From: a virus
Length of the DNA: 12,844 nucleotides
Reading direction: 5' to 3' (one strand)
Virus genome (UHGV): UHGV-0098265
The notes under the pieces were generated by a model, which was given only the letters and a program-made list of their open reading frames with translations, was not told the DNA's origin and searched no databases. Both the position numbers and the translations under genes were made by a program. This document shows, in pieces, positions 1 through 12,844 of this stretch (positions are counted from its first letter, which is position 1; the number at the start of each line of letters is the position of its first letter).

Positions 1-90
1 ATCCAAACTCAATATCCAGTGCATCAAAAAGCCAAAGCGGCGTTTGCCAGCAGTCTCTAACTTCTTTTGGTGTTTCTGATTTATGCTTAA

Positions 91-627
91 TCATTCAACC
101 CTCGCATATTGTCCGTGATATTTGTTGATAGCCTCACTGGCAACCAAACCAGCAAGCTCAAGATCTTCATAGAACCCAAAATGCAACCGGCCAAAATCTG
201 TGCGCACTTGAACGGCCCATTTATTTTTTTGCTTGTTCCATAAAACATTTTTTATTCCAGAACGGCTATTGCACTTAGTTTTCTGATTTCGGCTGTTTGC
301 TATCCGGTTTGCCTCCCTAAGATTTTTTGGGGAATTGTCCAGCCTGTTTCCGTTAATATGGTCAATATTTTTCAATGGCATTCTTTTGTTGTGCAGCGCA
401 AAAACAACTACGTGAACAAACATCTGAATGCCTGCAAAACACACCTGTCTATACCCAGATCCATTTATCGATGTTTTAATTTCATCTCCGGCCCGGTGGC
501 TGTGGTTGGGGTGTTTTAGCGAGTCCTTTTTGTATCTGACTGTATCTCCGTCTAAATACAGATAATCCTCAATAAGCCGATACCTATCTGACGCTGGTTG
601 AGCTGGTGTATTTGATTTGATAGTCAT
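91..627 (-). CDS. HNH endonuclease with C-terminal AP2-like DNA-binding domain (homing-endonuclease-like); alternative upstream start at 654
   Basis: ORF track 91..654. HNH-type motif HINGNRLDNSPKNL and His-rich N-terminal part; C-terminal segment resembles an AP2 domain. The ATG at 627 overlaps the ninB stop as ATGA and follows a GGGAAGG Shine-Dalgarno, so 627 is preferred over 654. Confidence 0.75.
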   Translation of the reverse strand: MTIKSNTPAQPASDRYRLIEDYLYLDGDTVRYKKDSLKHPNHSHRAGDEIKTSINGSGYRQVCFAGIQMFVHVVVFALHNKRMPLKNIDHINGNRLDNSPKNLREANRIANSRNQKTKCNSRSGIKNVLWNKQKNKWAVQVRTDFGRLHFGFYEDLELAGLVASEAINKYHGQYARVE

Positions 628-1070
628 GCAGCCTTCCCTTTTCGTTGTGACCATTCATACTCTCGCCGGGAGTCATCACTCCACCGCACGTTGCGCTCTG
701 AGCCGAACCAGAACATGATTTCGATAAGCTCAGTCATGCTGGCCTTTCGCATTTTGCTGGTACGCACGCCAAGCATGACAACGCCACCGTCGATACCAGG
801 AACACTTCGTTGCTCCAGTTTTTTGGTCTTAAGCCACAGGGCAGTGAACAGGTCTTTCCAGTCTTCCGGTGCCAGCCGTTGACCATGCCATAGCACCTGA
901 CGCGAAACATCGTTCAGCATCGGCCACATACGGTCATTCTGCGCTTTGCTGCGTTTGGGTTCTTTAAGGTGGACTTCGTGGGGTGACTTGTCGTCGATGG
1001 GAAGTGAGAGTATTGCGTCTATGGCGTTATTTCTGATTGCTTCGTTGCGAAGCATGTATATTTGCTTCAT
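624..1070 (-). CDS. ninB: NinB (Orf-family recombination mediator), divergent from lambda NinB
   Basis: 148 aa. Recalled similarity to lambda NinB (N-terminal NAI motif, DQN...W, LGDVSRQV.WHG, central VKWSDE-like C-terminus) and position downstream of ren and the tR2-like terminator. Confidence 0.85.
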   Translation of the reverse strand: MKQIYMLRNEAIRNNAIDAILSLPIDDKSPHEVHLKEPKRSKAQNDRMWPMLNDVSRQVLWHGQRLAPEDWKDLFTALWLKTKKLEQRSVPGIDGGVVMLGVRTSKMRKASMTELIEIMFWFGSERNVRWSDDSRREYEWSQRKGKAA

Positions 1071-1344
1071 CGAAATTCTTCTCTTTAATTCCAGCGGATC
1101 TGATAGCTTTCATTACTGCAATTACCGTTTTGTCTCTCCCATCCTCATAACCCATCGCATAAGCACCTTCTTCACCATCTTTCCAAAAGTCGTCATTCGA
1201 TTCGGGCCAGTCGATATCCAGTTCAATAGCAGAGCGCGATGCCTGCCATATCACCCAGGCAAACTCTTTTAATTCATCGTCTCCCGTGAACTGGCTTTTG
1301 TCTTTTGACCACCAGTTTTCAAACTGTCGGTAGCTATCGTTCAC
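1027..1344 (-). CDS. Hypothetical acidic Trp-rich protein between tR2 and ninB (NinA-position gene); start GTG 1344 or TTG 1359
   Basis: ORF track 1027..1359. The lambda ninB Shine-Dalgarno (GGGGAGAGGGAAG) is retained immediately upstream, but is followed by GTG and a different reading frame; the composition is protein-like. Overlaps the ninB start by 44 nt. Confidence 0.5.
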   Translation of the reverse strand: MNDSYRQFENWWSKDKSQFTGDDELKEFAWVIWQASRSAIELDIDWPESNDDFWKDGEEGAYAMGYEDGRDKTVIAVMKAIRSAGIKEKNFDEANIHASQRSNQK

Positions 1345-1356
1345 TTCCCTCTCCCC

Positions 1357-1390
1357 CAAATAAAAAGGCCTGCGATTACCAGCAGGCCTG
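1357..1390 (-). terminator. tR2-like intrinsic terminator
   Basis: On the minus strand: AGGCCTGC-tggtaatc-GCAGGCCT hairpin followed by TTTTTATTT, located between ren and the nin-region genes as in lambda. Confidence 0.75.
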
Positions 1391-1414
1391 TTATTAGCTC
1401 AGTGATGTAGATGG

Positions 1415-1705
1415 TCATCTTTTAACTCCATATACCGCCAATACCCGTTTCATCGCTGCACTCTGGCGACACTCCTTAAAAATCAGGTTCGTGCTCACCT
1501 TTCCTTCCCGTTCTTCCCTGGTAGCAAACCGGTAATACACCGTTCGCCAGACCTTACCATCAATGACCAGGATTCCTGCCCGCGCCATTTTAGCCGCAGC
1601 CTGATTTATGCTGGTTACTGTTGCGCCTGTTAGCGCGGCAACGTCCGGCGCACAGAAGCTATTATGCGTCCCCAGGTAATGAATAATTGCCTCTTTGCCC
1701 GTCAT
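1415..1705 (-). CDS. ren: Ren protein (lambda Ren, near-identical)
   Basis: 96 aa. Sequence MTGKEAIIHYLGTHNSFCAPDVAALTG... matches lambda Ren as recalled. ATGA overlap with the P stop. Confidence 0.93.
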   Translation of the reverse strand: MTGKEAIIHYLGTHNSFCAPDVAALTGATVTSINQAAAKMARAGILVIDGKVWRTVYYRFATREEREGKVSTNLIFKECRQSAAMKRVLAVYGVKR

Positions 1706-2403
1706 ACACTTGCTCCTTTCAGTCCGAACTTAGCTTTAATTTCTGCGATCTTCGCCAGCGCCTGAACACGATTTAGAGGTCTGCCGCCCATGACAGGAAG
1801 TTGTTTTACTGGTTCAGGTATCGTCTCACCACGGTTAATTCGCGCTGTCATACAGGTCAGTTCATCGGCAGCCTTGCGTCGTAATTCCGCGTCAGTCAGC
1901 GCATTGGCCCGCATGTTCTGGTACAGGTTGGTAACCAGCCAGTAGTGCGCGTTCGATTTCCACGGATAAGACTCTGCATCCGGATACAGGCCTCGCTTCC
2001 GGCAATACTCGTAAACCATATCAACCAGCTCGCTGACGTTTGGCAGTCCGGCGATAACGGATGCTTCTTCCCGGCACCATGCAACAAACTGCCCGGGTGA
2101 TGGAAGAAATGGTCGATTCTGCCGACGGGCTACGCGCATTCCTGCGTTAACCTGTTCCATCGAGGTGATCCCGTTTTCCCGGAAAGCCAGAACCCACTGG
2201 CGGCGGATTTCATTCAGTTCGTTCTGGTCCCGGTTAGCCAGACTCGCCGGGAAAGTTGCCAGTAACTGGCTGAACACACCGTTGATGATCTGCGCTACCT
2301 GTTGTACCTGCGGCTTTTCGTCGTACTGTTCCGGCATGTTGTTGGCGATCCGACGCATCTGCTCACGGTCAAAGTTAACCATCTGTGCGGCGATGTTTTT
2401 CAT
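1702..2403 (-). CDS. P: Replication protein P (DnaB helicase loader), lambda-like
   Basis: 233 aa, the same length as lambda P. Sequence MKNIAAQMVNFDREQMRRIANNMPEQYDE... matches lambda P as recalled. ATGA overlap with O. Confidence 0.95.
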   Translation of the reverse strand: MKNIAAQMVNFDREQMRRIANNMPEQYDEKPQVQQVAQIINGVFSQLLATFPASLANRDQNELNEIRRQWVLAFRENGITSMEQVNAGMRVARRQNRPFLPSPGQFVAWCREEASVIAGLPNVSELVDMVYEYCRKRGLYPDAESYPWKSNAHYWLVTNLYQNMRANALTDAELRRKAADELTCMTARINRGETIPEPVKQLPVMGGRPLNRVQALAKIAEIKAKFGLKGASV

Positions 2404-3338
2404 AAATCCACCCCGTAAATCCAGTCAGTGTTTGTCAGGTCGAGTTTTGGTTTTCCAGCTGTCACGCCAGCCTGTTGCTTGTTACGGTTGATTTCGAGCT
2501 GGGTCCACTTGTCGCGGAGTTTGGCCGGACTTAGCACGTTACCGGACCAGAAGTTGTCCTGGCATGCCCAGCGGAACAGCACGCACATGTCGCGGTGGTT
2601 ACGTCCGTCACGTTCACGCATCAGGCGGATATCGTTAGCCCACCCTGCAAAATTCGGTTTTCTGGCTGATGGTGCGATGGTCTTCACCATGTCAAACATC
2701 CACTCTGCGGCGGTCAGGTCTTCTGCTGTTCCCCACTTGCTGCCGCTCTGAATTGCAGCATCCGGTTTAACCACAGAAAGATCGTTTTCTGGCTGGTCAG
2801 AGGATTCGCCAGAATTCTCGGACGAATAATCTTTTCTTTTTTCTTTTGTAATAGTGTCTTTTGTGTCCCCCTGTTTTGAGGGATAGCAATCCCCTAATTT
2901 GAGGGATGTTTTATCCCTCGTTTTAGGGGATTTTCCCTCGTTTTGAGGGATGTCCCTCATTTTAGGGGAACCTCCCTCGTTTTGAGGGATGCACCATTCT
3001 GAGATGTTTTTATTTGGTCCAAACATGCCGCCTTGCTGCTTGATAATATTCATTCTGACGAGTTCTAACTTGGCTTCATTGCACCGTTTGACAGGTAACT
3101 TTGTAATCTCGCTAAGTTGAGAATCGGTGATTCTGTCCATTGGTTTATTCCACCCATAGGTTTTACGCAGAATGGCAAGCAGCACTTTAAACTGTCGCTT
3201 GGTCAGATCTGCGCCTGAATAAGCCTCAATCAGCATATTTGATAGTCTGGCGTAACCATCATCGAGATCTGCCACATTACGCTCCTGTTTGGCAAAGTTA
3301 CCTCTGCAGAAGTTGAGTATTTTTGCTGTATTTGTCAT
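2400..3338 (-). CDS. O: Replication initiator protein O, lambda-like, with a 13-aa insertion in the iteron-encoded linker
   Basis: 312 aa versus 299 aa in lambda. N- and C-terminal sequences match lambda O as recalled; the ori iterons are embedded in the coding sequence. Confidence 0.95.
   Translation of the reverse strand: MTNTAKILNFCRGNFAKQERNVADLDDGYARLSNMLIEAYSGADLTKRQFKVLLAILRKTYGWNKPMDRITDSQLSEITKLPVKRCNEAKLELVRMNIIKQQGGMFGPNKNISEWCIPQNEGGSPKMRDIPQNEGKSPKTRDKTSLKLGDCYPSKQGDTKDTITKEKRKDYSSENSGESSDQPENDLSVVKPDAAIQSGSKWGTAEDLTAAEWMFDMVKTIAPSARKPNFAGWANDIRLMRERDGRNHRDMCVLFRWACQDNFWSGNVLSPAKLRDKWTQLEINRNKQQAGVTAGKPKLDLTNTDWIYGVDL
2866..2990. repeat. Lambda-type replication origin: six iterons (about 18-19 bp palindromic TCCCTC-N-GAGGGA units), with an adjacent AT-rich unwinding region at about 2813-2862
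   Basis: Six tandem units read directly in the sequence (for example tccccctgttttgaggga, atcccctaatttgagggat, atccctcgttttaggggat, tccctcgttttgagggat, tccctcattttaggggaa, tccctcgttttgagggat), next to an A/T-rich tract cttttcttttttcttttgtaatagtg. Confidence 0.9.
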
Positions 3339-3370
3339 AATGACTCCTGTGGATTGATCCAGTAATGATC

Positions 3371-3667
3371 TCAGAATTCCATCTGGATTTGTTCAGAACG
3401 CTCGGTTGCCGCCGGGCGTTTTTTATTGATGATTTCATCAAGCGCATACTTAAAAGCCCTGCTAATCGGACTGATGTCTGATGCCATTCCGAAAGCACAC
3501 AGGACCGAAGCAATAAACCGCCAGTCCGTTCTGCTTATCTTCGATTCATGACAGCCAATCATCTTTGCCAGACCGCGCTGGGTAATAGCTGACAGATTGA
3601 TAAGTAAATCTGTTTCTGCGCGATCAACGTCACGCTGTGATAGTTTGCTGTAACTTGTTCTTTCCAT
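3371..3667 (-). CDS. cII: CII-like transcriptional activator (C-terminus identical to lambda CII, divergent N-terminal part)
   Basis: 98 aa. C-terminal NKKRPAATERSEQIQMEF matches lambda CII; the gene sits between cro/nutR and O. Confidence 0.85.
   Translation of the reverse strand: MERTSYSKLSQRDVDRAETDLLINLSAITQRGLAKMIGCHESKISRTDWRFIASVLCAFGMASDISPISRAFKYALDEIINKKRPAATERSEQIQMEF
3653..3666 (+). promoter_or_regulatory. Candidate CII-binding site and PRE -35 region (TTGC-N6-TTGT)
   Basis: TTGCtgtaacTTGT lies on the strand reading toward cI and overlaps the 5' end of cII, the same arrangement as lambda PRE (TTGC-N6-TTGC). Confidence 0.35.
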
Positions 3668-3731
3668 TTCTTACTATTTCCATAGGTAAATAATCACTAA
3701 TACTCATCTTTCGATGAGTGCTTAATTAGTT

Positions 3732-3766
3732 ACCGCGTTGTCGGCGGTGCAGATTGATAAAGAGCG
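3732..3766 (-). promoter_or_regulatory. nutR (boxA CGCTCTTTATCA plus boxB hairpin ACCGCCGACAACGCGGT, P22-type)
   Basis: Read on the minus strand just downstream of the cro stop. boxA matches the consensus and boxB matches the P22 nutR boxB as recalled. Confidence 0.65.
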
Positions 3767-3773
3767 GTGTTAC

Positions 3774-4001
3774 TTATGCAGCCAGAAGGTTCTTTTTACT
3801 TATTTCAAGCATTTCGCTTGCTTGATATTTGCCACCAGAAATCTCTTCGATTTTTGAGGCGTATTTCGTTTTCCCAAAAAACTCAGTCTTAGGGAGGAAG
3901 CCGTTTTTGAGCCACTTATAGACAGCCCTTTCGCTAACTCCACAAGCCTTCGCAACTTCAGGTATGCCGACACCTTTAATCGGCTCATCAAGAGTTTGCA
4001 T
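3774..4001 (-). CDS. cro: Cro-like HTH repressor
   Basis: ORF track 3774..4034. An internal ATG at 4001 is preceded by AAAAGGA and lies downstream of the predicted PR transcription start, whereas the 4034 start lies upstream of it. HTH-like GIPEVAKACGVSERAVYKWL. Divergent to cI. Confidence 0.75.
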   Translation of the reverse strand: MQTLDEPIKGVGIPEVAKACGVSERAVYKWLKNGFLPKTEFFGKTKYASKIEEISGGKYQASEMLEISKKNLLAA

Positions 4002-4079
4002 AGGAATATCCTTTTTCGTACTTTCAGTACGCATTATGATTGAACTGAAAGTTTTTGCAAGTGCTTTAGTATCGTACTC
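4002..4079. promoter_or_regulatory. OR operator region with divergent PR (toward cro) and PRM (toward cI)
   Basis: 78-bp intergenic region between divergent cro and cI. Dyad symmetries CGTAC-TTTCA-GTACG and ACTTTCAGT...ACTGAAAGT; palindromic TTGCAA hexamer with a 17-nt spacer to ATAAT on the cro strand; TAGTAT about 7 nt before the cI ATG suggests a leaderless cI mRNA from PRM. Confidence 0.6.
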
Positions 4080-4787
4080 ATGGTTCAGAATGAAAAAGTG
4101 CGCAAAGAATTCGCCCAGCGGCTAGCGCAAGCCTGTAAAGAAGCTGGTCTTGATGAACATGGTAGGGGAATGGCTATAGCCCGTGCCCTTTCTCTTTCGT
4201 CCAAAGGCGTTAGCAAATGGTTTAATGCTGAGTCTTTACCGCGTCAGGAAAAAATGAATGCGCTTGCGAAATTTCTAAACGTTGATGTTGTTTGGCTTCA
4301 GCACGGCACTTCGTTAAATGGAGCGAATGATGAAGATACTCTTTCATTTGTTGGCAAATTAAAAAAAGGGTTAGTGCGCGTGGTTGGTGAGGCAATTCTT
4401 GGTGTTGATGGTGCCATCGAGATGACCGAAGAACGCGATGGGTGGCTCAAGATTTATAGCGATGATCCAGATGCCTTTGGTCTTCGTGTGAAAGGAGACA
4501 GCATGTGGCCCAGAATAAAATCAGGAGAATATGTACTCATTGAGCCTAACACCAAAGTATTCCCGGGTGATGAGGTGTTTGTCAGAACCATCGAAGGACA
4601 CAACATGATCAAGATTCTTGGCTATGACAGAGATGGAGAATACCAATTTACAAGCATCAACCAGGACCACAGACCAATAACGTTGCCTTATCATCAAGTA
4701 GCAAAGGTGGAGTATGTGGCTGGTATTCTGAAGCAATCTCGCCATCTGGATGACATCGAGGCAAGGGAGTGGCTGAGAAATTATTAA
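4080..4787 (+). CDS. cI: CI-type prophage repressor (N-terminal HTH, C-terminal S24/LexA-like autopeptidase domain); non-lambda immunity specificity
   Basis: 235 aa. C-terminal GDSMWPRI motif (Ser nucleophile) plus a downstream Lys, typical of RecA-stimulated self-cleaving repressors; divergent from cro. Confidence 0.9.
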   Translation: MVQNEKVRKEFAQRLAQACKEAGLDEHGRGMAIARALSLSSKGVSKWFNAESLPRQEKMNALAKFLNVDVVWLQHGTSLNGANDEDTLSFVGKLKKGLVRVVGEAILGVDGAIEMTEERDGWLKIYSDDPDAFGLRVKGDSMWPRIKSGEYVLIEPNTKVFPGDEVFVRTIEGHNMIKILGYDRDGEYQFTSINQDHRPITLPYHQVAKVEYVAGILKQSRHLDDIEAREWLRNY

Positions 4788-4911
4788 TACCAATAGCATA
4801 GAGACGAAAATGCGACAGGTTTTAGGTACAAATCATAACCCTATCCACAAACAACGTTGTAAATATACACATAAGACTATTGTAAAAAAAGCTCTATCCC
4901 AGTAAATGCGG

Positions 4912-4940
4912 TTGCAAAATGGGTTGATCGAGCATATATA
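4912..4940 (+). promoter_or_regulatory. Candidate sigma70 promoter for the accessory cassette (TTGCAA-17-TATATA)
   Basis: Hexamers read by eye with 17-nt spacing, about 15 nt upstream of the GTG start at 4954. Confidence 0.3.
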
Positions 4941-4953
4941 AGGAGTATAGTTA

Positions 4954-5316
4954 GTGACCCAAGATGAAACGAATGAATATCTGAAAACCTTAGCATTGGT
5001 TCCAAGTGCAGAGGCCTCCGCAGAGGAGAAGCAGATATATAGCGTCAAAAAGGCTGTAATCGGTCTGATTGAATTTGTTACAACCAGTCTTGAAGAGCTT
5101 GGAATTGAAGGGTTGCATGAGTTAACAAACCCATCTCTTGACGAATTAGATGCAGAGCTAGAGAAACTTGACCAAAAAGCTGATGCAATCAATGAACTAA
5201 ACTTAAAGCAAATCATCATATTTGCACAGATTTTAATCAAAAACATAAGAGAAAAGAATCCTGATTTGTGCTCTGAGGGATCAAAACTACTCAAGAGTGC
5301 TAAATCGGGTCTTTGA
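4954..5316 (+). CDS. Hypothetical acidic helical protein, 120 aa, in the rex position downstream of cI
   Basis: GTG start preceded by TAAGGAG at 8-nt spacing; AT-rich relative to cI; no intrinsic terminator between cI and this gene; no homolog recognised. Confidence 0.7.
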   Translation: MTQDETNEYLKTLALVPSAEASAEEKQIYSVKKAVIGLIEFVTTSLEELGIEGLHELTNPSLDELDAELEKLDQKADAINELNLKQIIIFAQILIKNIREKNPDLCSEGSKLLKSAKSGL

Positions 5317-5339
5317 CACTTACAGAGCGGAGGATAAAC

Positions 5340-5462
5340 ATGTCTAGAACTGAACATATCAAAGATATGCTTAAAAGTGCGGATCGAATCAATCAGATTA
5401 TTGCTGAAATGAAGCAGAGAAAAGCAGAAATGCTAGCATCAAAGCTTCCAATGGCAGCATAA
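5340..5462 (+). CDS. Hypothetical 40-aa basic helical peptide (MSRTEHIKDMLKSADRINQIIAEMKQRKAEMLASKLPMAA)
   Basis: ATG preceded by GGAGGATAAACA; follows the 120-aa gene after a 23-nt gap; immediately followed by an intrinsic terminator. Below the ORF-track size cutoff. Confidence 0.55.
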   Translation: MSRTEHIKDMLKSADRINQIIAEMKQRKAEMLASKLPMAA

Positions 5463-5470
5463 CCAAAAAC

Positions 5471-5493
5471 ACCCGCTTCGGCGGGTTTTCTTA
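5471..5493 (+). terminator. Intrinsic terminator ending the cI-accessory cassette transcript (tImm-like)
   Basis: CCCGC-ttcg-GCGGG hairpin followed by TTTTCTT. Confidence 0.8.
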
Positions 5494-5739
5494 TTCCCCT
5501 AAAAAGATCAAACAACTCCACATTAGCTTTTTTGTGCCCACAGTTTTCTACCTAGCAGTTTTCTTTGCCTCCCGATCCACCATCTAAAAACACATAACCA
5601 ATTGTATTTATTGAAAAATAAATAGATACAACTTGCTAAACCACGCAATTCTGATCCCTGCCGCATAACCTTCATCCGCAACATTTACAAAAATAAATTT
5701 CCTTATATATCAAAATCATATTTCGTAGAGTTAATAAAT

Positions 5740-5800
5740 CATAAACGATTCGTACCAATAGTTCTTGATAATATCGAACTACTGGTTCATTATTATCGCC
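5740..5800 (+). promoter_or_regulatory. Candidate PL promoter and OL operators
   Basis: TTGATA with 17-18 nt spacing to CATTAT/ATTATT, about 45 nt upstream of nutL boxA. Shares TTCGTAC and ATCGNACT motifs with the OR region. Confidence 0.4.
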
Positions 5801-5839
5801 ATCAGCAGGACGTTGGAAGCCAAACGGAACAGATTGGCG

Positions 5840-5874
5840 GGCTCTTTAACTTCGATGGGGCGCTGACAAAGCGC
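5840..5874 (+). promoter_or_regulatory. nutL (boxA GGCTCTTTAAC plus boxB hairpin GCGCTGACAAAGCGC, P22-type)
   Basis: boxB is identical to the P22 nutL boxB as recalled, with a boxA-like element 10 nt upstream; located in the leader upstream of N. Confidence 0.7.
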
Positions 5875-6053
5875 AAACAGATACCAAACGAGATGGGTTT
5901 GGCGGTGTGGTGAAGGGTTCATGGACGGGAATATGTCGCACGTAAAGCGGCGAGGCCTGCGGGACTATTGCCGAATTGAAGTAGGCCGAAACAGGTCGAA
6001 ATGGGTCTCCCACCTACCTCACCACCAAAGCCATTTTACATGAGGAAAACATC

Positions 6054-6362
6054 ATGACGGTAATCGTGTACGGGAAATCAACATTTACAGGAAATGCCAA
6101 AACTCGCCGTCATGAGCGGCGCAGAAAGCTGGCTATCGAGCGTGATGCTATATGCAACATCATCGATTCGATCTTCGGTACAGACAGTGATGAACCTGTT
6201 CAGAAAGAACCGAGAAAGCGTTTAAGCCTTTCTGAAAAAGCAATATCACTCGGCAACATTCGTAACCAAAATACCGACGAATGCAATGGAAGCATTTGCC
6301 TGCCAAACGTAGCCATCTACGTGGCAGGCTATCGGAAATCAAAACAACTGACGGCGAGGTAA
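6054..6362 (+). CDS. N: N-type transcription antiterminator with a P22-type arginine-rich motif
   Basis: 102 aa. N-terminal GNAKTRRHERRRKLAIERD matches the P22 N boxB-binding peptide as recalled. GAGGA Shine-Dalgarno 7 nt upstream; positioned downstream of PL/nutL. Confidence 0.85.
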   Translation: MTVIVYGKSTFTGNAKTRRHERRRKLAIERDAICNIIDSIFGTDSDEPVQKEPRKRLSLSEKAISLGNIRNQNTDECNGSICLPNVAIYVAGYRKSKQLTAR

Positions 6363-6419
6363 TTATGGATATTTCATGTATTGAACAATTACTAATTGAG
6401 AAAACGAAAGAAATGCTTG

Positions 6420-6659
6420 ATGTATTGGACAAAAAAAATATCTGAGTTAAAAGATACACCCGCGACACAACTTATTCTCGAACGTAGTCGAAATAAATTC
6501 TTAGAGTTAAGCCCTGACGTTCAAAATATAGCATCTAAACTGCTGGCTACGTTGATTGAGAGGAATGCATTGTTATCGATGTCATCAGATGAACGAAAAA
6601 AACTGACGAACGAAGATGTTGCAACCATCCGCCAGGCATTCGAAATTTTGTTCTCTTAA
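6420..6659 (+). CDS. Hypothetical small protein; frame is interrupted upstream at an A8 tract (alternative: frameshifted about 97-aa gene starting at 6365)
   Basis: ORF track 6396..6659 begins at a TTG. An ATG at 6365 with a GAGGT Shine-Dalgarno opens a 26-codon frame that ends just after the A8 tract at 6431-6438; the long frame continues in +1. Confidence 0.45.
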   Translation: MYWTKKISELKDTPATQLILERSRNKFLELSPDVQNIASKLLATLIERNALLSMSSDERKKLTNEDVATIRQAFEILFS

Positions 6660-6824
6660 TTACTTACTGTTTATTCTGATAATCTCATCAAGAATTTTTT
6701 CATAAACAACTGTGCTTGGCTTTCCGTCAATGCCAGGGGCAAGATTACCGGCTCTGATAAGCTCAACAATAATCTGTTGAGCGGCTTCGTGTGGGTTGGT
6801 TTTGGGATTAACAATATCTGTCAT
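6660..6824 (-). CDS. Hypothetical 54-aa protein (MTDIVNPKTNPHEAAQQIIVELIRAG...), antisense to the PL operon
   Basis: Internal ATG at 6824 within track ORF 6660..6929, preceded by GAAGGG; two 14-bp direct repeats lie immediately upstream; its stop abuts the stop of the convergent plus-strand gene. Confidence 0.5.
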   Translation of the reverse strand: MTDIVNPKTNPHEAAQQIIVELIRAGNLAPGIDGKPSTVVYEKILDEIIRINSK

Positions 6825-6837
6825 AACAAAGCCCTTC

Positions 6838-6886
6838 TTTTGACTGTGGAAACAACAGTCTACCCATTTCCTTTGACTGTGGAAAG
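6838..6886. repeat. Two direct repeats of TTTGACTGTGGAAA spaced 35 bp apart, upstream of the minus-strand 54-aa gene
   Basis: Identical 14-mers at 6838-6851 and 6873-6886 read directly; each contains a TTGACT hexamer. Confidence 0.55.
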
Positions 6887-7075
6887 TGGAGGAACCACCG
6901 AGCCCGATGTGGTTAAAAGACAGGCACAATCTTTACTACCGCAATCCACTATTTAAGGTGATATACGGAAGAACAAGCAAACAAGATTCTCGTAGAACTA
7001 CTGCAAAAAGCCAGCAATGGAATAGACGCGGCTGTTTCATTTAGCCAGGCACAGATTCCTGATGTTGTTCATCAG

Positions 7076-7414
7076 TTGCTGCTATGGAATATGGTTGACA
7101 GTCTGATTAAAACATTAATAGCCATTCTAACAATCCCACTGGTTTTCTGGTTTATGAAGAAGCAGTGCCAAAGAGTTGAGACAGGTGAAATCGGTGATGA
7201 AGGATATTCATGGGAGAAAGGAAATCCCAAATACAGGCCGACAATGGTTTGGGATAGCAAAGGTGATATTAATCTTCTTATCGTGCCATTGGTTGGAGTT
7301 TTGACTCTGTGGGGGGATTTTATTATTGGTGCAGTAACCAATATGACTTGGTTAAAAATTTGGCTGGCCCCAAAGCTTTACCTTATCGAATATGCAGCAT
7401 CATTGGTTAATTAA
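7076..7414 (+). CDS. Small membrane protein with two hydrophobic segments (possible superinfection-exclusion SieB/Esc-like); start uncertain (TTG 7076, ATG 7091, or upstream)
   Basis: Hydrophobic segments LIKTLIAILTIPLVFWFM and INLLIVPLVGVLTLWGDFIIGAV. The frame is open back to 6962 with AAGGTG upstream but no canonical start codon. Confidence 0.55.
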   Translation: MLLWNMVDSLIKTLIAILTIPLVFWFMKKQCQRVETGEIGDEGYSWEKGNPKYRPTMVWDSKGDINLLIVPLVGVLTLWGDFIIGAVTNMTWLKIWLAPKLYLIEYAASLVN

Positions 7415-7417
7415 TTT

Positions 7418-7445
7418 CAGGCCGCATAATCGGCCTTTATTTTTA
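7418..7445 (+). terminator. Intrinsic terminator (tL-type, expected to be overridden by N)
   Basis: AGGCCG-cataat-CGGCCT hairpin followed by TTATTTTT. Confidence 0.65.
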
Positions 7446-7454
7446 AGGAGACAT

Positions 7455-7697
7455 ATGAAAATCAAAACTATGGGCGCAAGCCCATTAAGTGGTCGTATTT
7501 TTCAAGGAACATTAAACACTGAAAAAGGAATGTGGGTGGGAAAGAAAGAAGATGTAACCGAACAGGCAGTTAAGGCAGTAGCTGAACACATGATGATAAA
7601 AGACCAGAAATATGCATACGGAACGAAGGATGGCAAATGGCTGATAATAAGCCATCAAGTGGTTGATAAATTACCAGAAGAGTTTGTTGCTGGTTAA
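7455..7697 (+). CDS. Hypothetical 80-aa protein
   Basis: ATG preceded by AAGGAG at 5-nt spacing. The track ORF 7392..7697 upstream extension overlaps the terminator and was not used. Confidence 0.65.
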   Translation: MKIKTMGASPLSGRIFQGTLNTEKGMWVGKKEDVTEQAVKAVAEHMMIKDQKYAYGTKDGKWLIISHQVVDKLPEEFVAG

Positions 7698-7754
7698 ATT
7701 TGCTTTGGAATAAGCAACAGAATAAACACTGCACTGAATTATTTGAGGTGAGAT

Positions 7755-8225
7755 ATGACAAAATCATGGAGCGTACCTTTTCCTGAATCAGAAACTGAAC
7801 ATGATGGAATGCCTGTTTTCTGGAGATTCCAGGCGACAGTTGAAGAAGATGGAATCAAAATATTCGCACTTCAATATATAGCTTTTCATCAGACAGAGCA
7901 TTATGCATGGTTGGTTCCTGCGCATTGGATTGTTAATTTTAAACCAGCACCAAATCAGTGGTTACAGGAATGGAAACAAAGGAGAAATAGATATGCAATT
8001 AAGAAAGTAGCAAAAAATGCAGAAAGATCTTTTGCATTCCCGACGAAGAAACTTGCCATTGAAAGTTTATTGCGCCGGAAGAAATACCATTTGATGAGAA
8101 TCAAACAAGATTTGGCTGTTGTATCAACTCTTGTTGATGGGATGAAGAATATTGATACATCAACACCAGATATTGAATATAACTTTGGACACAACCAAGA
8201 AACAGAAAACTGGGTGTTTTATTAG
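7755..8225 (+). CDS. Hypothetical 156-aa protein (Trp-rich, basic C-terminal half)
   Basis: ATG preceded by GAGGTGAGAT; clean 156-codon frame; no homolog recognised. Confidence 0.65.
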   Translation: MTKSWSVPFPESETEHDGMPVFWRFQATVEEDGIKIFALQYIAFHQTEHYAWLVPAHWIVNFKPAPNQWLQEWKQRRNRYAIKKVAKNAERSFAFPTKKLAIESLLRRKKYHLMRIKQDLAVVSTLVDGMKNIDTSTPDIEYNFGHNQETENWVFY

Positions 8226-8239
8226 TACGAATAAGCACT

Positions 8240-8267
8240 GTGTATTCATTCCAACGAGTGAATACAC
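8240..8267. repeat. Perfect 9-bp inverted repeat GTGTATTCA / TGAATACAC with a 10-nt loop, no U-tract
   Basis: Read directly; lies between the 156-aa gene and the downstream terminator. Confidence 0.5.
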
Positions 8268-8329
8268 GGAGCAATGTCGCTCGTAACTAAACAGGAGCCG
8301 ACTTGTTCTGATTATTGGAAATCTTCTTT

Positions 8330-8356
8330 GCCCTCCAGTGTGAGGGCGATTTTTTA
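8330..8356 (+). terminator. Intrinsic terminator
   Basis: GCCCTC-cagtgt-GAGGGC hairpin followed by GATTTTTTAT. Confidence 0.65.
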
Positions 8357-8375
8357 TCTATGAGGATATGAACAG

Positions 8376-8744
8376 ATGTCAAACATCAAAAAATACATCA
8401 TTGATTACGACTGGAAAGCATCAATAGAAATTGAAATCGACCATGACGTAATGACAGAGGAAAAACTTCACCAGATTAATAATTTCTGGTCAGACTCTGA
8501 ATACCGACTCAATAAACACGGCTCTGTATTAAATGCTGTATTAATCATGCTGGCGCAACATGCTCTGCTTATAGCAATTTCAAGCGACTTAAATGCATAT
8601 GGTGTTGTGTGTGAGTTCGACTGGAATGATGGAAATGGTCAGGAAGGATGGCCTCCAATGGATGGTAGCGAAGGAATAAGAATTACCGATATCGATACAT
8701 CAGGAATATTTGATTCAGATGATATGACTATCAAAGCCGCCTGA
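8376..8744 (+). CDS. ea10: Ea10-like early protein (122 aa)
   Basis: Same length (369 nt) and same 72-nt spacing to cIII as lambda ea10; GAGGA Shine-Dalgarno. The assignment rests on position and size only, since the Ea10 sequence was not recalled. Confidence 0.6.
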   Translation: MSNIKKYIIDYDWKASIEIEIDHDVMTEEKLHQINNFWSDSEYRLNKHGSVLNAVLIMLAQHALLIAISSDLNAYGVVCEFDWNDGNGQEGWPPMDGSEGIRITDIDTSGIFDSDDMTIKAA

Positions 8745-8767
8745 GCGCGGCGTTACCGCATACCAAT

Positions 8768-8791
8768 AACGCTTCACTCGAGGCGTTTTTC
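8768..8791 (+). terminator. Candidate weak intrinsic terminator or structured leader upstream of cIII
   Basis: AACGC-ttcactcgag-GCGTT hairpin followed by TTTTTCG. Confidence 0.35.
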
Positions 8792-8816
8792 GTTATGTAT
8801 AAATAAGGAGCACACC

Positions 8817-8981
8817 ATGCAATATGCCATTGCAGGGTGGCCTGTTGCTGGCTGCCCTTCCGAATCTTTACTTGAACGAATCACCCGTAAATTACGTGAC
8901 GGATGGAAACGCCTTATCGACATACTTAATCAGCCAGGAGTCCCAAAAAATGGATCAAACACTTATGGCTATCCAGACTAA
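8817..8981 (+). CDS. cIII: CIII (FtsH/HflB inhibitor that stabilises CII), lambda-identical
   Basis: 54 aa, [60 protein letters not shown] Shine-Dalgarno. Absent from the ORF track because it is short. Confidence 0.9.
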   Translation: MQYAIAGWPVAGCPSESLLERITRKLRDGWKRLIDILNQPGVPKNGSNTYGYPD

Positions 8982-9093
8982 ATTCACTATCGCCACTTTT
9001 ATTGGCGATGAAAAGATGTTTCGTGAGGCCGTCGACGCTTATAAAAAATGGATATTAATACTGAAACTGAGATCAAGCAAAAGCATTCACTAA
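8950..9093 (+). CDS. kil: Kil (host cell-division inhibitor), lambda-like
   Basis: 47 aa, [47 protein letters not shown]. Internal start within track ORF 8824..9093, preceded by AGGAG; overlaps the cIII 3' end and the gam 5' end as in lambda. Confidence 0.85.
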
Positions 9094-9464
9094 CCCCCTT
9101 TCCTGTTTTCCTAATCAGCCCGGCATTTCGCGGGCGATATTTTCACAGCTATTTCAGGAGTTCAGCCATGAACGCTTATTACATTCAGGATCGTCTTGAG
9201 GCTCAGAGCTGGACGCGTCACTACCAGCAGCTCGCCCGTGAAGAGAAAGAGGCAGAACTGGCAGACGACATGGAAAAAAGCCTGCCCCAGCACCTGTTTG
9301 AATCGCTATGCATCGATCATTTGCAACGCCACGGGGCCAGCAAAAAAGCCATTACCCGTGCGTTTGATGACGATGTTGAGTTTCAGGAGCGCATGGCAGA
9401 ACACATCCGGTACATGGTTGAAACCATTGCTCACCACCAGGTTGATATTGATTCAGAGGTATAA
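9048..9464 (+). CDS. gam: Gam (RecBCD inhibitor), lambda-like; the short GamS form would start at ATG 9168
   Basis: 138 aa, [55 protein letters not shown]... matches lambda Gam as recalled. The internal ATG at 9168 is preceded by CAGGAG. Confidence 0.93.
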
Positions 9465-9469
9465 AACGG

Positions 9470-10255
9470 ATGAGTACAGCACTCGCAACGCTGGCTGGGA
9501 AGCTGGCTGAACGTGTCGGCATGGATTCTGTCGACCCACAGGAACTGATCACCACTCTTCGCCAGACGGCATTTAAAGGTGATGCCAGCGATGCGCAGTT
9601 CATCGCATTGTTGATCGTCGCCAACCAGTACGGCCTTAATCCGTGGACGAAAGAAATTTACGCCTTCCCTGACAAGCAGAACGGCATCGTTCCGGTGGTG
9701 GGCGTTGATGGCTGGTCCCGTATCATCAATGAAAACCAGCAGTTTGATGGCATGGACTTTGAGCAGGACAATGAATCATGTACATGCCGGATTTACCGCA
9801 AGGACCGTAATCATCCGATCTGCGTTACCGAGTGGATGGATGAATGCCGCCGCGAACCATTCAAAACCCGCGAAGGCAGAGAAATCACCGGACCGTGGCA
9901 GTCGCATCCCAAACGGATGTTACGGCATAAAGCCATGATTCAGTGTGCCCGTCTGGCCTTCGGATTTGCTGGTATCTATGACAAGGATGAAGCCGAGCGC
10001 ATTGTCGAAAATACTGCATACACTGCAGAACGTCAGCCGGAACGCGACATCACTCCGGTTAACGATGAAACCATGCAGGAGATTAACACTCTGCTGATCG
10101 CCCTGGATAAAACATGGGATGACGACTTATTGCCGCTCTGTTCCCAGATATTTCGCCGCGACATTCGCGCATCGTCAGAACTGACACAGGCCGAAGCAGT
10201 GAAAGCTCTTGGATTCCTGAAACAGAAAGCCACTGAGCAGAAGGTGGCAGCATGA
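9470..10255 (+). CDS. bet: Bet (Red-beta single-strand annealing protein), lambda-like
   Basis: 261 aa, [59 protein letters not shown]... matches lambda Bet as recalled. Confidence 0.97.
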
Positions 10256-10932
10256 CACCGGACATTATCCTGCAGCGTACCGGGATCGACGTGAGAGCTG
10301 TCGAACAGGGGGATGATGCATGGCACAAATTACGGCTCGGCGTCATCACCGCTTCAGAAGTTCACAACGTGATAGCAAAGCCCCGCTCAGGAAAGAAGTG
10401 GCCTGACATGAAAATGTCCTACTTCCACACCCTGCTGGCTGAGGTTTGCACCGGTGTGGCTCCGGAAGTTAATGCTAAGGCGCTGGCCTGGGGAAAACAG
10501 TACGAGAACGACGCCAGAGCCCTGTTTGAGTTTACTTCCGGCGTGAATGTTACTGAATCCCCGATCATCTATCGCGACGAAAGTATGCGCACCGCCTGCT
10601 CTCCCGATGGTTTATGCAGTGACGGCAACGGCCTTGAACTGAAATGCCCGTTTACCTCCCGGGATTTCATGAAATTCCGGCTCGGTGGTTTCGAGGCCAT
10701 AAAGTCAGCTTACATGGCCCAGGTGCAGTACAGCATGTGGGTGACGCGAAAAGATGCCTGGTACTTTGCCAACTATGACCCACGAATGAAGCGTGAAGGC
10801 CTGCATTATGTCGTGGTTGAGCGGGATGAAAATTACATGGCGAGTTTTGACGAGATGGTGCCGGAGTTCATCGAAAAAATGGACGAGGCACTGGCTGAAA
10901 TTGGTTTTGTATTTGGGGAGCAATGGCGATGA
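10252..10932 (+). CDS. exo: Exo (Red-alpha 5'-3' exonuclease), lambda-like
   Basis: 226 aa, [69 protein letters not shown]... matches lambda Exo as recalled. ATGA overlap with bet. Confidence 0.97.
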
Positions 10933-11111
10933 AGCATCCTCACGATAATATCCGGGTAGGCGCGATCACTTTCGTCTACTCCATTACAAAGCGAGGCTGG
11001 GTATTTCCCGGCCTTTCTGTTATCCGAAATCCCCTGAAAGCACAGCGGCTGGCTGAGGAGATAAATAATAAACGGGGAGCTGTATGCACAAAGCATCTCC
11101 CGTTGAGTTAA
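10929..11111 (+). CDS. Small early-left protein, lambda orf60a-like (60 aa)
   Basis: Same size and the same 4-nt overlap with exo as lambda orf60a. The track ORF 10923..11111 begins two codons upstream. Confidence 0.6.
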
Positions 11112-11275
11112 GAACGAGTATCGAGATGGCACATAGCCTCGCTCAAATTGGAGTCAGGTTTGTGCCAATACCAGTAGAAACAGACGAAGTATTTCATACG
11201 TTAGCCGCATCCCTTTCACAAAAGCTGGAAATGATGGTGGCGAAAGCAGAAGCAGATGAGAGAGACCAGGTATGA
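11084..11275 (+). CDS. Small early-left protein, lambda orf63-like (63 aa)
   Basis: Same size and the same 28-nt overlap with the preceding gene as lambda orf63. Confidence 0.6.
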   Translation: MHKASPVELRTSIEMAHSLAQIGVRFVPIPVETDEVFHTLAASLSQKLEMMVAKAEADERDQV

Positions 11276-11355
11276 CAACCACTGAATGCATTTTTCTGGC
11301 AGCGGGCTTCATATTCTGTGTGCTTATGCTTGCCGACATGGGACTTGTTCAATGA
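11272..11355 (+). CDS. Candidate 27-aa hydrophobic peptide (MTTTECIFLAAGFIFCVLMLADMGLVQ)
   Basis: ATGA overlap with the orf63 stop at its 5' end and ATGA overlap with the next gene start at its 3' end; the product is a single predicted transmembrane helix. Below the ORF-track size cutoff. Confidence 0.4.
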   Translation: MTTTECIFLAAGFIFCVLMLADMGLVQ

Positions 11356-11567
11356 CACCTCAGCAGGAAAACGCCCTTCGCAGCATTGCCCGTCAGGCTA
11401 ATTCTGAAATCAAAAAAGCCAGACAGCAGTTTCCGGATAAAAACGTCGATGACATTTGCCGTAGCGTACTGAAGAAGCACCGCGAAACGGTAACGCTGAT
11501 GGGATTCACACCGACTCATTTAAGCCTGGCGATCGGCATGTTAAACGGCGTCTTTAAGGAGCGATGA
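11352..11567 (+). CDS. Hypothetical 71-aa protein (orf61-region gene)
   Basis: ATG at 11352 within track ORF 11286..11567, coupled by ATGA to the upstream peptide ORF. Confidence 0.55.
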   Translation: MTPQQENALRSIARQANSEIKKARQQFPDKNVDDICRSVLKKHRETVTLMGFTPTHLSLAIGMLNGVFKER

Positions 11568-11665
11568 ACATGAAAAGCAAAATCATCAGGGAGCTACAGG
11601 CTCCTTTTTTATTATTCGCATTCACCCTCAAGCGTATTAACCAACAATTCAGGGATTAATGAAAG

Positions 11666-11887
11666 ATGGCAGACATCATTGATTCAGCATCAGAAATTGA
11701 AGAATTACAGCGCAACACAGCAATAAAAATGCGCCGCCTGAACCACCAGGCTATATCTGCCACTCATTGTTGTGAGTGTGGCGATCCGATAGATGAACGA
11801 AGACGCTTGGCCGTTCAGGGTTGTCGGACTTGTGCAAGTTGCCAGGAGGATCTGGAACTTATCAGTAAACAGAGAGGTTCGAAGTGA
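11666..11887 (+). CDS. TraR/DksA-family C4 zinc-finger protein (lambda orf73-like, 73 aa)
   Basis: Cys pairs CCECGDPI...CRTCASCQ spaced as in TraR/DksA zinc fingers; same length as lambda orf73. Confidence 0.8.
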   Translation: MADIIDSASEIEELQRNTAIKMRRLNHQAISATHCCECGDPIDERRRLAVQGCRTCASCQEDLELISKQRGSK

Positions 11888-12306
11888 GCGAAATTAACTC
11901 TCAGGCACTGCGTGAGGCGGCAGTAGCAATTGAAACAGTAGCAACGCCTCAAAAATTGCTGGCATTTCGTATGAAAGTCACACCTCAGGTTGTGCTGGCA
12001 CTGCTGGATGAACGGGAAAGAAACCAGCAATACATCAAACGCCGCGACCAAGAGAACGAGGATATTGCGCTAACGGTAGGGAAGCTGCGCGTTGAGCTTG
12101 AAGCAGAAAAACAGCGGGCAAAAGTTCTATTTATGGAAAATGCTCGGCTTAAGTCAGGCATAGCCGGTCTGATACACCTCGGTATTCGATATGCAGATGT
12201 TGAGGTCATGAAAATTGCTGGAGATGCCCAGCTTTCTACCCCATGCACTGACAGCATCATAAATAGCATTACAGCAGGTATTTTCACCAAAGAGGGGGCA
12301 GCATGA
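11884..12306 (+). CDS. Hypothetical 140-aa protein with predicted coiled-coil
   Basis: GTG start overlapping the upstream stop (GTGA), with GAGAGG Shine-Dalgarno; Glu/Arg/Lys-rich heptad-like region. Confidence 0.6.
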   Translation: MSEINSQALREAAVAIETVATPQKLLAFRMKVTPQVVLALLDERERNQQYIKRRDQENEDIALTVGKLRVELEAEKQRAKVLFMENARLKSGIAGLIHLGIRYADVEVMKIAGDAQLSTPCTDSIINSITAGIFTKEGAA

Positions 12307-12491
12307 TGAGAACTATAGAAGTTCGCGCTGAGGACGTAATACCTGGTGATGTGGTCATAACATCTAAAGGTCAACAATGTGCGGTTAAATCTTTCTGGAT
12401 GGACGGTGACAAAGTGACTCTGTTCGGTACGGATGGTTCCGAAACGGATTATGACTACGACGAATTGCTTGTTGTTGAGAGAGCTGCCTAA
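12303..12491 (+). CDS. Hypothetical 62-aa protein
   Basis: ATGA overlap with the upstream gene; GAGGGGG Shine-Dalgarno. Confidence 0.6.
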   Translation: MMRTIEVRAEDVIPGDVVITSKGQQCAVKSFWMDGDKVTLFGTDGSETDYDYDELLVVERAA

Positions 12492-12844
12492 TGACCACCT
12501 TTACCAAAGAACAGTTAATCTCCCATGCACGCGAAAGCGTTAGTTATCTGGAAAACTTGAAAGGACGTGTTAGCAAAGAAGGTGCGGACTGCAAAGTTGT
12601 TCTTGAGATGGTTGAACGAGATCTAGAACTGGCACGAATTGCACTGGCATCACTGGAAGCAGAGCTGATAGGTTTCCGTTGCAGGCGCAATGATAACCTT
12701 GGTGATTGGAGTTACGTATATCATCGAGAGCCAGATGATTTTGAGCGCAAACATTTAGTGATAGAGGGCATTTACGCCGCCCCTCCAGAGCCGGTAGTGC
12801 CGGAAGAAGCAACTCCGGAAAACGTAGAAATGCTCTCTGGCTAT
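12491..12844 (+). CDS. Hypothetical protein, 3'-truncated by the window end (at least 118 codons)
   Basis: ATG overlaps the upstream TAA (TAATG); open frame with no stop to the end of the window. Absent from the ORF track because there is no stop codon. Confidence 0.5.
   Translation, partial: MTTFTKEQLISHARESVSYLENLKGRVSKEGADCKVVLEMVERDLELARIALASLEAELIGFRCRRNDNLGDWSYVYHREPDDFERKHLVIEGIYAAPPEPVVPEEATPENVEMLSGY

Follow-up and report, generated by a model that had tools for sequence, protein, structure and literature searches.

The question raised by this locus is why a gene for an HNH endonuclease stands between ninB and dam in the nin region of a lambda-like prophage, and to which of these neighbours it is tied. 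The window, i.e. the whole stretch of DNA that was analysed, comprises 12,844 nucleotides of the virus genome UHGV-0098265. We consider, with fairly high confidence and on the basis of comparative sequence analysis, that the gene is probably a free-standing HNH(HNN)-AP2 homing endonuclease gene which targets the 5' end of dam of a 933W-like lambdoid prophage.

Gene layout of the locus

The window covers the early region of a lambda-like prophage, and the rightward operon runs on the minus strand. The genes kil, gam, bet and exo are also found in the window, on the plus strand together with cI and N. The features needed for the following analysis are:

6054-6362, plus strand: N
4080-4787, plus strand: cI
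3774-4034, minus strand: cro-like gene
3371-3667, minus strand: cII
2400-3338, minus strand: O
1702-2403, minus strand: P
1415-1705, minus strand: ren
1366..1389, minus strand: tR2-like intrinsic terminator upstream of the nin genes (terminator/promoter scan)
624..1070, minus strand: ninB (orf), recombination mediator (Pfam NinB, E 4e-48)
91..627, minus strand: HNH(HNN)-AP2 endonuclease ORF, 178 aa (MTIKSN...YARVE*)
1..94, minus strand: 5' end of phage dam, N6-adenine methyltransferase (Dam family, PF05869; from the translation, the RefSeq annotation of identical loci, and Pfam Dam on the homologues in contigs L116 and L121)

The neighbours of the HNH gene are ninB, dam, ninE, ninX, ninF and ninG. 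The dam gene is truncated by the left edge of the window, and its visible translation is MIKHKSETPKEVRDCWQTPLWLFDALDIEFG. The HNH ORF starts at ATG 627-625 and stops at TGA 93-91 on the minus strand. The ninB stop codon (TGA 626-624) overlaps this start codon as ATGA (627-624), in line with the coupling to ninB proposed in an earlier note on this DNA, and a second ATGA overlap (94-91) is formed by the HNH stop codon and the dam start codon (ATG 94-92). The same note had given the ORF as 91-660. The ORF is indeed present on the minus strand, but its conserved start is ATG 627, and the longer frame from ATG 654 was rejected because HNH loci, including those whose upstream genes are unrelated, share nucleotide homology only from about 6 nt ahead of ATG 627; RefSeq also marks the start equivalent to ATG 627 and labels the gene 'HNH endonuclease' (WP_052167194.1). 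The best DNA match to the window is the IMG/VR contig L037 (99.4% over 1,400 nt), and related proteins carry the species names Escherichia albertii or E. coli.

The promoter scan found no sigma-70-like promoter in 1..1800. Since no promoter-like site is near, expression of the HNH gene, as a member of the N-antiterminated nin operon, should depend on N-antiterminated read-through and translational coupling.

Nuclease domain and C-terminal tail

The HNH motif that had been read from the ORF is confirmed by the Pfam search, where HNH_3 (PF13392) matches residues 70-113 at a score of 40.4 bits, above the cutoff of 24.8 (E 2.3e-10, model positions 2-46 of 46). The protein also matches PHROG 99 'HNH endonuclease' (E 9e-43) and gives a weak 'homing endonuclease' match in PADLOC (E 0.0022), and the NCBIfam search of the protein returned zero matches. 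The two domains are placed as follows:

289..420, minus strand: HNH_3 / His-Me finger core, residues 70-113 (D89, H90, N102, N111; N114 adjoining), Pfam envelope
103..258, minus strand: AP2-like tail, about residues 124-175, three beta strands and one helix

In an alignment of 62 homologues H72, D89, H90, N102, R104, N111 and N114 are invariant. The family profile aligns to the DH...N...N motif of I-HmuI (1U3E) with E 4.6e-9, and in this profile alignment D89, H90, N102, N111 and N114 correspond to I-HmuI D74, H75, N87, N96 and N99 (residue numbers counted by hand). CX2C dyads are absent from the protein, which therefore belongs to the HNN subtype, as in the phage HNN-AP2 enzymes (PMC2248197). 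As modelled, the HNH domain appears to adopt the beta-beta-alpha-metal fold. The ORF and domain evidence taken together is far beyond what would be expected by chance.

The AP2 part of the earlier domain assignment stands in a modified form. Pfam AP2 (PF00847) did not match the HNH protein itself at E<=1, but it matches 36 of the 62 aligned homologues, with a best E of 2.3e-9, and the family profile (positions 92-158) matches the plant AP2 domains of WRI1 (E 1.6e-5) and TEM1 (E 2.4e-3). In the AlphaFold model (pLDDT 91.3) the C-terminus consists of three strands and a helix, predicted to pack as the three-stranded antiparallel sheet on one helix that is typical of AP2. Because of these homologue matches, profile matches and the predicted fold, the C-terminal tail is regarded as AP2-like.

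An exhaustive HMMER scan gave 68,916 cluster representatives at E<=1e-3 and only 3 at E<=1e-30, with matches usually spanning residues 45-176, i.e. the nuclease and the tail together, and members of the family are labelled HNH or homing endonuclease in 866 phage records. At the DNA level the HNH gene has no match among 50,697 phage records, and the best match in the protein search of phage records has only about 38% identity, so that no sequenced isolate has a close relative and no characterised phage can be used as reference.

HNH proteins that assist the terminase in packaging, like gp74 of HK97, exist in many cos phages (see also PMC11855218), and the gene could have been one of these. Its place, however, is in the early nin operon, with ninB and dam as neighbours and all terminase genes far away, and its HNH_3/AP2 class is not the terminase-linked class, which makes a packaging function extremely improbable.

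Insertion of the cassette in dam

The proper reference for the locus is the 933W-type nin region, in which dam follows ninB, and not lambda, where ninC follows ninB. In 933W and many Stx phages ninB is joined straight to dam by ATGA, and the flanks of the window are 96-97% identical to 933W, which is without the HNH gene. The aligned window and 933W are identical through ninB and the opening 26 nt of dam (ATGACTATCAAATCAAATACACCAGC); they then part and come together again at GACTGCTGGCAAACG, from dam codon 13 onward. The left break is thereby located 26 nt into the resident dam and the right break immediately before GACTGCTGG. Comparison with insertion-free prophages, a check that had been suggested for this locus, has in this way placed the insertion site in dam, 26 nt from its start. 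The parts of the insertion are:

602..627, minus strand: resident 933W-type dam start and first codons, fused in frame to the HNH body (ATGACTATCAAATCAAATACACCAGC; alignment with 933W)
56..601, minus strand: segment absent from 933W-type ninB-dam junctions, comprising the HNH body and a substitute dam initiation region (alignments)
53..103, minus strand: cassette-borne dam start, with GAGGG at 103-99, ATG at 94-92 and a 14-codon leader MIKHKSETPKEVRD at 94-53 (sequence and translation)

The segment 56..601 stands in place of 10 nt (ACACGACAAG) of the 933W-type junction, and the GC content of the HNH block is about 0.40-0.43 vs about 0.52 in ninB. The GAGGG is Shine-Dalgarno-like, and the cassette leader MIKHKSETPKEVRD replaces the canonical MTIKSNTPAHDKD of dam.

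The 933W alignment shows that the HNH ORF opens with the start codon and first codons of the resident dam (MTIKSNTPA), and that the insert ends with a second, diverged dam initiation region. The mobile unit is the HNH body together with a 3' copy of the dam initiation region, including the Shine-Dalgarno sequence, the ATG and the 14-codon leader. As read from this arrangement, translation of the HNH ORF begins at the start codon of the resident dam, with ATGA coupling to ninB, and dam restarts from the cassette leader through the second ATGA overlap, so that the nin operon stays intact.

Dam as the constant neighbour

The HNH gene is carried at >=95% identity by 16 IMG/VR viral contigs, and a cassette-leader dam is immediately downstream in all of them (16/16), while the upstream gene is the ninB of the window, a 42%-identical ninB or another gene. 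Across the HNH loci the upstream genes include three NinB alleles, DUF1367 and an unrelated 100-aa ORF, and dam is always directly downstream. The gene had been described as inserted beside ninB, and it does adjoin ninB in the window, but ninB is variable across loci. Because the upstream gene varies while dam always follows, dam and not ninB is the constant partner and probably the target. More distant members of the family have no dam within 4 kb.

A second lineage gives an independent view of the insertion. In contig L116 an HNH gene encoding a protein 77% identical to that of the window lies between a DUF1367 gene and dam, with an ATGA overlap with dam. The Dam body of L116 is 48% identical to the window type (about 55% at the nucleotide level) and 93% identical to the Dam of the HNH-less contigs L117-L119, where DUF1367 is joined straight to a dam with the canonical leader MTDKSNTPPEDKD. 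L116 equals L117 through ATGACCGACAAATC (14 nt of dam) and rejoins it at TGGCGCACC; what lies between is the body of HNH followed by the leader MIKHKSQTPIESRD, with breakpoints homologous to those of the window and 933W. When L116 is compared with L038, an IMG/VR contig of the window type, upstream nucleotide identity is at background level; between HNH nt 33 and roughly dam codon 14 it reaches about 75-85%, and it is 45-60% thereafter. Each cassette-bearing Dam of the window and L116 lineages is 93-99% identical to an HNH-less Dam of its own lineage. The HNH body and the substitute leader have therefore inserted as a unit at the same codons in both dam genes, although the divergence of these genes is too great for an ordinary exchange by homology.

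The layout recurs in two further lineages:

L121: HNH 55% identical to the window type; HNH N-terminus MTIQSNTAPQDKD...; Dam leader after HNH MSYPITKTPKEIRD
L006 (Rosenbergiella): HNH 54% identical; N-terminus ..NTPIEHKED..., with the 5' end cut by the contig edge; Dam leader MSYPNTKTPLENRD

In both the order is as in the window, i.e. canonical-type leader, HNH, atypical leader, Dam. The cassette leader departs from the canonical one at consistent codons in all four lineages (4/4), and the changes (SNT to SET, SQT or TKT, and DKD to xRD) fall at positions that are common to all HNH-less canonical leaders. The patterns of similarity of HNH and Dam conflict across lineages.

Between the window and L116 the HNH gene has a dN/dS of about 0.1, at a dS near saturation, and the comparison points to clear long-term purifying selection. 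Such selection would also be expected for a nuclease or DNA-binding protein that has been domesticated by the phage, for competitor exclusion, for help in recombination together with NinB, or as an AP2-type repressor. This explanation draws on the translational coupling to the recombination mediator ninB, on the Orf-family/HNH fusions known in other phages (PMC4118853), and on phage AP2-domain proteins that can act as transcriptional silencers (bioRxiv 10.64898/2026.02.23.707548). The upstream partner nevertheless changes between loci, the distribution is sporadic with frequent loss (see below), the Orf-HNH fusions are of another family (DUF968, zinc-finger HNH), and the nuclease motif is intact, unlike that of binding-only AP2 proteins. 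We therefore regard domestication as improbable. A functional link to ninB, which the fusions had suggested, was likewise discarded in view of the changing upstream gene.

Distribution, decay and loss in E. coli

The occurrence of the locus was counted in 5,426 complete E. coli genomes only, and the counts depend on the BLAST thresholds:

About 1,550 genomes: uninterrupted canonical dam 5' end, whatever the upstream gene (including the 626 below)
626 genomes: window-type ninB joined directly to canonical dam
42 genomes: cassette-type leader (34 with HNH, 2 with the footprint, 6 HNH-less)
34 genomes: HNH gene present, disrupted by IS100 in 2; many from poultry
6 genomes: without HNH, ninB joined directly to the cassette-type leader
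2 genomes: 14-codon footprint only (strains E2 and PK12)

Among comparable dam loci of the complete E. coli genomes about 2% accordingly contain the HNH gene, and dam is alone at about 98%. The gene is thus no conserved core gene of the nin region, and the earlier suggestion of a mobile insertion is supported both by the 933W-type relatives without HNH and by the ratio of about 1,550 uninterrupted to 34 occupied genomes. In E. coli the leader MIKHKSETPKEVRD is confined to loci with HNH and to loci that descend from these (42 genomes).

Several stages of decay can be recognised. Frameshifted or truncated HNH proteins form the clusters P0003, P0005 and P0006. The footprint in E2 and PK12 reads ATG ACT ATC AAC AAA TAT CAC ... 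TGA, with both ATGA overlaps kept, and corresponds to a deletion between two CTATCAA repeats. The junction was examined in two of the six HNH-less genomes with a cassette leader. In E308 ninB now ends with ...GRVE*, which are the final HNH codons, and the allele is best read as a deletion between repeated initiation regions at the ninB 3' end (GAGGGCTGCATGA) and the HNH 3' end (GAGGGTTGAATGA). In TW10590 the joint falls at the ATGA itself. The IS100 disruptions, frameshifts, footprint and clean deletions appear in sequence comparison as the series of invasion, decay and imprecise loss that is expected of a selfish nuclease gene. The opposite polarity, with the MIKHKS leader as the ancestral dam allele and HNH inserted upstream of it, is disfavoured by the L116/L117 comparison and the E308 junction, although an ancestral origin of the six HNH-less alleles with a cassette leader is conceivable in principle. 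The RefSeq start calls for dam downstream of the cassette are inconsistent, as for instance the ATT codon in L002.

The close association with dam could alternatively mean that HNH and Dam form a restriction-modification-like or methylation-sensing pair, in which the nuclease attacks DNA without phage methylation and adjacency reflects function and not choice of target. In every close relative, and in four lineages with identities down to about 50%, dam does come straight after HNH, and its start overlaps the HNH stop. A dam gene is nevertheless found without HNH at about 98% of the comparable E. coli loci, so that the two are not regularly co-inherited, and there are loci where HNH has been disrupted or lost next to an intact dam. 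The histories of HNH and Dam are incongruent, and the distant relatives without a nearby dam, as well as the architecture and the closest structures, which are those of homing enzymes, argue in the same direction. PADLOC offers only the weak 'homing endonuclease' match mentioned above, and by inspection GATC is absent from the canonical leader region. Such a pair is in our opinion very unlikely.

A passive passenger, i.e. an inactive or no longer homing HNH-AP2 gene moved by lambdoid mosaic recombination at gene boundaries, has to be considered more seriously, and we ascribe to it a small but real probability. The breaks in homology fall exactly at gene junctions, some 6 nt ahead of the HNH ATG, a pattern typical of lambdoid mosaics, occupancy is low with many decayed copies, and in some prophage lineages the HNH dN/dS is about 0.6-0.7, a value that comes from very few substitutions. 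Recent mosaic spread of this passive kind is possible within the 933W-like group. It does not readily account for the presence of the same cassette at homologous codons of dam genes whose proteins are 48% identical (about 55% for the nucleotides), since at such divergence homologous recombination should not find a shared insertion site, and the intact catalytic residues and the long-term dN/dS of about 0.1 also speak against a mere passenger.

Proposed mechanism and significance

For the homing endonuclease reading, the following course of events may be proposed. The setting would be lytic growth, or induction in a cell that also contains an HNH-less lambdoid genome. The enzyme would bind DNA through its AP2 tail and N-terminal region, and would nick or cut the canonical dam 5' region at a candidate target ATGAC..CAAATCAAATAC.CC...GACAARGAC. 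The part CAAATCAAATAC.CC ... GACAARGAC of this target is conserved between 933W and L117 and is altered in every cassette leader. Repair off the HNH-bearing copy would then transfer the cassette, and the recoded substitute leader probably shields the carrier from self-cleavage. In prophages the gene would be silent, leading to decay or deletion. The steps of cleavage, repair and leader protection are modelled on what is known of HNH homing enzymes, I-HmuI among them. Competitors without HNH would be excluded as a side effect, and the action against co-infecting phages that had been proposed earlier is plausible by analogy with the marker exclusion caused by T4 homing endonucleases.

It is tempting to go one step further and to regard the locus as one case of a leader-capturing homing cassette on phage Dam (PF05869) genes. 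Such a cassette would take the ribosome binding site, start codon and first codons of its target, would carry a recoded, cleavage-resistant initiation region, and could in this way enter coupled operons without polar effects, in a design retained by prophage lineages of enterobacteria even where nuclease identity falls to about 50%. We put this generalisation forward tentatively, and our confidence in it falls a little short of even.

Free-standing HNH-AP2 genes are very common in phages, and almost none has a known target. The comparative data give a candidate target of about 50 nt, the 5' end of phage dam. The lambdoid prophages of E. coli offer natural 'empty', 'occupied' and 'resistant-empty' alleles and are among the easiest systems for phage crosses, so that homing, self-immunity by recoding and competitor exclusion are directly testable. 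The case also illustrates how a selfish gene may enter an operon of overlapping genes with translational coupling unbroken. A practical consequence for annotation is that a dam gene behind such a cassette has its start at a non-canonical leader.

Comparison with known systems

I-HmuI, an HNH homing and nicking enzyme of Bacillus phage SPO1, is the product of an ORF inside a group I intron, and its C-terminal DNA-binding modules are helical and not of the AP2 type. Its active-site motif (PDB 1U3E) aligns with that of the HNH protein described here, whose gene differs in being free-standing and in having an AP2-like tail.

The free-standing homing endonucleases of the T4 family (Seg, Mob, and mobE, which splits nrdA in Aeromonas phage Aeh1) resemble the present gene in their intronless homing, with a stand-alone nuclease gene between or within conserved genes and with the function of the host gene preserved. 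These enzymes are of the GIY-YIG type or of other HNH subfamilies, their genes are usually transcribed from promoters of their own, and we know of no member that supplies a duplicate N-terminal leader for the invaded gene.

The Stx1 phage AU6Stx1 / SH2026Stx1 has an HNH-AP2-type gene in its nin region, with 38% identity over 157 residues including the AP2 tail. It belongs to another subfamily and is found before ninG, after a large gene on the opposite strand, with no link to dam.

The same domain architecture is found in the phage HNN-AP2 genes, described from the Xanthomonas phages Xp10, OP1 and Xop411, from T5, T1 and others (PMC2248197), and also from Magnani et al. 2004, here as cited in PMC2248197. 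The present gene has the same HNN His-Me finger without Cys dyads combined with AP2, and is likewise free-standing, scattered in its occurrence and present in copies at various stages of degeneration. The HNN-AP2 genes of the Xanthomonas phages have no conserved flanks, and sequence-independent transfer was proposed for them (PMC2248197), whereas here the same dam codon region is occupied in four lineages and the cassette brings a replacement start for the host gene.

A methylase gene is also the apparent target of the 'hidden HNH' of the ShiLan domain, which appears to home into a DNA methylase gene of actinobacteriophages and leaves the methylase usable (PMC11855218). In that case the insert lies inside the methylase ORF and is read through in frame, with the HNH in another frame and a GTG start. 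The HNH gene of the present locus, in a different phage group, instead takes the start codon of the methylase and terminates, and the methylase restarts on the cassette-borne leader.

In the literature we found no description of a dam-linked cassette, neither of dam-leader specificity nor of start capture combined with a replacement initiation region. While the class of free-standing HNN-AP2 endonuclease genes is already known, the specificity for the dam leader and the capture of its start with a replacement initiation region are apparently new.

Alleles without an intact HNH gene

The HNH gene of two E. coli strains, E2 and PK12 (H86), has been deleted between two CTATCAA repeats, and a short reading frame is left over in its place:

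L003:2001-2045 (E. coli E2), also in strain PK12 (H86): 14-codon mini-ORF MTINKYHGQYVRVE*, a remnant of the HNH gene

The mini-ORF retains an ATGA overlap with ninB and another with dam, so that translational coupling is apparently preserved. It appears to serve as a "stepping-stone" ORF which maintains the coupling between ninB and dam. The cassette-type dam leader, i.e. the 14-codon leader brought with the HNH gene, is also found where the gene is absent:

L122:1240-1260 (E. coli E308), also L123 (TW10590): HNH-less locus, cassette-type dam leader kept

The 3' end of ninB in E308 consists of the last HNH codons (..GRVE*), and the alleles of E308 and TW10590 are predicted to be empty yet nuclease-resistant. 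An insertion element is present in the gene in two further strains:

L004:3052-4853 (E. coli 503829), also in strain 503440: HNH gene interrupted in its 5' part by IS100 (istA/istB)

N-terminus of the HNH protein

The HNH protein of the window has 178 aa, compared to 175 aa in all 16 IMG/VR copies and in the E. coli copies checked. Nine extra nucleotides (ACCAGCTCA) in the N-terminal part of the ORF (592..609, minus strand) add the three residues QPA; they form an imperfect tandem 9-mer and coincide precisely with the cassette's left breakpoint. The QPA-bearing stretch lies in the N-terminus, which is modelled with low confidence.

dam start sites and methylase fusions

RefSeq starts of dam genes downstream of the cassette are not consistent. 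The dam CDS located 3' of the HNH gene at L002:2564-3091 is annotated as beginning at an ATT codon, one codon past the ATG overlapping with the stop codon of HNH. A C5 DNA_methylase domain is fused to Dam (PF05869) in the homologues P0247, P0252, P0259, P0261, P0268 and P0277, and the locus with the 77% identical HNH protein carries a stand-alone C5 methylase gene in the ninE-ninF interval (L116:3447-4553).

ORF between cI and N

Window 4833..5357, minus strand: 174-aa ORF in the cI-N interval

Searches of Pfam, PHROG and PADLOC gave no match for this ORF, and the approximately 700 nt beyond it (window 5358..6053) hold no ORF of at least 60 aa. The ORF possibly represents a moron or a defence gene that is still uncharacterised. 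The corresponding cI-N position in lambda is occupied by rexAB; the 174-aa ORF lies at this position, yet on the opposite strand.

What the first reader, a model, noticed from the sequence alone, without database searches (positions are those of the whole stretch)
4800..5500. Two-gene accessory cassette in the rex position, co-oriented with cI and closed by its own terminator
In lambda the slot immediately downstream of cI holds rexAB, a lysogen-expressed exclusion system. Here that slot holds a 120-aa acidic helical protein (GTG start, TAAGGAG) and a 40-aa basic helical peptide (GGAGG), both AT-rich compared with cI. No terminator separates them from cI, a candidate promoter (TTGCAA-17-TATATA) lies just upstream, and a strong intrinsic terminator follows. 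I recognise neither protein. By position this is a strong candidate for an undescribed prophage-encoded exclusion, defence or lysogenic-conversion module expressed in the lysogen.
Basis: partly seen in the sequence, partly recalled or inferred. Interest (0 to 1): 0.75.

Follow-up and report, generated by a model that had tools for sequence, protein, structure and literature searches.

The report
Uncharacterised two-gene prophage cassette after cI
Just downstream of this prophage's repressor gene, where phage lambda keeps its rexAB exclusion genes, sits a self-contained, swappable pair of genes of unknown function (a 120-residue helical-bundle protein and a 40-residue peptide that always ends in Ala-Ala), found in many prophages of enteric bacteria and a reasonable but unproven candidate for a new phage-exclusion or lysogen-fitness module.

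Summary
Gene A (4954-5316, GTG start, AAGGAG, 120 aa, pI 4.6) and gene B (5340-5462, GGAGG, 40 aa, pI 9.8) lie between an S24 cI repressor and N. They are AT-richer than cI, have no terminator upstream, and end at a hairpin terminator (5471-5495).

Both are real genes under purifying selection. In 76 related loci A is always followed by a B-like ORF, even where A is only 25-28% identical. Every B ends in Ala-Ala, nearly always Lys-Ala-Ala, with freely varying Ala codons.

The cargo is a discrete 775-bp segment (4783-5557). Phages with the same flanks carry other cargo there: DUF3024+NYN, or a distant A/B pair. Lambda-immunity prophages carry that distant pair where lambda has rexAB. In 70 loci the pair follows a repressor, and these repressors fall into 27 distinct clusters.

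No Pfam, NCBIfam, PADLOC or solved-structure relative was found. A models as a four-helix bundle; its best natural fold match is YmoB/TomB, with no sequence relationship.

Function is inferred only. My best guess is a lysogen-expressed two-protein exclusion module resembling a toxin-antitoxin pair, with B short-lived through ClpXP. It is a new protein family in a known kind of slot.

The parts
4080..4787 (+). cI-type repressor (HTH + S24 peptidase). This is context: the cassette lies directly downstream on the same strand.
   Evidence: Pfam Peptidase_S24 4.2e-16 and HTH_3 1.2e-5. RefSeq annotates it as an S24 family peptidase.
4783..5557 (.). The replaceable cargo segment (775 bp), bounded by sequence shared with sibling phages.
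   Evidence: blastn of the window against L017 (Stx2a phage) and L051. Homology stops at 4782 and resumes at 5558, with different cargo in between.
4912..4940 (+). Candidate sigma-70 promoter, TTGCAA-17 nt-TATATA. Its -10 overlaps the Shine-Dalgarno sequence of gene A.
   Evidence: A -35 hexamer is kept at a fixed distance from TATATA in 14 diverged loci (TTGnAA at 17 nt in 12; CTTGAA one base further upstream in 2) while the spacer varies. No transcription start site has been mapped.
4924..4951 (+). Second, overlapping promoter-like match, TTGATC-16 nt-TATAGT. Its start site would fall inside gene A.
   Evidence: Consensus scan. The -35 is present in about half of the aligned loci. Its status is uncertain.
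4934..4956 (+). Hyper-conserved 23-nt block, ATATATAAGGAGTATAGTTAGTG (-10, Shine-Dalgarno, spacer and start codon).
   Evidence: 17-22 of 23 bases are identical in loci whose A-coding DNA is only 52-74% identical. No RNA structure explains this.
4954..5316 (+). Gene A: 120-aa acidic cytoplasmic four-helix-bundle protein. Its conserved motif is G-[IM]-x-G-L-x-E-L-T-N-P-S-L-D-x-L, with a near-invariant Cys106.
   Evidence: ORF. Homologues and alignments. AlphaFold2 pLDDT 72-73. pS 0.78 against pN 0.31. No transmembrane segment; maximum Kyte-Doolittle window 1.17.
5329..5333 (+). Shine-Dalgarno GGAGG of gene B, 6 nt before its ATG.
   Evidence: Sequence. A GGAG-type Shine-Dalgarno precedes B in almost all loci.
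5340..5462 (+). Gene B: 40-aa basic amphipathic helical peptide ending in Met-Ala-Ala (Lys-Ala-Ala in nearly all homologues).
   Evidence: B follows A in all related loci. pS 0.64 against pN 0.30, with free codon choice for the terminal Ala-Ala. Alignment A5. 41 clusters of 31-46 aa.
5471..5495 (+). Intrinsic terminator closing the cassette (6-bp GC-rich stem, UUCG loop, T-rich tail).
   Evidence: Scan. Fold of -11 kcal/mol, z-score -2.0. A terminator with a different stem sequence follows B in every locus examined.
5765..5793 (+). Candidate pL (TTGATA-17 nt-CATTAT), inside the block shared with related lambdoid phages. This is context: the cassette lies upstream of it, outside the early leftward operon.
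   Evidence: Consensus scan. Shared block 5558-5914.
6054..6362 (+). N antiterminator (context: the right-hand border gene of the slot).
   Evidence: Pfam N_peptide 2.8e-38.

Best explanation
The segment 4783-5557 is a moron: a self-contained accessory unit that moves horizontally between phages. It sits in the cI-N hotspot of a lambdoid prophage.

It encodes two proteins that work as an obligate pair. A is a 120-aa acidic cytoplasmic four-helix bundle. B is a 40-aa basic amphipathic helix whose C-terminus is always Ala-Ala.

These parts are shown:
- the two genes are real and constrained;
- the pairing is universal;
- the block is replaceable;
- it keeps to the slot downstream of the repressor;
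- it carries a conserved promoter-like element and its own terminator.

These parts are inferred:
- The pair is made in the lysogen. Transcription would come by read-through from the repressor promoter, since no terminator intervenes and only that RNA carries A's ribosome-binding site. The cassette's own promoter would add to this and may chiefly boost B.
- B docks through its hydrophobic face onto A and holds it inactive.
- B is short-lived because its ssrA-like terminal Ala-Ala feeds it to ClpXP.
- When a superinfecting phage shuts off host or prophage expression, or perturbs ClpXP, B runs out and A is freed. A then acts on an unknown target, so the infection fails.

This is an exclusion or abortive-infection module that resembles a toxin-antitoxin pair and takes the place of RexAB.
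For: Genes and pairing:
- Both genes are under purifying selection.
- All 76 A-bearing loci carry B, including loci where A is 25-28% identical: L018, the L050 group, Aeromonas phage AsXd-1 and L079.
- No fused or solo versions appeared among the 30 clusters found in 1.84 billion representatives; all were 59-135 aa.

C-terminus of B:
- Ala-Ala is invariant and Lys-Ala-Ala nearly so, with all four Ala codons and two stop codons in use. Selection is therefore on the residues, not the DNA.
- A terminal Ala-Ala is the critical determinant of ssrA-like ClpXP degrons in E. coli (PMC10862746).

B as a docking helix:
- B is amphipathic, with hydrophobic residues at positions 7, 10/11, 14, 17, 20/21 and 24. 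A and B carry opposite charge.

Slot:
- An S24 repressor lies 44-668 nt upstream on the same strand in 70 of 76 loci. Those repressors fall into 27 clusters below 70% identity.
- The junctions are sharp, and the same flanks hold DUF3024/PDC-S43 + NYN or a distant A/B pair.
- Lambda-immunity prophages carry the distant pair where lambda has rexAB.
- Published work describes the cI-n interval as a mosaic hotspot that holds RexAB and BstA and is highly transcribed in lysogens (PMC8585504).

Autonomy:
- The pair keeps its promoter-like element and terminator when it sits elsewhere, at a prophage end in Pantoea. In Aeromonas phage AsXd-1 it lies between DinI and a tail-fibre gene.

One natural knockout:
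- L065 has a nonsense codon in A with B intact. That is the tolerated direction if A is the harmful partner.
Against: - There is no experimental or transcriptomic evidence of expression, toxicity or phage exclusion.
- A has no recognisable toxin, nuclease, pore or NTPase domain. Its conserved motif looks like a helix cap rather than a catalytic site.
- Neither protein has a membrane segment, unlike RexB.
- No PADLOC model matches convincingly. The best hits are AbiEi at 0.004 and JetA at 0.011, both short and marginal.
- Lys at position -3 is not the preferred residue of ssrA-like degrons, and a terminal Ala-Ala alone is not sufficient for degradation (PMC10862746).
- An A-B complex could not be modelled.
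- The L065 knockout is a single case.
- The near-exclusive adjacency to S24 repressors fits a role in the repressor or induction circuit equally well.
Confidence: 0.35

Rival explanations
1. The pair is a regulatory module aimed at the prophage's own switch or the host SOS and proteolysis machinery, not at other phages. It would tune repressor cleavage, the clearance of repressor fragments, or RecA/ClpXP activity, and so set the rate of spontaneous or damage-induced induction. This would resemble the role proposed for lambda RexA/RexB in the lysogeny-to-lysis transition, or the action of DinI on RecA. B's Ala-Ala end would then act as a ClpXP decoy or competitor.
For: - The pair follows a LexA-like S24 repressor in 70 of 76 loci, across 27 repressor clusters.
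- In the exceptional locations its neighbours are SOS-linked: DinI in Aeromonas phage AsXd-1 and in S. houtenae, a UmuC-like gene in Pantoea, and a pyocin/colicin S gene in S. houtenae.
- Two papers surfaced by literature search and judged from their abstracts only: a bioRxiv preprint (10.1101/2021.04.19.439022) proposes a switch-modulating role for RexAB, and PMC10584840 reports that ClpX is needed to complete CI inactivation in S. aureus.
Against: - The same cassette is combined with many unrelated repressor alleles and also persists away from any repressor. It cannot depend on one specific repressor.
- The cI-N slot collects unrelated cargo in general, so adjacency may only reflect the hotspot.
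- DinI and UmuDC are common prophage morons, so the SOS theme may be coincidence.
Confidence: 0.25
2. The pair is a lysogenic-conversion module that alters host physiology, working like TomB-Hha (YmoB-YmoA). A small acidic four-helix bundle would modulate a small basic helical partner that acts on a host regulator or nucleoid protein, changing stress, biofilm or virulence traits.
For: - The operon layout is the same: an acidic protein of about 120 aa, then a small basic helical protein about 25 nt downstream.
- Both families have a conserved Cys near the start of the last helix. In this family it is Cys106; TomB/YmoB have a C-terminal Cys (PMC5155140).
Against: - There is no sequence relationship. 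hhalign of the A profile against TomB gives probability 0.1, and B against Hha gives nothing. There is no Pfam YbaJ hit.
- The buried Cys18 in helix 1, which TomB/YmoB conserve, is absent.
- B is 40 aa with no Cys, against 72 aa with a conserved Cys18 in Hha.
Confidence: 0.12
3. The pair acts when lysogeny is established or early after infection, not in the stable lysogen. It would be transcribed with cI from the cII-dependent establishment promoter and help the incoming phage, for example by blocking a host defence or protease.
For: - It is co-oriented with cI with no terminator in between, so any transcript that makes cI also reaches A and B.
- Small helical phage proteins that inhibit host proteases are known, for example lambda CIII acting on FtsH (established knowledge).
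Against: - The cassette has its own conserved promoter-like element and works as a unit in non-cI locations.
- It lies upstream of the candidate pL, outside the early operon.
Confidence: 0.08
4. The ORFs are chance or decaying reading frames with no function.
For: There are no database annotations beyond 'hypothetical protein'. The exact cassette is rare in E. coli, in 4 of 5426 complete genomes.
Against: - Purifying selection acts on both frames.
- The pairing is conserved across Enterobacterales and Aeromonas at 25-80% identity.
- The ribosome-binding sites are conserved.
- The long antisense ORF in the window is not conserved.
Confidence: 0.02

Closest known systems
Lambda rexA-rexB (abortive-infection/exclusion operon downstream of cI)
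   Same: - Identical map position and orientation: cI, two genes, terminator, pL, N.
- Two genes, with no terminator separating them from cI.
- An internal or own promoter-like element that may favour the second gene (compare pLIT, which expresses rexB).
- A distant A/B variant physically replaces rexAB in lambda-immunity prophages and ends at the lambda tImm terminator.
   Different: - No sequence similarity.
- A and B are 120 and 40 aa, against 279 and 144 aa.
- Neither has membrane helices, whereas RexB is a polytopic membrane protein.
- The mechanism therefore cannot be a RexB-type ion channel.
BstA (prophage BTP1 abortive-infection protein downstream of cI; PMC8585504)
   Same: - The same slot downstream of the prophage repressor, conserved across many prophages.
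- Its own Rho-independent terminator.
- Presumed sharing of the repressor promoter.
- A strongly conserved DNA stretch at the 5' end of the gene, here the 23-nt block. In bstA the aba self-immunity element spans the first 34 bp plus 29 bp upstream.
   Different: BstA is a single, unrelated protein of about 300 aa. Nothing shows that the 23-nt block here acts as a self-immunity element.
Toxin-antitoxin abortive-infection pairs with a protease-labile antitoxin (for example RnlA-RnlB / LsoA-LsoB)
   Same: - Two adjacent small genes, with the larger protein first and the smaller partner second.
- The smaller partner carries a plausible degradation signal.
- Carried on mobile elements.
   Different: - A has no known toxin fold or catalytic motif.
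- B is far smaller than typical protein antitoxins.
- Toxicity, instability and complex formation are all untested.
TomB-Hha / YmoB-YmoA
   Same: - Similar size and acidity.
- The same gene order, with a small basic helical protein second.
   Different: - No detectable sequence homology.
- The defining buried Cys18 is absent.
- B is not Hha-like.
- TomB-Hha is a chromosomal core locus next to acrB, not a phage moron.
Prophage morons in general (PMC3594210)
   Same: - An independent unit with its own promoter-like element and terminator.
- Lower GC than its neighbours.
- Present or absent among otherwise near-identical phages.
   Different: 'Moron' is an architectural class, not a function. This is a two-gene moron whose proteins belong to no described family.

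Membership tests
Moron (autonomous accessory unit in a prophage) | Flanked by its own promoter and terminator | tested here: met
   A promoter-like -35 hexamer and TATATA are conserved at fixed spacing in 14 loci. A terminator follows B in every locus examined. Promoter activity itself has not been measured.
Moron (autonomous accessory unit in a prophage) | Present or absent, or replaced, between otherwise homologous phage genomes; composition differs from the flanks | tested here: met
   Sharp junctions at 4782/4783 and 5557/5558, with other cargo in L017 and L051. GC is 0.38 against 0.45.
Lambda RexAB | Located immediately downstream of cI, co-oriented, upstream of pL and N | tested here: met
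Lambda RexAB | Sequence homology to RexA and RexB | tested here: not met
   No Pfam, PHROG or PADLOC match to Rex proteins.
Lambda RexAB | One partner is a polytopic membrane protein (RexB) | tested here: not met
   Maximum 19-residue Kyte-Doolittle average is 1.17 for A and -0.07 for B.
TomB/YmoB-Hha/YmoA | Antiparallel four-helix bundle of about 120 aa | tested here: met
   [not shown]
TomB/YmoB-Hha/YmoA | Sequence membership (Pfam YbaJ/TomB; profile similarity) | tested here: not met
   No Pfam hit. hhalign probability 0.1.
TomB/YmoB-Hha/YmoA | Conserved buried Cys18 in helix 1, and an Hha-type partner (about 72 aa with conserved Cys18) | tested here: not met
   A's only Cys is residue 106. 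B has 40 aa, no Cys, and no similarity to Hha. Defining features are taken from PMC5155140.
Toxin-antitoxin / abortive-infection pair with a labile antitoxin | Two co-transcribed adjacent genes that always co-occur | tested here: met
   All 76 loci carry both genes; the gap between them is 11-69 nt.
Toxin-antitoxin / abortive-infection pair with a labile antitoxin | One partner is toxic and the other neutralises it by binding | not testable with these tools
Only indirect hints exist: opposite charge, an amphipathic B, and one nonsense allele of A with B intact.
Toxin-antitoxin / abortive-infection pair with a labile antitoxin | The antitoxin is proteolytically unstable | tested here: inconclusive
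   An invariant C-terminal Ala-Ala is selected at the residue level. The literature says this is critical but not sufficient for ClpXP recognition (PMC10862746).
Known anti-phage defence systems (PADLOC-DB v2) | Significant match to a defence-protein model | tested here: not met
   Only marginal partial hits: AbiEi at 0.004 and JetA at 0.011. There are no hits for B or for the distant A variant.

The most novel reading that the evidence does not exclude
The A/B pair founds a new family of minimal prophage exclusion systems with no enzymatic domain. A four-helix-bundle effector would be held in check by a 33-42-aa peptide whose ssrA-like Lys-Ala-Ala end makes it a ClpXP-timed fuse. The family would be spread through lambdoid prophages of Enterobacterales and Aeromonas and would stand in functionally for RexAB. 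The hyper-conserved 23-nt block at the start of A might also serve as a DNA-level or translational control element, comparable to the aba element of BstA.
Probability: 0.2. Interest if true: 0.75.

Novelty: new variant of a known kind. Interest (0 to 1): 0.55.

Why it matters
The interval between cI and N is the oldest known home of a prophage exclusion system (rexAB) and also holds BstA, yet most cargo found there has no known function. This work defines one such cargo as a coherent, widespread and tightly paired two-gene family. It has three clear, testable features:
- obligate pairing of A with B;
- an invariant C-terminal Ala-Ala on the peptide;
- a hyper-conserved block at the start of gene A.

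Natural replacement series in otherwise identical phages supply ready-made controls: rexAB, DUF3024+NYN, and the near and distant A/B variants. If the pair excludes phages, it would be an unusually small defence system with no enzymatic domain, and a direct test of the idea that protease-timed peptides can gate abortive infection. If instead it tunes induction, it would bear on how lambdoid prophages set their switching rate. Either outcome could be reached with a 775-bp clone.

Tried and rejected
- Family searches for A and B (Pfam, NCBIfam, PADLOC, PHROGs). The only non-marginal hit was PHROG 16322, of unknown function, at 1.7e-6.
- Sequence search of solved structures with the family profile gave only designed proteins at E of about 0.004.
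- TomB/Hha membership was rejected by hhalign.
- Megablast of the cassette against the phage collection found nothing. tblastn against plasmids found nothing. The genome-contig scan found only E. albertii.
- A search for RNA elements found no Rfam match near the gathering score, no conserved structure in the leader and no stable fold between cI and A.
- The 174-aa antisense ORF (4833-5357, minus strand) was rejected because it is not conserved.
- Literature searches by accession number and by slot found no paper on this family. Brenes and Laub 2025 could not be read, so a prior description there cannot be excluded.
Full report
**Setting**

The window is the immunity region of a lambdoid prophage, read in the direction of lambda's leftward transcription. 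On the minus strand lie ninB, ren, P, O, cII and cro. On the plus strand lie an S24/HTH cI repressor (4080-4787), the two ORFs of the finding, and an N antiterminator (6054-6362; Pfam N_peptide 2.8e-38). The finding therefore sits exactly where lambda has rexA-rexB.

**Checking the observation**

- Gene A runs 4954-5316 with a GTG start and TAAGGAG at 4939-4945.
- Gene B runs 5340-5462 with an ATG start and GGAGG at 5329-5333.
- A is 120 aa with pI 4.6. B is 40 aa with pI 9.8. GC is 0.388 in A and 0.366 in B, against 0.451 in cI.
- No terminator-like site lies between cI and A. A GC-rich hairpin with a UUCG loop and a T-rich tail lies at 5471-5495, with a free energy of -11 kcal/mol.
- RefSeq annotates both ORFs as hypothetical proteins, WP_000189752.1 and WP_256204659.1.

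The description is accurate.

**Are the genes real?**

A has 21 homologue clusters in a word-indexed search of 5.8 billion proteins. They come from Serratia, Pectobacterium, Edwardsiella, Pantoea, Photorhabdus, Raoultella and Salmonella houtenae. A profile search of 1.84 billion representatives found 30 clusters, all 59-135 aa.

I collected 76 loci that encode an A homologue. Two further pairs, in Aeromonas phage AsXd-1 and in contig L079, were found afterwards. Every one has a short ORF (33-42 aa, ATG start, GGAG-type Shine-Dalgarno in almost all) 11-69 nt after A. In L065, A carries a nonsense codon and B is intact.

The pairing holds where A is only 25-28% identical:
- L018;
- the L050 group;
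- Aeromonas phage AsXd-1, where B is MNKTLQNLLLNSYRLRGLIDDLNERAAKKKPVKKAA;
- L079.

Synonymous sites are saturated while non-synonymous change is limited: pS 0.78 against pN 0.31 for A, and pS 0.64 against pN 0.30 for B. The 174-aa antisense ORF in the window is not conserved.

**The most striking feature of B**

Every B ends in Ala-Ala, and nearly all end in Lys-Ala-Ala. The window has Met-Ala-Ala. The two Ala codons use GCA, GCT, GCC and GCG freely, and the stop codon is TAA or TGA. Selection is therefore on the amino acids, not the DNA.

B is an amphipathic helix with a hydrophobic moment of 0.63 over residues 7-24. Neither protein has a membrane segment.

**What A looks like**

A carries a conserved motif, G-[IM]-x-G-L-x-E-L-T-N-P-S-L-D-x-L, in which G50, P60 and S61 are invariant. 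Cys106 is nearly invariant.

- Foldseek found nothing significant in the PDB or in BFVD.
- hhalign of the A profile against E. coli TomB, and of B against Hha, found nothing.
- TomB's defining buried Cys18 (PMC5155140) is absent.

A is therefore TomB-like in fold and operon layout only.

**The cassette as a unit**

Comparison with phages that share the flanks shows homology ending at 4782, inside the last codons of cI, and resuming at 5558. Between those points:
- Stx2a-converting phages with the same cI allele (97% identity) carry a DUF3024 protein (PADLOC candidate PDC-S43, 7e-42) and an NYN-domain protein.
- L051 carries the distant A/B variant.
- Lambda-immunity prophages, whose cI ends ...VIASQWPEETFG, carry that distant variant where lambda has rexAB, ending at the lambda tImm terminator. 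This occurs in 32 of 5426 complete E. coli genomes.

An S24 repressor lies 44-668 nt upstream on the same strand in 70 of the 76 loci. Three more loci are contigs too short to tell. Those repressors fall into 27 clusters below 70% identity. The cassette is thus reshuffled among immunity types but keeps to the slot.

The true exceptions are:
- Pantoea, where it sits at a prophage end between a tail-fibre gene and a UmuC-like gene;
- S. houtenae, where it follows a pyocin/colicin S gene and its immunity gene;
- Aeromonas phage AsXd-1, where it lies between integrase-DinI and a tail fibre;
- L079, where it lies upstream of tail genes.

In Pantoea and S. houtenae the pair keeps its upstream element and terminator. 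In Aeromonas phage AsXd-1 and L079 only the A-B pairing was checked.

The exact cassette is rare in complete E. coli genomes, in 4 of 5426. Even so, the B cluster is recorded on 446 contigs, and the Klebsiella pneumoniae variant is listed in 426 index blocks of the assembly collection.

**Expression signals**

Upstream of A, 14 diverged loci keep a -35 hexamer at a fixed distance from TATATA (TTGnAA at 17 nt in 12 of them, CTTGAA one base further upstream in 2) while the spacer varies.

The -10, however, overlaps A's Shine-Dalgarno sequence. A start site near 4947 would give an RNA without A's ribosome-binding site. A is therefore probably translated from read-through RNA coming from cI, and the cassette promoter may mainly serve B. 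This recalls pLIT, which expresses rexB alone. A second promoter-like match, TTGATC-16-TATAGT, would start inside A.

The 23 nt at 4934-4956 are 17-22 of 23 identical in loci whose A-coding DNA is only 52-74% identical. No RNA structure explains this. It remains unexplained. By analogy only, BstA's self-immunity element lies at the 5' end of bstA (PMC8585504).

**Mechanism**

Nothing computed here shows function.

The literature establishes two points:
- The cI-n interval is a mosaic hotspot that holds RexAB and BstA and is highly transcribed in lysogens (PMC8585504).
- A terminal Ala-Ala is the critical, though not sufficient, determinant of ssrA-like ClpXP degrons (PMC10862746).

Putting these together with the obligate pairing, the opposite charges, the amphipathic B and the single nonsense allele of A with B intact, my best-supported model is a lysogen-expressed exclusion module that resembles a toxin-antitoxin pair. 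B would be short-lived through ClpXP and would restrain A (confidence about 0.35).

The main rival is a module that tunes the repressor, SOS or ClpXP circuit (0.25). It is favoured by the near-exclusive adjacency to LexA-like repressors and by the SOS-linked neighbours in the exceptional loci. A TomB/Hha-like host modulator (0.12) and a role in establishing lysogeny (0.08) are weaker. Spurious ORFs are excluded.

**Novelty and verdict**

The kind of thing is known: a moron in the rex slot. The proteins belong to no described family, and I found no paper on them. One relevant paper could not be read.

I rate this a new variant of a known kind, with moderate interest. It is a clean, well-bounded and experimentally cheap candidate with several unusual conserved features, but no functional evidence yet.

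Noticed in passing
L017 1712-3149 (Stx2a-converting phage Stx2_EH1965, LC616032); corresponds to window slot 4783-5557: Phages with the same cI allele (97% DNA identity) carry a different two-gene cargo in this slot: a DUF3024 protein (PADLOC candidate PDC-S43, 7e-42) and a 285-aa NYN-domain protein. This looks like another uncharacterised candidate defence pair.
   Followed up: partly
L050-L064 (IMG/VR loci), about 3900-4600; 32 complete E. coli genomes: Prophages with lambda immunity (cI ending ...VIASQWPEETFG) carry a distant A/B variant (126 aa + 33 aa, 28% identical to A) exactly where lambda has rexAB. It ends at the lambda tImm terminator.
   Followed up: partly
window 4934-4956: The 23-nt block ATATATAAGGAGTATAGTTAGTG is far more conserved than the coding DNA it precedes (17-22 of 23 identical, against 52-74%). 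No RNA structure accounts for this.
   Followed up: partly
L065 4240-4252: A nonsense codon interrupts the distant A variant while the downstream B gene stays intact. This is the only disrupted allele seen.
   Followed up: partly
L078 (Aeromonas phage AsXd-1) 3386-4502; L010 5001-6866; L012 1616-5497: Where the pair is not next to a repressor, its neighbours are SOS-related genes: DinI, a UmuC-like polymerase, and pyocin/colicin S.
   Followed up: partly
L001 10261-12686 (E. coli 214-4, NZ_CP025840.1): In this strain an IS66-family element (ISEc43) is inserted between the cassette's terminator region and N. This probably cuts the early leftward operon off from pL.
   Followed up: no
window 5531-5547: 'agcttttttgtgcccac' resembles the T-tract and 3' flank of the terminators that follow B in other loci (gccgggttttttgtgccc), but it has no stem. 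It may be a relic of an earlier cargo.
   Followed up: no
L007-L009 4607-4711; L002 4580-4699; L068 3217-3336; motif about 150 nt upstream of A in L010, L014, L023, L031, L032, L044: Many loci have 250-670 nt between the repressor and A. This stretch holds small ORFs (a 34-aa YoaK-like protein; a 39-aa ORF) and a recurrent motif, TGCCGATTTTATGGnTATAT. Neither is present in the window.
   Followed up: no
window 4017-4031: The perfect palindrome CGTACTTTCAGTACG lies at the 5' end of the cro-side ORF 3774-4034 (minus strand), which RefSeq annotates with a shorter start (228 nt), and about 50 bp upstream of the cI start codon at 4080. The terminator scan flagged it, but it looks more like a repressor operator.
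   Followed up: no

Follow-up and report, generated by a model that had tools for sequence, protein, structure and literature searches.

A widespread A8 tract directly downstream of the antiterminator gene N probably marks an inherited frameshift allele of a small accessory gene in lambdoid prophages

The A8 tract that directly follows the antiterminator gene N in the virus genome UHGV-0098265 is probably a genuine, inherited frameshift allele, null or hypomorphic, of a 97-codon accessory gene (hereafter called orf97), in other words a young pseudogene. The window, i.e., the whole stretch of DNA that was analysed, is 12,844 nucleotides long, and a sequence-only reading of it had offered four explanations for the tract: a sequencing or assembly error, a pseudogene, a slippage-prone on/off switch, or a short leader ORF coupled to an ATG at position 6420. 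The pseudogene is the best of the four, as intact 97-aa orthologues carry ATAAAAA at the site.

The window covers the immunity and early-left region of a lambdoid prophage of the 933W type; 70% of its length aligns with phage 933W and Stx phages at ~97% identity. On its + strand, a cI-type repressor gene (4080-4787) is found upstream of N (6054-6362; 102 aa, Pfam PF25694 N_peptide, E = 2.8e-38; PHROG 271), and N is followed by several small genes and then by cIII with its thermoregulator RNA, kil, gam, bet and exo. The lambda cIII thermoregulator (8804-8862, + strand; Rfam RF01804, 88.5 bits), located upstream of or overlapping the cIII start, is as expected in a lambdoid early-left operon. 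It was the only match of the Rfam search in the window, with no family found at the A8 tract, and the tRNA search returned none. A promoter and terminator scan detected no terminator between N and orf97. The site of orf97 is the N-antiterminated leftward early (pL-type) operon, directly 3' of N.

The start codon of orf97, ATG 6365, lies 2 nt past the stop codon of N (TAA 6360-6362), and the 3' end of N contains its Shine-Dalgarno sequence (GGCGAGG, 6353-6359, + strand). Pairing with the 16S rRNA tail is calculated at -7.8 kcal/mol, compared with a background mean of -1.9 kcal/mol in the window, which places ATG 6365 in the top 3% of window positions; it equals or exceeds the other starts scored, which reach -7.3 kcal/mol. 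The frame opened by this ATG comprises 26 codons and ends at TGA 6443-6445, just past the A8 tract (6431-6438, + strand). This 5' fragment (6365-6445, + strand; translation MDISCIEQLLIEKTKEMLDVLDKKNI) is identical over residues 1-22 to the N-terminus of the intact 97-aa orthologues. The start, the Shine-Dalgarno sequence within the end of N and the early stop, all pointed out in the sequence-only reading, are read directly from the DNA, and its +1 frame does continue past the tract: this frame, which includes ATG 6420, is open over 6396-6659. The 3' fragment in that frame (6438-6659, + strand; 73 codons and a stop) corresponds to residues 24-97 of the intact orthologues, from which it differs only at A80T and A84V. 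It is annotated by PGAP and other callers as a 79-aa product encoded by 6420-6659 (WP_248784791.1).

The proposal that one extra or one missing A would fuse the two frames proved half right. Loss of one A (A7) does yield a 97-codon fusion, as would the gain of two (A10), but an A9 tract reads ...KKKYLS and then meets a stop (TAT CTG AGT TAA). The A8 tract is the sole homopolymer of at least 8 nt in the 12.8-kb window; by chance, ~0.06 runs of at least 8 are expected in the 295-nt stretch and 0.59 A/T runs of at least 8 in the whole window. A further A7 run inside orf97 (6596-6602, coding for ERKKL) has a stable length in all loci.

Comparisons with related prophages identified the gene in its intact form. 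Six complete Escherichia coli genomes match most of 6300-6720, and in five of them the sequence is one base shorter: they read GAC ATA AAA ATA TCT, against GAC AAA AAA AAT ATC TGA in the window, and encode a single 97-aa protein (MDISCIEQLLIEKTKEMLDVLDIKISELKDTP...FEILFS). In total, ATAAAAA together with a single 97-aa ORF was found in 5 complete E. coli genomes, 4 IMG/VR contigs and 1 metagenome contig (L002-L006, L008-L010, L012 and L014; proteins P0007, P0012 and P0013 among others). Because these relatives have an uninterrupted ORF of 97 codons over the same stretch, spanning both fragments, the 26-codon frame and the +1 frame are the two halves of one gene. The fused protein of about 97 aa predicted from the window matches the single ORF of the related prophages, and the suggested comparison of tract lengths gave a 7-nt, in-frame ATAAAAA in the intact relatives. 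In the protein database, ~10 clusters at 97-100% identity were collected, from E. coli and E. albertii only, with the most frequent intact alleles present on 115 and 42 contigs and additional smaller groups. The gene is present in ~0.1% of complete E. coli genomes.

The annotations of orf97 are heterogeneous, and some of them extend it by 23-28 residues back into N. We discarded the start inside N that PGAP uses for a 125-aa product, as its 28-residue extension varies freely, the core is invariant and a strong Shine-Dalgarno sequence precedes MDIS. The 97-aa form is the real gene, because the extension towards N is variable whereas the proteins are nearly invariant from MDIS on, and because of the strong Shine-Dalgarno sequence before MDIS. 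Calls of 120-125 aa that start within N are over-extended, and the 79-aa 'hypothetical protein' (WP_248784791.1 and its cluster) and a 54-aa upstream call are fragments of one 97-aa gene.

Searches for more distant relatives were performed at several levels. The 97-aa protein had no tblastn match in 50,697 deposited phage genomes, and with blastn the N end was the only part found. Nothing significant was retrieved for orf97 from Pfam, PHROGs, PADLOC, NCBIfam or the PDB sequences; matches to YcgL (E = 0.017, below threshold) and to PHROG 517 (E = 0.005-0.04, insignificant) were set aside. In an exhaustive HMMER search, 1.84 billion representatives yielded nothing but the orf97 family itself and one 36-residue match, between residues 2-37 of the query and a repeated segment of a 556-aa protein. 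A single-sequence AlphaFold2 model of orf97 shows four helices with a pLDDT of 61.5, and Foldseek found no match to it in BFVD at E <=0.001; both results were kept out of our inferences. On the evidence of the sequence searches, orf97 appears to be an Escherichia-restricted orphan with no detectable relatives.

We then considered whether the extra A might be an artefact. Homopolymers are classic sites of indel errors, and one closely related contig reads A7, so the true genome could in principle carry an intact 97-codon gene. However, the exact 79-aa product, which requires A8, was found on 192 contigs (348 index blocks), whose sources are NCBI, ENA, Logan and UniRef. The A8 loci that we fetched come from two chromosomes (CP025840, which is complete, and CM127658), draft genomes, metagenome scaffolds and IMG/VR contigs. 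At least four right-hand contexts were distinguished among the A8 contigs: that of the window, one devoid of DUF2528, one with IS66, Ral and Rad52, and one with a 322-aa gene and Rad52. All A8 loci carry one SNP haplotype over 6270-6970 (6551G, 6563G, 6606A, 6619T, 6653C, 6715C and others), and a metagenome scaffold (L016) is identical to the window across 8.2 kb. Because the same A8 recurs in independent assemblies, from a complete genome and other isolates to metagenomes and Logan contigs, and in different mosaic contexts, we reject the error explanation as exceedingly improbable. The constant linkage of A8 to the same SNPs likewise argues against it, and points to a vertically inherited haplotype of single origin. 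A pattern scan for the tract yielded 0 matches in genome contigs, while viral and metagenome contigs did match.

Taken together, the intact alleles are recorded about as often in public data as the A8 allele alone (115, 42 and the smaller groups against 192 contigs), with the proviso that the sampling of clonal lineages could inflate either side of such contig counts. Relative to ATAAAAA, the window sequence, AAAAAAAA, has a one-base insertion in the A-run plus a T-to-A change at 6432. Two contigs carry other forms of the tract. In L013, a metagenome contig at 3.6x coverage, it reads ATAAAAAA, with eight bases, the T kept and the frame broken; this contig is 97.7% identical to the A8 loci, with an intermediate haplotype and no suspicious indels elsewhere. 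In L023, a Logan contig from run ERR10608951, the tract is A7 within an otherwise complete A8 haplotype, so that the 97-aa protein is uninterrupted and carries I23K (P0025, recorded on this one contig). The same contig also reads A6 at an intergenic run after cI (4884-4890) for which nine other loci have A7, and its A7 tract in orf97 may reflect homopolymer undercalling, a revertant or a surviving intermediate. The two possible orders of events, i.e., insertion of an A and then T-to-A, or T-to-A and then insertion, are equally parsimonious. Exact-sequence look-ups recorded none of the A9 product, the A10 product, L013-type products or an intact I23 form with the T/V haplotype.

The T-to-A change has a second effect. 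In the intact and ATAAAAAA alleles, the frame of ATG 6420 reads ATG TAT TGG ACA TAA and is closed after four codons; the change at 6432 removes this TAA, and the A8 allele alone has the 79-aa ORF. That ORF therefore has no counterpart in the relatives, whose first 26 codons form the in-frame N-terminus of the 97-aa protein, which speaks against a leader ORF coupled to ATG 6420 as the ancestral design; no conserved layout with a functional downstream start was found among them. The same A8 tract in related genomes, with a conserved start at 6420 and unconserved upstream codons, had been named as the observation that would count against a split gene, and the opposite was found. The alignments suggest that the 79-aa ORF is a by-product of the T-to-A change, with no conserved design.

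The A8 allele might nevertheless encode a working, N-truncated 79-aa protein by termination and reinitiation at ATG 6420 (6420-6422, + strand), the start used by annotators and out of frame with ATG 6365, with the T-to-A change as a second-site rescue. That the ORF is open in A8 only and closed in the ATAAAAA and ATAAAAAA alleles is in favour of this scenario, as is the intermediate haplotype of L013, which fits an insertion first and a T-to-A change second, and the ATAAAAAA form, on one contig, is far rarer than the A8 allele, on 192. Reinitiation in bacteria occurs over short stop-to-start distances, and TGA 6443-6445 lies ~23 nt downstream of ATG 6420, within that range. On the other hand, ATG 6420 lacks a Shine-Dalgarno sequence, its anti-Shine-Dalgarno duplex (-0.9 kcal/mol) being weaker than the window mean of -1.9 kcal/mol, and the product would lose residues 1-18, corresponding to most of the first of the four helices predicted with low confidence. 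The opposite order of events, in which T-to-A first gives A7 and a slip then gives A8, is just as parsimonious and one A7 contig exists, while the substitutions accumulated since the lesion are too few for a test of selection. We consider a functional truncated protein unlikely. Its most explicit version, in which the insertion (ATAAAAA to ATAAAAAA, as in L013) preceded an adaptive T-to-A change that opened ATG 6420, and the 79-aa product made by reinitiation then allowed the allele to reach about half of the copies, is more doubtful. As an accidental by-product, reinitiation at ATG 6420 is mechanistically possible and may occur.

We also examined whether the tract might be a slippage device, either a phase-variable switch operating by replication slippage or a site of transcriptional or +1 ribosomal recoding. 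Its length is at the lower edge of the runs for which slippage has been seen (PMC1088944, PMC6260861), tRNA-Lys can, as read from the sequence, re-pair after a +1 shift on AAA-A, and the A7 product P0025 in the complete A8 haplotype could stem from a revertant. L013 moreover shows a +1 event in this short run, either independent or ancestral, which suggests an indel-prone site. Nevertheless, the A9 and A10 products are absent from the record, and within the haplotype 192 contigs have A8 and a single one has A7. A fast on/off switch, one of the options raised initially, is disfavoured because there is only that one A7 contig, which itself appears to undercall another A-run, the contraction from A7 to A6 being unique to it; the length polymorphism among close relatives that characterizes phase variation is thus lacking. 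The tract is not conserved either, since a T interrupts the run in all intact alleles and most alleles are in frame; only the A8 haplotype and L013 have the two-frame layout.

Recoding meets further obstacles. Repair of the frame in the A8 allele requires a +1 ribosomal shift or an RNA that is one A shorter, and a -1 ribosomal shift leads to a TAA stop after four codons. RNA folding on both sides of the tract gave z-scores of -0.07 and 0.06 relative to shuffled controls, i.e., no structure that might be stimulatory; the sequence before the tract has no Shine-Dalgarno-like element, and the shift site has no slow codon. With E. coli RNA polymerase, slippage was undetected on runs shorter than 8 A, and no deletion-type restoration was detectable on the poly(A) tracts tested (PMC6260861). 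Lambda N is reported, in the work of Parks et al. 2014 as cited there (ref. 62 of PMC6260861), to inhibit slippage and to suppress deletions preferentially, and the orf97 tract is transcribed by an N-modified polymerase. Runs prone to slippage show signs of counter-selection from ~9 nt in many bacterial genomes (PMC1088944), and by these literature thresholds an 8-nt tract is below the run of ~9 or more that would be able to slip by deletion. Altogether, we regard a slippage device as very unlikely.

The interpretation that we favour remains a frameshift allele of an accessory gene. In the A8 prophages, orf97 would be translated from the strong Shine-Dalgarno sequence within N, and ribosomes that start at ATG 6365 would stop after 26 codons, giving a 26-aa peptide as the main product. 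Full-length protein would arise only through rare +1 ribosomal slips or deletion of an A in the RNA, at a level expected to be ~1% or less; non-programmed frameshift suppression in E. coli amounts to ~1% (PMC10861913). At most traces of the 97-aa protein are expected, because of the absence of a recoding signal, the lack of conservation of the tract and the published measurements of slippage. As translation from ATG 6365 would end after 26 codons and ATG 6420 has no Shine-Dalgarno sequence, the allele most probably behaves as a null or a strong hypomorph.

It is likely that the lesion is tolerated because the gene is accessory and dispensable and because the frameshift exerts no polarity on the downstream genes of the N-antiterminated transcript: N-modified transcription would resist Rho-dependent polarity, and cIII, kil, gam, bet and exo would still be expressed. 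The biological consequence of losing orf97 is probably small. The A8 tract thus documents how a frameshift allele can last and spread under N antitermination, in an operon in which polarity would carry no cost. As counterpoints, the abundance of A8 and the absence of additional lesions from the 73 codons downstream would both agree with a function kept by the 79-aa ORF, and the T-to-A change at 6432 may have been compensatory instead of neutral.

The genetic environment of orf97 was analysed as well. A convergent 54-aa gene on the - strand (6660-6824; PHROG 27767, E = 9.6e-10; WP_000129979.1 in relatives and WP_164997364.1 in strain 214-4) has a stop codon that abuts that of orf97 (TAATTA). 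It was found on 208 contigs, and it is present alongside orf97 in 24 of the 24 loci examined. The two genes look like a mosaic cassette spanning ~6276-6973. Upstream of the 54-aa gene are two 18-nt direct repeats, TTC(T/C)TTTGACTGTGGAAA (6835-6852 and 6868-6885, to which no strand is assigned), at a spacing of 33 nt and with 0.2 chance matches expected. They travel with orf97 and the 54-aa gene and may form the promoter or operator of a gene that is read in the opposite direction to the early-left operon.

Next on the + strand is a gene (6965-7414, 149 codons) for a transmembrane-helix protein, which matches PHROG 3054 (E = 5e-62) from residue 2 onwards. It opens with ACG after a strong Shine-Dalgarno sequence (AAGGTGA), while phages Gally, HF4s and Oslo have ATG after the same Shine-Dalgarno sequence. 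The T-to-C change at 6966 is common to all window-type loci, and ACG 6965 represents either the loss of a start codon or a rare ACG start; the change fits the decay of accessory genes. Gene callers place the start of this gene differently, yielding 142, 107 or 56 aa, which we did not retain as a polymorphism: the DNA is identical and only the choice of start differs. In nine loci that represent other mosaic variants (L001, L003, L005, L009, L011-L014 and L018), the same Shine-Dalgarno sequence and an ATG open a very acidic 28-aa ORF (MEEEFEEFEEHPQDVMEQYQDYPYDYDY) and the PHROG 3054 gene is replaced, with a recombination junction at 6966-6974, in the first few codons.

Other signs of decay in related prophages include IS66 insertions and shortened or missing gam calls. 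ISEc43, an element of the IS66 family, has entered the stretch between the cI side and N, at window positions 6011-6019 and with a 9-bp target duplication, in E. coli 214-4 (CP025840; L001 and L018) and in L011, which are otherwise near-identical A8 prophages. Another IS66 element is located upstream of cII in L019. The IS66-bearing prophages are probably defective. For the gam gene (window ~9168-9464), a 40-aa fragment is called in L021 and nothing in L019, although the DNA is >99.6% identical to that of the window, which suggests point lesions in gam of some related prophages.

Among known systems, programmed ribosomal frameshifting is exemplified by lambda G/GT, by dnaX with A_AAA_AAG and by the +1 shift of prfB, and tRNA-Lys is slippery on A-runs made of lysine codons. 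The orf97 tract shares with these systems an A-run of lysine codons. It differs from them in that a +1 rather than a -1 shift is needed, in the absence of a slow or stop codon at the shift site, and in the lack of an upstream Shine-Dalgarno-like stimulator, of a downstream structure and of a conserved two-frame layout. As in phase-variable contingency loci, a mononucleotide run is located early in a coding sequence and its length determines the reading frame; unlike in them, the orf97 tract is short and essentially invariant in length among ~190 recorded copies.

Rescue by transcriptional slippage has been described for ORF fusions of IS elements at A9 and for poly(A) tracts of endosymbionts (Baranov et al. 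2005, PMC1088944). As in those cases, the A-run of orf97 marks the exact point where two frames encoding one protein meet. Unlike them, however, it is only 8 nt long and unconserved, a deletion would be needed, and the N-modified polymerase is reported, in the work cited above, to slip less.

The closest likeness is with the homopolymer-frameshift pseudogenes of prophage accessory genes, in which a one-base insertion in a short A-run splits a conserved ORF. As in such pseudogenes, there are intact orthologues, the lesion is inherited, and neighbouring genes or related prophages display start-codon loss and IS66 insertions. It differs from them in that the A8 allele is widespread, representing about half of the recorded copies, in the absence of secondary lesions and in the 79-aa ORF that stays open. 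Judging from these comparisons, the A8 tract appears to be an ordinary homopolymer frameshift allele, notable only for its spread and for the long ORF that it leaves open.

Follow-up and report, generated by a model that had tools for sequence, protein, structure and literature searches.

A small gene that is read against an early phage operon and is preceded by direct repeats raises the question of what controls its expression and what part the repeats play in this control. We addressed this question in a 12,844-nt stretch of virus DNA (UHGV-0098265; hereafter the window), which comprises the immunity and early-left region of a lambdoid prophage (Table 1). PL reads on the plus strand, since the antiterminator gene N lies on that strand, and a match to the cIII thermoregulator of Rfam confirms the start region of cIII in the PL operon. 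The original prediction described a 54-aa ORF on the minus strand, convergent with the PL operon and sharing abutting stop codons with its neighbor, and both our coordinates and the NCBI annotation agree with this description. The ORF runs from an ATG at 6824-6822 to a stop codon at 6662-6660, which is the complement of TTA (6660-6662) and directly follows the TAA (6657-6659) of the plus-strand ORF. An identical stretch is present in E. coli 214-4, where the NCBI pipeline calls both convergent genes hypothetical proteins; WP_164997364.1 is the pipeline's annotation of the 54-aa ORF in the identical E. coli prophage.

Our preferred answer, to which we give a probability of about 0.6, is that the 54-aa gene inherited a control module of the sieB type: it would be expressed from the prophage by a PsieB-type promoter and controlled by an antisense RNA for which the repeats provide dual capture. 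Judged from its sequence, the locus is a variant of the known sieB/sas locus with a new cargo gene.

Table 1. Features of the window, with the basis on which each was placed.
Feature	Position	Strand	Basis
cro, cII, O, P	left of cI	minus	
cI	4080-4787	plus	S24/HTH domains
Antiterminator N	6054-6362	plus	Pfam N_peptide, E 2.8e-38
PL-direction partner gene	6365-6659	plus	convergent with the 54-aa gene
54-aa ORF MTDIVNPKTNPHEAAQQIIVELIRAGNLAPGIDGKPSTVVYEKILDEIIRINSK, cargo gene of the sieB slot	6660-6824	minus	ORF list and NCBI annotation
Weak candidate extended -10 of the antisense RNA, TGTCATAAC	6819-6827	plus	by eye, by analogy with P22
Shine-Dalgarno GAAGGG	6832-6837	minus	7 nt before the ATG, read from the sequence
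Downstream repeat copy TTTCCACAGTCAAA	6839-6852	minus	predicted first mRNA bases, by alignment with P22 PsieB
Predicted -10 TAGACT	6857-6862 (6862 to 6857)	minus	aligns with TAAACT at the 3' end of P22 PsieB
Upstream repeat copy	6872-6885	minus	TTTCCA (6885 to 6880) is the predicted -35
sieB-upstream homology block	6892-6960		95-99% identity to lambda and P22-like phages
H-type pseudoknot (candidate)	6893-6925	plus (antisense, sas-like)	compensatory variants, arm test and pair counts
Rfam Lambda_thermo (cIII thermoregulator)	8804-8862	plus	88.5 bits

We compared the surroundings of the gene with those of sieB. In lambda (J53 lysogen), in P22-like phages and in Rac, sieB lies opposite PL and is convergent with N or with other early-left genes. 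In the lambda lysogen J53, the stop codon of sieB abuts that of N, and the sequence matching 6892-6960 falls between sieB and ral. The P22 equivalent of this block is the 3' part of sas, an antisense RNA, together with the sequence that follows; the block presents 93-99% identity to the DNA upstream of sieB in E. coli genomes, P22-like phages and other lambdoid phage records. The adjacent segment (6825-6891) can only be aligned to sieB leaders, without close similarity. A 581-bp query containing the gene, its partner ORF and the leader (6380-6960) was then compared with 5426 complete genomes of E. coli. Some part of it was matched in 617 genomes (about 11%), and among the matches listed most cover only the 3' end (6892-6960). 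At least 80% of the query was matched in six complete genomes, which makes the 54-aa gene a rare one, and the spacer variant of the window's leader was found in 12 of the 5426 genomes. Because its position matches that of sieB in lambda, P22 and Rac and the DNA upstream is homologous, we place the 54-aa gene in the sieB slot of a lambdoid prophage, where it evidently replaces sieB. The original prediction of autonomous control, of the kind known for exclusion genes, gains partial support from this slot and from the homology to the PsieB region in the P22-pbi record. In K-12, sieB and ydaF were reported as a convergent pair with overlapping transcription (PMC12288877); sieB is not mentioned in the supplements of the 3'-end mapping paper.

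The repeats themselves are well defined. The 14-mer TTTGACTGTGGAAA is found twice without mismatch, and the similarity extends to 18 nt with 17 identical positions (6835-6852 and 6868-6885). We estimate that an exact 14-mer would recur within ~50 bp about 0.002 times in 12.8 kb, so a chance origin is unlikely. The two 14-bp copies had been described as identical and 35 bp apart; their identity is exact, and the spacing is 33 bp from start to start, with a gap of 19 bp. At the aligned position, ACCCCTACAG is present in two copies at a distance of 34 bp in the sieB leaders of P22, lambda and Rac, and the repeat of sieB leaders has the form (A)CCCCTACAG. Two direct repeats 33-34 bp apart flank a TAnnnT -10 in the window as they do in the sieB-type module.

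The conservation of the repeats was examined in further loci. A pattern scan detected the exact double repeat of the window in 32 IMG/VR contigs, with a spacer of 19 nt in every case. Loci were also sampled independently of the repeats. With the 84-aa cargo protein as the sole query, the leader was present in all ten full-length loci; L291, which at 70% protein identity diverges most among these, presents the same T-to-A change in both copies (TTTCCACAGACAAA and ATTCCACAGACATT). The 94-aa cargo protein recovered six loci, four of which carry the leader and two of which (53% protein identity) have an unrelated upstream context. With P22-type SieB as the query, both copies are kept in 76 of 78 loci. 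Differences of one base between copies were observed in L295 and L296, both loci of the 94-aa cargo, and the copies are imperfect in L295, L279 and Rac (13/14 or 9/10 positions). The spacer between the copies varies freely except for the -10. Scans behind the commonest pseudoknot block for other leader types added one window-type locus (L279), and a scan of genome contigs with the bare 14-mer was swamped by chance matches in unrelated phyla. The original prediction named two findings that together would speak against it: that no minus-strand transcript starts upstream of 6824, and that the repeats are a recombination scar shared with unrelated contexts. Half of this concerns the repeats, which are indeed common to other gene contexts; they are not a scar, however, because their functional position, upstream of the cargo gene of the slot, is the same in every case.

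A promoter can be predicted by alignment with P22. The record of P22-pbi (AF527608) annotates "P sieB" as TGTACCCCTACAGCGAGAAATCGGATAAACT, a sequence that extends from within the upstream repeat to 38 nt before the ATG of SieB. In the window, the predicted -35 (TTTCCA, the opening six bases of the upstream repeat) lies 17 bp upstream of the predicted -10 (TAGACT). A TAnnnT hexamer occupies the aligned -10 position in 66 of 67 distinct elements; in the remaining element the script chose TCTAAT, a hexamer overlapping TAATAT. The variants of this hexamer include TATAAT, TAAAAT, TAACAT, TACCAT, TAGCAT and TAGGAT, and those of the window's type are TAGACT or TACTCT. The distance from the -10 to the downstream repeat is nearly constant: it measures 4 nt in elements of the window's type and 7 nt in most sieB-type elements, with 8 or 9 nt in a few others. 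Transcription is predicted to start at about 6850 (range 6847-6853), at the beginning of the downstream repeat, which leaves a predicted leader of ~26 nt that is unstructured (-3.6 kcal/mol; z +0.86). A simple promoter scan of the window returned nothing at threshold, since TTTCCA and TAGACT together match only eight of the 12 consensus positions. Homology and conservation, from which we infer its use, predict that a sigma-70 promoter of the PsieB type drives the 54-aa gene, whose expression from the prophage would not depend on PL. The suggestion that the upstream repeats resemble operators probably does not hold, as the alignment with P22 has the upstream copy overlapping the -35 and the downstream copy starting the transcript. 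CsrA sites and alternative hairpins in a long sense leader had been entertained as well and were dropped, given that PsieB of P22 and the invariant -10 put the start at the downstream repeat.

The opposite strand is expected to template an antisense RNA. Small-RNA sequencing of P22 infection defined a sas RNA of 127 nt (PMC13397905). This RNA is the exact complement of the sequence from the AUG of SieB through both repeats and two helices described below, and on through the conserved block. It corresponds to the plus strand of 130 bp of the window, from which we infer that this strand may likewise template an antisense RNA of the sas type. The candidate -10 of such an RNA overlaps the start codon of the 54-aa gene and lacks the T at -7; its P22 analogue (TGCCACCAT) ends 6 nt upstream of the 5' end of sas determined by RNA-seq. 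We also considered the TTGACT present on the plus strand of each repeat as an antisense -35 and rejected it: it has no usable -10 at 15-18 bp and is absent from the repeats of the sieB type. As a separate observation, seven of the 12 cargo families with the window's leader type start with ATGNCA, which reads TGNCAT on the antisense strand; this is suggestive of an extended -10-like TGn lying over the start codon, most of the hexamers lacking the -7 T.

Beyond the repeats, the antisense strand can form two interleaved helices, S1 (6893-6898 with 6909-6914) and S2 (6902-6906 with 6921-6925), separated by the loops L1 (CGA), L2 (AT) and L3 (AAAAGA). On the antisense strand, S2 of the window contains a C6905/A6922 mismatch; read on the sense strand, the same position would give a U/G pair. 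Both helices present compensatory variants across elements: AACCAC/GUGGUU, ACCCGC/GCGGGU, CCCUG/CAGGG, ACCUCA/UGAGGU, CCCUC/GAGGG and CGGGA/UCCCG for S1, and GCCUG/CAGGC, GCCGGG/CCCGGC, GCCCGG/CCGGGC, GCCUGA/UCAGGC and ACCUG/CAGGU for S2. Cognate arms pair better than arms taken from different elements, which supports S1 and S2. Pair counts, made for the GCCUG subfamily only on a model-fitted alignment of 34 sequences that had been fitted to S1, gave 95.9% of cells paired against 26-42% in slid controls. Covariation was 0.110 relative to 0.044 in shuffles, and none of the 500 shuffles reached 0.110. In this set of 34 sequences, three pairs of S1 present changes on both sides and S2 is invariant; S2 covaries between subfamilies. 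The covariance models used (R1 and R2) gave no useful E-values for the GCCGGG and GCCCGG subfamilies. Across elements, L1 of the antisense strand measures 0-3 nt and L3 is A-rich and measures 5-9 nt. We assign the pseudoknot to the antisense strand because the loop lengths fit H-type geometry only there, whereas on the sense strand a loop of 1-3 nt must cross a helix of 5-6 bp. The helices would also be transcribed in the antisense direction only, because the predicted sense start lies downstream of them. These covarying helices point to a conserved H-type pseudoknot at the 3' end of the sas-like RNA.

Other descriptions of the structure were less productive. Rfam 15 yielded no credible match at E <= 10 for either positions 6500-7200 or an element of the P22 type, and consensus structures from RNAalifold were uninformative. 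In minimum-free-energy folds, the two repeat copies take different structural roles. In some sieB-type loci the repeats seemed, convincingly to the eye, to form the loops of two covarying hairpins, a model that was abandoned after cognate and non-cognate arms were compared (4.31 against 4.34 for hairpin B; hairpin A was weak). We noted in addition that 6831-6844 and 6912-6925 form an inverted repeat with 79% complementarity, so that the ribosome-binding region, or its antisense complement, can pair with the A/U-rich pseudoknot loop and an arm of S2; similar A-rich/U-rich complementarity is seen in other variants and may be due to chance. In several loci (L013, L010, L022, L026 and L031), a hairpin resembling a bidirectional terminator (AAAAAAGCCGC...GCGGCTTT) is located 12-20 nt past S2, such that the conserved module begins right after a terminator in these loci.

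The leader is not tied to one gene. Behind the window's repeat we found cargo families of 54/57, 60, 67-71, 80, 84, 92/94 and 95 aa, so that no fewer than seven unrelated small genes share the leader with its repeats. None of these families was assigned by Pfam or PADLOC, and their PHROG matches are without known function. At least three leader types were seen: the sieB type, the window's type and a single-hairpin type with zinc-ribbon cargo. The matches of the window to P22-like phages end at 6892, and cargo-specific sequence begins just past the downstream repeat. New to our knowledge are a pseudoknot with covarying helices, the use of the control region as a module for different cargo, and the two leader types other than that of sieB.

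Several loci present rearranged or multiple cassettes. L210 (3786-3830 and 4593-4637) and L222 (~8355-8404 and 9211-9255) each carry two cassettes headed by a pseudoknot, in the same orientation. The second cassette is of the third leader type, with a single hairpin (UUCUUGG/CCAAGAA or AUCCUUACA/UGUAAGGAU) and without the double repeat; a TATTCT or TATCCT hexamer directly follows the helices, and a small zinc-ribbon protein comes next. L292 (540-620) is a deletion variant in which the first repeat with its GGAAA is followed directly by the final 26 codons of the gene for the 84-aa cargo, and it resembles the outcome of recombination within the leader.

Under the preferred reading, RNA polymerase would use the -35 in the upstream repeat and the -10 between the repeats, and would start at the downstream repeat. 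The downstream repeat would then form the 5' end of the mRNA, from which the upstream repeat would be absent. An antisense RNA, made from its own promoter or by read-through from PL during infection or induction, would cover the start codon, the ribosome-binding region and both repeats before ending in the pseudoknot, and its pairing with the 5' end of the mRNA would block translation. Such an antisense RNA would hold two complements of the first 10-14 nt of the mRNA, that is, two capture sites, and this hypothesis would explain why the copies stay alike and change together, both between leader types and in L291. The arm comparison, which did not favor hairpins presenting the copies as loops, and the energy-minimized folds, which treat the copies differently, speak against dual capture, and the preferred reading as a whole is also weakened by the S2 mismatch, the candidate antisense -10 without its -7 T and the imperfect copies of some loci. 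In P22, sas reportedly blocks the synthesis of SieB and allows that of Esc, as attributed to Ranade and Poteete (1993).

The same repeats could be accounted for in other ways. One is that they were duplicated and then retained because each copy separately serves as -35 or as 5' UTR, or because they act as a recombination linker, their likeness having no function. The mosaic junctions at the element are in keeping with this reading, as the P22-like matches stop at 6892 and cargo sequence follows the downstream repeat, and so are the L292 deletion, which joins the first repeat to the 3' part of a cargo gene, and the one-base differences that occur at times between copies. The copies nevertheless differ in concert between leader types and took the same substitution in L291, while the spacer between them drifts freely apart from the -10, and we regard this explanation as unlikely. 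Quite unlikely, in our opinion, is that the repeats are two DNA operators, over the -35 and the start site, by which a host or phage protein controls the promoter, as a repressor or as an activator. Their distance of 33-34 bp, about three helical turns, and their location would suit this arrangement, and the partner ORF is faintly similar to the HTH-protein family phrog_517 (E 0.0045). However, the cargo genes that follow this repeat are of at least seven unrelated kinds, and their partner ORFs are unrelated as well, for which reason a cognate regulator encoded by the phage is not apparent; the two leader types would require two different factors, and no candidate binding protein was found.

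The structured element might instead act in cis as a riboswitch-like or protein-binding leader of the sense transcript. Several G/U pairs, including the U/G pair of S2 in the window, are tolerated only on the sense strand, and 6925-6912 could engage in long-range pairing with the ribosome-binding region (6844-6831). This is very improbable, given that the annotated P22 promoter and the invariant -10 put the start downstream of the helices, that the loops are sterically poor (1-3 nt would have to cross S1) and that in several loci the element is directly preceded by terminators. We give still less credit to the possibilities that the repeats constitute the RNA of a type III toxin-antitoxin-like system or that the ORF is not a real gene. 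The presence of two direct repeats of ~33 nt upstream of a small ORF recalls type III systems, but the repetition covers just 14-18 of the 33 nt, the copies are separated by a promoter -10, and no member of the diverse set of cargo genes resembles ToxN. A non-coding ORF is difficult to reconcile with the reading frame kept at 39-56% protein identity behind a good ribosome-binding site.

The comparison with P22 defines what was kept and what was exchanged. The sieB/esc/sas locus occupies the same slot, is convergent with an N homologue and has the homologous block upstream, as in the window; both have two direct repeats flanking a TAnnnT -10, and the P22 antisense template over the ribosome-binding site, the repeats and the two interleaved helices has its counterpart in the window. 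In contrast, the repeat differs in sequence in both copies (TTTCCACAGTCAAA in the window and ACCCCTACAG in P22). The P22 cargo is the membrane protein SieB (PF14163), whereas the cargo of the window is a predicted helical hairpin of 54 aa without an internal Esc start. Unlike P22, the window has an additional gene in the PL direction between N and the cargo, and the sas promoter of P22 resides within the sieB coding sequence, which is missing from the window. The sieB loci of lambda and Rac have the same helices and repeats upstream as the window and differ from it as P22 does; the lambda leader is longer.

The proposed control also resembles better-known antisense systems. RNA-OUT/RNA-IN of IS10, OOP/cII of lambda and RNA I/II of ColE1 are cis-antisense controls, and in IS10 a loop of the antisense RNA is the first part to pair with the 5' end of the mRNA. 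As we propose for the window, the antisense RNA of controls of the IS10 type is complementary to the 5' end and the ribosome-binding site of the mRNA. Unlike these, the predicted antisense RNA of the window would contain the complement of its target twice, and its predicted 3' end is a pseudoknot rather than a plain terminator hairpin. With phage morons and lysogenic-conversion cassettes, the locus shares an exchangeable cargo and a gene, presumably with a promoter of its own, that lies within the lytic operon and opposes it. In contrast to morons, the predicted promoter of the window's type sits inside a putative antisense RNA gene, and two cassettes can be present in one early-left region (L210 and L222).

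We further analyzed the 54-aa gene and its product. The ORF is, on the evidence of its conservation, a real small gene: divergent homologues of 57 and 58 aa retain the ORF behind the same leader, with protein identity of 39-56% and a good ribosome-binding site, and AAGGA or AAGGAG occupies the place of the Shine-Dalgarno sequence in other loci with the window's leader. A homology search on the product, which had been proposed as a check, yielded a match to PHROG 27767 (E 9.6e-10), a family without known function, and no family of Pfam or PADLOC. Relatives are few and fall in three near-identical clusters; an exhaustive HMMER search of 1.8 billion cluster representatives recovered one real relative (58 aa) and a spurious repeat protein. 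An N-terminal helix motif, AAxQxxxELxxAG, is common to the cargo proteins of 54, 57 and 60 aa and is possibly present in those of 67-71 aa. The SieB profile (PF14163) was not matched by the 54-aa protein, relative to an E-value of 1.5e-31 for SieB of Rac. AlphaFold2 modeled a two-helix hairpin (pLDDT 83), and the product is therefore predicted to be a soluble two-helix hairpin and not a membrane protein like SieB. Foldseek found nothing below E 1 in the PDB with this model, and a profile search against PDB sequences gave no credible match.

The convergent partner was examined as well. In relatives (L016, L017 and L025) it is a single ORF of 97 aa. Alignment indicates that a +1 insertion in a run of eight A (6431-6438) split it in the window into 6365-6445, a 26-aa fragment, and 6420-6659, a 79-aa ORF restarting at the ATG at 6420; the lesion consists of this insertion plus a T-to-A change (GACATAAAAATATC to GACAAAAAAAATATC). 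The partner adjoins the 54-aa gene in seven of seven loci, even where N varies (47-100% identity). Other cargo genes also face small convergent ORFs on the PL side, some of which are mutually homologous and some not. Based on the slot and on this constant PL-side partner, that is, on position and co-occurrence only, our guess is that the 54-aa protein is an exclusion or defense factor expressed in the lysogen and that the early-gene partner protects the phage itself. It is conceivable, if doubtful, that this extends to a general class of plug-in cassettes in lambdoid early-left regions, in which the promoter of a gene expressed in the lysogen would lie inside an antisense gene that ends in a conserved, hitherto uncatalogued H-type pseudoknot and provides dual capture, and in which the cargo proteins of 54-95 aa would form, with their convergent PL-side partners, new pairs of exclusion and self-immunity factors.

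Work on the sieB/sas system has essentially been confined to P22, and the control region of this system now appears as a conserved and portable module. About 11% of complete E. coli genomes contain a control region of the sieB type, which would drive sieB and a set of small genes. Its placement against the lytic operon suits expression in the lysogen and shut-off during the lytic cycle, and the cargo genes constitute a list of candidate exclusion or defense factors expressed from prophages. The arrangement, a promoter inside an antisense RNA gene with a 3' pseudoknot, is a compact natural design that is directly testable. For the window itself the practical yield is modest, as the gene is rare and the prophage looks partly decayed.

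Some further features of the prophage were noted. The next gene of the PL operon (6965-7414, plus strand) encodes a membrane protein of PHROG 3054; it presents ACG at 6965, where P22-like phages and lambda have ATG, and an in-frame TGA lies just 5' of this codon, so the start codon has apparently been lost. The twin prophage of E. coli 214-4 contains an IS66 element. Together with the frameshift of the partner and the S2 mismatch, the lost start codon and this insertion suggest that the prophage is decaying. In the interval between cI and PL (4833-5357), the place of rexAB in lambda, we observed a minus-strand ORF of 174 aa for which Pfam and PHROGs gave no match and which overlaps a plus-strand ORF of 120 aa; the latter is the one annotated in the twin genome.

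Follow-up and report, generated by a model that had tools for sequence, protein, structure and literature searches.

The stretch of viral DNA analysed here (UHGV virus genome UHGV-0098265, 12,844 nt, in the following called the window) contains a plus-strand reading frame for a hydrophobic protein, which is preceded by a Shine-Dalgarno sequence and carries ACG at the position where a start codon would be expected. This raises the question whether the start codon of the gene was lost, whether ACG acts as a weak start in its own right, or whether only a shorter product is made from a start further downstream. Based on the comparison with relatives, the loss of the start codon probably represents a recent null or ~100-fold knock-down allele that has undergone no further decay yet. 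A single T-to-C transition at 6966 changed ATG to ACG in the phage lineage of the window.

Genomic context of the locus

The window comprises the early region of a 933W-like lambdoid E. coli prophage, and for 70% of its length it is ~97% identical to 933W. The minus strand encodes ninB, ren, P, O, cII and cro. On the plus strand, cI (4080-4787), N (6054-6362, with a full-length match to Pfam N_peptide) and an 87-aa ORF precede the gene under study, which is followed by a terminator (7419-7446), DUF7446, a 156-aa gene, the ea10/DUF2528 gene, cIII/kil, gam, bet and exo. In 933W, N is directly followed by the 156-aa gene, and therefore the gene under study belongs to an inserted accessory block. 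This block is located between N and the recombination genes in the early-left (pL) operon.

The terminator is the only terminator-like site found on the plus strand between 5900 and 7800. Since it follows the gene, the latter is probably transcribed on the N-independent immediate-early pL transcript, and if the terminator is the equivalent of tL1, the gene would be co-transcribed with N before antitermination. For the same reason, and because the later pL transcription is N-antiterminated, polarity effects on the downstream genes are expected to be negligible. On the plus strand upstream of the gene, no promoter-like site was found.

The neighbourhood of the gene comprises further elements. 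An 18-nt direct repeat, TTCYTTTGACTGTGGAAA, occurs at 6835-6852 and 6868-6885, 33 nt apart. It is located between the gene and a small minus-strand ORF, and may bind a protein or form part of a promoter of this divergent ORF. The ORF itself (6660-6824) encodes 54 aa, or as many as 89 aa if a TTG further upstream is used, is oriented antisense in the pL operon and shows a weak match to PHROG 27767, a family without assigned function in PHROG. It occupies the place that sieB has in Salmonella phage Oslo, on the same opposite strand. The search of the whole window against Rfam resulted in the cIII thermoregulator (Lambda_thermo, 8804-8862, 88.5 bits) as the sole match, which lies elsewhere than the start of the gene and fits an intact lambda-type cIII region.

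Reading frame and start region

The features of the gene are as follows.

6955-6961, plus strand: Shine-Dalgarno sequence AAGGTGA of the ancestral start, the best 16S-tail duplex among the sites at the 5' end of the ORF
6965-6967, plus strand: former start codon, now ACG (T-to-C at 6966), ATG in relatives
6965-7414, plus strand: ORF of a phage membrane protein with two predicted transmembrane helices, 149 codons plus TAA (PHROG 3054 match, homologs, AlphaFold model)
6965-7090, plus strand: codons 1-42, conserved N-terminal helical domain, now without a canonical start (alignments, third-position variation)
7091-7414, plus strand: residual 107-aa ORF from ATG 7091, called by gene finders, probably poorly translated or untranslated
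7349-7411, plus strand: codons 129-149, conserved C-terminal helix motif (WLKIWLAPKLYLIEYAASLV-) (alignments)
7419-7446, plus strand: intrinsic terminator directly 3' of the gene, AGGCCG-loop-CGGCCT and then a T-run

In the letters of the plus strand, TGA at 6959-6961 is followed by TAT and by ACG at 6965-6967, from where the frame stays open up to TAA at 7412-7414. The translation of the 149 codons from 6965 reads YTEEQANKILVELLQKASNGIDAAVSFSQAQIPDVVHQLLLWNMVDS... The TGA that closes the frame upstream is located inside the Shine-Dalgarno sequence of the gene itself, where the match to the 16S tail reads AGGTGAT (6956-6962). As described in the original prediction, ACG occupies the expected start position, and the earliest canonical in-frame starts are TTG 7076 (codon 38) and ATG 7091 (codon 43). 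The AAGGTG motif described there is likewise present, located at 6955-6960 and not, being off by one, at 6954-6959. In the phages Gally, HF4s and Oslo the Shine-Dalgarno sequence is kept as (A/G)AGGTGA, and in Gally and HF4s the terminator at 7419-7446 is conserved as well.

The RNA around the start of the gene folds no better than shuffled sequence (z=-0.7). Together with the Rfam result, this gives no sign of a structured RNA element that compensates for the lost start. The ribosome-binding-site 10-mer AAGGTGATAT recurs exactly within the ORF at 7260-7269 (codons 99-102, K-G-D-I), followed by ATT. Since it encodes a conserved KGD motif at this point, the recurrence is probably coincidental.

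ATG as the family state and origin of the ACG allele

The homologs from Gally, HF4s and Oslo align base for base with the window from 6955 on and comprise an ATG exactly at its ACG. For Gally and HF4s, the homology starts exactly at this point, that is, at the Shine-Dalgarno sequence. All three records contain a CDS of 450 nt, whose ATG aligns with 6965-6967. The relatives thus have their ATG at the position of 6965 and do not start, as considered in the original prediction for the opposite case, at the position of 7076 or 7091 with unrelated sequence upstream.

For a start-codon scan of IMG/VR, any codon was permitted at the start position, and the 88 contigs comprised 86 with ATG, one with ACG and one with GTA. 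Both the annotated records (4/4) and the matches among JGI/ENA metagenome contigs (21/21) showed ATG throughout. Pooling of these unbiased samples results in 111 ATG among 113, with one ACG and one GTA. Considering only intact alleles, 95 out of 97 carry ATG at family position 1, the position at which the copy of the window has no canonical start. This copy is a start-deficient allele of PHROG 3054 and not a normally expressed member. Since homologs and census agree on ATG, ATG at 6965 is the ancestral state and ACG was derived from it by T-to-C at 6966. In E. coli 19AR1724 (locus L004), which carries the closest allele with ATG, the ORF deviates from that of the window at two positions only, 6966 and 7317; residue 119 is D in the copy of the window compared to G in this relative. 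The start loss by a T-to-C change, which had been proposed from the sequence of the window, is supported by these data. The additional proposal that the gene is decaying goes beyond them, as neither frameshifts or stops nor additional substitutions were found in nine independent copies with ACG.

Over 6880-7460, nine independent assemblies have the same sequence, ACG included, and for this reason the change is considered real and inherited. The carriers compared were L018 and L091-L097, originating from IMG, ENA, Logan and NCBI sources. L018, the only IMG/VR contig with ACG, shows 99.8% identity to the window over 10.6 kb, yet is a distinct sequence, and seven loci, taken from metagenome assemblies of ENA and from separate runs assembled by Logan, match the window exactly over 6880-7460. 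A difference of one base could in principle be caused by a sequencing or assembly error, with ATG as the true sequence. However, the same base was determined in at least nine independent assemblies from separate projects and pipelines (IMG UViG, ENA, Logan, NCBI draft), which leaves this explanation a negligible probability, and an error was excluded as the source of ACG.

The exact 107-aa product that gene callers predict from ATG 7091 (P0121) was found on 177 contigs and in 265 index blocks, and one of its records is NCBI KDU35411.1 from E. coli 3-073-06_S4_C1. The commonest intact alleles were found on 282 and 252 contigs, so that the ACG allele is of comparable frequency. All 177 contigs with the ACG allele are shorter than 50 kb, and the commonest intact alleles are located on contigs of megabase length. 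Among 5,426 complete E. coli genomes none contained the ACG allele, of the 200 complete E. coli genomes with the start-region 61-mer none matched the version of the window exactly, and a pattern scan of the GTDB species-representative genomes was without matches. The occurrence on short contigs only could originate from assembly breaks near the prophage, from an under-sampled host lineage or from free phage DNA.

Almost all SNPs among the ACG carriers lie at or past 7981. Furthermore, two carriers comprise other downstream modules, with DUF2528 deleted in one and a Rad52-type recombinase replacing RecT in the other. Both observations indicate that the ACG mutation arose once and that the downstream region was shuffled afterwards. 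It is also a recent mutation, since the ORF of the closest ATG allele differs at only two positions and no second lesion is present. The mutation is located on one haplotype block of ~4 kb, reaching from the immunity region to the gene, and spread with this block while the downstream modules recombined. Besides the shared SNPs, the window and L018, its closest relative, differ in a 9-base run at 599-607 near the ninB region, which lies within the overlapping minus-strand ORFs 91-654 and 624-1070.

The ACG allele is not the only defective copy of the gene. A second, independent start loss was found in L101 (IMGVR_UViG_3300029828_000288, 2494-2496, minus strand), where ATG is changed to GTA in an otherwise intact ORF of 140 codons; this change creates an out-of-frame ATG-TAG one base upstream. 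Early stops occur in the 140-aa class (L057, L079 and L105), and L073 is frameshifted. At five further loci (L025, L058, L077, L107 and L117), 5' remnants comprise the Shine-Dalgarno sequence and ~42 nt, followed by unrelated sequence, and in L077 and L117 the remnant is located ~390 bp from a complete copy. These remnants resemble junctions of recombination events within the conserved 5' end. Since remnants, early stops, a frameshift and a second start loss are common in the same samples, the loss of the gene is evidently tolerated and presumably neutral.

Conservation of the N-terminal extension and structure of the protein

The sequence between ACG and the internal starts had been described as protein-like, which is borne out by the variation among the 97 intact alleles. 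In codons 2-42, the variable sites are distributed as 8/5/21 over codon positions 1/2/3, and 16 of the 24 variable codons change only synonymously. Since third-position and synonymous variation dominates, the extension is coding sequence under purifying selection. Codons 1-42 even belong to the best conserved parts of the family. When 32 homologs with identities as low as 58% were aligned, the invariant columns were grouped in residues 1-42 and 129-147. Extending the comparison to 60 members down to ~30% identity, the invariant or nearly invariant residues are L9, F26, P32, V34, Q37, L38, L39 and W41 in the N-terminal part and I132, A135, P136, K137, L140, E142, Y143, A145 and L147 in the C-terminal part. 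The N-terminal family motif (F26, P32, V34, Q37-L38-L39, W41) is encoded at 6965-7090, upstream of any canonical start, and the C-terminal motif K-I-W-x-A-P-K-x-Y-L-x-E-Y-A-A-x-L is present at residues 131-147. Both motifs are also kept in virulent phages, namely in Justusliebigvirus muut (gp101), the N4-like Salmonella phage FSL SP-076 and a Vibrio myophage, and the conservation of the first 42 residues extends to virulent phages at an overall identity of ~30%.

The AlphaFold model of the 149-aa protein (pLDDT 87, pTM 0.65) predicts one continuous helix for residues 2-68, in which the N-terminal domain is joined to the first transmembrane helix (TM1). A poorly defined loop follows, then the second transmembrane helix (TM2) at 106-125 and C-terminal helices at 128-148. 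Hydrophobic stretches in the sequence are located at ~44-64 and 103-125. The arrangement of the family, two hydrophobic helices between conserved ends, is thus predicted for the copy of the window as well. The product would be a 149-aa inner-membrane protein in which the N-terminal helix runs on into TM1 and a variable loop leads to TM2, with a further helix at the C-terminus.

Across the family, the ends of the gene are conserved and the centre is swapped. While the first ~42 and the last ~22 codons are near-invariant, the central part with the two transmembrane helices and the loop occurs as three unalignable cassettes, resulting in proteins of 149, 140 and 121 aa. This was seen at 6965-7414 of the window, at L010, L007 and L101 and at other loci. 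On the DNA level, the N-terminal part shows 93-94% identity across the cassette classes and the C-terminal part 86-88%. The swapped centre looks like a cassette exchange by recombination in the conserved ends. The terminal helices may be the functional module, and the transmembrane hairpin may serve only as an anchor.

Consequences of the start-codon change

A product of 107-112 aa starting at TTG 7076 or ATG 7091 would retain both transmembrane helices and the conserved C-terminal helix, and ATG 7091 is the start chosen by gene callers. The original prediction compared this possibility to SieB, for whose gene Ranade and Poteete are said to have described, in 1993, an internal start that yields Esc, a shorter product in the same frame. 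For the gene studied here, the chance that such a truncated product is functional appears slim. The predicted pairing with the 16S tail amounts to +0.3 kcal/mol before TTG 7076, where no Shine-Dalgarno match is present, and to a weak -3.3 kcal/mol before ATG 7091. Of the three cassette classes, only that of 149 aa has ATG as codon 43, with TTT at this point in the class of 140 aa and GCC in that of 121 aa. As codon 38, TTG is present in 79 alleles and CTT in 18 alleles, which belong to one class. In addition, the 42 residues deleted in such a product are among the most conserved ones of the family, and in the AlphaFold model they form a continuous helix with TM1. Because of the missing N-terminal domain, the product from 7091 is expected to be non-functional.

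The comparison with SieB does not extend beyond general properties. SieB of phages P22 and lambda is also a small membrane protein encoded near N. However, Pfam SieB (PF14163) matches the SieB of Oslo (5.9e-27) and not the protein of the window, and hhalign of the family profile with Oslo SieB resulted in a probability of 0.2%, so that a relationship was rejected. In Oslo, a true sieB is located immediately upstream of the homolog on the opposite strand. Whereas sieB is transcribed against pL, the gene of the window lies on the same strand as N and the pL genes. In contrast to sieB with Esc, its internal start is not conserved and has no usable Shine-Dalgarno sequence of its own. Altogether, a SieB/Esc-like arrangement with two products is not supported.

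It remains to be considered to what extent ACG itself is used. In E. coli, 57 codons beyond the canonical three and the four best near-cognates were shown to initiate at 0.1-1% of AUG, and initiation at ACG itself was confirmed by mass spectrometry, mostly with Met (bioRxiv 10.1101/063800). Applied to the gene of the window, ACG combined with internal starts lacking a Shine-Dalgarno sequence would lead to a null or a ~100-fold knock-down of the full-length protein. A trace of the latter is possible, the Shine-Dalgarno sequence being intact.

The same residual initiation would allow a different explanation, in which ACG is a genuine weak start behind a strong Shine-Dalgarno sequence and the ~100-fold lower level was selected. 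A membrane protein expressed from the immediate-early pL transcript is possibly costly or toxic, and ACG initiates detectably in E. coli with incorporation of Met. Neither the Shine-Dalgarno sequence nor its spacing has changed, all nine copies with ACG retain a fully intact ORF, and in public data the allele is about as frequent as the commonest intact ones. Moreover, a second allele class (L101) independently lost its ATG with the ORF intact. However, the codon in L101 became GTA, which is not a near-cognate and points to inactivation rather than tuning. Since the copies with ACG represent one recent haplotype, their intact ORF is uninformative on selection, and hitchhiking with a phage or host clone that was successful can account for the frequency of the allele. 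We also know of no natural E. coli gene with an ACG start. Selection for a tuned-down expression is thus regarded as unlikely. In its most specific form, ACG would be a selected, very weak start that holds a costly immediate-early membrane protein at ~1% of the normal level, which we consider very unlikely. If true, this would provide a natural example of expression tuning through an ACG start in a bacterium or phage, and would explain both the frequency of the allele and the untouched ORF and Shine-Dalgarno sequence. The occurrence on 177 contigs could mean that the allele is not merely neutral.

The preferred reading is a recent loss of the start codon, resulting in a null or knock-down allele. 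As the copies with ACG all share one ORF sequence, a loss of function is neither supported nor refuted by their lack of further decay. The change to ACG corresponds to a textbook knockout or knock-down by point mutation, an ordinary route of loss for an accessory phage gene. In consequence, gene callers silently report a 107-aa "hypothetical protein" (177 contigs) for what is a start-deficient ORF of 149 codons.

The gene family and comparison with known systems

The protein matches PHROG 3054 with E=1.2e-62 over residues 1-148 of 149, and 516 homologs were found, nearly all of 149 aa and with 100% coverage. A profile search of 1.84 billion representative proteins extended this PHROG 3054-type family to 2,493 clusters at 50% identity (E<=1e-3), and in nearly all of the 150 best matches of the 2,493, profile position 1 falls on one of the first few residues of the matched protein. 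The members originate from temperate and virulent phages of Escherichia, Salmonella, Klebsiella, Vibrio, Pseudomonas and Rheinheimera. Searches for a known function gave no match for the protein in Pfam and NCBIfam, nothing consistent in Pfam for 60 diverse family members, no defence family in PADLOC-DB 2.0 at E<=0.1 and nothing in a profile search of PDB sequences (best E=0.71). Fold searches against PDB and BFVD resulted in no informative match for the family, and nothing specific was found in the literature on a characterised gene at this position.

The position of the gene differs between the phages. In lambdoid and P22-like phages it follows N, in an N4-like phage it belongs to the early region, where the RNA polymerase genes precede it, and in a Vibrio phage it forms a lone insert on the opposite strand between tail and head genes. 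Accordingly, the family appears to be a mobile accessory gene that is apparently expressed early. Our best guess, drawn by analogy, is an early membrane function, e.g. the exclusion of other phages. We consider that the family deserves more attention than the ACG codon, as it is large and widespread, has no Pfam entry and combines conserved helices with an exchanged transmembrane hairpin between them. The natural ACG allele and its ATG relative, which are one base apart at the start codon, would provide a ready isogenic pair for probing the role of the protein.

Among known systems, T4 Imm and P22 SieA resemble the protein in being small inner-membrane proteins of phages, and its apparently early expression and mobile accessory behaviour fit this comparison. 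It is an analogy only, as no sequence or fold similarity to these proteins was detected. The closest described counterparts are members of PHROG 3054 themselves, namely HF4s_0037 of HF4s (annotated as "TM helix-containing protein"), GALLYPH_30 of Gally and AMBK_46 of Salmonella phage Oslo. The proteins of HF4s and Gally show 95-96% identity to that of the window, and all three genes share with it their place in the early-left operon, shortly after N, and their Shine-Dalgarno sequence. In this comparison, only the copy of the window starts with ACG, while the others carry ATG.

With respect to the start codon, the gene resembles infC (AUU) and pcnB (AUU), where a one-base neighbour of AUG is likewise located behind a good Shine-Dalgarno sequence. 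In infC, the unusual start codon is conserved and regulatory. In contrast, the ACG of the gene described here is derived and confined to one recent haplotype, while the other sampled members of the family carry ATG, with the exception of L101 (GTA).
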